A stretch of DNA of 64,000 nt from a bacterium (GCA_029933125.1 JAOZOU010000009.1:10194-74193); one strand, 5' to 3'; counted from the first letter of the stretch, positions 1 through 64,000 are shown. A program made the numbers and translations. Notes: generated by a model not told the origin, from the sequence alone.

Positions 1-776
1 GGAAGGACAACTGGCTTAAGGGCATTTGCCAGCTCATTAACATTCAAAACCCTTATTCCATGAAGCTGAGCAACTTTGTTGAGATTGAAATCATTGGTTA
101 TAATCTTGGCATGTCGCTGACGTGCAAGGCGAACGAGTTTGGCATCGACTTCTGTCTCCCCGGGCGGATCATAGTCATCGATTATAACGACGAGATCCTT
201 GCGAAGCTGCATTCTTCTCAGCACATCAAGTCCCCGCCTACCCCGATTCCTCTTTATGGGATCTGCTGAGTCAGCAATTTGCTGAAGCTCATCAAGCACG
301 AACTTGGGAATGATTATCTTGCCCTCGATGAAGTGGCTCTCGCATATGTCTGCAATGCGTCCGTCAATGATGACACTGGTATCGAGTACCTTGGGAATCC
401 CGTCTTCCCCGTGGTGCCAGCTTGCAAGCCTGAGCTCACCACGCTTCCTTATTCCTACAACTGCTCCCATGTAGCCCAGGACCAAGGCTATTACTATGAT
501 GACGAAGTAACGATACTGATATTCGTTGACCGCCGGGATTTGAAGCAAGAACCATCCAAGGAGCATGGCAACTATGAGTCCCAGGATAAGACCGAGTACA
601 CCAGCCAAAATCTCCCTGCCTGAACGCCCCTGTAACTTGATTTCGCCGAGGATTATGGCTGATGCGATTCCGAAGCCAACTCCCAGGCCTACGACAGGAT
701 ACCAGCCCTGGGACCTAAAGAAATAATAGCCTGCAAGGCTAAAAAGTGCTAGCAAAACCATTCGGATTATTATCAC
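1..776 (-). CDS. PIN-domain membrane protein, YacL-like (PIN/TRAM family); 3' end lies outside the window
   Basis: Not in ORF track (no in-window stop). Reverse-strand frame reads MVLLALFSLAGYYFFRSQGWYPVVGLGVGFGIASAII (two hydrophobic helices) followed by PIN-like segment VLDTSVIIDGRIADICESHFIEGKIIIPKFVLDELQQIADS...RGRRGLDVL...VVIIDDYD...AKIITNDFNL. GGGAGG precedes candidate starts GTG 776 / ATG 761. Family call from motif memory only. Confidence 0.55.
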   Translation of the reverse strand, partial: MIIIRMVLLALFSLAGYYFFRSQGWYPVVGLGVGFGIASAIILGEIKLQGRSGREILAGVLGLILGLIVAMLLGWFLLQIPAVNEYQYRYFVIIVIALVLGYMGAVVGIRKRGELRLASWHHGEDGIPKVLDTSVIIDGRIADICESHFIEGKIIIPKFVLDELQQIADSADPIKRNRGRRGLDVLRRMQLRKDLVVIIDDYDPPGETEVDAKLVRLARQRHAKIITNDFNLNKVAQLHGIRVLNVNELANALKPVVL

Positions 777-812
777 CGCCGCTCCTACCTCCCGGACCAC
801 CCACAAGCCAGG

Positions 813-1694
813 CTAGAATATCTCAATGGTGACATAGCGCTCGGGGTGTTCCCTAATGTCTTCAATTAGTAAGTTAAGATTCTCAAGCGCTGAGTCCAGC
901 TCTTCATACAACTTTTTCTCTTTGATGAGCTTTCCCAGACTTCCCTCACCACGATCAATACCATCTGTTATCTCCTTCAATGTGATTGTGAGGGAATCCA
1001 GCCTGCTAGCTGCTCTCGAGAATCTCTCAATTCCCATCTTGATCTCATCTTTCCTGGTACCGACTATGTCATTGAGACCTTCAGACGCACTTCGCATGTT
1101 CTCAGCTGTCGCCCTTATGTCATCACGCGTCTCCCTAAGAAGCCTCACAGCCTCTCTTAACATTTCATCGAGATTGGCAAGACTCTCCCCAAGACCCCGA
1201 CTTTGCTCTTTACTCCCAAAGACATTCTGCAAGACAGCAACCAATTGCTTCACATCTTGCATCATCTCACCTGTGCCTGCAACAACCTCTGTAAGCCCTG
1301 GGCGATACTTTCCTTCAACAGCTGAGCCCGGTTTGAGGACCTCGCCGGTCTTGCCAGGAAGGATATGAATATATTTCTCCCCCATTAGCCCAATACTGCG
1401 TATCTCAACTGAGCAGTCCTTTCTGAGGACAACCCCCTGCTGGATAAGAAGATCAGCCCTTACCCTGCCATTCTCTAGTGTGATCTTGCCAACCTTGCCA
1501 AGCTCAAGGCCTGAGACATCGACAGGATCGCCAACCTCGAGCCCACCAACCTGGTCAAAATAGACCGAATAGGTTTCCCAACGACGATTCCATCTCACCT
1601 CACCAATCCACATTACCCCAACAACGAGAATTACAGCACCGAGGATCACGGCTATCCCGACCTGAATCTCAGTTCTGCGTGTAGTCGTAGCCAT
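813..1694 (-). CDS. mlaD: MCE-family lipid transport periplasmic protein MlaD
   Basis: 293 aa; N-terminal TM anchor then MCE domain (YFDQVGGLEVGDPVDVSGLELGKVGKI); directly downstream of permease and ATPase genes on same strand. Confidence 0.8.
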   Translation of the reverse strand: MATTTRRTEIQVGIAVILGAVILVVGVMWIGEVRWNRRWETYSVYFDQVGGLEVGDPVDVSGLELGKVGKITLENGRVRADLLIQQGVVLRKDCSVEIRSIGLMGEKYIHILPGKTGEVLKPGSAVEGKYRPGLTEVVAGTGEMMQDVKQLVAVLQNVFGSKEQSRGLGESLANLDEMLREAVRLLRETRDDIRATAENMRSASEGLNDIVGTRKDEIKMGIERFSRAASRLDSLTITLKEITDGIDRGEGSLGKLIKEKKLYEELDSALENLNLLIEDIREHPERYVTIEIF

Positions 1695-1698
1695 TTAT

Positions 1699-2466
1699 CT
1701 ACCCCTCGTAAATGGGAATTGGACCTTCAGCTCTGCCCTCGACAAACTGACGGACAACTGGATCTTGAGTCGCCTTGACTTCCTCTGGTGTGCCTTCGAA
1801 AACGATTCTGCCACCGTAGAGCATCGCCAGCCTGTCGCCTATCTTCATTGCACTATTCATATCATGAGTTACAGCAATTGAGGTGACTTGAAGGGTTGTC
1901 TGGAGTCGCCTTATGAGCTGGTTTATGACATCAGCCATAATTGGGTCAAGCCCCGTTGTGGGCTCATCGTAGAGAACAACAGGTGGATCCATTGCAATTG
2001 CTCTTGCAAGCCCCACCCTTTTCTTCATGCCACCGCTGAGCTCGGAAGGCCGAAGATCTTCAACCTGAGTAAGCCCAACAAGCTCGAGCTTCTCCCTTGC
2101 AATCCTTCGAACCTCGTTCTCGTCAAGATCGGTATGTTCAAGAAGCCCGAGTCCAACGTTTTCCCAAACAGAAAGTGAATCGAAAAGAGCCGAACTCTGG
2201 AAAAGCATTCCAAAGCGCTTCCTGAACTCTATGAGCTCCTCACCAGCCAGAGCTGTTACCTCTACCCCATCAACAACGATTCTGCCGCTATCAGGTTTCA
2301 TAAGCCCGATTATGTGCTTGAGCAAAACGCTCTTGCCACACCCACTTCTGCCGATGACGACGACTGTCTCGCCCCGGCGTACCCGAAGGTTAACACCTTT
2401 CAAGACAGCATTGTCTCCAAAACCTTTTTTAAGATCCGTAATCTCTATCATCACTTGATCCATCAT
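1699..2466 (-). CDS. mlaF: ABC transporter ATP-binding protein MlaF
   Basis: 255 aa; Walker A GRSGCGKS, ABC signature LSGGMKKR, Walker B VVLYDEPT; 4-bp overlap with upstream permease stop. Confidence 0.85.
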   Translation of the reverse strand: MMDQVMIEITDLKKGFGDNAVLKGVNLRVRRGETVVVIGRSGCGKSVLLKHIIGLMKPDSGRIVVDGVEVTALAGEELIEFRKRFGMLFQSSALFDSLSVWENVGLGLLEHTDLDENEVRRIAREKLELVGLTQVEDLRPSELSGGMKKRVGLARAIAMDPPVVLYDEPTTGLDPIMADVINQLIRRLQTTLQVTSIAVTHDMNSAMKIGDRLAMLYGGRIVFEGTPEEVKATQDPVVRQFVEGRAEGPIPIYEG

Positions 2467-3248
2467 CGGGAAAAGACCCCTCTGAAAAGCAGTGAGGCAA
2501 GCACATAGTCAGTTATGAGAACAAGAAGACAGGAGGAGACTACTGCACGCGTTGTTGCAAGTCCAACCCCTTCTGCTCCACCTTCGGTTCTGAGTCCATG
2601 ATGTGAGCCCATCATAGCGATGATTATTCCAAAAAAGATCGCCTTGATGAGGCCGCTAAAGACATCGAGGGTATCCAGGAAAAGCTTGAGACTTGAAAAA
2701 TAGACATGCGAGGTTATCCCCAACCCGATGAGGGCAACCACATAGCCTCCCATGATTGCAATGAAGTCAGAAAAAATCGTTATGACAGGGAGCATGATGA
2801 TCCCTGCAATAAGCCTTGGCGTGACAAGATAGCGAATGGGGTCAATTGCAAGAGTCTCGAGTGCATCTATCTGTTCAGTCACTTTCATTGTGCCAAGCTC
2901 GGCAGCAATCGAAGCACCGACTCTTCCCCCAACAACAAGTGCTGTGAGAACGGGACCAAGCTCGATTACAACAGACTTGCCTATGACACTACCAAGATAG
3001 CGAAGTGGCACATAGTTCTGAAACTGGTATGCAGCCTGTACAGCTGCGACACCACCCGTGAAGACTGAGGTTACAAGCACGAGAGGGATTGAACCTACAC
3101 CGATCCTGAGCATCTGCTCAACGACGAGGTGCTTCTGCTTGAGCGCTTTTGGAATCCGCCTGGCAGCTGAGCAGAGCAAGATGAAAACCGCACCCACCTC
3201 AGCGACAGAAAAACCAACGCTTCTTCCAACATACTGGGCTAAGTTCAT
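2463..3248 (-). CDS. mlaE: ABC transporter permease MlaE
   Basis: 261 aa multi-pass membrane protein immediately upstream of MlaF/MlaD homologues; MlaE-like length and hydrophobicity pattern. Confidence 0.8.
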   Translation of the reverse strand: MNLAQYVGRSVGFSVAEVGAVFILLCSAARRIPKALKQKHLVVEQMLRIGVGSIPLVLVTSVFTGGVAAVQAAYQFQNYVPLRYLGSVIGKSVVIELGPVLTALVVGGRVGASIAAELGTMKVTEQIDALETLAIDPIRYLVTPRLIAGIIMLPVITIFSDFIAIMGGYVVALIGLGITSHVYFSSLKLFLDTLDVFSGLIKAIFFGIIIAMMGSHHGLRTEGGAEGVGLATTRAVVSSCLLVLITDYVLASLLFRGVFSR

Positions 3249-3257
3249 GTCACCTGA

Positions 3258-4646
3258 TCACTCGGTTTCAATACGGGATTTATCCTCAAAGCGCGTATAT
3301 TCTTGGAAGAAAAGGAGCTCGACTTTGCCAGTTGGCCCATTGCGTTGCTTGCCAATGATGATTTCAGCAAGGCGCTTCTCCTCAAGCTGCTCGTGGTCAA
3401 TTGCATCGGGTGGAAGCTCATCGGTGTGCTTGTAAACCGCTGGACGATAGATGAAAAGTACAACATCAGCATCCTGCTCAATTGCACCAGATTCTCTCAG
3501 ATCCGAAAGAATGGGACGCTTCTCTTTGCGCTCACGCTGCTCGACAGCTCTTGAAAGCTGTGAGAGGGCAACAACCGGAATATTGAGCTCCTTTGCTAGT
3601 GCCTTGAGCGATCTTGAGATGTGGGATATCTCCTGCTGCCTGTTCTCAGCTCTGCCATGCCCCCTTATGAGCTGAAGATAATCAACAATCACAAGACCGA
3701 GATCCACCTCAGACTTAAGCCTGCGAGTCTTCGCTCTCATCTCAAGCACATTAAGATCGGGACTATCATCAATAAAGATCGGCGCATCGTGGAGGACTCC
3801 GGCTGCCGTTGTGAGTCTTCCCCAATCCTGCTTGCTTACGTATCCACGCCTCACACTCTCAGCCTTCACCCTTGCTTCCGAACACAGCATTCGAAGCATG
3901 AGCTGTTCCTTCGTCATCTCGAGACTGAAGATGGCAACGGGGATCTTATGACGCAGAGCCACATGACCGGCAATGTTTAGGGCGAAGGATGTCTTACCCA
4001 TCGAGGGTCTTCCAGCAATGACTATGAACTCACCTCGTTGCAAACCGCTTGTTTTGGTATCAAGATCCTTGAAACCTGTTTCAAGACCTGTGACATATCT
4101 TTTCTGCTGATAAAGCTGCTCAACTGTCTCAAAGCTGTCCTTAACGATGTCTTGCATCGCAACAAAGCCCTGCCTGAGCTTAGAATCCGATATGGCAAAG
4201 ATCTTGCGCTCAGCACGATCGATTATCTCACTGACATCAGCCTGGCCGTTGTAGGCTTCATGAATTATCTGGGTAGAAGCATCGATGAGCTTTCTCAAGG
4301 TTGCCTTCTCAAGTACAATCTTGGCATGATGTTCGATGTTTGCTGATGTCGCAACACTACTCAAAAGATTTTCAAGATAGACAGCTCCACCGAGGGATTC
4401 AAGCTCTCCGCGCTTTCTTAATTCCTCCGTGAGTGTGATGAGATCAACGGCTTCATTTCGATCATAAATCGAAAGAATACAACTGAAGATCTTAGCATGC
4501 TGATTCAAGTAGAAACATGATTCATCCAGTATCTCTATGGCTTTAGCGATTGCATCTCTGTCAAGCATCATTGCACCGAGAACTGCCATCTCAGCTTCAA
4601 TTGCCTGAGGGGGTATCTGATCAGCACTGGCTCTTACTTGCGCCAT
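3258..4646 (-). CDS. dnaB: replicative DNA helicase DnaB
   Basis: 462 aa; N-terminal IEAEMAVLGAMML motif, Walker A GRPSMGKTSFAL, Walker B LVIVDYLQL, C-terminal RecA-like fold motifs. Confidence 0.9.
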   Translation of the reverse strand: MAQVRASADQIPPQAIEAEMAVLGAMMLDRDAIAKAIEILDESCFYLNQHAKIFSCILSIYDRNEAVDLITLTEELRKRGELESLGGAVYLENLLSSVATSANIEHHAKIVLEKATLRKLIDASTQIIHEAYNGQADVSEIIDRAERKIFAISDSKLRQGFVAMQDIVKDSFETVEQLYQQKRYVTGLETGFKDLDTKTSGLQRGEFIVIAGRPSMGKTSFALNIAGHVALRHKIPVAIFSLEMTKEQLMLRMLCSEARVKAESVRRGYVSKQDWGRLTTAAGVLHDAPIFIDDSPDLNVLEMRAKTRRLKSEVDLGLVIVDYLQLIRGHGRAENRQQEISHISRSLKALAKELNIPVVALSQLSRAVEQRERKEKRPILSDLRESGAIEQDADVVLFIYRPAVYKHTDELPPDAIDHEQLEEKRLAEIIIGKQRNGPTGKVELLFFQEYTRFEDKSRIETE

Positions 4647-5334
4647 TGTGCATCACTCCTTGTATTGGCAAACCAAGAAATTTCATTACCTGTTTGATGT
4701 CTTCCCAGACAAGCTTCTTGATTGCTGGCTTGCGTAGGCAAGCAGCTGGGTGGAATGTAGGCATTACAGGGATTCCAAGATACTCATGGAATCTCCCACG
4801 CAGGGAAGTGATACCATTATGTCTTCCCGTTAGAGTCTGAGCTGCCACTGATCCCAGAGCACAAATTACCTTAGGTTTTACAAGCTCAATTTGCTTTTCA
4901 AGATAAGGGAGACATTCGGTTATCTCATCAAGCTGAGGATTGCGATTGCCTGGAGGACGACACTTGACAATATTGGCAATGTAAACATCCTCTCGCCTCA
5001 ATCCCATAGCTTTGATGATCTTTGTCAGAAGCATGCCTGCCCTGCCGACAAATGGACGTCCCTGGAGATCTTCATCTCTACCAGGTCCCTCACCGATAAA
5101 CATGAGATCGGCCCTGGGATTACCTTCTCCAAAAACAACATTCGTGCGCGTCTTGTGGAGATCACATCGCGTGCAACCTCTCACAAGGCGGCTAAGATCC
5201 TCAAGTGTAGGCTTGAAGACATCGTCGATTGGAAGATAGACTTCCTTTATACCACATGCATCAATAAGACCAAGTAGGTTGCAAATCTCATCTCTCAAGT
5301 TTGCTCTATGAGAAGGATTCAAGCCTCTGCTCAT
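4621..5334 (-). CDS. uracil-DNA glycosylase, family 4
   Basis: 237 aa; motifs GEGPGRDEDLQGRPFVGRAG and FHPAA typical of family 4 UDG, N-terminal Cys residues; stop overlaps dnaB start by 26 bp. Confidence 0.8.
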   Translation of the reverse strand: MSRGLNPSHRANLRDEICNLLGLIDACGIKEVYLPIDDVFKPTLEDLSRLVRGCTRCDLHKTRTNVVFGEGNPRADLMFIGEGPGRDEDLQGRPFVGRAGMLLTKIIKAMGLRREDVYIANIVKCRPPGNRNPQLDEITECLPYLEKQIELVKPKVICALGSVAAQTLTGRHNGITSLRGRFHEYLGIPVMPTFHPAACLRKPAIKKLVWEDIKQVMKFLGLPIQGVMHNGASKSQC

Positions 5335-5341
5335 TACTGAC

Positions 5342-6526
5342 TTAGCCTCTTGCCTTAAGATCAGAGGTTACAGCATCTATGATCTTGCGAGCAAGATCAC
5401 GTTTTGACATAAGCGGTATTTCTTCAACCTTGCCATGCTTGTCAATCAGGTAGCCGCAGTTGGTTTCACTTCCAAAGCCAGCTCCAGAGACAAGTGGATT
5501 GTTGACCATCACGTAGTCGAGGTTCTTTGAGAGAAGCTTCTGCTTGCCCCGCTCGACCTCGTCTTGAGTTTCAAGGGCAAATCCAACAACGATTCGCTCG
5601 CCTTTCTCAGAGGCAAGTTCGGCAAGAATATCAGTGGTCGCCTCAAGATCGAGTTTGAGTCCCGTATCTCGCTGTAGCTTGCCCTCGTGGGTCTTTCTCG
5701 GTCTGAAATCGCAAACAGCAGCAGCCATGATGAGGCAGTCAGCATCCTGCCACTCAGCCTGAAGCTCCTTACGCATCTCATCGGAGGTTTCAACCTCGAC
5801 TACCTTGACACCGTATGGATAGGCTATTGCGATAGGCCCAGTTACAAGAACAGTCTCGGCACTCCTCGAAGCTGCCTCTGCCGCAAGTGCAACTGCCATC
5901 TTGCCAGTCGATCTGTTAGAGATGAATCGCACATCATCGATTGGCTCAAGTGTTGGGCCACCACTCACAACAACCTTCCTACCCTCAAGGTCATGTGTTT
6001 TTCTTGCAGCCTCAAAGATAGCCTCAACAATCTTCTTAGGATCTGCAAGCCTCCCCTTTCCCTCTTTTCCGCATGCAAGCCATCCACTCTCCGGTTCGAC
6101 AATGTAGAAGCCTCGCCTGTTGAGTATTGCGAGATTCTCCTGCACTGCCGGATTGAAATACATAGCCTCATTCATTGCAGGAGCAATGACTACAGGAGCA
6201 GTTGTTGAAAGCACAATTGTCGAGAGGAGATCATCACAGATACCACCTGCCACCTTGCCAATAAAGTTTGCTGTTGCAGGTGCTATGGCTACCACATCCT
6301 GACTCGTCGCAAGATCAATGTGAACTGGTTGGCGTGTGCCTGGTTCGAAAAGATCCACTCGGACATCATTACCCGTTAGCCCTCGAAAGGTTGCCTCTCC
6401 AATCAAGCTGATAGCATGTTTCGTCATAACAACTAAGACCTCAGCCTGCGCCTTTACAAGCTGGCTCACTATCTCGGCTGCCTTATAAGCTGCTATTGAG
6501 GCTGTAACTCCAACGAGTACTTTCAT
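5342..6526 (-). CDS. coaBC: bifunctional phosphopantothenoylcysteine decarboxylase / phosphopantothenate-cysteine ligase
   Basis: 394 aa; N-terminal flavoprotein domain (MKVLVGVTASIAAYKA) and C-terminal CoaB ligase domain; conserved gmk-rpoZ-coaBC neighbourhood. Confidence 0.9.
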   Translation of the reverse strand: MKVLVGVTASIAAYKAAEIVSQLVKAQAEVLVVMTKHAISLIGEATFRGLTGNDVRVDLFEPGTRQPVHIDLATSQDVVAIAPATANFIGKVAGGICDDLLSTIVLSTTAPVVIAPAMNEAMYFNPAVQENLAILNRRGFYIVEPESGWLACGKEGKGRLADPKKIVEAIFEAARKTHDLEGRKVVVSGGPTLEPIDDVRFISNRSTGKMAVALAAEAASRSAETVLVTGPIAIAYPYGVKVVEVETSDEMRKELQAEWQDADCLIMAAAVCDFRPRKTHEGKLQRDTGLKLDLEATTDILAELASEKGERIVVGFALETQDEVERGKQKLLSKNLDYVMVNNPLVSGAGFGSETNCGYLIDKHGKVEEIPLMSKRDLARKIIDAVTSDLKARG

Positions 6527-6870
6527 GCGGTTTTCTTCCTGCGCCTTGTCCTGGGCCTTGCCTTAGGCTCCGTCTCTTCAATCTCGTATTCCACCTTGCC
6601 CTCAACAAAATTCTCCACAGCCTTTGGAACGGCTTTCTCGCCATCCTCGAGGAAAACTCCCGGAACAGCATTGAGTCGCCTGGCTTCCTTCGATATGGCT
6701 ACAACTGCTTCATAAAGACTCGAAGCGCGTTTGAGCAGCTGCTCTCTGTCGATTACTGGTTTCTCATTCTCCCCCACTGGTTTCGTCTTGCAAGTTGCAC
6801 ATCTACGCCCGTCAATCACTGCCTTCCCTTCATCGATCACAGGTTTTCCCACATCTTGAGTCTTGTTCAA
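6523..6870 (-). CDS. rpoZ: DNA-directed RNA polymerase subunit omega with N-terminal extension
   Basis: 115 aa; C-terminal part (LLKRASSLYEAVVAISKEARRL) resembles omega core; start codon overlaps gmk stop (coupling); conserved position between gmk and coaBC. Confidence 0.6.
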   Translation of the reverse strand: MNKTQDVGKPVIDEGKAVIDGRRCATCKTKPVGENEKPVIDREQLLKRASSLYEAVVAISKEARRLNAVPGVFLEDGEKAVPKAVENFVEGKVEYEIEETEPKARPRTRRRKKTA

Positions 6871-7535
6871 CTTTTCACCCCCCTCTCATCGAGACCGAGA
6901 AGCTGGCGCCAGGTTATACCTTCGAGGATACGATCCCGCCGCAATCTTTCAGCTCGAACGATGCTATGCATCTTCTCCACGGCTGCACCGACCGTATCAT
7001 TGACAACGACATAGGTGTACTTGGTGATGTAGTCCATCTCGCCAAGTGCATTTTCGAGGCGTAACCTCAAAACCTCCTCAGTCTCGCTACCACGGTTCCG
7101 TAGCCTTTCCTCAAGAATCTTGAAAGAAGGTGGGATGATAAAAATCGAAACACTTCCGGGATAAGCCCTCATTATCTGAGTCCCGCCCTGGACATCTATA
7201 TCCAGGAGAATACTTATCCCGCGATTAAGTTGCTCGTCCATCCACCTCTTGGGTGTACCATAGTAGTGCCCATGAACATAAGCCCATTCTGCAAGTTCCC
7301 CTTCCTTCTTCATGCGTTCAAACTCATCCTGACTTACAAAGAAATAATCCTTACCGTCCACCTCGGTTGCTCTTGGCGGACGGGTGGTCGCGGAGATTGA
7401 GAAAGCCAGTTGGTCATCTTTCTCGAGAAGGTGATGGCAAAGTGTTGTCTTGCCCACGCCTGATGGTCCTGAAACTACGATAGGAAAAGATACCAACCCT
7501 GTTCTACTCATCCTGGTCACCGCTGACTTTCTCAA
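6867..7535 (-). CDS. gmk: guanylate kinase
   Basis: P-loop GPSGVGKTT and guanylate-kinase motifs; probable true start at internal Met (7511), giving 8-bp overlap with remA. Confidence 0.9.
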   Translation of the reverse strand: MRKSAVTRMSRTGLVSFPIVVSGPSGVGKTTLCHHLLEKDDQLAFSISATTRPPRATEVDGKDYFFVSQDEFERMKKEGELAEWAYVHGHYYGTPKRWMDEQLNRGISILLDIDVQGGTQIMRAYPGSVSIFIIPPSFKILEERLRNRGSETEEVLRLRLENALGEMDYITKYTYVVVNDTVGAAVEKMHSIVRAERLRRDRILEGITWRQLLGLDERGVKS

Positions 7536-7764
7536 GGCGCTGCGTTATTGTTTCTGCACCTATTGCTGAGAGCACTATATGGTCACTGTCCATCACGATT
7601 ATCGAGCGGGTTCTCCGTCCCTGGGTAGCATCAACCAGCTTTCCCATCTTGCGAGCATGATCTTTGAGTCTGCGGATTGGTGACGATCCAGGGGTGATTA
7701 TAGCAACTATCCTGTGACTGGCGACAACGTTACCGAAGCCTATATTGATAAGATGACCTTTCAA
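7504..7764 (-). CDS. remA: DUF370 family regulator RemA/YlzA
   Basis: 86 aa; close match to DUF370 consensus (INIGFGNVV...IDATQGRRTRSIIVMDSDHIVLSAI); canonical position between yicC and gmk. Confidence 0.8.
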   Translation of the reverse strand: MKGHLINIGFGNVVASHRIVAIITPGSSPIRRLKDHARKMGKLVDATQGRRTRSIIVMDSDHIVLSAIGAETITQRLEKVSGDQDE

Positions 7765-7777
7765 AACGTCACCCCCG

Positions 7778-8656
7778 TTACTCGATGTTCTGAACTTGTT
7801 CCCTTATCTTCTCTAATTCTTCTTTTATCAACACAACATTTGTTGAGACGGTTGCGTCAGATGCTTTTGCCCCCATTGTGTTGACTTCTCTTGCCATCTC
7901 CTGAAGCAGGAAATTTAGCTTTCTTCCGACTGCACCTCCTTCGGAAAGATAACGCTTAAAGTTATTGAGGTGAACACGATAGCGAACGCACTCCTCAGTA
8001 AAATCTGTCCGTTCAGCAAAGAGAACCACTTCCTGAGCAAGCAGGGCATCATCATATTCGCCCTTTTCAGTCAACTCAGCAATCTTTGCCTTGAGACGCT
8101 GGCGAAGCTCTTCCACACGCCGAGGTAAGCGACTTTCTATTTTCTCAAGGTAGCTCAGGGTTTGGTCCACGCGATTCTCAATGTCTTTTGCGATTGCTTG
8201 TCCCTCTCTCGATTTCATCTCAAGAAGATCATCAAGCGCAATCGAGACTGCTTCCTTCACAAAGGGCAGAGCTCTTGCTGGTTCCCATTCTTCAGCCTCG
8301 CGCTTGAAAAGATCAGGCAGCAGGGCGAAGGTCTGGAGGTCAACCTTGCCTGGAAGATTGTAGCGCTGTCTGAGATTTTCAAAGAGGGCGTAATAACGAT
8401 CCGCAACTTCCTCATCGAGCTTTATTACCTCAGCAAGCCCCTCGGTATCGTCCCAGCTCACGTTTGCAAGAATTCGACCTCTCGAGATCTTTTCTTGAAT
8501 CATGCTCTTTATCTCTGGCTCAAGGGGAGTCAGAAACTTGGGAAGCTTCATTGTCATCTCAAGGAAGCGATTGTTGAAAGATCTGAGTTCTACTGTGACT
8601 CTCACCCCCTTCTCTTCAATTTCGCCCCGACCATAACCAGTCATGCTACGGATCAC
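7778..8656 (-). CDS. yicC: YicC-family stress-induced protein
   Basis: YicC N-terminal motif MTGYGRG; GTG 8656 preceded by GAGGAG at 7 nt spacing; ORF-track start 8764 is probably too long. Confidence 0.8.
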   Translation of the reverse strand: MIRSMTGYGRGEIEEKGVRVTVELRSFNNRFLEMTMKLPKFLTPLEPEIKSMIQEKISRGRILANVSWDDTEGLAEVIKLDEEVADRYYALFENLRQRYNLPGKVDLQTFALLPDLFKREAEEWEPARALPFVKEAVSIALDDLLEMKSREGQAIAKDIENRVDQTLSYLEKIESRLPRRVEELRQRLKAKIAELTEKGEYDDALLAQEVVLFAERTDFTEECVRYRVHLNNFKRYLSEGGAVGRKLNFLLQEMAREVNTMGAKASDATVSTNVVLIKEELEKIREQVQNIE

Positions 8657-8826
8657 TTCTGTACTCCTCACGCCTTCGTAGTTGTCTAAAGGAGGGACTA
8701 CTGAGCCCCCACCCCGCATCCCACTCAATTGAGAATAAACCCAAAAAGGGGTGGTGTCAATCAATTCGATCGAGAGCCGCTTATTCTCAGGGCTGTAGCG
8801 TGTTTGGCTCCCTTGGAATCAGCTGG

Positions 8827-8855
8827 TTGACACAGAAGTTGAGTGCGGGGATAAT
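8827..8855 (+). promoter_or_regulatory. candidate sigma70-type promoter (TTGACA-17 nt-GATAAT) in divergent intergenic region
   Basis: TTGACA at 8827-8832, 17-nt spacer, GATAAT at 8850-8855, read directly; about 200 nt upstream of the aldo/keto reductase start. Confidence 0.25.
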
Positions 8856-9055
8856 GACTGTGGAACGCGAATTGTAGTACATCAGGCTCAGACCACTTTG
8901 CTATCCAGCGCTACCTCTTGCAATTGGATTGATATCTCGAGGTCGGTTGAGAGAAAAGCCTTGTAGAGCGACGAAATCTGACTTTCTTCTGTGGATTAAC
9001 GATCCAAGGTGTGGTTCAAGACCATCTTGCTTCTGAGAGTTTGAGGAGGGTAGCT

Positions 9056-10237
9056 GTGGAGTATCGCAGGCACAAGGACTTGAGGATCTCGGAGGTTGGA
9101 GTTGGTTGCTATGCTCTGAGTGGAGCTTACGGGAAAAAAGATGTTGATGAGTTCAAGCGAATGCTAAGGCGTGCGTATGAGCTTGGCGTCAACTTTTTCG
9201 ATACAGCTGAAGCATACGGCAATGCAGAAAAGATTCTGGGGGATGCCATCAAACCCTTTCGATCAGAAGTGCACGTTGCCACCAAGGTGGGTATTCGTAA
9301 GGGAGTCGAGCCCAATCTTTCGAAATCGTATGTAACTGCGGCATGTGAGGAAAGTCTCAGGCGGCTTGATACCGACTATATCGACCTCTACCAGGTTCAC
9401 TTTGACGATCCCAAGACACCCGTTGAGGAAACCGTCGAGGCTCTTGAAGGGCTGAAGGCTGCAGGCAAGATACGTCACTACGGGCTTGGACATCTGCCTG
9501 CCGAGAAGGTCAAGCAGTACATGTCAGTTGGAGAAGTCTTCTCTGTGCTTGTCGAGCTCAGTGCCGTTGCAACTGACGCTCGCAACAAGATGCTACCACT
9601 ATGCAGGAGCAAGCAGGTTGGTGTCATTGCCTTCAGCGTAACAGGAAGAGGATTGCTTACGGGTAGATTCAAGCAGCACCCCGAGTTTGAACCCCAGGAC
9701 ATCCGTAACGTCGATCCCTTGTTCAGGCGAGAGCGTTTTGAATCCGGGCTGCGCGTAGCAAGCGAGCTCACCAACATTGGCAAACGGTATGGCAAGACCC
9801 CAGCTCAGGTGGCGATTGCCTGGGTGCTTGCTCAGGCGGGCATCATCTGTGCACTTTGTGGTCCTTCGACTGTTGCTCATCTTGAAGAGAACGTTGGCGG
9901 GAGCGGCTGGCAACTGACCGATGAGGATCTTGCCAGGCTTGAAGACTTACTTGAGCACGAAGCAGCCTTTGTCACAGAACAGCAGAGGGTTGGGATTAAG
10001 GAGATTCTTTCGGGTCGGCTACCAGACGAACCACACCAGGCCTTTAGCGATCTTATCTATGCAATTGAGACAGCAGTCTCGCTTGACCTGACAACCGAGG
10101 CGGAGGTGCTGCCTACCTTCAAAGAACTCTACGCGCTCCGGGGTAAGCTCGATGAGAGCAGCCGTTCCAAACTTGAAGAAGTTCAGGACAGGTTGCGCAG
10201 TCTCATTGGCTTTGTTGACGGAGACACCAATCCGTGA
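9056..10237 (+). CDS. aldo/keto reductase family oxidoreductase with C-terminal extension
   Basis: N-terminal AKR signature (EYRRHKDLRISEVGVGCYALSG, FFDTAEAYGN); GTG 9056 preceded by GAGGAGG; about 80 aa beyond typical AKR length. Confidence 0.8.
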   Translation: MEYRRHKDLRISEVGVGCYALSGAYGKKDVDEFKRMLRRAYELGVNFFDTAEAYGNAEKILGDAIKPFRSEVHVATKVGIRKGVEPNLSKSYVTAACEESLRRLDTDYIDLYQVHFDDPKTPVEETVEALEGLKAAGKIRHYGLGHLPAEKVKQYMSVGEVFSVLVELSAVATDARNKMLPLCRSKQVGVIAFSVTGRGLLTGRFKQHPEFEPQDIRNVDPLFRRERFESGLRVASELTNIGKRYGKTPAQVAIAWVLAQAGIICALCGPSTVAHLEENVGGSGWQLTDEDLARLEDLLEHEAAFVTEQQRVGIKEILSGRLPDEPHQAFSDLIYAIETAVSLDLTTEAEVLPTFKELYALRGKLDESSRSKLEEVQDRLRSLIGFVDGDTNP

Positions 10238-10243
10238 GCCCTC

Positions 10244-10383
10244 GGGGTCGGAGCTAAAAATCGGCAAATCCCCCCAATTGGGGTCGGAGCTAAAAATCTG
10301 CATTCCAGCTTCTTTGGCACGGTCTGTGCAATTGCAAGTTAGGTGCCAGCCACGCCTTCGTGCACGTTTTTAGCTCCGACCCC
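10244..10383. repeat. repeat element locus 1: two direct copies of GGGGTCGGAGCTAAAAA core plus one inverted copy
   Basis: Core at 10244-10260 and 10280-10297 (direct), inverted copy 10365-10383; same core recurs at 43543-43732 and 53976-54066. Confidence 0.8.
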
Positions 10384-10410
10384 GGAGGCCGGGTGTGGTA
10401 TGATGGAGGT

Positions 10411-12111
10411 ATGGCGATTGGGCTGGATTCGTTTGGCGTAACCTTTCTCGCAAGAGACCTTAAGCAAGCAATAGTCGACCTTGAAATTGGCGGCGTTCTG
10501 CTTGCTGGCGATAGGCTGCTGACACTAAACCTCAGTGGACGATCCCGACTCGACCTACGCATCCTTCTCGATCCAACCTTACCACTGGCTTGTGCTGGTC
10601 CAGCCTCCAAGCGCAACACCAAACACGAAGACCCCCCTCATGTGCAGAGGTTTGAAGAGCACCTCTTGGGAACAACCATCGTCGATGTCTCCCAGATAGA
10701 CCTTGATCGCATTCTGCTACTTACAGTTGAAACCGAAAGGGCGAGACTGCGGCTCTATGTCGAGCTCATTCCTCCATTCCCCAACGTGTTCTTGACCGAC
10801 ACTAACGATATACTCATAGAGCCTTTGTTTAAGACTGGAATGCGGACGCGGAGGCGAGCGCTTTCAAGAGGTAAGCCCTATGTCGTCCCTGAGCCCACCG
10901 CCAAGATTCATCCGAGTGACGCTGACGACACCTTGCTCGAAAAGATTGGCTCAAACGCTGACCCCGAGATTCTGAGCAAGCAAATAGTCGGCATAAGCCC
11001 CTTTGTGTCTCGTGAGATAGTTACTCGCAGCAAGGCATCGAGTCTCGGTCGGGCTTTGAAGGAGTTGCTTTCATCCTATAGGTCTGCCTCGATTGAGCCG
11101 TGTATCTTCGAGACTGTACCTGAGCTCAGTCCCAACCCACCGCATCTTGGGATAGCCTGGTTTAGACCAAGGCTTGATGGCGTAAGCAACGTAAGACGAG
11201 TCGGCTCAATGAATGAAGCCACGTGCCGGCTGCTCGAGCACTACCTCGAAACTACCCAGCTTGAACGCCAGCGAGCACATCTTGCAAGGCTTATAGGTCG
11301 AGAGATCAAAAGGCTCGAACACAAACTCAGAGAGATCCCACCGAGAGAGGCTGAGCTGGCAAAGGCTGATTCATATCGCAAGCTCGGAGAACTCCTCGTC
11401 GCTAACCTCAATAGGGTCAAGAAGGGTGACGCCAAGATAAGTGTGATTGACCTCTATGATCCGGATCAGAAGGCAGTTGACATTCCGCTTGAGCCAGCCT
11501 TGAGCCCCCAGGAAAATGTCGAACTCTATTTCAAGAAGGCGAGAAAGGCAAGGCGACGGGCTGAGATGGCTGACATGAGGCGAACCGAGATAACCAAGCG
11601 CATCACCCAACTTGGCCACCTGCTCGATGCGCTCAAGCAAGCCAGTATTTCAGAGCAACATCTCCAGGGTATCGCCTCCAGGGTCGAGCGCAAAAAGCAC
11701 GGAGTGAAGCAGGAAGCAAAGGATATCGATGCCAGAGCCTTGAGCCTTGGGATTCGCCCTCGCCGCTATGTCGTAAGTGGCAGCTGGACGGTACTTGTCG
11801 GAAGATCTGCCAAGGAAAATGACATCCTCACCCATAAGTATGCTCGGCCCTCAGACCTTTTCTTCCATGCTCGCCAGGCTCAAGGCTCACATGTGATTCT
11901 TAAAAAGGGTAAGACCAAGACCGAGGTCTCAAAAGAGGCAATCCTTGAGGCTGCTGCAATCGCTGCCTACTACAGCAAGGCTCGCACCTCAAAGCATGTG
12001 CCGGTCTCCTATACTGAGAAACGCTATGTCAAGAAGGTGAGAAAAGGTCCACCCGGACTCGTCACCCTCCTCAGAGAAAAGGTCGTCTTCGTCGATCCCA
12101 CCCTCCCCTGA
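10411..12111 (+). CDS. rqcH: NFACT-family ribosome quality control protein RqcH (FbpA-like)
   Basis: 567 aa; NFACT-N region, central coiled coil, C-terminal NFACT-R/DUF814 motif (ARPSDLFFHARQAQGSHVILKK); ATG 10411 chosen over track GTG 10360, which lies inside the repeat element. Confidence 0.8.
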   Translation: MAIGLDSFGVTFLARDLKQAIVDLEIGGVLLAGDRLLTLNLSGRSRLDLRILLDPTLPLACAGPASKRNTKHEDPPHVQRFEEHLLGTTIVDVSQIDLDRILLLTVETERARLRLYVELIPPFPNVFLTDTNDILIEPLFKTGMRTRRRALSRGKPYVVPEPTAKIHPSDADDTLLEKIGSNADPEILSKQIVGISPFVSREIVTRSKASSLGRALKELLSSYRSASIEPCIFETVPELSPNPPHLGIAWFRPRLDGVSNVRRVGSMNEATCRLLEHYLETTQLERQRAHLARLIGREIKRLEHKLREIPPREAELAKADSYRKLGELLVANLNRVKKGDAKISVIDLYDPDQKAVDIPLEPALSPQENVELYFKKARKARRRAEMADMRRTEITKRITQLGHLLDALKQASISEQHLQGIASRVERKKHGVKQEAKDIDARALSLGIRPRRYVVSGSWTVLVGRSAKENDILTHKYARPSDLFFHARQAQGSHVILKKGKTKTEVSKEAILEAAAIAAYYSKARTSKHVPVSYTEKRYVKKVRKGPPGLVTLLREKVVFVDPTLP

Positions 12112-12121
12112 GCCAACTGCA

Positions 12122-15100
12122 TCAGCGCATAAGAACCACCTTAGCAGTCGCCGACTGCCTGCCAGATGAGATTCTTACAAAATAGATACCAGCCGAGACG
12201 GCTCTCTCATTCCTTGACATACCGCTCCAGACCAAGGAGTGCATACCAGGTGATAGATGCCCTGCCTCGCTCTCCCACACCAGCCTACCTGCAACGTCAT
12301 AAACAGAGACCCGTACATCACCAAAGGTCGGAATTGTAAAAGATATCTGGAAATTCTCGTGGCTCGGGTTGGGTACAATTTTGGCGATGCCAAAGGCGAG
12401 GTGCTGGCCCCCACCTTGAGAAACACCCGCTATGTCAACATCTCCCTCCCACCGCCGTGCATATATCTCAGGATTACCATCCCTCTCATCCCGCCACACA
12501 ACGGCTATCTTGCCTAAGGCATCGGCAGCCACAGAAGGCAAAGCACAAGAGCCGCTCTCGGATGACAGCCTCGCCTCCCTTGACCAAATCGAAGTGTACG
12601 ACTTGTAGTAGATTGCCTCAGCCTCGTCATAGGTGTCCTCCCAGACCAAATGAAAGCGGCCCCTTCCATCACCACAGATATTGGGCGTCGTGCCAGTACC
12701 AAAAATTTCACCCAGGTCAGTCCACGACCCGCCTTCGTAAAGCATCCCCCGTATGGATGTATCACTCCCATCTTGCTCCTCCCACACCACCATTACCCTG
12801 CCACCGTCGTCGCAGCCAACCGATGGACGCGTCGAGAGACCCGGAGTCGCTACCAGCCTAGTAGAACTGCTCCACACCGAACCATCCCAGACCTTGTAGT
12901 AAATCTCACTATTGCCATCACGTGTATCTTCCCAGACCACGTAGACATTGCCAAGGCTGTCAGCTGCCCCAGCCGGATAGCGTGACACTGCCCCATCGCT
13001 GGTGAGCCTTTCTTCAGTCCACCCTAAACCATCCCATCTAACGCAGTATATCTCCCAGTTGCCATCACGACTGTCCTGGAAGAATATGAATGGCTCATCA
13101 CCCGCACTCACTGCCAACGAAGGATAGTCTGACACACCACTATTGCTGGTCAGTCTTCGATTTGCCTCCCAGATTAAGCCATCATAGTGCTTATAGTATA
13201 TCTCCCAGTTGCCATCACGACTGTCCTTCCAGCACAAGTGGAGCTCGTCACCCACCCCACCACAAATTGAAGGGAGCTGGGATGAAGCCGCATCATAAGT
13301 CAGCCGCGTCTCCGGTAGCCAGCTCACTCCATTCCACTTGCGGTAGTAAATCTCATAATTGCCATCACGATTGTCATACCAGACAACATGCACGTGACCA
13401 CTTGCCTCCCTTACAACACACTTACTGTTGTTCCACGAAGTTGTCGATGAGTAAGTATCGAAGCTTACGCGCTCTTCTTCACCCCAAGGTGTGTCAATGA
13501 TGAGAATGGCGTCAGCGAGGAACGCCTCCTGCAGGTCAGAATCGGAATTCTTAAGCCAGACCTGCCAGTAGCCCGGCTCTGCCCCGCAGAGATCAAAATC
13601 ACATTTGATGTAAGAGTCCGAAAGCCTTGTCACATTCTGTGCAAAAATCGGTTCCTCACCCACCCGCTCGAGCCAGACTGAGGGATTGCCAGCAAAACCG
13701 GTCCCTGTTAGAACGGCATTTACAGGGAAGACGTTGCCAGCTTCCGTTGGGGAAAACCTCGCTATAGCTGCACGTGTCTCACTAGCTGACCAATGCTTAT
13801 AGTATATCTCACTGTTGCCGCCGCCTTGATCATGGCACCAGACGACGTGCACATTCCCGACCGCATCAGTATCCAGGCGACCGGCTTCATCGCGGGTCGA
13901 ATTATATGTCAACCGCTCATCCGGCCACCATCTCACGCCGTCGTACCGCTTGTAATATATCTCATAGTTACCATCACGGCCATCTTGCCACACCACATGC
14001 ACATTACCACTTCCATCAGTCGCTACTGACGGAGCCTCAGAACTGCCTGAAGCATTCGTCAGTCGCTCATCTGGCCCCCAACTCACACCGTCATACCGCT
14101 TGTAATAAATCTCATAGTTACCATCACGGCCATCTTGCCACACCACATGCACATTACCACTTCCATCAGTCGCTACTGATGGATGCCAGGAGTCGCCTGA
14201 AGCATCAGTCAAACGCTCATCTGCTCCCCAACTCACACCATCATAAATTTTATGGTATATCTCCCAGTTACCGTCACGATAATCTTGCCACACAACATGG
14301 ATGTTCCCACTAGTGTCCACGGTCACCTCAGGCATTCGAGATTCGCCTGAAGCAACAGTCAATCGCTCATCCGGCCCCCAACTTGCACCATCATAAACTT
14401 TGTGGTATATCTCCCAGTTACCATCACGGCTCTCTTCCCATACAACGTGCTGATTGCCATCGCTATCCACGGCAACCGCAGCCCACTCAGAATTGCCAGG
14501 ATCGTTCGTCAACCGCTCATCCGGCCCCCAACTTACACCATCATAAACTTTGTGGTATATCTCCCAGTTGCCGTCGCGATAATCCTTCCAGAAAACGTGT
14601 AAGTTTCCGCCGAGGTCTCTTAGTAGCCGTGGATGGAACGAGCTCCCCGAAGCATTAGTTAAGCGTTCATCTGGCCCCCAGGTCACGCCATCATAGCGCT
14701 TATAGTATATCTCTCCATTCCCATCTCGCTCATCCCACCACACAACATGGAGACAGACCCCATCGACGAGTACCCGAGGAGATTGGGAACTGTCATTAGC
14801 ATAGGTAAGCTGCTCTTCAGGTAGCCACTCCCCAGCTGGCATAACATAGAAACCGAAGGGGAGCGTGTCTGGCTGTCCATCTGGATTCTTGACAATAACA
14901 TCCCAGTAGCCAGGGGCAGCGTTCTCGAGATCTGCGGTACAGGTTAGCCTGTCAGAACTCTCAACGCGGATGTTATGACACACGATCCGGGGTTCACCAG
15001 GCTTTTCAAGCCAGACAGAATCAGGAAAGAAAAAGCCAGAACCCGATAGATTTGTGATGCGCACTAATTCATGGCTGTAGCCTTCATCGGGTTCAATCGA

Positions 15101-16279
15101 GTTAATCTGCGGCTTCTCAAGTGTGCCGTTATACCATTCCTTCCAGTATAGCTCCCAGCCGCCATCACGGTTGTCATACCACGCAACATGCACGTTCCCA
15201 CTTTCATCCGTCACTACTGATGGATACCAGGAGTCGCCCGAAGCAACAGTCAAACGCTCATCCGGTCCCCAACTCGCCCCATCATACCGCTTATAATAAA
15301 TCTCATAGTTACCATCACGATTGTCATACCACACCACATGCACGTTACCGCCGGTGTCCGTTCCTACAGAAGGGCTATATGAGTCTCCTGAGGCATTTGT
15401 CAACCGCTCATCTGGTCCCCAGCTCATACCATCATACCGCTTGTAGTATATCTCATAGTTGCCATCACGATTGTCATGCCACACAACATGCACATTACCA
15501 CTTCCATCAGTCGCCACTGATGGATACCGAGAGTAGCCCGAAGCAACTGTCAATCGCTCATCAGAACCCCAACTCATACCATCATACCGCTTGTAATAAA
15601 TCTCATAGTCGCCATCACGATTGTCATGCCACACAACATGCACATTACCACTTCCATCAGTCGCTACTGATGGATACCGAGAGTAGCCCGAAGCAACTGT
15701 CAATCGCTCATCAGAACCCCAACTCACACCATCATACCGCTTATAGTATATCTCTGAGTCGCCATCCCGATGATCCCACCACACCACATGTACATTCCCG
15801 CTCATATCGACTGCGACCGAGGGATCCTGGGAGAGCCCAGCTGAGTTCGTCAACCGCTCATCTGCCCCCCAACTAACACCGTCATATCGCTTATAGTAAA
15901 TCTCCCAGTCGCCATCACGATAGTCCTCCCACACGATATGAACATTACCACTTACGTCCGCAGCCATCCACGCACCCCTAGACTGTCCACCTGCATTCGT
16001 CAAGCGTTCAACAGGGCTCCAACCCGTCCCATCGTAACGCTTGTAGTAAATCTCATCGCTGCCATCGCGAGTGTCCTCCCACACCACATGCACGTTACCA
16101 AACAAGTCCGTGGTCACACACCTACCCATTTCAGCCGAAACCTGGGAAGTGGGTGGATCAGTCAGACGCCAGTCAAAGAACCAGCCAGCAGCTGCCCGAC
16201 TTGCAAAGCACAGACCCAGTGCTATCAAGATCGCAAAAGACCAACCGAACGCTTCGCTTGTGGGTCTATCACGACGCAT
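12122..16279 (-). CDS. giant secreted repeat protein (about 28 x ~50-aa propeller-like repeats, two Ig-like inserts) with T9SS/FlgD-like C-terminal sorting domain
   Basis: Signal peptide MRRDRPTSEAFGWSFAILIALGLCFASRAAAG; repeat unit GNVHVVWxDxRDGNxEIYYKRYDGxSWGxDERLT; C-terminal 85 aa match the T9SS CTD pattern (VPNPSHENFQISF...VYDVAGRLV...GIYFVRI). Start 16279 chosen for signal peptide and SD spacing. Confidence 0.8.
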   Translation of the reverse strand: MRRDRPTSEAFGWSFAILIALGLCFASRAAAGWFFDWRLTDPPTSQVSAEMGRCVTTDLFGNVHVVWEDTRDGSDEIYYKRYDGTGWSPVERLTNAGGQSRGAWMAADVSGNVHIVWEDYRDGDWEIYYKRYDGVSWGADERLTNSAGLSQDPSVAVDMSGNVHVVWWDHRDGDSEIYYKRYDGVSWGSDERLTVASGYSRYPSVATDGSGNVHVVWHDNRDGDYEIYYKRYDGMSWGSDERLTVASGYSRYPSVATDGSGNVHVVWHDNRDGNYEIYYKRYDGMSWGPDERLTNASGDSYSPSVGTDTGGNVHVVWYDNRDGNYEIYYKRYDGASWGPDERLTVASGDSWYPSVVTDESGNVHVAWYDNRDGGWELYWKEWYNGTLEKPQINSIEPDEGYSHELVRITNLSGSGFFFPDSVWLEKPGEPRIVCHNIRVESSDRLTCTADLENAAPGYWDVIVKNPDGQPDTLPFGFYVMPAGEWLPEEQLTYANDSSQSPRVLVDGVCLHVVWWDERDGNGEIYYKRYDGVTWGPDERLTNASGSSFHPRLLRDLGGNLHVFWKDYRDGNWEIYHKVYDGVSWGPDERLTNDPGNSEWAAVAVDSDGNQHVVWEESRDGNWEIYHKVYDGASWGPDERLTVASGESRMPEVTVDTSGNIHVVWQDYRDGNWEIYHKIYDGVSWGADERLTDASGDSWHPSVATDGSGNVHVVWQDGRDGNYEIYYKRYDGVSWGPDERLTNASGSSEAPSVATDGSGNVHVVWQDGRDGNYEIYYKRYDGVRWWPDERLTYNSTRDEAGRLDTDAVGNVHVVWCHDQGGGNSEIYYKHWSASETRAAIARFSPTEAGNVFPVNAVLTGTGFAGNPSVWLERVGEEPIFAQNVTRLSDSYIKCDFDLCGAEPGYWQVWLKNSDSDLQEAFLADAILIIDTPWGEEERVSFDTYSSTTSWNNSKCVVREASGHVHVVWYDNRDGNYEIYYRKWNGVSWLPETRLTYDAASSQLPSICGGVGDELHLCWKDSRDGNWEIYYKHYDGLIWEANRRLTSNSGVSDYPSLAVSAGDEPFIFFQDSRDGNWEIYCVRWDGLGWTEERLTSDGAVSRYPAGAADSLGNVYVVWEDTRDGNSEIYYKVWDGSVWSSSTRLVATPGLSTRPSVGCDDGGRVMVVWEEQDGSDTSIRGMLYEGGSWTDLGEIFGTGTTPNICGDGRGRFHLVWEDTYDEAEAIYYKSYTSIWSREARLSSESGSCALPSVAADALGKIAVVWRDERDGNPEIYARRWEGDVDIAGVSQGGGQHLAFGIAKIVPNPSHENFQISFTIPTFGDVRVSVYDVAGRLVWESEAGHLSPGMHSLVWSGMSRNERAVSAGIYFVRISSGRQSATAKVVLMR

Positions 16280-16690
16280 AGCCATTCCCCCTTTTGAAAG
16301 CCTTTGAAGCATTCTACTCAAAAACATAGCGGCCAACCCGCAGCCACGAACAAAAACCCGGAGAGACGCTCACAATGTCACAGCAGCCCAGCCTGCGCCA
16401 ACATTGGAACCAATTAGCCATTATAGCACACAAGATGCGCTATTTCAACACCTTCTCGTACTTTTGCGGGGAATGGGTGGGGAGAACCCGCTTTCGATGA
16501 AACTGTTTTACATCCTCCACTTCGTTTGATAAAATGGGCGGCCGGCAAGAGAATCTTAACCAAAGGCTGCTGATTGTTCTGCGGGTCTGTCCGAGAGTGC
16601 AGGAAGGGCTAGGGATAGCAGCTACCCAAATCCCTTCCTCACGGTTGATGGGAAATATCGCTTCTGCCTTTCAATTGGGGGTGATTTTCC

Positions 16691-19153
16691 ATGGCGCGCC
16701 TTGACTGTCCCCGGTTGGTGCTGCCACTTGCGGTTCTTATTTTCACATTGGTGTCCCCTCCAACGCCTGTGCTGGGTGATTGGCTCTTTAGCACGAGACA
16801 GGATTTTGCGGTGGGTAGCAGACCTTCACAAGCTGCCCTCCATGACTTCAATAATGATTTCATACTCGACGCTGTCGTCGCCAACAGTGAGAGTGACAAC
16901 GTATCCATCCTCATTGGAAGAGGTGATGGGACATTTACCAGAGCGGAGGACGTAGACGTGGGGGATTACCCTGCCTCCATTTTGGCAACCGATGTTGACC
17001 TTGATCAGGATTGCGACCTTGTCGTAGCCAACACGTGGAGTAATACCATCTCGGTCCTCCTTGGTCATGGCGACGGAACATTCACCCCATCAGCGGAGAT
17101 TCTTGTTGGTGGAGGACCTTGTTTCGTCATCGGTGGCGACTTTAACTGCGACTGGATCCCTGACTTTGCTGTTGCCAACATGTACAGTGATGATATCTCC
17201 GTCGTGTTAGGCAATGGGGATGGAACATTTGATGCCCCGATACGCTTTCCTGTTGGCGGGTACCCGAACTCAATGGTTTCGGGCATGCTGAATGCAGACG
17301 GGTTTTCCGACATCGCTGTAACATGCTATTACGACAACAAAGTCTCAATCCTCTTCGGAAACGGTGATGGCACATTCACAAAGGCAGCCGACCATCCTGT
17401 TGACCACCCAAACGAAGTCTCAACTGGAGACTTTGATTCGGACGGCGATCTTGATCTTGTAGTGGTCAGAGTGTCTTCGACAAACCAATCGGTCCTCGTC
17501 TTCCTAAATGACGGCAATGGAACATTTCAGCCACCGGTTGCATATGAGGCTTACAACTACGGGATCTCAGTTGCTGTATCAGATGTTAATCTTGACGGAC
17601 ATCAGGACTTGGCAGTCGGTGATTTCAACGAGTCATTCTACATTCTCCTGGGAAACGGGGATGGCACTTTCCAGTCGTCGATTTACCACGATGCTGGGAA
17701 CTCCGTCGTCTGCATCCGAGTGGGAGACCTGGACAGAGACGGGCTACCGGATATCCTCGCTGTCAATAGGTATGAGGATACGGTCTCAAGCATCATAGGA
17801 AACGGAGACGGCACGTTCAAAGTCGCACCGTGGTACATGTGTGATTCCGGACTCTGCTCCGTGGCACTAGGCTATCTCAACGCCGATTCATTTCTCGACA
17901 TCGTTACTGGTAATGCTGACGCCCGCAATGTTTCAGTGCTCATTGCAAACGGTGATGCCACCTTTATGCCTGCTGTCAGCTACTTGATTGGGCTCGGTCT
18001 GAGCTGGGTAGTCATCGACGATTTTGGCGGCGACGCAGTTATGGATCTGGCTGTCTCCAGTGATATGCGCTATGTCGCTGTACTTATGGGAAACGGTGAT
18101 GGCACCTTCCAGGATCCAGTGACCTACTGGGTAAAGGGAGGTGCTGCGCATCTCGCCTCCGGCGATGTGGATGGCGACGGCGATGCAGATCTAGCTGTCG
18201 CAATCAAAGACAGTGGCGAGGTAGCGCTCCTACTTAACAACGGTGATGGCACCTTCGCTCCGGCAGTTGGCTACGCGGCTGATGGTGGCACCAATTGTGT
18301 CTGCCTCGATGACTTTGATTGTGACGGTGATCTAGATATCGCTACGGCCAATTGCTATGGGGATAATGTCTCTATCCTGCTGGGCAATGGGGACGGGACC
18401 TTCGCTGCAGCCGTGAACTACCCTGCATCCTTTGGTCCTTGCAGCGTGGTCTCAAACTATCTCGATGGAGATTCTCTTCCAGACCTTGCGGTCGTAAACG
18501 AATATAGCGACAATGTCTCAATACTACTCGGCAACGGTGACGGGACGTTTGACCTGGCCCGAAACTACCCTGTAGCCAACTCTCCTCTCTCACTTGCTAC
18601 AGGAGACTTCAATCGTGACTGCGTACCAGATCTTCTGGTCGTGCATCAGTTCCACTACTTTGTCTCTGTCCTTCTCGGAAACAGAGACGGTACTCTCAGG
18701 GAGCCAGTACTGTATGGCGCTCATATTTTCCCGCGGGCTGCAGCAGTCGGTGACCTAAACGCCGATGGGTCGGATGATGCTGTTGTTGCCAATCAGGGCT
18801 GCCTCAGCGTTTCGGTCCTTCTGGGGGAAATTTGCGCTGGTGTACCTATCGATGGAGACAGGAAACAAGCAGACTCAATTTGCCAGCTGAGGGTCGCGCC
18901 AAATCCATGCACTGGCAGTGCCGCGATTTGGTTCGACATTCCGTCAGAGCAATCTCTAAGAAGTGTCGCTGTCTATGATGTTTCAGGTGCTCTGGTCCGG
19001 CAATGGGTGTTGGAAGCGACGATAAGTAATGGAAACTGTGTTATCTGGGACTGCAGAGACAATTACGGAAGGCGTGTCGCACCGGGCGTTTACTTCGCAA
19101 GTATCCAAAGCGAAGGCGTGTTGGCCACACGCAAGCTCATAGTACTTCGCTAG
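16691..19153 (+). CDS. FG-GAP/VCBS repeat protein with T9SS/FlgD-like C-terminal sorting domain
   Basis: 820 aa; signal peptide; about 13 repeats with D-x-N-x-D-G-x-x-D and GNGDGTF motifs; C-terminal APNPCTGSAAIWFDIP...VYDVSGALV...GVYFASI sorting domain. Confidence 0.8.
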   Translation: MARLDCPRLVLPLAVLIFTLVSPPTPVLGDWLFSTRQDFAVGSRPSQAALHDFNNDFILDAVVANSESDNVSILIGRGDGTFTRAEDVDVGDYPASILATDVDLDQDCDLVVANTWSNTISVLLGHGDGTFTPSAEILVGGGPCFVIGGDFNCDWIPDFAVANMYSDDISVVLGNGDGTFDAPIRFPVGGYPNSMVSGMLNADGFSDIAVTCYYDNKVSILFGNGDGTFTKAADHPVDHPNEVSTGDFDSDGDLDLVVVRVSSTNQSVLVFLNDGNGTFQPPVAYEAYNYGISVAVSDVNLDGHQDLAVGDFNESFYILLGNGDGTFQSSIYHDAGNSVVCIRVGDLDRDGLPDILAVNRYEDTVSSIIGNGDGTFKVAPWYMCDSGLCSVALGYLNADSFLDIVTGNADARNVSVLIANGDATFMPAVSYLIGLGLSWVVIDDFGGDAVMDLAVSSDMRYVAVLMGNGDGTFQDPVTYWVKGGAAHLASGDVDGDGDADLAVAIKDSGEVALLLNNGDGTFAPAVGYAADGGTNCVCLDDFDCDGDLDIATANCYGDNVSILLGNGDGTFAAAVNYPASFGPCSVVSNYLDGDSLPDLAVVNEYSDNVSILLGNGDGTFDLARNYPVANSPLSLATGDFNRDCVPDLLVVHQFHYFVSVLLGNRDGTLREPVLYGAHIFPRAAAVGDLNADGSDDAVVANQGCLSVSVLLGEICAGVPIDGDRKQADSICQLRVAPNPCTGSAAIWFDIPSEQSLRSVAVYDVSGALVRQWVLEATISNGNCVIWDCRDNYGRRVAPGVYFASIQSEGVLATRKLIVLR

Positions 19154-19404
19154 GGTCCTAAATCCAGAAGCAGAGCCCGACAAGTAGCCCGCTGTGATGG
19201 TGTCAATTCCACCCCGCAGATGTGGCCTAAGCATTACTCGAAGGTGAGGGCACTTTCACATTCCCCTTAAGTGCAACTAGGCCGGTAACAGCCGGCATCA
19301 CAAGAATAGGGTCGGTCCTGCAATCACGCGGTACTGATGGCATCTCCCTTTAACATGCCTTGCTTGCTGTGTTCCATCGACAGTGCCCCAAGCTGCGATA
19401 CAAG

Positions 19405-20646
19405 CTAGTCCGCCGGGTTCACGAGGCGCCCCATGAAGAGGATGGTGCCGGTTGTGTTCTCCTTTATAAGGAAAATGAAAGGATGATCGGCTCGAAATGT
19501 CTTGGCTGGCGTAGGTGCCATCGCGAGCGCCATGGTAACCCCTGTTGCCGCAGCTGCCTCTGTCCCACGCTCATTCACATCGACATATGCTTTGTGCACA
19601 ACAGCTGAGATGAAAAGATCACGCTTGCCTGTCATACCTGAGAAATCCGCTCTTGTTGGCTCGAATGCATCCTTCATGCCAAGTTCTTCAAGAGCTCCAT
19701 CAACCCGAAACTTAGTCTCGAGCTTAAAACGCGGAAGGCTTATGTCCACCCGCTCAGGCGCAAGACGCCCAAGCCAGGCGGAAAGGGAATCAGGGGCAAG
19801 CCCCGCCTCGAGCCCTTTGAGCCCCTCAACCTTCCTTGGAAGCAGAATCACCATTGAAAGATCTCCACCCTTGTAGGGGAGCTCAAGTGCCTGAAAGTCA
19901 TCTCTCTCAAAATAGTGAAAGTGTCCTTCCTGATGCATCATGGGAATGGTGACCGTCGTTGTGTCATCTACATGGAAGGGCTCATCCGAGGTGCGCTTCT
20001 CCTTGAAAGGATGCTCCCAGTTGCCCAGAAAATAGATGGCGTTGGTAAGCACAAGCCTTACGTCGGGGGTAAGAAGCCCCCTGCCTATGAGCTCCTGTAT
20101 CTTGCCCTCAGTCTTCTCAGACACCCACTCATTTATGCGCTCCCTTGCACCAGCGGCATCATTGGCAAAATCAACCTGAAAAAGGCCTGCCCCATAGTAT
20201 TTTTTGGTTAAACCTATGAACTCAGCCTCAAACTCATAGCCCTCCTGTGCCCAAAGTGCATTCGCCACACTGAGCTTGAAGTTGCCTTTCCTACCAAGGG
20301 CATTGAGTGAATCTGTAAGCTCCCCAAATGCCTTGTGGATACCCTCACCACCTACCCCACCAAGCCCACCAAAATGCAATGCCCGAGCCATCTCCTCAGC
20401 AGTCTTACCCCGCGCTCCTGCATATGTCATCGCAAGCGCACTTGAGATGCTGTATGGGGAAAAGAATAGATTTCCTTCCCCAAGTTGCTGGTAAAGATCA
20501 AGCGCAAAAGCATTGTTTCTTGCCGCAAGTGTGTCCATCGTAACCTCTTGTGTTGGCTTTGCCTGGTCGCTTCCACAGCTAGATGCTCCCATCAGCGACA
20601 TTCCGATAAGCATTACCGCTATGAATCGCCAATCTCGCAGTCCCAT
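19405..20646 (-). CDS. serpin (serine protease inhibitor) with signal peptide
   Basis: Serpin hinge and reactive-centre-loop signature GTEAAAATGVTMALAMAP...HPFIFLI...ILFMGRLVNP plus N-terminal FSPYSISSALAMTYAGARG; ATG 20646 preceded by AGGAGG; track start 20790 likely too long. Confidence 0.85.
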   Translation of the reverse strand: MGLRDWRFIAVMLIGMSLMGASSCGSDQAKPTQEVTMDTLAARNNAFALDLYQQLGEGNLFFSPYSISSALAMTYAGARGKTAEEMARALHFGGLGGVGGEGIHKAFGELTDSLNALGRKGNFKLSVANALWAQEGYEFEAEFIGLTKKYYGAGLFQVDFANDAAGARERINEWVSEKTEGKIQELIGRGLLTPDVRLVLTNAIYFLGNWEHPFKEKRTSDEPFHVDDTTTVTIPMMHQEGHFHYFERDDFQALELPYKGGDLSMVILLPRKVEGLKGLEAGLAPDSLSAWLGRLAPERVDISLPRFKLETKFRVDGALEELGMKDAFEPTRADFSGMTGKRDLFISAVVHKAYVDVNERGTEAAAATGVTMALAMAPTPAKTFRADHPFIFLIKENTTGTILFMGRLVNPAD

Positions 20647-20865
20647 CCTTCTCCTCCTTCCTATGTACCCAACCCCCATATTATGATAACCACTCTCCAA
20701 GGTCAAAACCAAACCTTCGGGGGAGATTCCCTCGAAGACCACATACCAGACGCGTGAAATGCATCGCTCGAGGGTATGCTGAGATCTCATGTGTGGTTCC
20801 TTCAGCCCAGATGGAACCTTCTACGCCAATTTGAGAATTTTAGAGTGGAGAGAAGGAGGGTGAGA

Positions 20866-22065
20866 ATGAAACACAAGAATCCTGATCGCTATACCAAAAT
20901 TGCATTCTGCCTGACAGTCACTCTTGTTGCAGGGCTCGTCGGGGCTTTGAGTTTTCTCGGTGACCATGCTGTCGCCTATGCACTTGAGAATTCGAAAGCC
21001 TCATTTGGTACCAGCTACACTACTACCTGCCTTTTTGAAGGCTTCGAAGATGGTTGCCGCCTCAACCCCCCAATCACCACTGCCCGAGATATCAATCTCC
21101 TTGGCACATCCCATAGTCACATTCGTTCACACGAGCTGGTTGGGTTGGTGTCTTCCTCTTCATATGCGGCAGGCTCAGAAGGCTTTGTCCCCCAGCTGGA
21201 ATCGGGTTCCACCGCTTCCTCTGCTGCTCAACTAAGGCTAGCCTCTGCCGAACAATCCTCAATTTCGCCTGCGAATCTGCGTGCCGCCAAAGCCACCTAC
21301 ATCGTGTGGCCAACTCACCTGGATTTTGGGACCATAAGCACTTACAGCTACGCCGATAGGACATTCATGATAAAGAACAAGGGATCGACGAAACTCAGCG
21401 GTACAGTTCAGGCATCGCTACCATTTGTGGTTATAGAAGATAATCACTTCGATCTGGATCCAGGGCAGTGGAAGCATTTCACAATCAGGTTTCTCCCTAT
21501 CCTGCCTGGGAGTTCCACCTGCATGGTGACGCTTGGAGATAGCGTAGATACTAAAGTAATCTGCACCGGCAAGGGGAAACCTCGACCGTTCTCTGGCATA
21601 CTCTACCTCGAGTTCTTAGCATCCCTTCTCGCTGCTCACGATGGGGCTCTTATCTTCTCCAGTAATGCTTTTGTGCAGGCTGATTCTTGCAAAATAGAGG
21701 AAAGGCTTGCCAGATACGCAAAGGCTTGCGACGCCGCCAAGTGGATCTATGACGCCAGATCCATGTATAGAGATGATCATCATACACCGACTACTCCCAC
21801 ATGGCACAGCGACTTCCCAACATGGCACAACGACTTCCCAACATGGGGTGGACATTCAACCCATCAGAGTGGCTCAAATACCTCTCACATCAGCATTGGA
21901 GAGATGAACTGGACACATCATGTGCCCTCAGCGATAGTTGCGCCACTCCCTGTCGCAACCCCACCTTCCTGGCATGCCACGATACCAACCGCTGGTATTT
22001 CCTCCTCGATGTCCCATACATCGGATAGACGTCACCATATATCGCACCCACGTGTCCACCACTAG
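20866..22065 (+). CDS. secreted protein with Ig-like (ASH / choice-of-anchor-D-like) domain and His/Trp-rich C-terminal tail
   Basis: Signal anchor MKHKNPDRYTKIAFCLTVTLVAGLVGALSFLG; central motif YIVWPTHLDFGTISTYSYADRTFMIKNKGSTKLSG; C-terminal low-complexity tail with about 15 His and repeated TWH/PTWH. ATG 20866 preceded by AGGAGGG. Confidence 0.45.
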   Translation: MKHKNPDRYTKIAFCLTVTLVAGLVGALSFLGDHAVAYALENSKASFGTSYTTTCLFEGFEDGCRLNPPITTARDINLLGTSHSHIRSHELVGLVSSSSYAAGSEGFVPQLESGSTASSAAQLRLASAEQSSISPANLRAAKATYIVWPTHLDFGTISTYSYADRTFMIKNKGSTKLSGTVQASLPFVVIEDNHFDLDPGQWKHFTIRFLPILPGSSTCMVTLGDSVDTKVICTGKGKPRPFSGILYLEFLASLLAAHDGALIFSSNAFVQADSCKIEERLARYAKACDAAKWIYDARSMYRDDHHTPTTPTWHSDFPTWHNDFPTWGGHSTHQSGSNTSHISIGEMNWTHHVPSAIVAPLPVATPPSWHATIPTAGISSSMSHTSDRRHHISHPRVHH

Positions 22066-22154
22066 CCATGCCAAACAGGAATTGTAAGTCTGCAGGTGAG
22101 CTGATCTCTTGACCGTAACTTCCCCTAGTGGTATGAGTTCAAATCAAAGGTGCC

Positions 22155-23360
22155 ATGAGGAAAAGATCGCTTCTTTCGACAATTCTCTTGATCACGATAG
22201 GTGGCTCTGGGCTATTGTTAGCCCCCCTTGCCCGAGCTGCCGCTGGCTGGACTCCTGCAATCCGGCTGACTAATAGCGATGGCTCCCTAACGCTTTCGGG
22301 TCCCCCCGGACTTAAGCAGATAGCTGCAGGCCCTGACGGGAGGATACATGTAGTTTGGGCTGATAACCGAGATGGGATGTATCACATCTATTACAAGTGC
22401 TTTGATGGAAAAGCTTGGAGCAAAGACGAATGCATAAGCCAGGGCTATGGCTTAGACCCCAGTATCTCGCTCCTTCCTCACGGTCGGATACTGGTAGCGT
22501 GGTACTGGTTCGGCTACGACACCTTTGCTCGGATCTTCGACGGGTCAAGATGGCAGAACGAGACCAAGCTCAGCGATTGCACACCGATCAATAGCACCTG
22601 GCCTTCTACGGTGACCGACGCTGCAGGACGTGCCCACGCATTCTGGCCAGTCTCAAGCTTCTGTGAGGCGTTCCTAATGCATCGTGTCTATGATGGCCAA
22701 AGGTGGCTTCCCTGTGACACGATACCAGGCACCACAGGTAACCCCATGCTGACGGCTGCTGCGTGTGATAGCAAGGGAAATCTTCATCTCGTGTGGACGG
22801 ATGGAAGAGATGGCAACTTTGAAATCTACTACACGACGTATGATGGCTCGCGGTGGGGTGCTTTTCAAAGACTCACGAGTGACCCAGCAGCATCAGAGCT
22901 TCCGGATGTTGCAATCTCCTCAAAGGATGTCATCTATGTGGTTTGGCAGGACTCTCGTACAGGAGTCCCTGAGGTCTATCTTAAGACATTCAACGGCAAA
23001 TGGTCTCCTGATCAGAGACTTTCAGCAGACGACGGCAGACTATCGGGCAATCCCAAGATAGCTATAGATTCAATGGACAGGGTACACATCGTTTGGGGAG
23101 AGCAAAGGCATGAGAAGATCAAGTTCCATGACATCTATTACCGCAGGTCGCGTCCCAGGGGTAAGCTATGGTCGCCCCCTGTAAGACTGACAAGTGATGC
23201 AGCAATCCCGAAATACTACTCCCTCTGTGTTGACTCTGCTGGTAACGCCTATGTGGTTTGGATGGATTTCCGCAATTTCAGGTGGGATATCTATTTCAAA
23301 ACTCAGTGTAAATCCAACGACCCTGCCTTCTGGACAAGGGGGCTCACCCAGGCCAATTAA
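22155..23360 (+). CDS. secreted propeller-repeat protein, paralogous to the repeats of the 12122-16279 protein, no sorting domain
   Basis: 401 aa; signal peptide; repeats RIHVVWADNRDGMYHIYYKCFDGKAWS, LHLVWTDGRDGNFEIYYTTYDGSRWG, IYVVWQDSRTGVPEVYLKTFNGKWS share the giant protein's repeat motif. Confidence 0.7.
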   Translation: MRKRSLLSTILLITIGGSGLLLAPLARAAAGWTPAIRLTNSDGSLTLSGPPGLKQIAAGPDGRIHVVWADNRDGMYHIYYKCFDGKAWSKDECISQGYGLDPSISLLPHGRILVAWYWFGYDTFARIFDGSRWQNETKLSDCTPINSTWPSTVTDAAGRAHAFWPVSSFCEAFLMHRVYDGQRWLPCDTIPGTTGNPMLTAAACDSKGNLHLVWTDGRDGNFEIYYTTYDGSRWGAFQRLTSDPAASELPDVAISSKDVIYVVWQDSRTGVPEVYLKTFNGKWSPDQRLSADDGRLSGNPKIAIDSMDRVHIVWGEQRHEKIKFHDIYYRRSRPRGKLWSPPVRLTSDAAIPKYYSLCVDSAGNAYVVWMDFRNFRWDIYFKTQCKSNDPAFWTRGLTQAN

Positions 23361-23387
23361 TCTTCAACTGCGAAGGATATGGGTCAC

Positions 23388-26300
23388 CTACCTCCAGTCA
23401 CCAGAGGAAACAAAAGCAGCCCATCGTACCGGATGATCTATCATTCCATGCGAGCGCAGTTCTTTGAGCACTTTGAGCTCAACCGCGTTAAGGGTGAATG
23501 CAATATTCTCTGGGGGCGTGCTGTAGATGGCACTACAAACTTCGGCAGCAAGTCTGTCAGACACTGGCCACATTGCACCGATTATTGTGCGCGCCCCAGC
23601 CAGCCGAAAGGCACGCACGGGGCCATAAACGCCTTCGGCATCTTCAAGCTCGCCAGTTGCGGTTTCGCACCCCGAAAGCACCACGAGATCGGTTCCTCTG
23701 AGATCAAGGGCAAGGATCTCCTCAGAGGTAAGTGTGCCATCATCAATCATTGGGTTCTCAAAGCCTCTACCATGGAGATTTGCTCGAGCCAGAAAAAGCC
23801 CTGATAAGACCAGGGGATTGAGACTATCAGGGTTGATACTTACCCTATCTGCTGAAGGGTAGATCTTCCCCGGCGAGCAAGATGCCAGGTGATAACCATG
23901 GGTTGCAAGGTGAAGCACGCGCTTCCCAGGAGCATCAGCTTTTACCCTTTCCTCAGTTGCGTCTTTGCCGACATAGATATACGCGGGCTCACCTGTGACC
24001 TCGCGCCACCTATGAGCTACAGCTTCTACCTCACGGCGGCTCTCAGGGAGAGGTGGAACAACAATGTTGAACCGTTCCTTGCAGGGAATCGATGTCTGAC
24101 CATGCTCAAGTAAGTCAAGCTCAGGCTTGAGGGCACCCCTCTCAGGTAAGGCATCGTAGTCGGGGGCACCAATTGCCAGAAGCCCCTTACCCCGCTTAGG
24201 ATTTTTCCCAAGCGCAAGGAGGTCGCGAGCAGCTGCGATGTAGTGTACGGGATAATGTTCGATAAGATACTTGCCATCACCTGCTATCAAGCCTGCAAAG
24301 GAAATGCGCGAAATCTCAGCATCAGAGCAAATGATCACAAGATCCGAACCCTCGAGGTGACCTTCAATCGGCTCAACAAGGATCTCATAGAGCCTTCTTC
24401 CAAGCCTTGTGTAGTATTCCATATCCTCAAGTGTGGGACCTGACCTGGAATCAGCTAACTTCCTCATGTGGTGGCAATAAAGGCGGACAGCAAAGTCGAT
24501 GTCAGCAGCATCGCCCAGCTGTACAATACGCACCTCGGAATCACTGGTTAGCACGAGCGCAAGGTATCTGAAAAAGTAGCCGTTAGGCTCAACCCAGTAC
24601 TGATACTTGAAATACTCAACAACTGTAGTTCTCATAGGAAATCTTCTCAGGGCACTGAGCACCTTGGCTACACTGGTGTCAAGTACCTGCGCTGCGTCGG
24701 CATGATCAGCTATCAAACTGGCAAGTCTTCGCTCAAGGCGCTCCTTTCGCTTTCTGAGATTTTTGAGCATTGTCTCTAAGTCTTTGCTGCTGGGGATCTC
24801 AGAAGTGTAGAGCACCGAGATTTGCTGGTGAATGAGGCTAAGGGAATCCACAACCGCAGTTGCATAATCTGTCGTTCCACGTAAGGCGTGTCTTTGAGCA
24901 AGGAGATCAGTGACACCGCCTTTGGACTGCAATACGGCATCTGCAACCTCGAGCGTGGCATGCTCTTCCCTTTCGGGGAGATCGAAGTAAGTAGTAAGTA
25001 GCCTATCCACACAGGCGAGCTGAACCTCTCGATACTTAAGAGCCTCTCTTTCCGGCATTAGCAGAATCTGATCCGCTACGGTTTGCCATCCGAGCTCGAG
25101 TGTCTCCAGGGCAGCGTCCCAGGCCGCCCGGACGTCACCTCTCATCCTATGAAATCTGCTGAGATCCAGGAGATTCATGGTTGCATCTGGACCAAGCGAA
25201 CCGAGTGCTTTCTGCATAGCAATTGCCTTCTCATACATTGGCATTGCTTCACCATAGCGCCGCTCATCTCGATAGCAATTTGCGAGGGTCATCAAAATGG
25301 AAACAATTGCCGGGCTCGCCGTCTCAGCCTCCGTCTCGCAGGAAGCTATTGCTGAAGCACACAGGCTTTCAGCCCTGCTATAGTCATGGATGTAGCGGTA
25401 GACAGTTGCAAGGGCTGCGATTGCCCGTAGGAGAGCGGGATGCTGAGGACTAAAGGGCTTATTTAAAATTGCAATAGCACGTTCCAGGTTGTCTATAGCC
25501 ATTCTAATGTACTTTGTGTGGTTATTGCTACGCAGCTCGTAGTTCAGGGATCCGAGCTCGGCAAGTACCATACCAATGCCTGGATGATTCGGTCCAAGAC
25601 CTACCTCACCTCTCCCGAGAGCATCCTTGAGCACAACATGTGCCTGATCAAACCGCTGGGATGCAACGAGCACTCTTGCAAAACCGAGCATTGCCTCAAG
25701 ACGGTGGGTATTCATAGCAGGTGACGTGCGATCAAAAATGGCAAGAGCCTCTTCATAAAGCCTTTCAGCCTCGACAAGGTTGGCTTGACAATATCTGAGG
25801 CGTGCCATATTGGTGATTGTTGAGGCAACGAAAGGGTGCCAGTAACCAAGGCTGATGCCGAGCAATCTTCTGGCCTCAAGCAAGTGGTATTCTGCCGAAA
25901 GATAATCCAGTTTGTAAGTATCTATCAACCCTTGCAGGTTCAGGGTATGCGCTAATGTAACACTGTCGGCCCTGTCCGATATCTCAAGAAGGAAGCGTGA
26001 CTCATCAAGCCAATCTTGAGCCCTGGTATAGTAACCCTGGGCAACCGCGAGATGAGCAAGAGCGAGATCGATGTGTGCTTCCCAGCAAGGGTCGGGGTAG
26101 TTCTGAGAAAGATAGCGAGCCTGAGATAGATAGCCTTGCGCTTCAGCATAGTGTCCCAGCTCAGTTCCTATCTCACCAAGGTAGGTAAGAAGTGGCAGGG
26201 CCTGCTCGCGCAATTCCGAAGGGGGAGTTCGGGTGATTAATCGCTCCAGCTTCCCGTACAGGCTTGAAAGTTCTTCGTGACCACCATACTGGAGATAGAA

Positions 26301-26594
26301 CGCAGCCAAGACTGCAATCTGTGAAGGGAGGGATTGAAATTCCCTTCCCTCACCAATCGACCTCAATGTCCTTGCTAGCTTGGCCTGGGCATCACGGTAA
26401 CTTTCATACTTTAAGAGTCGAGTCGATCCGCATTGGGAATCTACAACAACAATCGGCAGGTAGCCCCCACCAACACTTGACGGAGACCCTCCAGCAAGCC
26501 TAATTAACCCAAGAGTGCACACTGCTGCGAGGAGGACCTGATTGACTTTCGATGAATCCATTCCTCCCTGCCTTTGCTTTTCGAGAAAACGCAT
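23388..26594 (-). CDS. TPR-repeat protein with C-terminal CHAT (caspase-like) peptidase domain, predicted secreted
   Basis: CHAT catalytic dyad context VLHLATHGYH (His) and LVVLSGCETATGE (Cys) at C-terminus; multiple TPR-like helical repeats centrally; signal-peptide-like MRFLEKQRQGGMDSSKVNQVLLAAVCTLGL. The first 140-150 aa of the track ORF would overlap the divergent sigma-factor region and are rejected; alternative start ATG 26561. Confidence 0.75.
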   Translation of the reverse strand: MRFLEKQRQGGMDSSKVNQVLLAAVCTLGLIRLAGGSPSSVGGGYLPIVVVDSQCGSTRLLKYESYRDAQAKLARTLRSIGEGREFQSLPSQIAVLAAFYLQYGGHEELSSLYGKLERLITRTPPSELREQALPLLTYLGEIGTELGHYAEAQGYLSQARYLSQNYPDPCWEAHIDLALAHLAVAQGYYTRAQDWLDESRFLLEISDRADSVTLAHTLNLQGLIDTYKLDYLSAEYHLLEARRLLGISLGYWHPFVASTITNMARLRYCQANLVEAERLYEEALAIFDRTSPAMNTHRLEAMLGFARVLVASQRFDQAHVVLKDALGRGEVGLGPNHPGIGMVLAELGSLNYELRSNNHTKYIRMAIDNLERAIAILNKPFSPQHPALLRAIAALATVYRYIHDYSRAESLCASAIASCETEAETASPAIVSILMTLANCYRDERRYGEAMPMYEKAIAMQKALGSLGPDATMNLLDLSRFHRMRGDVRAAWDAALETLELGWQTVADQILLMPEREALKYREVQLACVDRLLTTYFDLPEREEHATLEVADAVLQSKGGVTDLLAQRHALRGTTDYATAVVDSLSLIHQQISVLYTSEIPSSKDLETMLKNLRKRKERLERRLASLIADHADAAQVLDTSVAKVLSALRRFPMRTTVVEYFKYQYWVEPNGYFFRYLALVLTSDSEVRIVQLGDAADIDFAVRLYCHHMRKLADSRSGPTLEDMEYYTRLGRRLYEILVEPIEGHLEGSDLVIICSDAEISRISFAGLIAGDGKYLIEHYPVHYIAAARDLLALGKNPKRGKGLLAIGAPDYDALPERGALKPELDLLEHGQTSIPCKERFNIVVPPLPESRREVEAVAHRWREVTGEPAYIYVGKDATEERVKADAPGKRVLHLATHGYHLASCSPGKIYPSADRVSINPDSLNPLVLSGLFLARANLHGRGFENPMIDDGTLTSEEILALDLRGTDLVVLSGCETATGELEDAEGVYGPVRAFRLAGARTIIGAMWPVSDRLAAEVCSAIYSTPPENIAFTLNAVELKVLKELRSHGMIDHPVRWAAFVSSGDWR

Positions 26595-26834
26595 ACCATG
26601 CACTATTTGGGATGTCAAGCCTGCCAACTCGGATGTGCCCGTCCCAACGCCATAAACAATATTGCACTCCATGCGATTAAGCTTGAAGATATGGCGTTCG
26701 TGAGGTAACATTTGCAGTAGCACACGGTTCCTGCTCGGATCTGCTACGAAAGAGAGCTGGCGGAGGGCAGACTCATCGACTTCTCGCTCGAAGATAAGGA
26801 CACCCGGGAAACCGTCAGGCAATGGATTCAGCCT

Positions 26835-27317
26835 GTGGTAAGAAGTCCAAGGTGGTATCAGCGCATCAAGCACGAAGAGCAGGATATTTACAATGAAGTT
26901 ATGTTGAGATTCCTGATTGCATGTCAGAAAGGCCGCGTCGATACTGCAAGAGATCCCAGGCCTTATGTTCAGAAAATTGCCTTTCACGTCTGCGTTGACT
27001 GGATCAGGCGTAACCATCGAGAGGTCCCTTTCGACGACATCACCGAAGAGATTAGCAGGAAGCTTTTCAGGCGTGAGCCCAGTATTCTCGAAAAGCTCAC
27101 ACGTGATGAAACGGTTGAGGTTCTAGTGGAGCTGATTGGAACCTTGCCTGAGAAATGCCGAAATATATTACGGATGACATTTTATGAAGAAAAATCAGAG
27201 AAGGCGATTGCAGATGCTCTTGGTGTACCCGTTGGAACCGTAAAATCTAGAAAGTCGAGATGCCTCGACAAGCTCAGGCATCTCTTGAAAGGAAAAGACA
27301 ATCAAGCTATGGATTAG
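26835..27317 (+). CDS. ECF-type RNA polymerase sigma factor (sigma-24 family), N-terminally short
   Basis: Region 2 (EQDIYNEVMLRFL...IAFHVCVDWIRRN) and region 4 (AIADALGVPVGTVKSRKSRCLDKLR) motifs; first canonical start is GTG 26835 after in-frame stop at 26718. Confidence 0.75.
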   Translation: MVRSPRWYQRIKHEEQDIYNEVMLRFLIACQKGRVDTARDPRPYVQKIAFHVCVDWIRRNHREVPFDDITEEISRKLFRREPSILEKLTRDETVEVLVELIGTLPEKCRNILRMTFYEEKSEKAIADALGVPVGTVKSRKSRCLDKLRHLLKGKDNQAMD

Positions 27318-27393
27318 AAAACGATCGGAATTGAGGATCGATGCTTTGTAGAAGGAGCATTCATGGCGTGAGAATCTGAAGTGAGGTTGGGAT

Positions 27394-28476
27394 GTGTATG
27401 CGCAGGGTAGCAGGCATGTAGCAGATTTACTTGACGATTACATCAATAGAAAACTCAATGATTCTCAATCCAAAGTGGTCGAGGCCCATGTAGCTACCTG
27501 TAAGGCCTGTGCCGTTGAGCTTGCCTTCAGGCTGGCAGTAGCCAAAGCCACGAAAAGGTACTATGCGAGGCAATCTCTCGACCACGTGGATACCGCCATT
27601 CTGGCAGATCTTGCCCTGGGAGGGCATAATCTCAGCCCCGAATCGAAGAACAAAGCTCTCGAGCATATCGCCTCATGCCCCCAGTGCCGGAAACACTATG
27701 AGACAGCAAAGGGTGTTGCCGATGATCTTAATCTGGAGCCGATCCCGTCTCCCAGTGAGTCCCATCCCGGGCCTGACCTTGCGAAGGAATCTGAGATGCG
27801 GCGTGGCCTCATGGTAAGAAACTTCTTTTTGTTTCTATTCGGAAGATGGCGTTATGCTGCCGTAGCCTTTGCCGCTGCTTTCTTAACCTTTGCAATCATC
27901 GAACTAAGCAAGCCATCGTATCCTCCAGGGATAACATCCAGCCCTTCCCTTGGGGAAGGCTCCTCACAGCCCTTTGCAACATCACAGGTCCGAGGAGTAA
28001 AGTCCCCGCCTGAGAAGGCTCTCTCTGAGACAGGTGCGGCTACTTCTCCTACCTCAACGATCGGAGCCACCTTGCCCCCAAGAGTGCTATACTTTGATGC
28101 GGGAACAAAGGTGGGACCCGACGAAGAACTTGACTTAGCCAGACTGGAGGTAACAGCTCGGGTGGTTACACTCGCAAGGCAAGAGAATCTGCTTCTTATA
28201 ATCGAACGCCCACGAGAGCTTGTAGGCAAGACCATCGGCTGTGTTCAGATCTACAAAGTCGAAGGCTCGGCAGCCATCTTAGAAACTGAGTGGAGTAAGT
28301 TTGCGATTCCAAGGGAAGGGAAAATCCCCCTGATGATACCCTCAGAAATTCTTCAACCCGGCACTTACGCAATCTCAGTCCAGCCTACCGAACCAGACCA
28401 GACTGCAACCTTCTTCCCTGTCAAGGTGAACCTGGAGTCGGCATATTCTTCCGAACAGAAGGAATCCTCAAAGTAA
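27394..28476 (+). CDS. anti-sigma factor, zf-HC2 type, single-pass membrane protein
   Basis: N-terminal H-x3-C-x2-C motif (EAHVATCKAC) plus second Cys pair (CPQCRKH); one TM helix (AVAFAAAFLTFAIIEL); periplasmic C-terminal domain; GTG start 76 bp downstream of the ECF sigma gene. Confidence 0.6.
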   Translation: MYAQGSRHVADLLDDYINRKLNDSQSKVVEAHVATCKACAVELAFRLAVAKATKRYYARQSLDHVDTAILADLALGGHNLSPESKNKALEHIASCPQCRKHYETAKGVADDLNLEPIPSPSESHPGPDLAKESEMRRGLMVRNFFLFLFGRWRYAAVAFAAAFLTFAIIELSKPSYPPGITSSPSLGEGSSQPFATSQVRGVKSPPEKALSETGAATSPTSTIGATLPPRVLYFDAGTKVGPDEELDLARLEVTARVVTLARQENLLLIIERPRELVGKTIGCVQIYKVEGSAAILETEWSKFAIPREGKIPLMIPSEILQPGTYAISVQPTEPDQTATFFPVKVNLESAYSSEQKESSK

Positions 28477-29107
28477 GTTCAATTGTCTCAGGTTTCTCAA
28501 TCCGCTTTAGAGTGGTAACGAAGCCTGTGATGACACCAGTTAGTGACTTTTGCACAAAGTCATTCATAGCCACTGGCTTCCCATTGACGATAAGATTTAT
28601 ATGGCCCCCTTTGGGCTTAAGGATTCCCCGCTTGAGAAGAAATTCCCCGAGTGCGTCAATTTCGTCAAAACCGAAACTTTCGTGCTCCCCTTGCTGCTTA
28701 GACTCAGTGACAACGGCAACAATCTGACTGAGGCCCTCGGGAGCGCTTTGACCACTCTTTACGAGAATCTTGGGCATCTCCTCCTGCTTGAAGCCCTCAA
28801 TTATCACGAGATCATATATGCCAAGAAACCTCGAGACAGCTTCCTGCCAGTCAAGCGATTCGGGTATGAAGACGAGAGAAACATTTTCGGATACCACAAT
28901 AGAAGCGCGAGCTCCAGCAGCGAGATGCCTTTCTGAATCTGTTGAGCGATTGAGCTTAAGATCTTCAGTCGTGTGTTTTAGCGTCCCCACCCTGAGCCCC
29001 TTCCTGTTAAAGAACCCAACCAGTCCCTCGACTACCCTGGTCTTGCCACTGTCCTTCCAGCCAACTACTCCTATCACTCTTCCCTCAAGCGTGGATAGCA
29101 TCTTCAC
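28421..29107 (-). CDS. MobB-like P-loop protein (molybdopterin-guanine dinucleotide biosynthesis protein B family) with C-terminal extension
   Basis: P-loop VIGVVGWKDSGKT and MobB-like N-terminal 160 aa; extra C-terminal about 70 aa; 3' end overlaps the convergent anti-sigma gene by 56 bp. Confidence 0.55.
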   Translation of the reverse strand: MKMLSTLEGRVIGVVGWKDSGKTRVVEGLVGFFNRKGLRVGTLKHTTEDLKLNRSTDSERHLAAGARASIVVSENVSLVFIPESLDWQEAVSRFLGIYDLVIIEGFKQEEMPKILVKSGQSAPEGLSQIVAVVTESKQQGEHESFGFDEIDALGEFLLKRGILKPKGGHINLIVNGKPVAMNDFVQKSLTGVITGFVTTLKRIEKPETIELTLRIPSVRKNMPTPGSP

Positions 29108-30201
29108 CGTCTCCTCGGCTTGCCCCTCCGTTTGACAACCTGCTTCATCTCTTTGAGCAATGCATCAACAGCCTTAGATGGTGTTACCTTCTTTATGATC
29201 TCACCTTTTCTAAAGATTAGAGCTGTGCCCTTGCCAGCTGCAATCCCGACATCGGCTTCACGAGCCTCACCAGGCCCGTTTACCACGCACCCCATGATTG
29301 CAACAACCGTTGGCTCCTTGACTTTGGCAAGTTTCTTCTCAACCTGCCTCACAATTCTCATAAGATCTATTTCGCATCTGCCGCATGTTGGGCATGAGAT
29401 TATGATTGGACCTTTCTGGCGAAGCATTAGTGCTTTGAGTATCTCATGGCCAACCTTGACCTCTTCCTCTGGTGGAGCTGTGAGACTCACCCTGATAGTG
29501 TCCCCAATCCCCTCGGCAAGCAGCGTTCCAATTCCAACAGCTGATCTTATGATGCCCGATGGCGGAGGACCAGCCTCGGTAACACCAACATGAAGAGGAT
29601 AGCGGAAGCGGTTGGCTATCATCCGATAGGTTTCAATTGTGACCTGAACACGCGATGACTTGGCCGATAGGATGATTTCAGTAAAACCAATATCCTCAAG
29701 TAGGCTCACTGTTCGTGAGATACTTTCAACAAGAGCTTCCGGGATTGGAGTACCATATTTCTGTAAGAGCGGCTTCTCAAGCGAGCCTGCATTGACACCG
29801 ACCCTTACAGGGACCCCATGGCGTCTTGCAGCTTCAACAGTTCTTATGATGTGTTCACGGCCACCAATGTTGCCAGGGTTTATTCTTATGCAGTCGACAC
29901 CCGCCTCAAGTGCCATAAGCGCAAGCTTATAGTTGAAATGGATGTCAGCAATTATCGGAATCTTCACCTTCTGCTTTATCGCAGCAAGCGCCTCGGCTGC
30001 TTCATAGTCAGGTACAGCTATACGCACCATATCACAGCCTACTTTCTCAAGACTCTTTATCTGCCTTAGCGTCGCCTTGACATCGCGTGTATCAGTCTTG
30101 GTCATCGTTTCAACGGCGATAGGCGAACCACCACCAATTGGTACATCACCAACGTAAACCGTCCTTGTCATTCTTCTCACATATGATTCTCTCAGATGCA
30201 A
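29104..30201 (-). CDS. ispG: 4-hydroxy-3-methylbut-2-en-1-yl diphosphate synthase (flavodoxin)
   Basis: 365 aa; GcpE motifs (VGDVPIGGGSPIAVETM, ISCPTCGRC, MGCVVNGPGE). Confidence 0.9.
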   Translation of the reverse strand: MHLRESYVRRMTRTVYVGDVPIGGGSPIAVETMTKTDTRDVKATLRQIKSLEKVGCDMVRIAVPDYEAAEALAAIKQKVKIPIIADIHFNYKLALMALEAGVDCIRINPGNIGGREHIIRTVEAARRHGVPVRVGVNAGSLEKPLLQKYGTPIPEALVESISRTVSLLEDIGFTEIILSAKSSRVQVTIETYRMIANRFRYPLHVGVTEAGPPPSGIIRSAVGIGTLLAEGIGDTIRVSLTAPPEEEVKVGHEILKALMLRQKGPIIISCPTCGRCEIDLMRIVRQVEKKLAKVKEPTVVAIMGCVVNGPGEAREADVGIAAGKGTALIFRKGEIIKKVTPSKAVDALLKEMKQVVKRRGKPRRR

Positions 30202-30217
30202 TTTGCTACCTCCTTAG

Positions 30218-31222
30218 TCAGGCTCGCTTGAAGTGATCAAATCCCTTAGGCTCGAGCAGCTGCGCTCCGCCTTTTGAGCTGAGTTTTACGCCTTCGCCCT
30301 TGACGGTCACCGTTCCAATTGGAGTCACCGCCAGATTGAGCTCATCGGCTAAACGGTCAATCTTTGCCTCTGAAGCTTTGGGCAGTGTAAAGAGAAGCTC
30401 GTATTCCTCACCGCTTGATAGGGCATGAGAAAGAGCCTCATCACGCTTGCCGAAATATTCCATCACACCTTCACCAACGGGTATGGCTTCGGCATCAAGC
30501 ACGGCTCCAACTCCACTCGCATCGAGAATATGCCAGAGATCGGAGAGTAAACCGTCGCTTATATCTATCATCGAGGAAGGATTGAGTTCGGCAATTATCT
30601 TGCGAGCCTCAGTGAGGCGCGGTCTGGGTCTACGAAAATGCTCAATTGCTTTTCTGGCAGCATCGCTTTCAACCTGTGCGTTCTCCTCAAGATAGTGCAG
30701 CCCAAGCCAAGCATCACCAAGCGTACCTGTCACTACAATAAGATCCCCATGGCGAGCTCCTGACCGCAGAACAATCTCATCACGTTCACATGTGCCTGAG
30801 AGTGTTACCGAGATGGCAAATGGACCGATAGTATGCACAATGTCACCGCCAACGATAGTTACCTCATAGGCGCTGGAAAGTTCATCCATGCCATCATAGA
30901 TTTCATCCACCTGCTTTGCTGTAAAGTCATCGGGCAGAAACAAGGTTACAAGAGCATGCCTTGGAAGAGCACCCGTTGCAGCTATGTCACTTACATTTAC
31001 GGCGAGCACCTTCCAACCGACATCCCTCATAGTCAACCAGCCTGACTTAAAGTGGGTTCCTTCTACAAGGCAGTCGGTTGTAAGAACCTCGAGAATCTCA
31101 CCACGCCTTATGACGGCGCAGTCATCACCAATGCCTACGATAACATCCTCATCAGGATGTGTCTGCCTCGCCTTGATACGATCGATAAGCCCAAATTCGC
31201 CAATCTCGCTTATCTTGCCCAT
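30218..31222 (-). CDS. thiL: thiamine-monophosphate kinase
   Basis: 334 aa; AIR-synthase-related fold, ThiL N-terminal motif (GEFGLIDRI, IGDDCAVI). Confidence 0.85.
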   Translation of the reverse strand: MGKISEIGEFGLIDRIKARQTHPDEDVIVGIGDDCAVIRRGEILEVLTTDCLVEGTHFKSGWLTMRDVGWKVLAVNVSDIAATGALPRHALVTLFLPDDFTAKQVDEIYDGMDELSSAYEVTIVGGDIVHTIGPFAISVTLSGTCERDEIVLRSGARHGDLIVVTGTLGDAWLGLHYLEENAQVESDAARKAIEHFRRPRPRLTEARKIIAELNPSSMIDISDGLLSDLWHILDASGVGAVLDAEAIPVGEGVMEYFGKRDEALSHALSSGEEYELLFTLPKASEAKIDRLADELNLAVTPIGTVTVKGEGVKLSSKGGAQLLEPKGFDHFKRA

Positions 31223-31343
31223 TTTAGCCTCTTGTTCCCATTTGACCGGGCTCTTTGCAAGCCGGAAGCCGCCACGATTGCATTTCCTATCGACTTAACT
31301 TCAGACCTCATGCGGCGAACTCCATCCCTTTCACAAGCAAGCC

Positions 31344-32555
31344 TCAAGACGAAGATTCGAGCCATCTATAGGCAGAGTAAGCCAGGGCAGTCACCCCAAC
31401 CCTTAAGGCACTTTCATCAATGTCAAACCTGGGATGGTGGAGCTCGAAAACTTTCCCTTTGCGCCGGTTCATGATGCCAACAAAGAGCACTGTCCCTGGC
31501 ACCTTCCGAGCATAGTAGGCAAAATCCTCTCCACCCATTTCAAATTCAGTCGTTTGCTTGACATTTGCCTTCCCCAAAAGATCGCGACATGCCTGCTCGG
31601 AAAGTTGAGTTAGTGCGTCGTCGCAGACAACCGCTGGATAACCACAGATGTAGTCGAGCTTGGCCTTGGCACCAAAACTTGCACATGTTGCATCGAGAAT
31701 CTGTGAAAGCATGCGTCGAACCTTCCTACGCATCCTCTCACTTCGCGTACGGACAGTTCCCTCGAGGTGTACAGTGTCTGCAATGATGTTGTCACGATAG
31801 CCGCCCGCAATCTTTCCGATCGATACGACAACACTTTCAAGGGCTGAGACCCTTCGCGAGACGATTGTCTGCACATGGGTCATGAAATAAGCTGCAACAA
31901 CGATGGCATCAATTCCTGAATGAGGCGAAGAGCCATGCCCGCCCTTTCCTTTGATGGTTATCTTGAAGTCATCAGCCGCAGCTGAGATCGCTCCGCGATT
32001 GAATCCAACCTTGCCCGATGGGATTGATGCACTCACGTGGGTACCGATTATCGCATGCACCACGGGTTTCTCGAGTACACCTCTTCTTATGAGTTCGAGA
32101 GCGCCACCAGGTGGACTCTCCTCGGCTGGCTGGAAGATGAGCTTTATCCTACCTGGAAGATCCTTTCCCAATTGTTTAAGCAGCCAGCCAGCACCCCATA
32201 CCATCGTCATGTGAGCATCATGACCACAGGCGTGCATGTAGCCCTTGTTGCGAGACTTAAAAGGTAGATCAGTTTGCTCATCCATACTCAAGGCATCCAT
32301 GTCAGCACGAAGAGCTATAGTTTTTCTCCCACTGCCTTCGACAATGCCAACGACGCCTGTCGTTCCAGCAATACGCTCGTGCGGTATGCGCACCTGTTTG
32401 AGCAAGGAGCAGATCTTTGCCTGGGTCTTGTGCTCCTCAAATGAAGGCTCGGGTATTTGGTGTAGAGCTCTTCTTGTTGCAATGAACTTTGCCTCAAGGT
32501 TCTTGCTAAGGCTTAGTAGCCTCTCCTTCACATCATCTTTACCGGCTTTTCTCAT
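31344..32555 (-). CDS. M20-family amidohydrolase (peptidase M20D, N-acyl-amino acid amidohydrolase-like)
   Basis: 403 aa; metal-binding motifs MHACGHDAH and typical M20D architecture. Confidence 0.8.
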   Translation of the reverse strand: MRKAGKDDVKERLLSLSKNLEAKFIATRRALHQIPEPSFEEHKTQAKICSLLKQVRIPHERIAGTTGVVGIVEGSGRKTIALRADMDALSMDEQTDLPFKSRNKGYMHACGHDAHMTMVWGAGWLLKQLGKDLPGRIKLIFQPAEESPPGGALELIRRGVLEKPVVHAIIGTHVSASIPSGKVGFNRGAISAAADDFKITIKGKGGHGSSPHSGIDAIVVAAYFMTHVQTIVSRRVSALESVVVSIGKIAGGYRDNIIADTVHLEGTVRTRSERMRRKVRRMLSQILDATCASFGAKAKLDYICGYPAVVCDDALTQLSEQACRDLLGKANVKQTTEFEMGGEDFAYYARKVPGTVLFVGIMNRRKGKVFELHHPRFDIDESALRVGVTALAYSAYRWLESSS

Positions 32556-32557
32556 TC

Positions 32558-34111
32558 TTAACTCTCCGGTGAAAGAATCGATGCTATCGCATTGGGAATG
32601 CGCTCGGCAAGCTCTCCTGCCAGGAAACCATAGTAGCCCTTCTCATCCAGCAGCATGTCTCCAAGGAGACCATGGATGAAAACACCTGCGCAGGCAGCTT
32701 CAAGTGGAACGGTCCCCTGCGCAAGCAATCCAGCGATAATTCCTGTAAGTACATCGCCTGAACCCGCTGTTGCAAGTCCCTGATTACCGGTTGGATTTAT
32801 GAAGACGTAGCCATCGGGTGAGGCTATGAAACTCGGTGCACCTTTGAGAACAAGAATCAAGCCAAGTTCCTCGGCAACTTTGCGTGAGAACTCAATCGGG
32901 CCAGCCAGAATTTCGCTCTTTTCTTTGCCGAGAAGCCTGGCTGCTTCACCTGCATGGGGCGTGAGCACAAGAGGAAAATCAAGGCCTTTGAGAAGCTCGC
33001 TTTGTCCAGCAAATGCATTGATCCCATCCGCATCCAGCACACATGGCTTACCTAGAGTGGGAACGATTTCTCTTATGAGCTCAGCCGTCTCAGCATTCTG
33101 CGACAGCCCAGGACCGATTGCTACCGCATCTGCTCTTGCAACAAAATCGAGAAGCTTGGACTTGGCTCTCTCCGCAAGCGTACCCTCGTGTGTTTCCTCA
33201 ACAGGTAAGGTCATCACCTCAGTTAGTTTGACCTCAAGAATTGTATTGAGACTTTTGGGCACAGCGAGTGTAACAAGACCTGCACCAGCCTTGAGCGCCG
33301 ATATAGAGGTCAGGGTTGCGGCGCCTGTAAAACCAGTTGAGCCGCAAATTGCCGCGACGAATCCACATGTCCACTTGTGAGCCTGAGGAGATCGATCGGG
33401 CAGAGCGGTAACAACATCTGAGCGCGTGAGGATAAAAGTCTTAAGCCCCGCCTTCACGATGACCTCGGGAGGAACACCGATGTCATGAACAATTACTTCA
33501 CCAGTAAGAGACCTTCCAGGGAAGAGCAGGTGTCCTCGTTTGGGTAGCGCCATTGTAACAGTGAGATCTGCTCCAACTGCAAGTGACGCCTCCCCGGTTG
33601 AAGAGTTGACTCCTGATGGAACATCGATGGCAACCTTTATCCCTGGCGCCGCGTTTATCATCTCTATAGCCTGCCTTGCAAGCCCTCGCGGCTCCCCCTC
33701 GAAGCCGGTGCCGAAGATGGCATCCACAACAAGAGCAGCTTTCTGGAGGGAGGCTTCGAGATCGCTCAGATTGTCCTTATCCACTTCCCTGACTTTCACA
33801 CCTGAATTCTGGCATTTCTTCAAATGGAAAGCAGCATCACCTTTAACATCCTTTATCTTCCCAAGAAGATAGGTCTTTACAGCATAGCCCTTACGCTTAA
33901 GAAGGCGCGAGACAACGAAGCCGTCACCACCATTGTTGCCCTTGCCGCACACAACGACAATAGATAATCGCTTCTTTGGCTTGAAACTTCGGATTATCTC
34001 CTCAGCCACACCTCGGCCCGCATTGTCCATGAGTTTGGAACCTGGCACGAAGTCCCGAATTGTCTCTTCATCGATCCTTCGCATCTCTTGAGCAGTTACA
34101 ACAGGGATCAA
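32558..34111 (-). CDS. nnr: bifunctional NAD(P)H-hydrate epimerase / ADP-dependent NAD(P)H-hydrate dehydratase
   Basis: 517 aa; N-terminal YjeF-N domain (VVCGKGNNGGDGFV) and C-terminal carbohydrate-kinase-like dehydratase domain (GSGDVLTGIIAGLLAQG). Confidence 0.85.
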   Translation of the reverse strand: MIPVVTAQEMRRIDEETIRDFVPGSKLMDNAGRGVAEEIIRSFKPKKRLSIVVVCGKGNNGGDGFVVSRLLKRKGYAVKTYLLGKIKDVKGDAAFHLKKCQNSGVKVREVDKDNLSDLEASLQKAALVVDAIFGTGFEGEPRGLARQAIEMINAAPGIKVAIDVPSGVNSSTGEASLAVGADLTVTMALPKRGHLLFPGRSLTGEVIVHDIGVPPEVIVKAGLKTFILTRSDVVTALPDRSPQAHKWTCGFVAAICGSTGFTGAATLTSISALKAGAGLVTLAVPKSLNTILEVKLTEVMTLPVEETHEGTLAERAKSKLLDFVARADAVAIGPGLSQNAETAELIREIVPTLGKPCVLDADGINAFAGQSELLKGLDFPLVLTPHAGEAARLLGKEKSEILAGPIEFSRKVAEELGLILVLKGAPSFIASPDGYVFINPTGNQGLATAGSGDVLTGIIAGLLAQGTVPLEAACAGVFIHGLLGDMLLDEKGYYGFLAGELAERIPNAIASILSPES

Positions 34112-34497
34112 CTTTGCACCTCCGGAAGAAGCAAGACCATCGCCACTGCATAGTCACCATCATGGGAAATACTCAGCAATGCTTGCCTGTCACCGAGAGC
34201 ATCTTTGGCTGCACCTCGAAGATGAAGTACGGGCAAGCCCTTCTCGGTGAGCACAACTTCTATTGTGCGATGAGTGATTTTAGGAGTCTGGTGAGTTGCA
34301 AGAGCTTTGAAAAAAGCCTCTTTTGCTGCGAATCTTGCAGCCAGAGCCTCAGCAGGCACAGGGCGGGCAAGGCTGTAAGCTATTTCGCTCTGGGTGTAGA
34401 TGCGTTCGAGAAAGCGTCTTCCCCAACGATCGAGGAGGCGCCTGATGCGAGGCACTGCAACAAAGTCGATTCCTATGCCCACATGTGCATACGGCAT
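34108..34497 (-). CDS. acpS: holo-[acyl-carrier-protein] synthase
   Basis: AcpS N-terminal motif VGIGIDFVAVPRI and FAAKEAFFKA; start taken at internal Met (track start 34515 also possible). Confidence 0.85.
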   Translation of the reverse strand: MPYAHVGIGIDFVAVPRIRRLLDRWGRRFLERIYTQSEIAYSLARPVPAEALAARFAAKEAFFKALATHQTPKITHRTIEVVLTEKGLPVLHLRGAAKDALGDRQALLSISHDGDYAVAMVLLLPEVQS

Positions 34498-34678
34498 GGC
34501 ATCCTCCGCACGCAATCATATGCAAGTGGGCTTGAGGATTCAAGAAGGATATACGTTGTGATTGACCGTCTCGAAGACGCTCAGGCTGCACCCTGGCAAA
34601 ATACGGTCCTGCTTGCTTAGTTGGGTTGCTTTAGCAAACTTTCTCTCGCAACTCCTTTCACAGGGGCTAGTCTTGGAC

Positions 34679-34870
34679 CTACTTCATGGACTGGCCAATC
34701 GTCCGCCCAACGCTTATCTCACCATTGTCTATCCTGAGATTGAACCCACACTCAGGATTGGAGCATACCCAGGCCTTGTAAGTAATTGGTGCCCCTTCAC
34801 GACCGTAGTCGGAAAGAGGAATAAGGACACCATCATGACACTTCCTACATTTAGGGAATGATCCTTCCAT
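34679..34870 (-). CDS. small zinc-ribbon protein (hypothetical)
   Basis: 63-aa product from internal Met with CxxC...CxxxxC (CRKC ... CSNPEC) arrangement; weak evidence, could be longer (track 34969). Confidence 0.35.
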   Translation of the reverse strand: MEGSFPKCRKCHDGVLIPLSDYGREGAPITYKAWVCSNPECGFNLRIDNGEISVGRTIGQSMK

Positions 34871-35263
34871 TACGCTAACCTCCCATCCCTTCGCATTCAC
34901 AATACAAACCCTCCGCGGTGAAAGCCCACACAACTTTGCCGGGCCAGTCCTTGTCTTACAATATAGCACTCGCTGAGGAAGTTAGTCAAGCCATCCCATA
35001 GACTCATGAATCAATCTCGCCACCTGTTGGGATCATAAACAATTGTATTGTAGTGAACAATTGCTTCTTGGGGTGAGCTCTGTCATCCTCTTCTTCCCGA
35101 ATCCACTACACATGCATCCAAGAGTCACATTATCAACGAATGTTACGTGTGCAATAAGCAGAGCGCGCCACTTTCGCAGTGCGGAGCCTTAGTCTGGAAC
35201 TTCATAGCCACAGCGAACCACATCTCAGGTTGAGCTTAGTCTGCCAGAATCACGCTGCCGCTA

Positions 35264-35920
35264 TCATCTTTCCCTTACATTTAGACGGCACCACTCTCGT
35301 TCCCAAGCTCTCACCCTCATCCCGGCTCCCCGCAGAGGAGCAGGCAAGCGCGCATCCTTAGCCAGTGCTTTGACTATATTCTGAGCATCTTTGAAAGTCA
35401 CAAGATTACCTGCAACAACTGCAATTGGAGTGCGATGGCCTGCTATCTTGACTGGACCAGAAATCTTGATTCCATCATGCCCCTTCCTGCCCTTGAATCC
35501 TGAGCCCCTTTCACTCACACCTATTGTTGGCTTCCCAGCTATAACTCCAACATAAGCTGCAAGAGGGATCTCATCCCTTAACGATAACTCTTTCACAAGA
35601 ATCACATCAGGATTGCGTTTGAGCATCTTGAGAACATTCATTATGAGTGGGACAAAAATGGGGTTGCCAACATCCGCGTAGAGCACTCTATCGATCTCAT
35701 CTGTGGCAATTGCTTCTTCAAGCACTTGCATCTTGGGGAAGGATACCAGACAGGCAGCAGCATGAGCCTTGCCAGCCTGGAGAGTTGTCACAACATCGAC
35801 TCCCACAACTCTCCTCATGCGTTTGGGGGCTGGCTTAAACTTTAGGCGCTTTAGCACGCGCTCCCTTAACTGGCTGAATTCTGTGAGTCTTAGCTTTCGC
35901 AGTGCTTCAATCTCAACCAT
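35264..35920 (-). CDS. endonuclease V (Nfi) family homologue with divergent active-site motifs
   Basis: Aligns by eye to EndoV over full length (GVDV, PTIGV, AGHR, RLPAP blocks) but lacks the Y-I-P-G/F-R-E block; start at internal Met 35920 gives 8-bp overlap with upstream radical SAM gene. Confidence 0.5.
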   Translation of the reverse strand: MVEIEALRKLRLTEFSQLRERVLKRLKFKPAPKRMRRVVGVDVVTTLQAGKAHAAACLVSFPKMQVLEEAIATDEIDRVLYADVGNPIFVPLIMNVLKMLKRNPDVILVKELSLRDEIPLAAYVGVIAGKPTIGVSERGSGFKGRKGHDGIKISGPVKIAGHRTPIAVVAGNLVTFKDAQNIVKALAKDARLPAPLRGAGMRVRAWEREWCRLNVRER

Positions 35921-37061
35921 TGCCTTCCTCCAGCTCACGCGACCAACGGCGATAATCTCTAAGATAGAAATCCATTCTCCCACCCCTGCCCATCGCTAAA
36001 TCCTGTATGCCACAGCGCGCATCAGTGCACCTGAGACAAGCACCATCACATGATGCCGCTGGCTCAAACTTCTCCCCTCTCTTCACATAAACCGGTACAT
36101 CAATTCCTTCACAGTTTACAGAGCTCATAAATTCCCTGTTCAACCCAACCGCGACACCATCGACGAGCTCGTATTCCATACAAAGAGCGAAAGTCACACC
36201 AAGCCTGTCACAAATGTTGCGCATCTTATCGAAGATGCGTTTGCGGTAGTCGATCCCTGCATGGAGATAACCATCTATACGCTCGACGTACAAGCGCTCG
36301 AGGTCGTAAACGAATCCTACACCAAAGCGCCGAAATTTTGCAAACACTTCCGTTGCGATCTTCATCGGAATGTCCATAACGCTTCCTATGATGTGCCTCG
36401 CTCCGCAATCAATGCCCCTTGTAATCATCGCCCGAAGTTCATCGTCTGAATCGGTAAGGAAGGGAATAACGGGATCAACTCTTAAGACGACAGGAATGCC
36501 ACTGGAAGCGCAAGCACTCATTGAGCTAAACAGCTCATCGAGAGTTGCTCCACGCGCCATGAGTCGCTTGCGAACCTCCTCCCTCGATGTAGAAACGGAG
36601 AATTGCCCGAAGGAGTGCTTCTGCTTCTTAAGCAATCCTATGACATCCCCCGGAACTTCACACTTGGTTATGAATTCTATTGGGATATTTCGCTCGATGA
36701 ACTCACGAATTACCTTCTCTGAAAGTTGGTAGCGCCTGTTCACCTCCTGAAATGGATCACAAACGGGGGAAAGATAACCGCATGATGCAACTCTGATGGA
36801 ATCGAGCTGATGGGCGACCACTTTGTCAAAATCTTTAAAGACTGTGACTATGCCTTTCTCATTGAAGAGTCTGAAATAGTGTGCTGGAAGAGCTCGTGCA
36901 TAGCAGAAGATGCAAGCCACGGAACAGCCATTGTAAGGATTTATGAGCATCCTCTCGCCCGTGCATTCACGCTTTCCCTTCCACCAGCCGTGGAGCTCCT
37001 TTTTTGAAGAGACGATTATGTGAGGATAGGGTTCTCTGATTACTTCCTGCGCTTCCACCAC
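35913..37061 (-). CDS. radical SAM protein, SplB/DNA-repair-photolyase-like (COG1533-type)
   Basis: 382 aa; CxxxCxxC radical SAM motif in NPYNGCSVACIFCYA, characteristic of spore-photoproduct-lyase-like family. Confidence 0.65.
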   Translation of the reverse strand: MVEAQEVIREPYPHIIVSSKKELHGWWKGKRECTGERMLINPYNGCSVACIFCYARALPAHYFRLFNEKGIVTVFKDFDKVVAHQLDSIRVASCGYLSPVCDPFQEVNRRYQLSEKVIREFIERNIPIEFITKCEVPGDVIGLLKKQKHSFGQFSVSTSREEVRKRLMARGATLDELFSSMSACASSGIPVVLRVDPVIPFLTDSDDELRAMITRGIDCGARHIIGSVMDIPMKIATEVFAKFRRFGVGFVYDLERLYVERIDGYLHAGIDYRKRIFDKMRNICDRLGVTFALCMEYELVDGVAVGLNREFMSSVNCEGIDVPVYVKRGEKFEPAASCDGACLRCTDARCGIQDLAMGRGGRMDFYLRDYRRWSRELEEGNG

Positions 37062-38611
37062 TATCTCCCGAAGACGCTTAGAATCCTTGCACCATCGACT
37101 CTGATTGTGTAGAGCTCTTTACCTCGAGGCTTACCACGTTCCCATCTGAAGTTGGTTATATAGTATTGAGCCGCATTGGGGTTGGCAACAAAGATAAGCC
37201 GTCTGCGGTCGGGAGCTTTGAGAATGTAAGCATTGTATCTACCAGGAGCCGTTGCAGCATGAATGAGGATCTGGTCGGCGCTATCGTTTGCTGCAATCCA
37301 TTCAAGTCCCTGTCTGTATGAAAGTCCCCAGTAGTCAAGTTCAAACTTGCCCTGAGCTCCTCTGACACCATGAGTGAGTGCATTAAAGTAAACATTCTCA
37401 TGGGGATGATTGCGAATTACAAAGAATGTGATTGCTGTGAGATTGATTATTAGCGCTGAAGCTAATAGCCCAATGAGGCTCGTTCGCAACAGGCGCTTCC
37501 CCGATGGTATCCATGTGACAATCCTTTCTATGGTGAAAACCGAAGCAAGTACCATCGCCGGATAGATAAAAAAGGCATGACGCCACGCATCATAGAGCAC
37601 AACTCTCGCAAACATGAGATAGCTTAAGGGAACCCAGAACCATAAGAGGATAACAAGAGCGCTTATCCGGATAAGCCCTGGCTCCTGCCTGCTTGCAATC
37701 TTCCAGGCAAGCAATATGAAGCCAATGGTGCCAAGTGCGATTACGATAGGCGGTGAAGATACCCCTATCCAGACTGGAAGATAATACCAGGGTAGATTTG
37801 TTGACCAGACCTCGCGCCCGAGGAAAAGAACCGGGGCCTCCCAGGGAAAGCTTCGCATTACCTCAAAGCTATGAACAAAATTGCTTAAAGGGTGCCGCCA
37901 AAGAGTGGGCCACATAATAATTGTAAGACCGATCAAAGAACCGAGGTATGTTCCAAGGGATGAAATTGCGCGGCCGAGTGACTGTGACCGATAGTCGCTG
38001 AGTAAGGCGAGAAGCGTTGCGATGAGCGTAATTACCACAATCAAGATTCCAATGATACGGATGTCAAGGAGAAGAGCGCAGATAAAGCCATGCAAAATCG
38101 CTGACCTCAGGCTTCTTTTCTCAAGAAAATGCACAAGGCTGTAGATGCCAACAACAAAGACAACCATGAAGGGAATATCTTTTGTGTTGTAGAAACCATG
38201 AGCAAGGATGCGTGGACTCATGAAAAGCAGAATTGGTGAGAGGAGGGCAATTCGCCAGTCAGCGATGAGGCGCTTTGTAAGTTTATAGAGAAAGATAAGG
38301 CCAATCCACGATATGAGAAAGGTGGCAAGGTGACGCATGAGGTAAACTTTTCTTATATCTCTAAGTGACAGAATCTGCTCAAGCCAGTAGAGAAAGCTCT
38401 CGACCACTGGTCCGTAGTAGCGATGACGATCCCTGAAGAGCTCTTCATCATGGCTTGTCAGGAAGTTGTATACCTTAGCTCCGTACTCACGCTGAACAGG
38501 TTCGTCCCAGGAGATACCATAATCGTCATAGGCAAAAAGACCAATAACAAGTAGTGCCACAAAAAAGATAGGGACAACAGCAGAGGTTTTGGTGACTTGC
38601 ATTGCCGCCAT
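37061..38611 (-). CDS. GT-C fold membrane glycosyltransferase (GT39/ArnT/PMT-like)
   Basis: Multi-pass membrane protein with DE motif in first periplasmic loop (ISWDEPV); start chosen at internal Met to avoid overlap with upstream gene (track 38668). Confidence 0.6.
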   Translation of the reverse strand: MAAMQVTKTSAVVPIFFVALLVIGLFAYDDYGISWDEPVQREYGAKVYNFLTSHDEELFRDRHRYYGPVVESFLYWLEQILSLRDIRKVYLMRHLATFLISWIGLIFLYKLTKRLIADWRIALLSPILLFMSPRILAHGFYNTKDIPFMVVFVVGIYSLVHFLEKRSLRSAILHGFICALLLDIRIIGILIVVITLIATLLALLSDYRSQSLGRAISSLGTYLGSLIGLTIIMWPTLWRHPLSNFVHSFEVMRSFPWEAPVLFLGREVWSTNLPWYYLPVWIGVSSPPIVIALGTIGFILLAWKIASRQEPGLIRISALVILLWFWVPLSYLMFARVVLYDAWRHAFFIYPAMVLASVFTIERIVTWIPSGKRLLRTSLIGLLASALIINLTAITFFVIRNHPHENVYFNALTHGVRGAQGKFELDYWGLSYRQGLEWIAANDSADQILIHAATAPGRYNAYILKAPDRRRLIFVANPNAAQYYITNFRWERGKPRGKELYTIRVDGARILSVFGR

Positions 38612-38621
38612 CCGATTCTTG

Positions 38622-40055
38622 TCAGCTTCCTTGAATGGTATGGCCCTGTCTAAGGAGCGGCTCAACAACTTCAGGAGATAGCCTGATCATGCGATAAATC
38701 TGGACTCGGTGCATACGCTGCTTCCTCGGATTGATCCACTCCCAAACTATTTCACCGTCCGGAGTAACCTCAAATGCACGGCCTCGATCGCCCTCACAGA
38801 TGAGGGTGTTGCCATTGGCGAGGCGCTGGGCAGAGCCTTTCTCATAGGAGTAGAAACTCTCAGGTGGATCCCCAACATACTGCCATACGATCTCATAGGT
38901 GACCGGATCAAGCTCGATGACTCTTGAATAGCCTCTAACTGGTCCATTGTCAAAGATGAGGATGTGCCCATTGGCTAGCATTGTCGGATGGTGTGGCCAC
39001 TGGAGCTCGCCTTCTCCCCAAACCCAAAGAATCTCACGTGTATCCTTATCAAGAATTGCAATTTGATTTACATTTCGAAAGCATATGAGAAGATTCCCTG
39101 GCTTGAATCTTCTATCCTTAGCCAGAGCATTCTCTGGAAGCACCGTGACCGTATTCATGTGAAAATAATCGTAGATGTTCTTACCACTGCGTTTATAGAC
39201 CTCGAGTTTGCCAGGGACCGTTGCCTTGAAGGAATCAATACCCCCACGTCCTGATAGACTATCAATCAGATTGTCAAGGAAGGATCGTGTATCGAAGGCT
39301 TGCTTTATCTCATCAAGATGGTCATATGTTGACCAGCGACCAATCTCCTTACCATCGAGGGTGAGGTGAAGAATAGCTGCAAATCTGACCTGAAGTCCTC
39401 GATAGTTCTTGATGTCGCGTACAATTGTGTAAATTGTGCTATCCGGAGCAAGTGATGCCTCATGATGGGCAATGGCATCGACCTTCCAGATAAGATTTGA
39501 ATTCCAATCGAGACGCTTGATGTCCCTCATTCTGCTTACAACAATGACATCGCCATTGGGTAGCATGAGCGCAGGTGCCCATACCCAGTGACGCTTACGC
39601 TTCTCAGGGTAGTACCACCTGTGAACCATTTTCCCATACATGTCCATAAGATAGACCTCTGGCGAGATGGCTGAGCAAAAAATCTGATAACCGCGCCATG
39701 AGCGGAGGCTGTCATAGACAGTAACTCCCGAAGGGCCGCTCACTTTCTGGGGAGTCATCGTTGTATAAGGGATTGAGCGAAGACGTTCGAGCTTTCGCTT
39801 CAGATTCTGATCATTGTTAGTCTCACGAGGTGTGTTGCGGGCTAGGGATAGGATAATCACAGCTGCCAGACCCGATGCAACTGCAAGTGAGCCTATGAGC
39901 AGTCGTCTTCTCATTCTGCCTGGAGCCTCTCCTTTCAGGCGAATCTCGCTGAGATTTTCACTGATAACTTCGACAACTTCATAGCCAACTTCATCAAGAA
40001 GTTTCTGGCGAACTTTACCAAAATCATACCATTTGGAGCTAGCTGGTTTAAACAT
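38622..40055 (-). CDS. arylsulfotransferase (ASST)-like beta-propeller protein with N-terminal membrane anchor
   Basis: 477 aa; TM anchor RRRLLIGSLAVASGLAAVIILSLA; His-containing motifs HHPTMLANGHILIFDNG and AQRLANGNTLICEG reminiscent of ASST family; call is tentative. Confidence 0.45.
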   Translation of the reverse strand: MFKPASSKWYDFGKVRQKLLDEVGYEVVEVISENLSEIRLKGEAPGRMRRRLLIGSLAVASGLAAVIILSLARNTPRETNNDQNLKRKLERLRSIPYTTMTPQKVSGPSGVTVYDSLRSWRGYQIFCSAISPEVYLMDMYGKMVHRWYYPEKRKRHWVWAPALMLPNGDVIVVSRMRDIKRLDWNSNLIWKVDAIAHHEASLAPDSTIYTIVRDIKNYRGLQVRFAAILHLTLDGKEIGRWSTYDHLDEIKQAFDTRSFLDNLIDSLSGRGGIDSFKATVPGKLEVYKRSGKNIYDYFHMNTVTVLPENALAKDRRFKPGNLLICFRNVNQIAILDKDTREILWVWGEGELQWPHHPTMLANGHILIFDNGPVRGYSRVIELDPVTYEIVWQYVGDPPESFYSYEKGSAQRLANGNTLICEGDRGRAFEVTPDGEIVWEWINPRKQRMHRVQIYRMIRLSPEVVEPLLRQGHTIQGS

Positions 40056-40218
40056 TTCATTAGCACGGGGCTGTGAAGCAGCCGAATGCTTAGGATCTTA
40101 GTTCTTGTGAGCCAATTGCTATGGTCGGGATCTTTATAACATCTGAGGTGGTAAGTAAATAGGTGGTTACGAGTGCGAGGGGTTATGGGATGGCTTCGGT
40201 TAAGGGTACCAAGGGGGC

Positions 40219-40252
40219 GCAGGATGCCAAGGAGCGCAGGATGCCAAGGAGC
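40219..40252. repeat. perfect 17-bp tandem duplication GCAGGATGCCAAGGAGC x2
   Basis: Read directly at 40219-40235 and 40236-40252 in intergenic region between two reverse-strand genes. Confidence 0.6.
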
Positions 40253-40275
40253 ATGCGACCTCTAGGGTGGTGGGG

Positions 40276-42027
40276 TTATGGAGTGTGAGGGTATGAGGTG
40301 CCTGAGCAGTCTCTTGTGTCCTTGATATCGTCACGAGGTTTAAGTTCGAAGATCACATAGGAATATCCTATGTGATCCACGGGTTCATAGTTCTCTCTAA
40401 GCCACTTGTAGCGGTCGGGATCAAAGATACCAACAAGGTTGTTTACACTAACGACTATCTTGCCCGAATCAGGAAACTCAGGATGTAAGTACTTCTCGCT
40501 GAAGCGCCTGCGGACGCGTTTCATCCACCATTCTCCCTTCTCATAGTATGCATCTGGATGTTCTCGCAGATAGCGTTGGAGAGCATTTCTGTCCTGCCCC
40601 CAATCTATATTCGAATCAGCAAGCACTTTGTATGCCTTCTTGCGGTCCCAGACGAGTTCATTGAAGTAAGGGATGTAGTGAGGGAAATAGGAAAGAACCG
40701 AAACTGTCTGATAACAAATAAGAACGCCAAGCGCTGCAGTAAGCTTTGCTTGCCTCGGCAAGCCCTGCTTGAGCAAGCTTCCGCAGAAGACGTGCAGCAG
40801 GGGCAAAACGATCAGGAAGTGCCGAATGCCTATCTGGAGTTTGAAGAAGAAATTGAAATAGATGGCGAAGAAGACCATGGGAGCGACGAGGAAGAGCTCA
40901 TCTTCGAGAAAGCGATAGCGTTTTCGCCTTTTTGTATAGGCGACCATGGCGATTATGGCGATGGCCTGGGTAGCAAGGGGAACCTTAAAGAGATACGCAA
41001 AGAAATAGTAACCCTTGAAGCCACCAATTTCTTTGAGTCGCCCGAGAAGATACATCTTACCGAAGCCTTTGCCGGTTTCGGTCCGATAGATTCCCCAATC
41101 TATTCCTTCGAGATAGGGATATGGCAAAGGGAGAGGAAGTCTTGCAAGTTCTCCGAGGCGAGAGCGTAGGCTTTTGAAGGCGTCACTTCGCAGGGCATAG
41201 TCGTCGAGAGAGCTAAACGTACGGTTGAAGAGAAAAGCTGCATTTATGATAAGGATGCTTACAGCAATGAAAACAACTGTATAGAGCAAGGTGCGAAGCA
41301 AACCCTTTCGCATGGCTTTAAGATCTGCCTGCCTTGCCTGTCTCAGAATCTCAGGACTGTAGCGAATCGCAAGGATGATAGCCTCAAGGGGATAGAGAAG
41401 GATGCAAACATATTTAGAGATCTGACCCATCCCCAGAGCAACTGCTGCAAGGATGCCCCTTCGTGGTGAAGGATGTTTGGTGAATCTCCAGAGTGTCCAT
41501 AGGGAAACAAGTACCATACCTGCTGCATAGACATCTGTAGTTATGAGGCGTGCATGGGCAATCATATTGGGGCTTAAGGCAAAGAGTGTGAGTGAGAGGA
41601 TTGCTCCCTTTGTTCCGTAAAGTTCTCTACTCCAGGTGAAAACAACGAGAGCCACGATGACGCTAAGGATAATTGTTACATATCTGCCCGTGGGAACGGA
41701 TTTTAGAAACGCCTGGTATCTTGCTGCCGCCTTGAGCTCACCTATTTCGGCCGGCAATGCGTTTAGGGCTGTTATGGGCATCGTTCCATCAACGAAACGA
41801 GAGGAATTGCCCGATAGGATGCTGGCGCCATAGCGAAAGTGCCAGGGTTCATCCTGGGTAAGGGACTTATGGCGTATGCTAAGAACCTCAAGAGCAACCA
41901 TAAAGGATAAGAGACCAATTACGACCAGGATTGTTGATGTGGGAATGCGGTCTGCGAACTTTGCGTCGGAGAGGTCGCTGTTGTTCATAACAATATGAAG
42001 GTAAGCCAAAGCAAGGACATCTTTCAA
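40276..42027 (-). CDS. GT-C fold membrane glycosyltransferase (GT39/ArnT/PMT-like), second copy
   Basis: 583 aa multi-pass membrane protein; DE motif in first loop (LTQDEPWHF); start may be at a downstream Met. Confidence 0.6.
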   Translation of the reverse strand: MKDVLALAYLHIVMNNSDLSDAKFADRIPTSTILVVIGLLSFMVALEVLSIRHKSLTQDEPWHFRYGASILSGNSSRFVDGTMPITALNALPAEIGELKAAARYQAFLKSVPTGRYVTIILSVIVALVVFTWSRELYGTKGAILSLTLFALSPNMIAHARLITTDVYAAGMVLVSLWTLWRFTKHPSPRRGILAAVALGMGQISKYVCILLYPLEAIILAIRYSPEILRQARQADLKAMRKGLLRTLLYTVVFIAVSILIINAAFLFNRTFSSLDDYALRSDAFKSLRSRLGELARLPLPLPYPYLEGIDWGIYRTETGKGFGKMYLLGRLKEIGGFKGYYFFAYLFKVPLATQAIAIIAMVAYTKRRKRYRFLEDELFLVAPMVFFAIYFNFFFKLQIGIRHFLIVLPLLHVFCGSLLKQGLPRQAKLTAALGVLICYQTVSVLSYFPHYIPYFNELVWDRKKAYKVLADSNIDWGQDRNALQRYLREHPDAYYEKGEWWMKRVRRRFSEKYLHPEFPDSGKIVVSVNNLVGIFDPDRYKWLRENYEPVDHIGYSYVIFELKPRDDIKDTRDCSGTSYPHTP

Positions 42028-42179
42028 TCGCTTCCTTATACGGTCTCTACGAAAATCCCCCTCTCCGCTCTTCCCTTTGCTTCATCTCTGGCCCCCTACT
42101 GGCAGGATTGACCCATCCCAAGAGCTATGTTAGATTGGGAATTGGAGAGGATCAGTGTTTATACTCGAAGGGGGAAGTT

Positions 42180-43541
42180 TTGCGCAGATGGTTCTGGATT
42201 CTCGTTGTACTGGCGATTCTAACCTGCGCACGTGAGCCCAAGCCCAATGTGGTCATCGTTACGATCGATACACTTCGTGCCGATCATCTGAGCTGCTATG
42301 GTTATTCCAAGCCTACGAGCCCACGCATAGATGACTTCGCAGGCAGGGCTATCCTCTTTGAGAAAGCATTCTCACAGGCACCCCAAACGCTTCCATCGCA
42401 TGCGTCCATCTTTACAGGCCTGCATCCCCGCCACCACAAATCAATCACGCATGAAAGTCCTCTTGCCGATGATGTAACGACCCTCGCTGAGATTCTCAAA
42501 CATAAGGATTACGAGACTGCTGCCTTCATTAGCAGTCATGCCCTCGACAGCAAGTACAATCTGACTCAGGGATTCAATACCTATTGGGAGATTCAAAGGG
42601 AATACAGTGTCCCGGAACGCCAGAATGCACACCACTGGGGCAAGGATCTTACCACCGATGCTGTTCTTCGCTGGCTCAAGGAGCACCACAGCGACCGCTT
42701 CTTCCTCTGGGTACACTGGTTTCATCCTCATCGGCCTTACAATCCCCCAGAAGATTATCGAACGAGATTTGCTGGTCCCTATGAGGGCGATGCTAACAGT
42801 TCGCCCGATTTTATTATCACTGTGTGGCAAAACAAGATTGAACTCGCTGATGAAGATGTGGCTTACCTGAGAGGATGTTATGATGGGGAGGTAGCCTTCA
42901 CTGATTATCAGGTAGGAAGATTACTTGATGAGCTCACCTCACTCGGGCTCATGAACAATACAATAATCATTCTAACATCCGATCATGGTGAGATCCTTTA
43001 TGAGCATGAATATTACTTCGGACACGATATCGGACTTTATGATGAGTGTCTTTGGGTTCCTCTCATCTTCTATGGACCCGGCATTCTGGATGAGCATAAA
43101 CGTATAGATAAGCCTGTTGAGACAATCGACATCATGCCAACTGTGCTGGATCTCCTTGAGATAGCAAAGCCGCAAGGCATGGATGGTAAGAGCTTGCTTC
43201 CCCTCATTGCAGGTGGAAAGTTTGAGGGGTGCACCTATTTCTTCTCAGAGACATTTCCCTTCCCCGAGAAATCCTTGCCACGTCATGCAGTAAGAACGAG
43301 AACCGCTAAACTGATCTGGCGCGAGACAGCGACCGGTGGAATTGAGAAGCATTTCTTTGATCTTGTAAAGGATCCAGAGGAAACTGAGAACGTCTATGAC
43401 GTGAGCAATCCTGCCTGTGCACGCCTCGATTCAGTGCTTGGTGAATGGATCAAACCGGAGGGTCTTCATCCCGCACGCATCCCGAGTGCCCGCGAGTCGG
43501 GAAGGTGGCGCATCCTCAAAAGCCTCGGCTACGTCAACTAA
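42180..43541 (+). CDS. sulfatase-fold (alkaline phosphatase superfamily) enzyme with Thr at nucleophile position
   Basis: N-terminal metal-binding motif VTIDTLRADHLSCYGY; nucleophile motif reads T-L-P-S-H instead of C-x-P-x-R; TTG 42180 (MRRWFWILVVLAILTCA anchor) preferred over track TTG 42108. Confidence 0.65.
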   Translation: MRRWFWILVVLAILTCAREPKPNVVIVTIDTLRADHLSCYGYSKPTSPRIDDFAGRAILFEKAFSQAPQTLPSHASIFTGLHPRHHKSITHESPLADDVTTLAEILKHKDYETAAFISSHALDSKYNLTQGFNTYWEIQREYSVPERQNAHHWGKDLTTDAVLRWLKEHHSDRFFLWVHWFHPHRPYNPPEDYRTRFAGPYEGDANSSPDFIITVWQNKIELADEDVAYLRGCYDGEVAFTDYQVGRLLDELTSLGLMNNTIIILTSDHGEILYEHEYYFGHDIGLYDECLWVPLIFYGPGILDEHKRIDKPVETIDIMPTVLDLLEIAKPQGMDGKSLLPLIAGGKFEGCTYFFSETFPFPEKSLPRHAVRTRTAKLIWRETATGGIEKHFFDLVKDPEETENVYDVSNPACARLDSVLGEWIKPEGLHPARIPSARESGRWRILKSLGYVN

Positions 43542-43542
43542 C

Positions 43543-43732
43543 GGGGTCGGAGCTAAAAACCTCCAAATCACCCATTTTGGGGTCGGAGCTAAAAAAACGC
43601 AAATCACCCAAAATGGGGTCGGAGCTAAAAAAATGCAAATTGGCTGGAATTGCCTCTTCCACAAGGCCCATGGCTCCTTAACTCATTTACACACAAAGGG
43701 ATACGCGTGTGCAGATTTTTAGCTCCGACCCC
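43543..43732. repeat. repeat element locus 2: three direct 36-bp-unit copies plus inverted terminal copy (MITE-like arrangement)
   Basis: Core GGGGTCGGAGCTAAAAA at 43543-43559, 43579-43597, 43615-43633; inverted copy 43716-43732; the inverted copy overlaps the last codons of the DUF89 gene. Confidence 0.8.
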
Positions 43733-44591
43733 GGGTGAGGAGGTTGGAGGCGGTGGGGACGCCAAGACGTTCAGCAACTATGGGGCATTTGGCTTTGAGG
43801 ATAAAGAAGATTTGGCGCTCAGCGTCATCGAGAGTCTCATAATTTGCCTGCCCCTTGGATATCACCACACCAGCCTTAAAGAAAACATCCTTAAACTGGT
43901 CACTACATTCGCCGAGGATAATGCCGAGACTATCTGAGCCTGTCTCAATTATCTTTATCGGCTCACCAATTCCTGCTCTGATTGCATCTTCGTAAGTTGC
44001 GTCATTGAGAATGCCTCGGCTTTTCACACTCACATAGACATCCTTTCCACGACGCACGAACTCATCGAGCAGAAATCGGTCGAAGACGATCTCACCGGCA
44101 TTGTCACTTATGAGCAATATGTTCCTGGAGGCGATAACAGCTTCTAAGAGCTCCTCAGATTCATCAACCACAAGCTCCCCACTTATTGTTTCCCTGAGAG
44201 TTTTCTCAAGATCAAATTCGCTGCCGACACCAAAATCTATAATGTTACCCGCCGCAGCAAGCTTAACACAGAGCTTTATTCTGCCTACCTCATCAAGTTG
44301 CAAGAATCTCTTTTGAATTTCAGGCTTGATATGCTCGTACATCGCAAGAGCTTCGACAGTGGTTTCCCACTTTAGCTTCTCAAATGGATCAACATTGCTG
44401 AGCAAGTGATCACCTGAGCGAATTGCCCTTGTCGCAAGAATCGCCGGGGGCACACCGTGGTCGAGATCCATTAAGGCTTCCATCGCCTTACGAGCAATCT
44501 CAACCTGGCTATTCTCATCAAGTCCAGCAATCCTTGCTGTCCGTATAGCCTGTCTGACTGAACACGGAATGCACTCAGGGGAAGATTTCAC
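43719..44591 (-). CDS. DUF89/ARMT1-like damage-control phosphatase family protein
   Basis: 290 aa; signature ISKGQANYE and N-terminal Cys pair (PECIPCS). Confidence 0.7.
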   Translation of the reverse strand: MKSSPECIPCSVRQAIRTARIAGLDENSQVEIARKAMEALMDLDHGVPPAILATRAIRSGDHLLSNVDPFEKLKWETTVEALAMYEHIKPEIQKRFLQLDEVGRIKLCVKLAAAGNIIDFGVGSEFDLEKTLRETISGELVVDESEELLEAVIASRNILLISDNAGEIVFDRFLLDEFVRRGKDVYVSVKSRGILNDATYEDAIRAGIGEPIKIIETGSDSLGIILGECSDQFKDVFFKAGVVISKGQANYETLDDAERQIFFILKAKCPIVAERLGVPTASNLLTRGRS

Positions 44592-44601
44592 TTCTTGCTC
44601 C

Positions 44602-45885
44602 TCACGTTTTTTGTTGCTTCTTACGAGCCGCAGGGAAGAGAACGTTGTTTAGAATCAGCCGATAGCCAGGGGAATTCTTATGAAGTGCAAGATCCGTCGG
44701 TGGATCTCCAATCATATGCTGATAATCCTCGGGGTCATGGCCCCCATAAAATGTGAAGGTGCCACGTCCATAGGTTCCATGAAGATACTTGACCTCATCT
44801 TGCCCTTCGGTCTCAGCCAGAATCGTGACTGTTTTCTTTATCAGGTGCTTCTCGTATCCAGTTGTCTGCCCCATGAAACCCTTTATGACCGAGACATGAT
44901 TCTGCGTCAGCATAGTTGGAATGGGATCGTGTTTGGCTGAGAATTCAAAAAGTGTGAAGTAATCATTTGCCTGACCTCGCCTTGCCGCACGCGGGCTGGT
45001 ATCAATATCGGAATATTCGTAGACAAACGGATTGGGTATAACTTTAAAACCCGTGAAGCAAAGTGTTTTGGAATAGTCGAGTTTCTCCTGATAGTTGGGA
45101 TCTGGTGGATCACCATCAAAAACACTATCAACGATATCGTCATTTTCTGCAGCGAGAGCGATATCATAGGAATCGGTTGCTGAACACATCGCAAAAAGGA
45201 AGCCGCCCCTCGCCACATAATCTTTTATCCTCCTTGCAACAGCCTTCTTGAGTTCTGAAACTTTGCTAAAGCCCAGCTTATGGGCAAGCGCCTCAGATGT
45301 AGCCACCCGTTTCTTATACCAATCTGCATTACGATAGCTCGCATAGAATTTCCCATATTGACCCGTGAAATCCTCATGATGAAGGTGCAGCCAATCATAT
45401 TCGTCTAGTTTGCCAGCAAGTACTTCTTCATCATAGACGATGTCATAAGGTATCTCAGCATAGTCGAGTGCAAGTCTTACAGCATCATCCCATGGCTCAC
45501 GATCTGGTGGGACATAGACGGCAATAGCAGGAGCTTTCTCAAGAAGCACGACTTCCATATTCTCCTCTTCAATTGTTCTATATATCTTGGCAGCGTCACC
45601 TTCTGATATCACACTGTAACTAACGCCCATTAGGGTTGCCTTCCTCGCCATTACATCCCTTGCATCCACCATGAAGGATCCACCGCGATAGTTGAGCAAC
45701 CACTCAACGTTGAAGCCTTGCTCGAGACACCAATAGGCAAGCCCATAGGCTTTGAGGTGATCTGTCTGATTGAGATCCATATAGATAAGGATACGATCGG
45801 CTACCGCTGTCGCTGCAAGACCGAGGACAATGAAACAGACAAGAAGGACTTTAAGAATCTGATGATTGACTTGATCTAAGGCCAT
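44602..45885 (-). CDS. hypothetical exported protein (possible GATase1-like fold)
   Basis: 427 aa; N-terminal hydrophobic segment; no firm family; motif GGFLFAMCSATDSYD; start overlaps upstream TPR gene by 35 bp. Confidence 0.5.
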   Translation of the reverse strand: MALDQVNHQILKVLLVCFIVLGLAATAVADRILIYMDLNQTDHLKAYGLAYWCLEQGFNVEWLLNYRGGSFMVDARDVMARKATLMGVSYSVISEGDAAKIYRTIEEENMEVVLLEKAPAIAVYVPPDREPWDDAVRLALDYAEIPYDIVYDEEVLAGKLDEYDWLHLHHEDFTGQYGKFYASYRNADWYKKRVATSEALAHKLGFSKVSELKKAVARRIKDYVARGGFLFAMCSATDSYDIALAAENDDIVDSVFDGDPPDPNYQEKLDYSKTLCFTGFKVIPNPFVYEYSDIDTSPRAARRGQANDYFTLFEFSAKHDPIPTMLTQNHVSVIKGFMGQTTGYEKHLIKKTVTILAETEGQDEVKYLHGTYGRGTFTFYGGHDPEDYQHMIGDPPTDLALHKNSPGYRLILNNVLFPAARKKQQKT

Positions 45886-47674
45886 CTATCTTCCTCCTCG
45901 CCTCACCTGCCGCAACACTTTCGGGAAAGCGCAGAATAAGATCCTCATATGTCTCCTTCGCCTTTTCAATCTCATCAAGCTCAACATAGATGTCAGCAAT
46001 TGCCTCAAGTGCAGCTGGTGCTATATGACTTGCGAGGCTGTCAGCTATTACTCTGTAGATCGCGATCGCCAGGTTGGGGTTACCAGCCCTACGATAGATC
46101 TCAGCTAGTCTTCTCAGACTTTCAACCTTGATAGGTTTCAATTGAATCTTGCTAAGACTAAGATATCTATCCTTTGCCTCCTCGATGCGTCCCCGCCTCT
46201 CGAGAAGATAAGCCTGCGCGAGTTGTCCAAGCTCCTGGGGGTACTTCTCGCCAGCCTTGCTTGCCCTTATCAGCATCAGCCTTTCAATGCAGTCGTTGGC
46301 AAGATCCTCCTGGGGATATTGCCTCAAAGCGACATTGTAATAGGATACTGCTTCATCAAACTTTCCCTCATACAAACTTATCTCGCCAAGATTGTAGAAT
46401 GCCTCCTGAGCAAGTGCGCCTTGCCATTCAATCTCAACAAGATCATATGTCTCGAAAGCTTTCTCAAGATCACCAAGTTTTACAAGGCAGTCCCCTTTGA
46501 TATTGACAGCCCTCGCAAGCAACTCAGGTGATCTGGTATTGCTTATAACCTTATCAGCCTCCTTAACTGCATTTTGAAAATTGTCACTGTTGTAATAGAT
46601 ATCAGCGCGAGCAAGCACAGCATCCCATGCCCACTTGGTTCCCACAAAACGGTCTACCAGATCTTGATACGTCTTCAAGGCGTCCTCAACATCATTGCCA
46701 AGGTACTCACATTGCGCTTTCTTGAGAAGAACATCAGCCAGATTTAGGCCGGATTGCTTAAGCTTTGCAACCAGTTCATATGCCTTAGCACACTCCTCAA
46801 AACAGCCTCTCCTCGTTGCCTCTCGAGCAAACAGGGGCAGACTGCGCGCTAACTCGCGTTCGTTGCCAGCGCCGGCTTGGATCTCCTCAAGCGCAGCCTT
46901 GCAGTTGCCATCCAGAAGATAAAGTTGCCAGAGTACTCGACTGACGACGTCTGCAAATTCCTTGCGAGATTTTTCAGCAACAAGAGCACTTATGACCTCA
47001 GCCCTGGCTTCATCATCACTGGCAAGATCAAGAATCTTCTGAGCAAACCTTTGAGGTACCCCCTTCTCACCTCCTCGGTTCTCGCTTGCAAATCGCAGCA
47101 GATACTCATGGACTGCATCACCAACCCTGCCTGCGTCGATATAAAGACGAATAGCTTCAGGCCCGAAAAGGGTGGAATCCCCGGTCGCCTTCCGAGCTCT
47201 TGTGATAATATCTATCACACCTTCCCTATCCCCGATCTCCGCAAGCACATTCATTGCAAGGGTGTAAGTCCATTCCTCATCGGGTGCAGTCGAGATTATT
47301 TTCTCAAGAATCTCCATCCCCCTTTTCGTGTTACCCTTGAGGAAGCTTACAAGTGCAAGTTTTGCTTTCAGCGCATTCTCATTGGGGTGATTCTTAAGAA
47401 AAGAGGAGAGTATCTTTTCAGCCTTTGAATAGTTGTGTGTCTCTATCAGAACATCTGCGTAGACTCTGACAACCGTAGCATCATCACTTGCTTTCCTGTA
47501 AAGTGCGTCCAGCTCGGCGAGAGCCTTATCAATCTTGCCCTCAGAAAGGTACCTTCGCGCAGTTGCTAAGCTGCGATCCCTTGTCTGCGGTGTAACATCA
47601 GCCGCCAGGCAAGTCCCAACAGCAAGCAAGACAAAAGCAAATGTAAGAGTGGCACAAAACAATTTCTTCATCAC
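45851..47674 (-). CDS. TPR-repeat protein with signal peptide
   Basis: 607 aa; signal peptide MMKKLFCATLTFAFVLLAVGTCLA; multiple TPR-like helical repeats; 4-bp overlap with upstream gene. Confidence 0.7.
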   Translation of the reverse strand: MMKKLFCATLTFAFVLLAVGTCLAADVTPQTRDRSLATARRYLSEGKIDKALAELDALYRKASDDATVVRVYADVLIETHNYSKAEKILSSFLKNHPNENALKAKLALVSFLKGNTKRGMEILEKIISTAPDEEWTYTLAMNVLAEIGDREGVIDIITRARKATGDSTLFGPEAIRLYIDAGRVGDAVHEYLLRFASENRGGEKGVPQRFAQKILDLASDDEARAEVISALVAEKSRKEFADVVSRVLWQLYLLDGNCKAALEEIQAGAGNERELARSLPLFAREATRRGCFEECAKAYELVAKLKQSGLNLADVLLKKAQCEYLGNDVEDALKTYQDLVDRFVGTKWAWDAVLARADIYYNSDNFQNAVKEADKVISNTRSPELLARAVNIKGDCLVKLGDLEKAFETYDLVEIEWQGALAQEAFYNLGEISLYEGKFDEAVSYYNVALRQYPQEDLANDCIERLMLIRASKAGEKYPQELGQLAQAYLLERRGRIEEAKDRYLSLSKIQLKPIKVESLRRLAEIYRRAGNPNLAIAIYRVIADSLASHIAPAALEAIADIYVELDEIEKAKETYEDLILRFPESVAAGEARRKIDGLRSSQSSDS

Positions 47675-50600
47675 TTCGCCTCTTTCCCCGCCGCAATTGC
47701 CTCAAGGTAGGCTCTTATGAGATTCTCATATTCAGGTGGATAGTAGCCCTTCTTGCGATAGAGCATGTCCTGAAGAAACCTTTCTCTTTCCTCAAGCGAA
47801 AGCTCTGGCGGCGGTTTAATCTCATATTCTCCACCAGGTCTCGATTGACGCCTCCTCGAATAGTCTCTTCGCCTCAATGATTTTTGTGCATTGAGCAATC
47901 GGGTGAGAATCTTCTCCTGACGGCGTATTGTTTCCTCATCCACATGTTGATTCTTAAGATCATCAACAACTTTACGAGCTTCCTCTGCAAGATCGTCCAA
48001 TCTGCCAAGGATCTCACTTCGACCCCTAAGCTCCCGAGCAATATCTTCGATCCCTTTTCTCACAGTCTCCTGCTCCGCTGCAAGCCGAGCCATCTGAGCA
48101 CGCTGCTCCATAGAGAGCCCTCCCTGACTCAGATCCTGCAACTGCTGTGTCCCCATGTTGATTCCCATCTGCATGCAACACATGCTCTCAAGATTCTTGA
48201 AGGTTTCGCACAATCCACTCGGCGATGAGCAACTACTTGCCTGATCCATTGCATCCATGAGTGCTGTAACAAGCTGATTCATCTTACCCAGAGCAGCTCT
48301 ACCTTGCTGCCTGGCAAGTCCGGGCTTCTGCTGAGCAATGATTTCAGATGTACTCTCAAGATCTTTTGCTATCTGAAGAACAGCTCCGCCAAGGCGTGGA
48401 CCGATAAAGAGACTCTTGCGGGCTGCCTTGAAAATGTGATCGGCAACACGATCAAGCGCTTCCTTGTAGATAACCTCACGTCTGGCAAGATCCGAAAGCC
48501 TCTTCCCACGAGTTGTATCAATCTCAGCAAGGACCTCTTCATGGCGTTGCGATACATCTCTAAGTACATCGATGGCATTTCTGAGAGCTTCCATGAGGGC
48601 CCTCTTATCCTCACCCATAAGAGCATCGCGTGTGGTTTGAAGCATCATGGCGAGTTTAGCCATATCGACTTCAGCCTGCTTACCTTGTGCACTCGCTTCA
48701 GCCTGATTGCCAGCCTGCATCGCGGACATAGCCATTGACATCGAGCCCGAAATGTTTTGGGCCTTCAGGAATTCGCCCGCCTTGCGGATCTCTCCCTCGA
48801 GAGGATTACCCTGCTCCTTGAGAAGTTCGGCGAGCTGGTTCATCATCTCCTCAAGCGCATTTGTCTTATCAATTAGAGCCTTCTCCTTTGAAGCCGCCTC
48901 CTTAAGATCGCCACCCTCTTCAATCTTCTTGTTGAGCCCGCTCTGCTCATCTGCTATCTGCTTTGCAAGATTGGTGACGGCCTCCATCCTTTGTTGTAAT
49001 TTCATCTTCTTCAGGAGCTCAATTGTCCTATCGAGACGCCGCAGAAGATCCTCCTGAGATATGTTGAAGTTCTCCATCGCCTGTCTTATTTCCTCAGGTG
49101 AGAGCTGCTGGAGGGCTTGCTGCATCTTCTCAATAGCCTTGAGTAATTCCTCAGACGCAACCTCATTTATGAGCTGCCTCACCTCTTCCATCTTCTCAAT
49201 TATTTCAAAAGTGATGAGATTATTTTCGTTCATGCGGTTGAGTGTTTCATCGAGAGATGCTGAAATATCCTCGAGGCGATCAAGAAGTTCCTTGTGCTTC
49301 TCAAGATTCTGCTCGAGGGCTTGTTGCTCCTCCCATCCAACTTCTGACTTGCGCTTCATGTTTTCGATGAGATTGTCGATTTCCTCCTTAAGCTCGGAAG
49401 CTTCATCAGCAACCTCTTCCAGCTCACCGATATCCTGCTCCTGCTCATTCTCAATAGCCTGGTAAATCTCATGGATGGCCGGAACCTTGAATGTATGGAC
49501 ATCGCTCTTTGCATACTTGGGACCTTTGAGAGCATCGTTGTCAGCCACAGCAACCCAATAGGTCACAACGTCTCCAGGGAAAAGATTCAGTTCACTCACA
49601 TTCCAATCAAGATCTGCTCTTGCATGAGTGGTGCCTTTGAAATCGAGGGCTATGGATGAAGTCTCTGAAGGCGCAGCATAGTGAAGTCGCATCTGCGATA
49701 TGCCATAGTCATCAACAGCCACAACTGAAAGGGGGACAAGCATGTCAGCCTCAAGCATCATCTCTTCCTGCGGGCTTTCGATGCGAACGTAGGGTGGATC
49801 ATCAGGGACAACATTGATCGTGTGAGGCCCGTGGGGCTCGGAACTAAGCCCACCGGCTGCAAGGTTAATGGTGTATGATAGGTTCTCATGTATGGTCACC
49901 GAGATTGCCAGGGAGTCTTTGCGCTCGACGAGCTTCAGACGGTGCTGCTTCGGCTTGTTATCTTCTATTGTGAGCCAAGCGCTGTCAGGTTCACAATTGG
50001 CTTCAAGCAGGAATTGGACACGTGTACCATAGGGAGCAGTTATATCCCAGATTCCTTTGGGGAGGATCTGTTCATCTCTACCTGTGTAGGCTGGATAAGT
50101 GAGTTTAACTATGCCTCCGACTATTCTGGGTTTCTCATAGACTGAGATTGCATAGGTCGTACTCCTCTCATCTCCGTAAGTGACAAAGTAAGCTATGTCC
50201 CTGTCAACGCTTGGCAAGATGGTTGCGAAAACTCGCTTAGCCTTGCCCTCGGATTCAGCGAGATTCATTTCAAAGGCTGTCTCTGCACCATCTTGAAGCA
50301 TGTGAAGCGTGGCTCTTCCTGGGGTGAAGCCTGTAATCTCAGCCGAAACTGTGAGGCTATCGCCGGCAAGCATCTTGTGGTTACCAGGGCTTACCCGGAG
50401 TTCAATTCCACTTGAAGGCGTAAGAGCAAGGAAATATCCGAATCGCTCAAGGGAGTAGGAAAGAGTTGGGGAATCGTAGCTTCTCCAGGCAGCTGCAAAT
50501 GCAACTGTGGCGAGCAAGGGAATAGCCCAGAGAAGCAATCTCTTCTGACTTGCTATTACATCAATGCGCACACTTTCTATCTTCTGGTTTATATCCTCAA

Positions 50601-50991
50601 GCACTCGCTTGATGAGGATATTGGAATAGCCAAGGCGCTCACTATCAACCTCACTGAGCTCAAGAGCGGTTAAGACATCGTGCCCGATCTCTCGGAGCTC
50701 AGAAGCTATGCGAGCAGCATAGGCTTTTAGGGAATGGGAAACGGAAAAAACCCTTACCATCCCATAGACAAGCCCCGCAAATGCGCTGACTGCCGAGACA
50801 AGGGCAAGCAATCTCAACCACATCCTCGCAATTCCAAAGCCTAAGTCAAGAAAACTTGTCACAAGCCACCCGAAGCCCAAGATGGTGCAAGCGATGACAA
50901 TCGCAGTTGCAACTGCAATGAGAATGCTTTTAAGCCTGACCCTCTCAAGTCTGGAAACTATTTTCTCGATCGGTCCGTAGCGGGTTGGCAT
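47671..50991 (-). CDS. large membrane-anchored coiled-coil protein (DUF4175-like)
   Basis: 1106 aa; N-terminal TM helices, long E/K/L/Q-rich coiled-coil region, C-terminal YPPEYENLIRAYLEAIA motif; family call from memory, tentative. Confidence 0.5.
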   Translation of the reverse strand: MPTRYGPIEKIVSRLERVRLKSILIAVATAIVIACTILGFGWLVTSFLDLGFGIARMWLRLLALVSAVSAFAGLVYGMVRVFSVSHSLKAYAARIASELREIGHDVLTALELSEVDSERLGYSNILIKRVLEDINQKIESVRIDVIASQKRLLLWAIPLLATVAFAAAWRSYDSPTLSYSLERFGYFLALTPSSGIELRVSPGNHKMLAGDSLTVSAEITGFTPGRATLHMLQDGAETAFEMNLAESEGKAKRVFATILPSVDRDIAYFVTYGDERSTTYAISVYEKPRIVGGIVKLTYPAYTGRDEQILPKGIWDITAPYGTRVQFLLEANCEPDSAWLTIEDNKPKQHRLKLVERKDSLAISVTIHENLSYTINLAAGGLSSEPHGPHTINVVPDDPPYVRIESPQEEMMLEADMLVPLSVVAVDDYGISQMRLHYAAPSETSSIALDFKGTTHARADLDWNVSELNLFPGDVVTYWVAVADNDALKGPKYAKSDVHTFKVPAIHEIYQAIENEQEQDIGELEEVADEASELKEEIDNLIENMKRKSEVGWEEQQALEQNLEKHKELLDRLEDISASLDETLNRMNENNLITFEIIEKMEEVRQLINEVASEELLKAIEKMQQALQQLSPEEIRQAMENFNISQEDLLRRLDRTIELLKKMKLQQRMEAVTNLAKQIADEQSGLNKKIEEGGDLKEAASKEKALIDKTNALEEMMNQLAELLKEQGNPLEGEIRKAGEFLKAQNISGSMSMAMSAMQAGNQAEASAQGKQAEVDMAKLAMMLQTTRDALMGEDKRALMEALRNAIDVLRDVSQRHEEVLAEIDTTRGKRLSDLARREVIYKEALDRVADHIFKAARKSLFIGPRLGGAVLQIAKDLESTSEIIAQQKPGLARQQGRAALGKMNQLVTALMDAMDQASSCSSPSGLCETFKNLESMCCMQMGINMGTQQLQDLSQGGLSMEQRAQMARLAAEQETVRKGIEDIARELRGRSEILGRLDDLAEEARKVVDDLKNQHVDEETIRRQEKILTRLLNAQKSLRRRDYSRRRQSRPGGEYEIKPPPELSLEERERFLQDMLYRKKGYYPPEYENLIRAYLEAIAAGKEAK

Positions 50992-51203
50992 CGGCTACCT
51001 CTGTTGTTATATCTGGCTGCTACCGCTGTTGGCCAGCCCCTTGGGCGTGTCTATTACCAGGCCTTATAGATACCTCTCTAGCATATGTCCATTGGTCATT
51101 GAGTGCTTCATCGGTGCCACACAGGCGCACCTTAAAATTAGTGGTCTCGCATGAAATCTGTGCCCGTGCTTCACCAAACTCCTCTAAGATGCACCTAACC
51201 TAT

Positions 51204-51872
51204 CTAATGAGTGAGTGCATAGGCGACTATGTTGATTGCCATCTTCATCGCAGCTTCACGCTTCTCAGGTGGATCGTGGTGAACCTCAGCATCCTCGAGC
51301 CCACAGCCTATGTCAGTATTATACGAGTAGAAAACGACAAGCCTGCCGTTGTGGATGATACCATAACCATGCGGTGGACCGCCATGGTGCTCATGTATTT
51401 TAGGAAGTCCTGAGTTGAAGTCGTAGACCATGTGATAGATTTCATGGTCAAAAGGCAATTCAACGAGCTCGTCATCTGGGAAGACCTTGCGGATCTCACG
51501 CCGGAAATACTCATCCATACCATAGCAATCATCCGCCCACAGGAACCCTCCTGATTCAAGATAAAGCCTGAGTTTGGCAGCTTCCTCACCCGAAAATTTC
51601 ACCTTACCATGACCAGTCATGTAGATGAAGGGATAAGCGAAAAGGTGTTCGTCGAGAAGGGTTACTCGAGCCTCTTCACCAGTCGGTATTCCTAGGACCT
51701 TTTCAACCTGAGTAAGGAGATTGGGAAGCGATGTGGGATCGGTATACCAATCGCCACCACCCCGGTACTTGACCCTCGCAATTGTGAACTCGCCGGGACG
51801 GGCCTCTGCCATGGCAGCTTGAGATGTGGTGAGCAAGAGCAAGATGGCCGCTACAACGAATTTTCTTAGCAT
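51204..51872 (-). CDS. DUF4159-like exported protein
   Basis: 222 aa; signal peptide; motifs RVKYRGGGDWYTDP, FIYMTGHGKVKFSGEEAAKLRLYLESGGFLWADDCYG, HDPPEKREAAMK; tentative family assignment from memory. Confidence 0.5.
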   Translation of the reverse strand: MLRKFVVAAILLLLTTSQAAMAEARPGEFTIARVKYRGGGDWYTDPTSLPNLLTQVEKVLGIPTGEEARVTLLDEHLFAYPFIYMTGHGKVKFSGEEAAKLRLYLESGGFLWADDCYGMDEYFRREIRKVFPDDELVELPFDHEIYHMVYDFNSGLPKIHEHHGGPPHGYGIIHNGRLVVFYSYNTDIGCGLEDAEVHHDPPEKREAAMKMAINIVAYALTH

Positions 51873-51906
51873 CTGCTACAGTTAAACCCCTTAAATAGCC
51901 TACCTC

Positions 51907-51936
51907 AATATAATTTGATGTTTGGAACTAAGTCAA
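51907..51936 (-). promoter_or_regulatory. candidate sigma70-type promoter for the DUF4159 operon (TTGACT-18 nt-TATATT on reverse strand)
   Basis: Reverse-strand TTGACT (51936-51931), 18-nt spacer, TATATT (51912-51907), about 35 nt upstream of ATG 51872. Confidence 0.3.
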
Positions 51937-52865
51937 CCAGCGTGAATCCACATTGTGTCTTCCCGAATTATGAAACCCCTGAAGGAGAACAAGCGTTCCC
52001 GTGGTTGGCGTTTCGGTCCTTTCGGTGAGATTCGCTGGCTGGGGTGCGGCTGGGTGAATCAGACTTGCCGGAGGCTAGCTGGAGACCTGGGGCTTGCGGA
52101 CTGGGTGGATCAGGCTTGCTGGAGCTGCCCGGGATAAGCGGCTGAGTTACGAGGGATGCGCCTCCTATACCATTGCCGTACTGTCTTGGCTCGTCCAATT
52201 CTCCCCTTTTCGTATCTCATCCATTTTGCTGTCTCATCTCTTCCTTCCGCCTCATCTTCTCCATTCCACCCTCCCCAATATATCACCTTTTGCCTCTCGT
52301 CCTTTCTCGTGTCATCTTGCCATCCTTTATCATCTTGCCTCTCTCTGTTGTGCAAGCCAATTGTCATCCTGGCAAACTCAACTCATGGCTCCTTTCGGCC
52401 TCGTCCTTTTGCAATTGTCCTCTTGCCACGCGCCCTCCCCAGCGCCCTCCCCCCGACCTCCACGCTCTCATCCTCTTGCCCTCGTCCGACTGAGCAGTAC
52501 CAGCCTGGCTCTAATGCTTAACACCCTGGTTTGAATGGCTTAGCCAGCAATCATGAGCCAGTGCTCGCGCAATCACCATCCAGCAATTGCCACCTATGCC
52601 ATCCAAATGTAGCGAATTGGCTCCACCGCATGAATGCACCTCGCACCCCATCCGTCTTGAGAAAGCAAGAATGAGACCTGTGACAGGTTAGCGGTTAGCC
52701 AGGGTCTTGGACAGTAATCAGATTCGCAGGTGGATAACCCTTGGAAAAGCCTTAATGTCGAGCAAAAGCCATCGAATGCAATCTAAAAATTCATAACACG
52801 ATCCGGGTGGCACGGAAGGGGGGCAAGAACATGCCCTCAGCCACAGCCTAAAGCCTCCAGATAGC

Positions 52866-53177
52866 CTAAAACAGGCCCTGATCATCCTCAGTATCGAGGA
52901 GATCCATCAACTCCATGTCGATGTAATCTTCTGATTCTAAGTCCTTCTCGCTTTCCTCCAATTGATCCCTTTCATTGTAGCAATCTTCACAATAAATCTC
53001 TCCAGCCTCCTCGATCTGACAAAGTTTGCACAGTGGCACTCCACAAACACAACAGATAGAGTCGGCATCTGCTTTCGGATGAAAGTGACACTTCACGTTG
53101 CCCACCCCCTCAGGCGGTGCCACCTCGGCACCTGGTTTTCTCGCAATCCCATTAATACCAACCCCATCGCTTGTCAA
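52866..53177 (-). CDS. small B-box-type zinc-finger protein with acidic C-terminal tail
   Basis: 103 aa; CHFHP...CCVCGVPLCKLC...YCEDC cysteine/histidine arrangement; C-terminus rich in D/E. Confidence 0.5.
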   Translation of the reverse strand: MTSDGVGINGIARKPGAEVAPPEGVGNVKCHFHPKADADSICCVCGVPLCKLCQIEEAGEIYCEDCYNERDQLEESEKDLESEDYIDMELMDLLDTEDDQGLF

Positions 53178-53269
53178 GAGGAATATTTTGCTCGGTTTTG
53201 GGCTGCTTAGCGAGGCTTAGCAATCACATGGGGCGATGGGAAGGAGTCTGCGGGATTCAAAGCTCGGCC

Positions 53270-53839
53270 TCAGGCTTTTCCTGCGATGACAAGATAGTGG
53301 TAGGAGCTAATCTCGAGGTTTTTCTCTACCGAAAAGGAGGCTGCTTCTAGATATGCTGTCAGCTCATCTGGCGAGATTCTCACCCCGAGTGGTGGACCAG
53401 GGGGCCCCTCTATCTTCTTAAACTCGACTATCATGAATCTCCCAGATGGCTTGAGAATTCTCGAAACCTCTCTCACCGTTGAGATGCGATCTCCATCTTG
53501 GAGAATGTCATGGAGCACTGTGAAAGCAAGAGCAACATCGATGCTTCCGTCACTCAGGGGAATTCGCGATCTTATATCAGCGACAATTGGTATCACATTC
53601 TCAACACAATTGCGAGCCATCTTCTCCTTCAACATCCTAATTCCTTCCTCCCAGAGATCGATGGCAAATACAAGGGCACGTCCCGATAGGTTTCGAGCAA
53701 CAGCGAGTGCGTATTCTCCAACGCCGCACCCAAGATCTGCAACCTTAAGATCCTTGCCGATGGCGAGCTCGGCGAGCAAGCGCTCGGAGTCGATCAGACC
53801 AAAACTGCTTCTCCCTGCCCCTCTTGGCTTATCTTGCAT
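53270..53839 (-). CDS. class I SAM-dependent methyltransferase
   Basis: SAM-binding motif VADLGCGVGEY, motif II/III region (VDVALAFTVLHD, ILKPSGRFMIVEF); start at internal Met preferred (track 53947). Confidence 0.75.
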   Translation of the reverse strand: MQDKPRGAGRSSFGLIDSERLLAELAIGKDLKVADLGCGVGEYALAVARNLSGRALVFAIDLWEEGIRMLKEKMARNCVENVIPIVADIRSRIPLSDGSIDVALAFTVLHDILQDGDRISTVREVSRILKPSGRFMIVEFKKIEGPPGPPLGVRISPDELTAYLEAASFSVEKNLEISSYHYLVIAGKA

Positions 53840-53975
53840 GATCCGTAACCTCGGGACAATCTCACGAGGTGGTTGCCATCGCGAGATTATCTTTGTGACG
53901 CTAACGTAAACTTTTGCTTGGTGCGCGTCAATCGTTTGGAGGTACAAGGCTCAAAGCCAGAGGAGCGAGATTGCA

Positions 53976-54066
53976 GATTTTTAGCTCCGACCCCAAAATC
54001 AGCAATTTGAAGATTTTTAGCTCCGACCCCAAAATCAGCAGTTTGAAGATTTTTAGCTCCGACCCC
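53976..54066. repeat. repeat element locus 3: three tandem 36-bp units containing the same 17-19 bp core, reverse orientation
   Basis: GATTTTTAGCTCCGACCCC at 53976-53994, 54012-54030, 54048-54066 with near-identical 17-bp spacers; lies between divergent genes. Confidence 0.8.
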
Positions 54067-54111
54067 GAGGGGGGTTGACAGGGTGGGGCGTGGCTCTTAG
54101 CATAGGGTTGT

Positions 54112-55188
54112 ATGGGAAGAAGGTGGCTTTCATCGATTGCAGTAGCTTTGGTGCTCATTGGCACGGTGGTCTCCACCCACACAGCTGAGACCAATACTCC
54201 CCTAACCCGCGCTCCCGATTTCATCTTGCGAGAATGTGTCCTTGCCGATAGTATCCACCTTGCAGATTTCAGCGATCACCCTGTCTTGCTCTTCTTCTTT
54301 GACGCTGGCGACGCAGCCATGCGCCCAGCCTATCCCTACCTCAACGAATGGCAACGCCGCTACAAGAATGACGGCCTTAAGGTGATCGGAATTCACTGTC
54401 CTCAATATGAACCGCTCAAGAAGATGGAAAACGCCTCAACCGCAATTGGACGTGCTGGCCTTAAGTTCCCGGTTGGTATGGATTGGGATTGGAAAGTTTT
54501 CAATTCTTTTCATCTTGAGCAACTCCCAACCTTTGTCTTGCTAGGTCCAGGACTTAAACCTTCCTATTCAGTTTCGCGGCTGAGAGCATATACTGAGGTT
54601 GAACAGGCTATCCAGAATCTCCTCAAGCAACTCAAACCAGGCATAATCCTCCCGTTTCTCGTAAAGCACATAAGACCTGAGGACAATCCTCAGCTTAGGC
54701 TGCTTGAGACCACGCCTAAAATCGAATTGGGCTATACCTCGGGGAGCATTGCCAACTGTGATTCCTCAGATTTTGGGAAGTTTGCCGTTTACACAGATCC
54801 AGGTGATAGGAAAAAGGGAGTTGTCTATCTCGATGGACGATGGCGGGTCGATGAGAAAGGCATTACATGCAAGCTGGACTCATCCTACACCAGAGCACGT
54901 CTGCGTGTGCTCTATAGCGGCAAAGCGGTTTGGCTACTCGCAGATTTTCCCCCAGGCAAACCACCCAGGATCTACGTGAAACAGGATAGATCATATCTTC
55001 CTTCCGAGCTCTGGGGCAATGACATAAGATTTGACGAGATGGTTCACCCATTTGTCCTCATACGCTATGCAGTCCCTCTGCACATTGTTGAGAACAAAAC
55101 CCATGGAGCTCACCAGCTCGAACTCATTATCGAGGACGGCGCTGCGACTTTCTATTATCTGTTTTTCGAGAGCGCCGTTGAGCGTTAG
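54112..55188 (+). CDS. exported thioredoxin-like fold protein lacking CxxC, with C-terminal domain of unknown function
   Basis: Signal peptide; TlpA/redoxin-like pattern (PVLLFFFDAGDAAMRPAYPYL...GLKVIGIH...FPVGMDWDWKVF...LPTFVLLG) with FDAGDAAM in place of W-C-x-x-C. Confidence 0.55.
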   Translation: MGRRWLSSIAVALVLIGTVVSTHTAETNTPLTRAPDFILRECVLADSIHLADFSDHPVLLFFFDAGDAAMRPAYPYLNEWQRRYKNDGLKVIGIHCPQYEPLKKMENASTAIGRAGLKFPVGMDWDWKVFNSFHLEQLPTFVLLGPGLKPSYSVSRLRAYTEVEQAIQNLLKQLKPGIILPFLVKHIRPEDNPQLRLLETTPKIELGYTSGSIANCDSSDFGKFAVYTDPGDRKKGVVYLDGRWRVDEKGITCKLDSSYTRARLRVLYSGKAVWLLADFPPGKPPRIYVKQDRSYLPSELWGNDIRFDEMVHPFVLIRYAVPLHIVENKTHGAHQLELIIEDGAATFYYLFFESAVER

Positions 55189-58100
55189 GTCGTTCAGGTA
55201 GTGGTAGTCTGACCCTCACCGTCGTTCCTTCTCCAGGTGTGCTCTCAATAACGATCTCCCCGGCATAGCCATCAACGATGTTCTTGCAAATAGCAAGTCC
55301 TAGCCCAGAGCCTTGCGTTTTGGTCGAGAAATTAGGCTCAAAGAGATATTCGGAATTCTCGGGATCAATTCCTACACCGGTATCTGCAAAGCTTATCTCT
55401 ATGTATCCCCGCAGAGGCTCAGCGCCAGGAGGTCGAGTGCTTACCCTGAAAGCCTTGGTGGTCGAAGTCCGACCCCAGGAGCGTGCAGTCCTTACAGTTA
55501 AAGTGCCTCCATTCGGCATAGCCTGGACAGCATTTTCTATGAGATTGAGAAAGACTCTCTTTAACTCGTCTCTATCGAGTCTGAGCTTGGGAATTGCCTC
55601 ATCGAGCATCTTCCTTATCTCAATACCCTCACCTGGCGCTTGCTCATATTGTTTGATGCATTCCTCAAGTACGGCATTCACATCGGTCATTTCAAGGCGA
55701 CGCTCAGGCATTCTCGCAAATTGAGAAAATTCAACTGCGATTCGGCGAAGTGATTCAATCTGCTCAACTATTGTTGCAACACTATCCTCGAGGATACGAT
55801 CAAAATCACCAACTCCATCGCGATGACACTGCAGAAGATGTTGAATCGAGAGTTTCATAGGTGTAAGTGGATTTTTTATCTCATGGGCAACCTGCCTTGC
55901 CATCTCACTCCAGGCAATAAGCTGCTTCGACCTTATAAGCTCGGTGACATCCTCGAAAACCATGACCCGCCCCATGGGTTTCCCACGAGGACCCTTAACT
56001 ATGGACGCAACTGCTCTAAGCGTCGCGATCCTACCATCCTTACGAGCGATGGTTACTTCCTTTGCAACAATGTCGCGCCTCGCATTGACTTCCCTCATAA
56101 CAGCCGCCAAGCCCGAGGCACCGATCTTGGTAAGCAAGCGAGTTGCATCCCCTCCCCTTGCATTCCTCCCTTTGACACCGAGGATCCTCTCAGCAGTTGG
56201 ATTAAAGGTGTCAATGCGCCCCCTACTATCTGTGGATATTATGCCTGCGCCGACATTGCTTATTATTGTCTCTATGTAGCGCTTCCTCTCACTCAACGCC
56301 TTCCGACTACGAGCCAGAGCCTGAGTCATCCTGTTGAAGGAATCCACTAGATCCCCAATCTCATCGTCTCCTGAACGTGGAATGGTGAATCGCAAATCCC
56401 CTGAACCGATCCTTAAGGTTCCCTGAATCAATTCCCTTATGGGTTGCGATATTCTTCTAGCAAGAAGAAGCCCAAGGATAAATATTGCACCTATTACAAC
56501 GACGATGAGGTAGGATATCGCTGCTGAGGTCCATTCCATGCGTCTGCCGATTTCATCTTTCCTGAAAACAACCGGAACTGATATGGCACCTATCACATTA
56601 CCCCTGAAGTCCCTCAAGGGGCTGTAGCCCATGACGACATCTGCCTTGCCGATCTTCTCCCAGGCGAAATCGCGCTCACGACCCTCAAGAAAACAATTGG
56701 CATAGGCTTCCGGGGAGACGCGATCGCTCACAAGTTCTGAGACAAAGACCTCGCGAGAGCTTGAAGCGGCAAGTTTGCCGAGACTGAAGAAATTGATGTC
56801 TCTGCCCAGCTCTATTGCGAGCTGGCGAGCCAGCCTATCGTCTATTGGACGTGAAACAAAAGCGCATCCGGTTATTATGCTCGGCGTTATCTCATCCTTT
56901 ATGGGAAATGCCGACTTGGCGACAAGTCCACCTTCAACTGAGAAAAAGCTTAAGGCTTCCCCTCGCTTAAGAGTCCTGTCAAGAACCTCATTAGGCACAA
57001 CAGGATTGCCATACCTGGCAACGACGTTACCGTCTGCATCGAAGACTTCGGCGGTGCTGCCTGGCTTCACGAGATTAGCAATAAGTGATGGTTCATCCTC
57101 AAGAGCAGCCATGAGAATTGGATTCTCAACAAATCTTTCTGCATCGTCACGAACAAGCCTTTCAAGAGCAAGCCGTGCAAGTTTGAGCCCTTCCTCAGCT
57201 CGGGATTCCATAACTTCCCTAAATCTCACTCCAAGAAAGCCCCTGCTGGCTGTCCCGAGAATGAGGGTTGGCACTATGGCAATGAGCACAAAGCCAAGGG
57301 CGAGCTTGTGTGCAAAACTCCAGCGCAGCCTCAATCTTGATGCTCCGCGCATCCTGCGGATGCTATAGCTTAGAGCTTGAATGAGCCCTGATATCACAAG
57401 GAGGCAGAAACCGAGGATGGCATAGCCAACTAAAACAGCCATGTAATAGACAGCGAGATCACTCACGCCGGGTATGGGAAAACTGAAAAGGATTCCCTCG
57501 AAACGGCCCTCAGGTCTGATCACGTAGCAACGGTAACGAGTCCCACCAATCCTATGTTCAAACCAGAAGGGCTTGGTTATATCTCTGCCCTCAAGTGCTT
57601 TTATCCTTTTGCCAACCTCAAACACGCTTGATGTTGTGCCCACCACCCTGCCTGATTTCACAACACTCGCATCGAGGTCATAGGTGAGCTCAGCGCCACC
57701 GGCACCCCTTCCACCGACAACGTCAAAAAGGCCCGGGGAAGATGCAACGAGTGATTCAACATCGCTATAGCCATGCGGAATAGCAATCACTATACAACCC
57801 AGATACCTTTCCCCTTCGAAGAACGGAATGAGGCCAAGATGGACAGGAAGCGTTCGAGGTCCGATTGTTGCAGTGGTGACTTCTATTATCTTCTGCATTG
57901 AAAGGCGTGCACGCCTTATCACGCTTTCTATTCCAGAGATATCCCCAACTTCACCAGGAGCAAATCTTCCAACTATGTTGTCATGAGGGCCAAGAATATA
58001 GATGCCACCATTTAAGCCTGCGCGACTTATGATCGAATTTGCCCAGAGCCTGAGGGCAAAAGCATCAAGCCCACCTTTCGCATCCTTCAAAGCCTCAAGC

Positions 58101-59950
58101 ACATCTGGCGATTCCTCAATCTCACCTGCTGTCTTCTCGAGCACGAGGAGCTTCCACTCATCAGTCTGATAAGCCACCTGTGAAGCGAGGACTTCAACTG
58201 CAGCCTCCTTCTTGGCAATGTGATCACGGAAGGCTATAGGAAACTCGACAATTGAGGCAGCTGCCACAAGAAGTAGCACTGCTGCTATGAGGCTAAATTC
58301 TACCTGGCGAGCAAGAAGATGATCGAGAAGAAATGCAAATGCCACAGCCAATGCGCCTACCAAAACGGCAAGCGGATTGACACCGGCAATGCTAAATATC
58401 GCAAGCAAACCAAGGTGAACAATCCCTATGAGAACGAAGGCCATCCATCTCGTTCGGAATGACTTCGAGATGCGTCTCAGCAGGTTCACCTGCCACTGAA
58501 GGATTGCCCCGCTGGCAAGGATCGTCCCCAGTATGACAGAAAGCATACCCAAACGCAGAAGCAGTGTGGTTGGGTGAAAATCAAAGGGTGAAACCATAAG
58601 AATATCTTCCGATGCATCACTGTGGAAGCGCTCGAGGGCAAGCGTGAAGATGATGACAACAGCGGCAGCAACAATAGCACAAATCACAGCGAGAAGAGCC
58701 ATCGGCAAAGCCTCACTTGACTTAGTCTGAGGCTTAAAGCGGGAAGCGGGACGTCTTGCCTTGGCAACCAAAACTATGACAATTGCAATGACGATGATGA
58801 GAGCTGAAAGTGCAAGGTCGAATGGCGAACGCAAGATTCCCAGAGGTGCCTGGGTTGCATAATCAACGGATGAGAAAGCCCGGAAACGATCGAGGAAGAG
58901 GTGATCGCGAACAAGCGCGAATCCCAGGCGCACGCCAAGCAAGGCGAGCACAAGGAGAAAGAGGTTCAGGTTAGATGCATACTCGAACCTATATCCAAGG
59001 AGTATCCTCACAGCAATGCTCAAGGTGATGCCGATGAGAAGTAGACTCAGGATGGATGCTATGAAAAGACCTCGCTCTTTTACTCTGGCGATCTCATCAT
59101 CGACAGGAGGCATGCGCACGCTAAGATAGCCAAGCAGACTACCATCTGGCAGCCTCACTTCCTGTGTAACCACATCAGGCGCTTGTGCGATCCCCTTAGT
59201 CTCGCTTGCAAGATCAAAATGAACATCGTAGCCAGTAAGTGAGACAAGGTAGGCCCCAATGTCAGCCTCATTTCGTCCATGAATAAGGTTGGGGAAGAGG
59301 GGTCTAATCTTCCTATAAGCGACCACAAAGCCAGATTCCTTATCACCTGCCTTGATGGGCTGACGAGCTTCAAGCCACTCACATGTAGTGCTTATGGTAA
59401 CCCTCAAGCCCGTTGGGGGACCATCCACACGGATTCCAATGCTATCGGGTAGGTTCCCCTGCCAGGCAAGTATCTTGCCCTCTCGATCTGCAATGACGAG
59501 TCCTGAGATCTTATTAGCTTTCCTCCACTCGCTCCTGAGCTCGGCAAGAGCATCAAAAAGAGCTTTAGCAGATCCGGCTCGAAATGCCTCACTGATCGCT
59601 TCATCCTTAGCTACTTCGGCTGCCGTGGAGGAAACCCCGCCGACGATACCTTCGATAGCTTGTTGGGAATCCGAAAGAATATCTGCTGCATGTGCCCTTG
59701 ATATCTGCTGCCAGTTGTTCTCAATATGGTGAAGATAGGCTATTGTGCCAGCATGGAGGGCAAAGCAAAGGGTTGCAATCAGCGCTATTATGCGCCTAGC
59801 CGAGCGCTTCTCGATTGCTGCCGCACCAATTCCCACCCCTACACCAAGCAATGGAAACCAAAGTTGGCTCAGCCTCCAGCCTGTAAAAACATCGAATAGT
59901 GCAAACCCAACAATGATCGGGATGGCAAAATTGGCAAATCTTCTTAGCAT
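55127..59950 (-). CDS. giant multi-domain sensor histidine kinase (many TM segments, HAMP, PAS, HisKA, HATPase_c)
   Basis: 1607 aa; H-box AHEIKNPLTPM, HATPase motifs (FLNLIENAVQAM, DTGVGIDPE, GSGLGLAICK), HAMP-like and PAS-like segments; numerous hydrophobic helices in N-terminal 1000 aa. Confidence 0.85.
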   Translation of the reverse strand: MLRRFANFAIPIIVGFALFDVFTGWRLSQLWFPLLGVGVGIGAAAIEKRSARRIIALIATLCFALHAGTIAYLHHIENNWQQISRAHAADILSDSQQAIEGIVGGVSSTAAEVAKDEAISEAFRAGSAKALFDALAELRSEWRKANKISGLVIADREGKILAWQGNLPDSIGIRVDGPPTGLRVTISTTCEWLEARQPIKAGDKESGFVVAYRKIRPLFPNLIHGRNEADIGAYLVSLTGYDVHFDLASETKGIAQAPDVVTQEVRLPDGSLLGYLSVRMPPVDDEIARVKERGLFIASILSLLLIGITLSIAVRILLGYRFEYASNLNLFLLVLALLGVRLGFALVRDHLFLDRFRAFSSVDYATQAPLGILRSPFDLALSALIIVIAIVIVLVAKARRPASRFKPQTKSSEALPMALLAVICAIVAAAVVIIFTLALERFHSDASEDILMVSPFDFHPTTLLLRLGMLSVILGTILASGAILQWQVNLLRRISKSFRTRWMAFVLIGIVHLGLLAIFSIAGVNPLAVLVGALAVAFAFLLDHLLARQVEFSLIAAVLLLVAAASIVEFPIAFRDHIAKKEAAVEVLASQVAYQTDEWKLLVLEKTAGEIEESPDVLEALKDAKGGLDAFALRLWANSIISRAGLNGGIYILGPHDNIVGRFAPGEVGDISGIESVIRRARLSMQKIIEVTTATIGPRTLPVHLGLIPFFEGERYLGCIVIAIPHGYSDVESLVASSPGLFDVVGGRGAGGAELTYDLDASVVKSGRVVGTTSSVFEVGKRIKALEGRDITKPFWFEHRIGGTRYRCYVIRPEGRFEGILFSFPIPGVSDLAVYYMAVLVGYAILGFCLLVISGLIQALSYSIRRMRGASRLRLRWSFAHKLALGFVLIAIVPTLILGTASRGFLGVRFREVMESRAEEGLKLARLALERLVRDDAERFVENPILMAALEDEPSLIANLVKPGSTAEVFDADGNVVARYGNPVVPNEVLDRTLKRGEALSFFSVEGGLVAKSAFPIKDEITPSIITGCAFVSRPIDDRLARQLAIELGRDINFFSLGKLAASSSREVFVSELVSDRVSPEAYANCFLEGRERDFAWEKIGKADVVMGYSPLRDFRGNVIGAISVPVVFRKDEIGRRMEWTSAAISYLIVVVIGAIFILGLLLARRISQPIRELIQGTLRIGSGDLRFTIPRSGDDEIGDLVDSFNRMTQALARSRKALSERKRYIETIISNVGAGIISTDSRGRIDTFNPTAERILGVKGRNARGGDATRLLTKIGASGLAAVMREVNARRDIVAKEVTIARKDGRIATLRAVASIVKGPRGKPMGRVMVFEDVTELIRSKQLIAWSEMARQVAHEIKNPLTPMKLSIQHLLQCHRDGVGDFDRILEDSVATIVEQIESLRRIAVEFSQFARMPERRLEMTDVNAVLEECIKQYEQAPGEGIEIRKMLDEAIPKLRLDRDELKRVFLNLIENAVQAMPNGGTLTVRTARSWGRTSTTKAFRVSTRPPGAEPLRGYIEISFADTGVGIDPENSEYLFEPNFSTKTQGSGLGLAICKNIVDGYAGEIVIESTPGEGTTVRVRLPLPERPNAQRRSRKTDNRKSQRRPR

Positions 59951-59981
59951 ATTCGCTTGAGCAGCTGATGGTGAGTGGAGA

Positions 59982-60548
59982 CTACCTGGCGGGCACTATT
60001 CTCATCTCTGATATGACCCAGCGGTTGTCTTCAAGAGACAGGGAAACGAAGACAAATTGCTTGGTGACAGCTCCGTTTCTGTACCTGCACACTCTCTCAA
60101 GAAGGGCGGAAGGATGTCCACGTTTGATTTTCGTCCCAGCAGTTTTGACAAAATTCATGCTCGTAGTCTGGGCTCGCCTCAGGTACTGTGAGAGCAGATA
60201 GTAAGCTTGACTCCTGGTAAACAACCCGCCGCGCGGTCCCCCCTCACCAAAATCTAGCCGCACTCTCCCTTTCCCAAAATACCCTACAAATGCCTCGGGC
60301 CTACTCGAGTGGAAACCCCTTGCTACCGCCTTAAAGATATCATGGGGTTCTATCTCTGCTCGAGCCCTACCGTGACGCTTTGGAGCAACTTCGTCTCCTG
60401 CTTGGGTGGTTCCGACCCTCGCCTCGCTTGGACCCAAGATCTCCCGAGCAGTGTTCCCTTTGCTTCGGGCTTCACTCCAACCTAAATTCACAGTCAGTAG
60501 CCCCAAGACCAGAAGGAAGACCGCGCTGACACGAGCTATTCTTACCAT
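59982..60548 (-). CDS. hypothetical exported protein
   Basis: Signal peptide MVRIARVSAVFLLVLGLLTV from internal Met; no recognised family; co-directional between secF and the histidine kinase. Confidence 0.45.
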   Translation of the reverse strand: MVRIARVSAVFLLVLGLLTVNLGWSEARSKGNTAREILGPSEARVGTTQAGDEVAPKRHGRARAEIEPHDIFKAVARGFHSSRPEAFVGYFGKGRVRLDFGEGGPRGGLFTRSQAYYLLSQYLRRAQTTSMNFVKTAGTKIKRGHPSALLERVCRYRNGAVTKQFVFVSLSLEDNRWVISEMRIVPAR

Positions 60549-60709
60549 TCTGCGTCCTCCGAGAGTCTTCGATTGCAATAGTCGTGCCAGCAATCTCAGC
60601 CATCTCCCTTCTCTAAGGGGCTATCAAACATAGACTTACCCATAGGTATGATTCGACACCCATAATAAATGTCTTAAATGAAAGCCAAGATGTCCACCAA
60701 AAGGTACAT

Positions 60710-61606
60710 TTAGCGCCTGCGCACTGGCGACTTGTTGTACCATTCGATAAGAATTGGGCTCGCAACGAAAATGGAAGAATATGTACCAACTATGACACCG
60801 ACGAGCAGCGCAAAGGAGAAATCACGCAAGACCTCGCCGCCCATTGTGAAAAGGAACAGGACCACGATCAAGGTCGTGAGTGACGTCATTATGGTTCTGC
60901 CAAGTGTCTCATTTATGCTTGAATTCACGACACCGCTATAAGTCTCCTTGTGATATTTCCTGAGGTTCTCCCTTATACGATCAAAAACCACAATGGTATC
61001 GTTGAGCGAGTAACCCACTATCGTGAGGAAGGCAGCAATGACTGCAAGCGATATCTCCCTTCCCGTAAGTGAGAAAAGGCCAAGGGTAACAAGGACATCA
61101 TGGAAAAGAGCTGCAACTGCAGCAATTGCAAACCTGAACTGAAAACGAAAGGCAATATATCCGAGGATGGCTATGAGTGAGCTTATGATTGCCCAGATCG
61201 CCTTCCTTCCGAGCTCGCCCCCAATCTTAGGACCGACCAATTCCTCACGCCTCACCTCGAATTGATTGTTGGGCAAGGTTTCGGCAAGCGATTTCTTAAT
61301 GGCTTCAGCTACATCGACCTCCTCGCTGTAAGGTGCTCTGATGAGAAATTCATTGCCAGTGGCAAAAGCCTGGATTTCAGACTTACCGTATCCGCTTTGA
61401 TCCAATGCCTGCCGAATCTGCTCGGTTTCAACAGGCCCATTGAAACGGACTTGAAGAAGAACACCACCTTCAAAATCGATGCTTAAATCTGGACCGCCTT
61501 TTGCTATGAGTGAGACAAGCCCTGCTCCAATGACAAGACCTGAAAGAAGGAATGCACGCCGCCTTGCGCCAATAAAGTTGATATGCGTCTTACCGAAAAA
61601 GCGCAT
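60710..61606 (-). CDS. secF: protein translocase subunit SecF
   Basis: 298 aa; six-TM SecF architecture, conserved motifs (GPDLSIDFEGG, YSLNDTIVVFDRIRE). Confidence 0.9.
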   Translation of the reverse strand: MRFFGKTHINFIGARRRAFLLSGLVIGAGLVSLIAKGGPDLSIDFEGGVLLQVRFNGPVETEQIRQALDQSGYGKSEIQAFATGNEFLIRAPYSEEVDVAEAIKKSLAETLPNNQFEVRREELVGPKIGGELGRKAIWAIISSLIAILGYIAFRFQFRFAIAAVAALFHDVLVTLGLFSLTGREISLAVIAAFLTIVGYSLNDTIVVFDRIRENLRKYHKETYSGVVNSSINETLGRTIMTSLTTLIVVLFLFTMGGEVLRDFSFALLVGVIVGTYSSIFVASPILIEWYNKSPVRRR

Positions 61607-61617
61607 CTCTTACCTCG

Positions 61618-63276
61618 CTATATGCTAAGTTTAGTCAATCTCCGAGCACTTGTGATAGCATCAAAGATTGCTCGTGTGACAACAATCGCTGTAAACATGC
61701 TTGCAAGGATACCGATTGAAAGTGTCACAGCAAAACCCTTAATGGGTCCAGTGCCGAATTGATAGAGCACAGCAGCTGTTATCAAAGTTGTAACGTTTGC
61801 ATCGAGAATAGTTACGAATGCACGTGAATATCCATCCTTTATGGCACGCCTTACGGTTTTGCCAGCACCTAGCTCCTCCCTGATCCTTTCAAAAATCAAA
61901 ACGTTTGCATCGACCGCCATTCCAATTGTAAGAATTATACCTGCGATTCCTGGAAGAGTAAGTGTACCCCTGAAACCGGCGAGAGCAGCCATAAGAATAA
62001 AGAGATTAAGCGCAAGAGCGAGAACTGCCAGCAGGCCAGAAAGGTTGTAGTACATAATCATAAAGATAGCAACTGCTATGCCACCTGCAATTGCCGCCCT
62101 CACCCCACGCCTGATTGAATCATTGCCAAGTGAAGGACCAACCGTACGTTCTTCAACAACCTTAAGTGGTGCAGGAAGAGCTCCAGCTTCGAGAACAATC
62201 TGGAGGTCTTTCGCCTGTTCAGCAGTGAACTTTCCAGTTATGGAAGCAGCACCTCTTATCTTCTCCCTTATCCTTGGAGCAGAATGAACCTTCCCATCGA
62301 GTACAATCGCAAGTCTGCTGCCAACATTCTCACCGGTCACCCGCGAGAAAATTGCTCTTCCAGTTCTGTTGAACTGGAGCGAGACTCCGGGAGCATTGGG
62401 ATACTGAGGATCAAGGCCCCACCTTACTGTTGCAGACTTAAGATACTGCCCTGTTATGGCTGCCTTCCTTTTTACAAGATATACACGCTGGAACTTGCCT
62501 TCTCTTCCCTGCTCAACATCGCGATTCCAGAGAATCTCAACATCAGGCGGAATCAAACCCCGCTTCTCAGCGAGCTCAAAAATCCGCTCAACGATTGGAA
62601 TATCCTGTTCGGAGACTATGGCATCCTCATGGGTACCAACACGCACAAACTGTATCATTGAGCTCAGCGTTCTGCCCTCTCCAGCCTCTGCTTCCATCTC
62701 AGCTCGCAAACCAGTTGTGTCCATCTCGCTTGCGAGCTCCTTAAGCTGAGCTTCAACATCAACCTCTTCCTTGCCTGCTGTCAGTGCTGTAATCTCATCC
62801 TTAAGTTCTTCGTCTATCTTGGTAATGAGTTTCCTAAAGTCATCGCCTTCTTTTACGAGCTTAAACTCAAGTAGAGCAGTCTGTCCTATGAGTTGCTTGG
62901 CTCGCTTCTCATCAGTTATGCCGGCAAGCTGAACAACTATGCGGTCGTTACCCTGCTTCTGGATGACAGGCTCGGAAACGCCGAACTTATCAACTCTATT
63001 GCGAATGATGAGCTCGGCTCTGTCAACAACAGATCGCAAATCCGTGCCCTGCTCGAGACCCGACTTATCAACCTCAAGCACGAGATGCATCCCACCTCGC
63101 AGATCAAGCCCGAGGTGAATCGCCCTCTTTTCAAGTTCCCGAAGCTGAGCCTCTTCCAGAGCGGCCCTCTCCTCCTCGCTCATCGTGGCGAGTTTGAGCG
63201 TTGGGTAGAGGTAATAGATGGCAACAGCCAAGATGGCAAGAATAAGAAGTGCTCTCCATTTGAGGGTTCTATCCAT
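61618..63276 (-). CDS. secD: protein translocase subunit SecD
   Basis: 552 aa; SecD motifs (LGLDLRGGMHLVLEVD, GPSLGNDSIRRG), C-terminal six TM helices; immediately upstream of secF. Confidence 0.9.
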   Translation of the reverse strand: MDRTLKWRALLILAILAVAIYYLYPTLKLATMSEEERAALEEAQLRELEKRAIHLGLDLRGGMHLVLEVDKSGLEQGTDLRSVVDRAELIIRNRVDKFGVSEPVIQKQGNDRIVVQLAGITDEKRAKQLIGQTALLEFKLVKEGDDFRKLITKIDEELKDEITALTAGKEEVDVEAQLKELASEMDTTGLRAEMEAEAGEGRTLSSMIQFVRVGTHEDAIVSEQDIPIVERIFELAEKRGLIPPDVEILWNRDVEQGREGKFQRVYLVKRKAAITGQYLKSATVRWGLDPQYPNAPGVSLQFNRTGRAIFSRVTGENVGSRLAIVLDGKVHSAPRIREKIRGAASITGKFTAEQAKDLQIVLEAGALPAPLKVVEERTVGPSLGNDSIRRGVRAAIAGGIAVAIFMIMYYNLSGLLAVLALALNLFILMAALAGFRGTLTLPGIAGIILTIGMAVDANVLIFERIREELGAGKTVRRAIKDGYSRAFVTILDANVTTLITAAVLYQFGTGPIKGFAVTLSIGILASMFTAIVVTRAIFDAITSARRLTKLSI

Positions 63277-63435
63277 CCTCTAACCTTCCACTGGACGTTA
63301 TAACCAATTAAACTTAGTGCCTGGCTTAAGTCTATGTGATTAAAGATACAAGCCGCTACAGCGGCTGCTAACCAGCAAATTCTAACGTGTTAGTTTAAGT
63401 GACGCTCAAAAGCGTGTCAACCGATAATTGCGGTA

Positions 63436-64000
63436 ATGCCGTTGACAATACCAGCTTCGGAGATTACAATCAAACTGGAGCTAGCCTTCAAGAAGCAGGA
63501 GCTGTTGACAGGATTCCGCGGACGTATACCCACAATGCCGAGTCATTTCGGAGCAATCGGATTGCCAATGGAAAGCGCCGAGGAAATGGAGGAGCTGCTC
63601 GATAGGGTGATCGACAAGTGTGAAAGCCTCAACGTCGAGGGTGGACGCTATCTTTACTGGGCGGCTCCGAGTGGCGCTGAGTTGTGGATCCAGGTTGATA
63701 CCAATGGTGACTACATTGGCATAAATCCCCACTTCTGGGGTAAATCTCGCTTTCGGGCACGTATCGAGAGGTCGCTGGTTCGATCGGACTTCACCGAGCT
63801 CGACGGTTCATATCTCATTCGCCTGGTCAGCGATGAAGTTGGCGTAGATGGTTTGCCCATCGTCTTCGACGTACCAGACTTCAAACTTCACCACCGTAGC
63901 CTTCCTGAGATTGTCACCTTCCAGCTCACCGCCTTTGCGCATGATGAGTTGGAGATCTTCGAATCCGAAGAGGCTTTCAATGAAGCCGAGGAGGAGGAAT
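63436..64000 (+). CDS. hypothetical protein, 3' end outside window
   Basis: Open frame from ATG 63436 (alternative ATG 63535) to the window end, not in track because no stop is present; acidic C-terminal region; no family recognised. Confidence 0.35.
   Translation, partial: MPLTIPASEITIKLELAFKKQELLTGFRGRIPTMPSHFGAIGLPMESAEEMEELLDRVIDKCESLNVEGGRYLYWAAPSGAELWIQVDTNGDYIGINPHFWGKSRFRARIERSLVRSDFTELDGSYLIRLVSDEVGVDGLPIVFDVPDFKLHHRSLPEIVTFQLTAFAHDELEIFESEEAFNEAEEEE

Follow-up and report, generated by a model that had tools for sequence, protein, structure and literature searches.

A tandem repeat array in a divergent intergenic region is probably a partnerless arm of a dispersed REP/BIME-like family

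Repetitive extragenic palindromes, known as REP, BIME and REPIN elements, occur in Enterobacteria and Pseudomonas, and in the BIME-1 or RIP form of E. coli two inverted REPs surround an IHF site. The Correia elements of Neisseria have conserved interiors, TA target duplications and sigma-70-type promoters. Here we compare with these systems a tandem array that lies between two divergent genes in a 64-kb stretch of bacterial DNA (the window, with positions counted from its first letter). The array, referred to as locus 3, is probably the partnerless, locally duplicated and partly decayed arm of a dispersed REP/BIME-like family, other copies of which carry a sigma-54 promoter.

The array at locus 3 and its flanking genes

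TRF reported an array at 53971–54066, in minus-strand orientation, with a period of 36 bp and 2.7 copies (score 178, 96% matches). The array is made up of three exact copies of a 17-mer core, GGGGTCGGAGCTAAAAA, two 19-nt spacers and a 7-nt extension of the third unit. All three cores are on the minus strand: copy 1 at 54050–54066, 8 nt from the −35 hexamer of a thioredoxin-like gene, copy 2 at 54014–54030, and copy 3 at 53978–53994 in the unit nearest a methyltransferase gene, relative to which the array is in 'forward' orientation. Head-to-tail 36-bp repeats in reverse orientation, placed at 53976–54066 by the initial annotation, were recovered both by TRF and by the exact core matches. Its count of three units holds for the cores only: two 36-bp units are complete, and the third continues for 7 further bases in common (TTGCAGA vs TTGAAGA) before diverging. 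When the core is counted as 17 nt, the spacers (53995–54013 and 54031–54049) measure 19 nt each, not the 17 bp given previously, and they are 18/19 identical with a sole difference at 54005 (A) vs 54041 (G), as the reported single mismatch would have it. A contig from an independent Logan assembly, the one other assembly found to carry the locus, begins within the array and matches its last 1.6 units exactly. A CRISPR array was rejected because the spacers are near-identical, 17 nt alone are conserved between loci, and there are no cas genes nearby.

The 17-mer occurs 10 times in the window, at three intergenic loci, compared to 0.15 copies expected, and 0/100 shuffled sequences reached 10 copies. 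An nhmmer profile of the family recovered these 10 known copies alone, the next match having E = 1.2, and the assignment of locus 3 to a repeat family is borne out by the exact cores at all three loci. The reported lack of an inverted copy at locus 3 was also confirmed, as none was found by a search allowing three mismatches or by the nhmmer profile, built from 84 family copies and run window-wide. One candidate for a degenerate inverted partner (53230–53252) matched 12/23 positions by eye, was undetected by the family profile and was rejected.

The flanking genes had been correctly located and named, and Pfam agrees with both: a class I SAM-dependent methyltransferase of UbiE/Methyltransf_25 type (53270–53842, minus strand) and an AhpC/TSA-thioredoxin-like protein (54112–55188, plus strand; orthologues P0002 and P0003). 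The sigma-70-type promoter TTGACA-17-TAGCAT assigned to the latter gene is present at 54075–54103 on the plus strand and scored 10/12 in our scan. Its −10 hexamer ends 8 nt before the ATG, and the same distance is found in 3/3 genomes (window 54098–54114; L033 ∼9985–10003; L034 ∼8010–8031), which implies that the thioredoxin-like mRNA would be leaderless or nearly so. The 3′ end of this gene overlaps that of a convergent 1607-aa histidine kinase gene by 62 nt (55127–55188), an overlap also called in L033, L034 and L118.

A dispersed family with sigma-54 promoter modules

Seven of the window's 10 cores belong to loci 1 and 2, both of which have terminal inverted repeats at their two ends, a feature absent at locus 3. 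Locus 1 (10244–10383, plus strand) contains two tandem units, at 10244 and 10280, an inverted core at 10367–10383, and two sigma-54 motifs standing face to face (10315–10330, plus; 10333–10348, minus). It starts 6 nt past the aldo-keto reductase stop codon, with an NFACT gene downstream, and is predicted to fold into a long hairpin (z = −5.9) in which the paired inverted cores form a 23-bp stem. Contig L037 has a 103-nt palindromic arrangement like that at locus 1, with face-to-face sigma-54 motifs. Locus 2 (43543–43732, plus strand), flanked by a sulfatase and an ARMT1-like gene that converge on it, is made up of three tandem units and an inverted core, whose TAA is the ARMT1-like stop codon. 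Inverted pairs together with tandem clusters, as in REP/BIME elements, are therefore found at loci 1 and 2 and in many metagenomic copies, and locus 3 is tandem only. The array period is 36 bp at all three window loci. Spacers are alike within an array and unlike between arrays, as local duplication of units, rather than repeated insertion, would produce.

Complete copies consist of a single P arm facing one to three inverted tandem T units. The P arm is composed of one core, CGTGCA, 12 variable bases and the motif TGGCAC-N5-TTGC(T/A), which points into the element. T units have the form GGGGTCGGAGC(C/T)AAAAAGCTGCAAATCCCCCC..TTT with a period of 26–47 bp, mostly 36–37 bp. The interior between the arms is 0–430 nt long and unrelated between copies, 23 nt alone being held in common. 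We identified 99 cores in 45 family loci, and 18 of these cores have a sigma-54 motif at the exact P-arm offset, where 0.02 would be expected (a module was called when GG and GC were present with at least 9/11 consensus bases; background 2.3e-4 per site). In the majority of P arms the promoter is directed into the element, in many cases with convergent genes on either side. The bases separating the conserved blocks vary from copy to copy, and the two arms of a single element can differ as well, so conservation appears to be block-wise, as in protein-binding sites, and not copy-wise, as in recent transposon copies.

Genes accompany some of the promoter-bearing copies. At L115 (623–1886; same locus as L040) the interior is a whole 148-aa gene followed by the inverted core. 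The P-arm sigma-54 promoter faces this gene, which encodes a lipoprotein-like signal peptide, and a gene for an enhancer-binding protein (AAA_lid_14 + HTH_8) has its 3′ end 270 nt before the P arm. At L058 (1582–1662) a NUDIX hydrolase gene (1639–2103) appears to start inside a reversed unit (ATGCACGATTTTAGCTCCGACCCC = MHDFSSDP...). The array spacer, which here follows the element's sigma-54 promoter, contains a perfect ribosome-binding site, AAGGAGGT. No enrichment of enhancer-binding protein genes was seen beside the elements, with 2 independent loci among ∼150 neighboring genes. A perfect sigma-54 promoter also exists apart from the family, at 60574–60590 on the minus strand of the window (CTGGCACGACTATTGCA, CTGGCAC-N5-TTGCA). 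The start codon of a 188-aa gene (ATG at 60548) lies 26 nt downstream of it, and the next gene encodes the 1607-aa HAMP/PAS histidine kinase. As the promoter motif is kept in L033 and L034 with a different N5, the lineage probably uses sigma-54 (RpoN). Genes with a Sigma54_activat domain are present in related family contigs, and rpoN is not within the 64-kb window.

Each of the 99 cores lies between genes or reaches no farther into a gene than its last codons. The GGGG tip faces a gene 3′ end in 27/40 cluster sides (ORF within 60 nt), and in 14 of those 27 the stop codon is the core's own TAA (...GG GGT CGG AGC TAA). A gene 5′ end is faced in just 8/40 sides, and as two of these eight are the two sides of locus 3, this locus is atypical of the family. 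Orthologous positions have kept their cores in genomes whose proteins are just ∼68% identical. In L020 and L049, for example, the gene end and the 23-mer are common to both and the intergenic interior that follows is unalignable. Unit number seems to be dynamic at the orthologous sulfatase/ARMT1 locus, where the sulfatase stop codon is followed by 3+1 copies in the window, 1+3 in L033/L072 and 1 in L110. Target-site duplications were not found flanking complete copies (window loci 1 and 2, L016, L036, L037, L066, L074 and L088).

The family is itself a target of insertion. An IS110-family element of ∼1.47 kb (DEDD_Tnp_IS110 + Transposase_20 by Pfam) lies at ∼168–1640 in L090 and ∼356–1800 in L099, inserted at the identical core point (GGGGTC^GGAGC), with GCTCCGA joined to ACATCCCGCTGAG... 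at one junction and ...ACTATGGTA joined to GACCCC at the other. The same insertion point in two different copies suggests that the repeat core is a preferred target of this element. Apart from it, no transposase lies between or beside cores in ∼470 kb of family loci. The repeat also causes breaks in short-read assemblies.

Typical T units are predicted to fold, through pairing of GGGG with CCCC and of AGCT with AGCT, into an imperfect hairpin (−12 to −14 kcal/mol) with a T-run behind it; the invariant core alone is not palindromic. One locus 3 unit yields −5.4 kcal/mol and the whole array an unremarkable z of −1.65; its spacers have TGCTGA in place of the C-run that lets typical units fold. 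A consensus scan for intrinsic terminators found none at loci 1, 2 or 3. Directly after tRNA genes in several related contigs (L015 2500–2545, L041 ∼220–260, L051, and L117 1398–1440) we observed a core together with part of a second copy in inverse orientation (GGGGTCGGAGC-13 nt-GCTCCGACCCC); in L041, L051 and L117 a TTTT comes next, and the conserved pair resembles a terminator hairpin.

In a one-genome-per-species scan multiple copies were found in just two genomes. One is the unclassified MAG Meg22_1214_Bin_137, in which 12 contigs carry the unit GGGGTCGGAGCTAAAAACGTGCA with the same 23-mer. The other is an Acidobacteriota MAG with elements of 230–370 bp that have the same 17-mer at both tips and interiors that are conserved but different from those of the window family. 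In this MAG (MFD01721.bin.2.2; L012, L022, L023 and L031) the inverted-repeat tips read GGGGTCGGAGCTAAAAAATCAAA..., and the interiors, unrelated to those of the window family, have no sigma-54 motif and the elements no target duplication. The L022 interior has an ORF (MARPLRVEHPGALWH...) with a putative resemblance to RAYT N-termini, but neither Pfam nor a homologue search gave a match to it. A metagenome scan added dozens more contigs, chiefly from a few marine-sediment samples. Plasmid and viral collections gave no match to the family, nor did Rfam at gathering thresholds and at E ≤ 1 or a tRNA search. In the open literature the core sequence appears in no relevant paper, and we found nothing relevant on a sigma-54-bearing REP or MITE or on the MAG. 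A 32-nt, one-mismatch match of a locus 3 unit to human-gut Clostridia contigs was rejected as a chance A/T-rich hairpin representing one independent sequence. The neighbors of family loci are housekeeping genes and also genes with type IX secretion sorting domains, and these domains point to a host lineage in the Fibrobacterota-Chlorobiota-Bacteroidota group of phyla. One window gene (12122–16336, minus strand) encodes a 1404-aa protein with ∼16 tandem 150-nt (50-aa) repeats, BNR_4/SBBP-like matches and a C-terminal type IX secretion sorting domain; the next gene (16691–19153) encodes FG-GAP repeats.

Origin of the locus 3 array and competing readings

The innermost unit of the locus 3 array retains the outline of a P arm. 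Read on the minus strand, it is GGGGTCGGAGCTAAAAA-TCTGCA-ATCTCGCTCCTC-TGGCTT-TGAGC-CTTGT, with TCTGCA at 53977–53972, a 12-nt spacer at 53971–53960 and TGGCTT-TGAGC-CTTGT at 53959–53944. This apparent vestige of a promoter module (53944–53977) is in the same register as the 18 intact modules. Where complete copies have TGGCAC-N5-TTGCT, locus 3 keeps TGGC and is missing the GC at −12, and a sigma-54 −24/−12 site of the form TGGCAC-N5-TTGCW is absent from the locus. Core copy 3 is the top locus 3 match to the P-arm profile (E = 1.7e-8), which aligned at 53996–53956, through TGGC and as far as profile position 45. By manual count, the first 39 nt of the unit match the promoter-bearing unit of locus 1 (10280–10318) at 34/39 positions; the TCTGCA extension is common to both and 7/12 spacer bases are alike. 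A sigma-54 promoter for the methyltransferase gene was rejected, as TGGC is in register without the GC at −12 and nothing better lies nearby. By reading the sequence we noted a candidate sigma-70-type promoter, TTGACG-17-TACGTT (53893–53921, minus strand), below the threshold of our scan, which is plausibly a better present promoter for the methyltransferase than the sigma-54 vestige.

Three relatives, L033, L034 and the outgroup L118/L119, are syntenic with the window in the order DUF4159, B-box, thioredoxin-like and histidine kinase genes. Their thioredoxin-like proteins are 67–68% (L033/L034, themselves 70% identical to each other) and 48% (L118/L119) identical in amino acid sequence to that of the window. 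Directly upstream of the thioredoxin-like start, TTGACA-N17-TA(G/C)(C/G)AT is kept in all of them with varying spacer bases, as is the promoter block of the B-box gene (...TTGTCAAGAGGAATATT...). Between these two conserved promoters neither a methyltransferase gene nor any core was found in L033, L034 or L118/L119. Alignments with L033 and L034, and with the outgroup L118, delimit a lineage-specific segment of ∼0.88 kb (53191–54068), flanked by the two promoter blocks and with the array as its right-hand end. The best non-self homologue of the methyltransferase among 5.8 billion clustered proteins is just 50% identical, and given its absence from three other lineages, one of them an outgroup, gain of the segment in this lineage is the parsimonious reading. 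A second lineage-specific insertion lies nearby at 51873–52865, where the DUF4159 and B-box genes are separated by ∼1 kb of DNA rich in C/T and poor in ORFs; this spacer is 217 nt in L033, only its first ∼66 nt are conserved, and it has no Rfam match.

As the relatives keep the promoter and lack both array and methyltransferase, the array would be a lineage-specific addition, not a conserved control region. Of the two possibilities raised by the initial annotation, an operator-like site gains no support from this comparison, since the array is absent in L033, L034 and L118, and an element remnant agrees with the lack at locus 3 of the inverted partner that complete members of this dispersed family possess, and with the vestigial sigma-54 module. 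We therefore favor a remnant. The family behaves like REP/BIME-type elements, and its complete copies would be inverted-repeat structures in which one arm carries a sigma-54 −24/−12 promoter at a fixed distance of 12 nt and the other is an array of one to three units. At locus 3 the tandem arm alone would be present, its innermost unit keeping the spacing and TGGC and having lost the −12 GC. The array may have arrived with, or formed at the edge of, the recently gained methyltransferase segment between two older divergent promoters. It could be a decaying version of the module, array and sigma-54 promoter together, that is intact at locus 1, and would now do little or nothing except supply both promoters with A/T-rich upstream DNA.

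What carries the remnant reading is that the array appears to belong to the family, has no detectable partner, is missing from relatives that have the promoter, and contains two full units whose near-identity is what recent local duplication would leave. Four points count against it. A decaying remnant would not be expected to have perfect 17-nt cores, as locus 3 does, unless duplication or insertion was recent or whatever keeps the family invariant still maintains them. The gain of the segment is judged from the three lineages above, outgroup included. The array ends 8 nt from an intact −35 hexamer, where a bound protein could act, and it may have a newly acquired regulatory effect. Lastly, no REP-associated transposase or other trans-acting partner was found in the family loci, and 'REP-like' is a description of behavior, not of membership.

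The main rival holds that the cores are binding sites for a sequence-specific protein, whether an enhancer-binding activator, an architectural protein or the sigma-54 holoenzyme, and that a phased array acts on one or both divergent promoters. The invariance of the core at orthologous loci with diverged interiors (L020/L049; locus 2/L033/L110) is in line with this, as is the fixing of core and sigma-54 motif with free bases between them, a signature of protein binding, at the same distance from −24/−12 in 18 copies. The lineage also appears to use sigma-54, to judge from the motif at 60574–60590, and has enhancer-binding protein genes in family contigs; at locus 3 the perfect cores span roughly −45 to −140 of the thioredoxin-like promoter. 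However, the orthologous promoter apparently works without the array in three relatives, and locus 3 seems to have no functional sigma-54 −12 element. Most copies adjoin a gene 3′ end or separate convergent genes, positions that offer nothing to activate, and enhancer-binding protein genes show no enrichment beside them. The period of 36 bp corresponds to 3.4 helical turns, so the locus 3 sites do not fall on one face of the helix. On balance we consider a binding array at this locus unlikely.

A broader proposal, which we advance only tentatively, is that the family may represent an undescribed class of chromosomal element, a 23-nt protein-recognition block fixed 12 nt from a sigma-54 promoter. 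When core and extension are read as their reverse complement (TGCACGTTTTTAGCT, or TGGCAGCTTTTTAGCT in certain units), they come close to a consensus sigma-54 site, and so sigma-54 holoenzyme or a dedicated activator may read every copy. If this were true, such elements would have spread to perhaps at least a hundred gene boundaries and stayed unchanged through long periods of evolution, acting as portable cassettes that provide a sigma-54 promoter or an insulator, driving the downstream gene at window locus 1, L058, L079 and L115 and giving rise to stable closed complexes or short transcripts between convergent genes. The locus 3 array would then be a live protein-binding array and not a remnant.

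It is improbable that the array is instead one end of a MITE, with the cores serving as terminal inverted repeats and subterminal transposase sites of the Tn7, Mu or Tn402 type and the other end lost when the methyltransferase segment was inserted or rearranged. Inverted cores do stand at both tips of loci 1 and 2 and of many metagenomic copies, in an asymmetric arrangement of 1 vs 2–3, and the 230–370-bp Acidobacteriota elements share the 17-mer tips and have conserved interiors; the breaking of short-read assemblies at the repeat also fits. Yet no complete copy has a target-site duplication, interiors apart from the common 23 nt are unrelated, and the sole transposase in ∼470 kb of family loci is that of the IS110-family element targeting the core. 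Cores persist at orthologous positions in genomes just 68% identical in protein, and plasmids and viruses in the collections searched do not carry them. At locus 3 the profile search found no second end, and across the family loci and the plasmid and viral collections no transposase gene has these ends. An RNA-level element that terminates, processes or stabilizes transcripts, at locus 3 those crossing the divergent region, would suit the 3′-end positions (27/40 sides, 14 with the core TAA as stop), the T-unit hairpins with their T-runs and the 23-bp stem of paired cores, but is very improbable here, as no gene reads into the array on either strand, its units fold weakly, and the three loci show no consensus terminator and no Rfam match even at E = 1.

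Comparison with known repeat and promoter systems

The flagged site itself matters little if, as seems probable, it is no more than a partial copy bordering a gained gene. The family is of wider interest as a set of REP-like repeats, in an uncultured sediment lineage, with a canonical sigma-54 promoter fixed to an invariant 23-nt block. If the promoter modules fire, sigma-54-dependent starts or closed-complex roadblocks would be distributed to many gene boundaries, a concrete case of a repeat family shaping a sigma-factor regulon. Repeats that break assemblies and attract an IS110-family element are also relevant to the binning and annotation of these genomes.

Like REP, BIME and REPIN elements, the family is short, lineage-specific and extragenic, is concentrated just after stop codons, and occurs as singles, inverted pairs around a short variable spacer and tandem clusters. 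It also resembles them in having no target duplications, in being kept at orthologous loci and in serving as a target of IS110-family insertion. Unlike REPs, its 17-nt core is non-palindromic, starts with GGGGTC and has no GTAG in the conserved block, and the locus 3 units fold poorly. A REP-associated tyrosine transposase flanked by repeats was not found among ∼150 genes in family loci or by motif search. One arm of the family carries a sigma-54 motif at a fixed distance, which to our knowledge is not a feature of any REP. As in BIME-1, inverted arms enclose a site for a component of the transcription or architectural machinery, but the enclosed site is a sigma-54 −24/−12 motif, in many cases restricted to one arm, with a tandem array as the opposite arm.

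The resemblance to Correia elements and promoter-carrying MITEs lies in small inverted-repeat elements at gene boundaries that may supply promoters or terminators; the family lacks the conserved interiors, TA duplications and sigma-70-type promoters of the former. With DNA uptake sequences (DUS of Neisseria, USS of Pasteurellaceae) it has in common a very conserved short motif, maintained across related species and often in inverted pairs downstream of genes, but it is far sparser (10 copies/64 kb), is never deep inside genes, is 17–23 nt long and forms tandem arrays. The canonical TGGCAC-N5-TTGC(A/T) with conserved upstream blocks, and with tandem sites 45–140 bp upstream in some copies, recalls sigma-54 promoters such as glnAp2 with NtrC and Pu with XylR. 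In contrast to these, just 12 nt separate the −24 element of the family from its nearest conserved block, locus 3 has no −12 element, and the block recurs hundreds of kilobases apart, at gene 3′ ends and between convergent genes.
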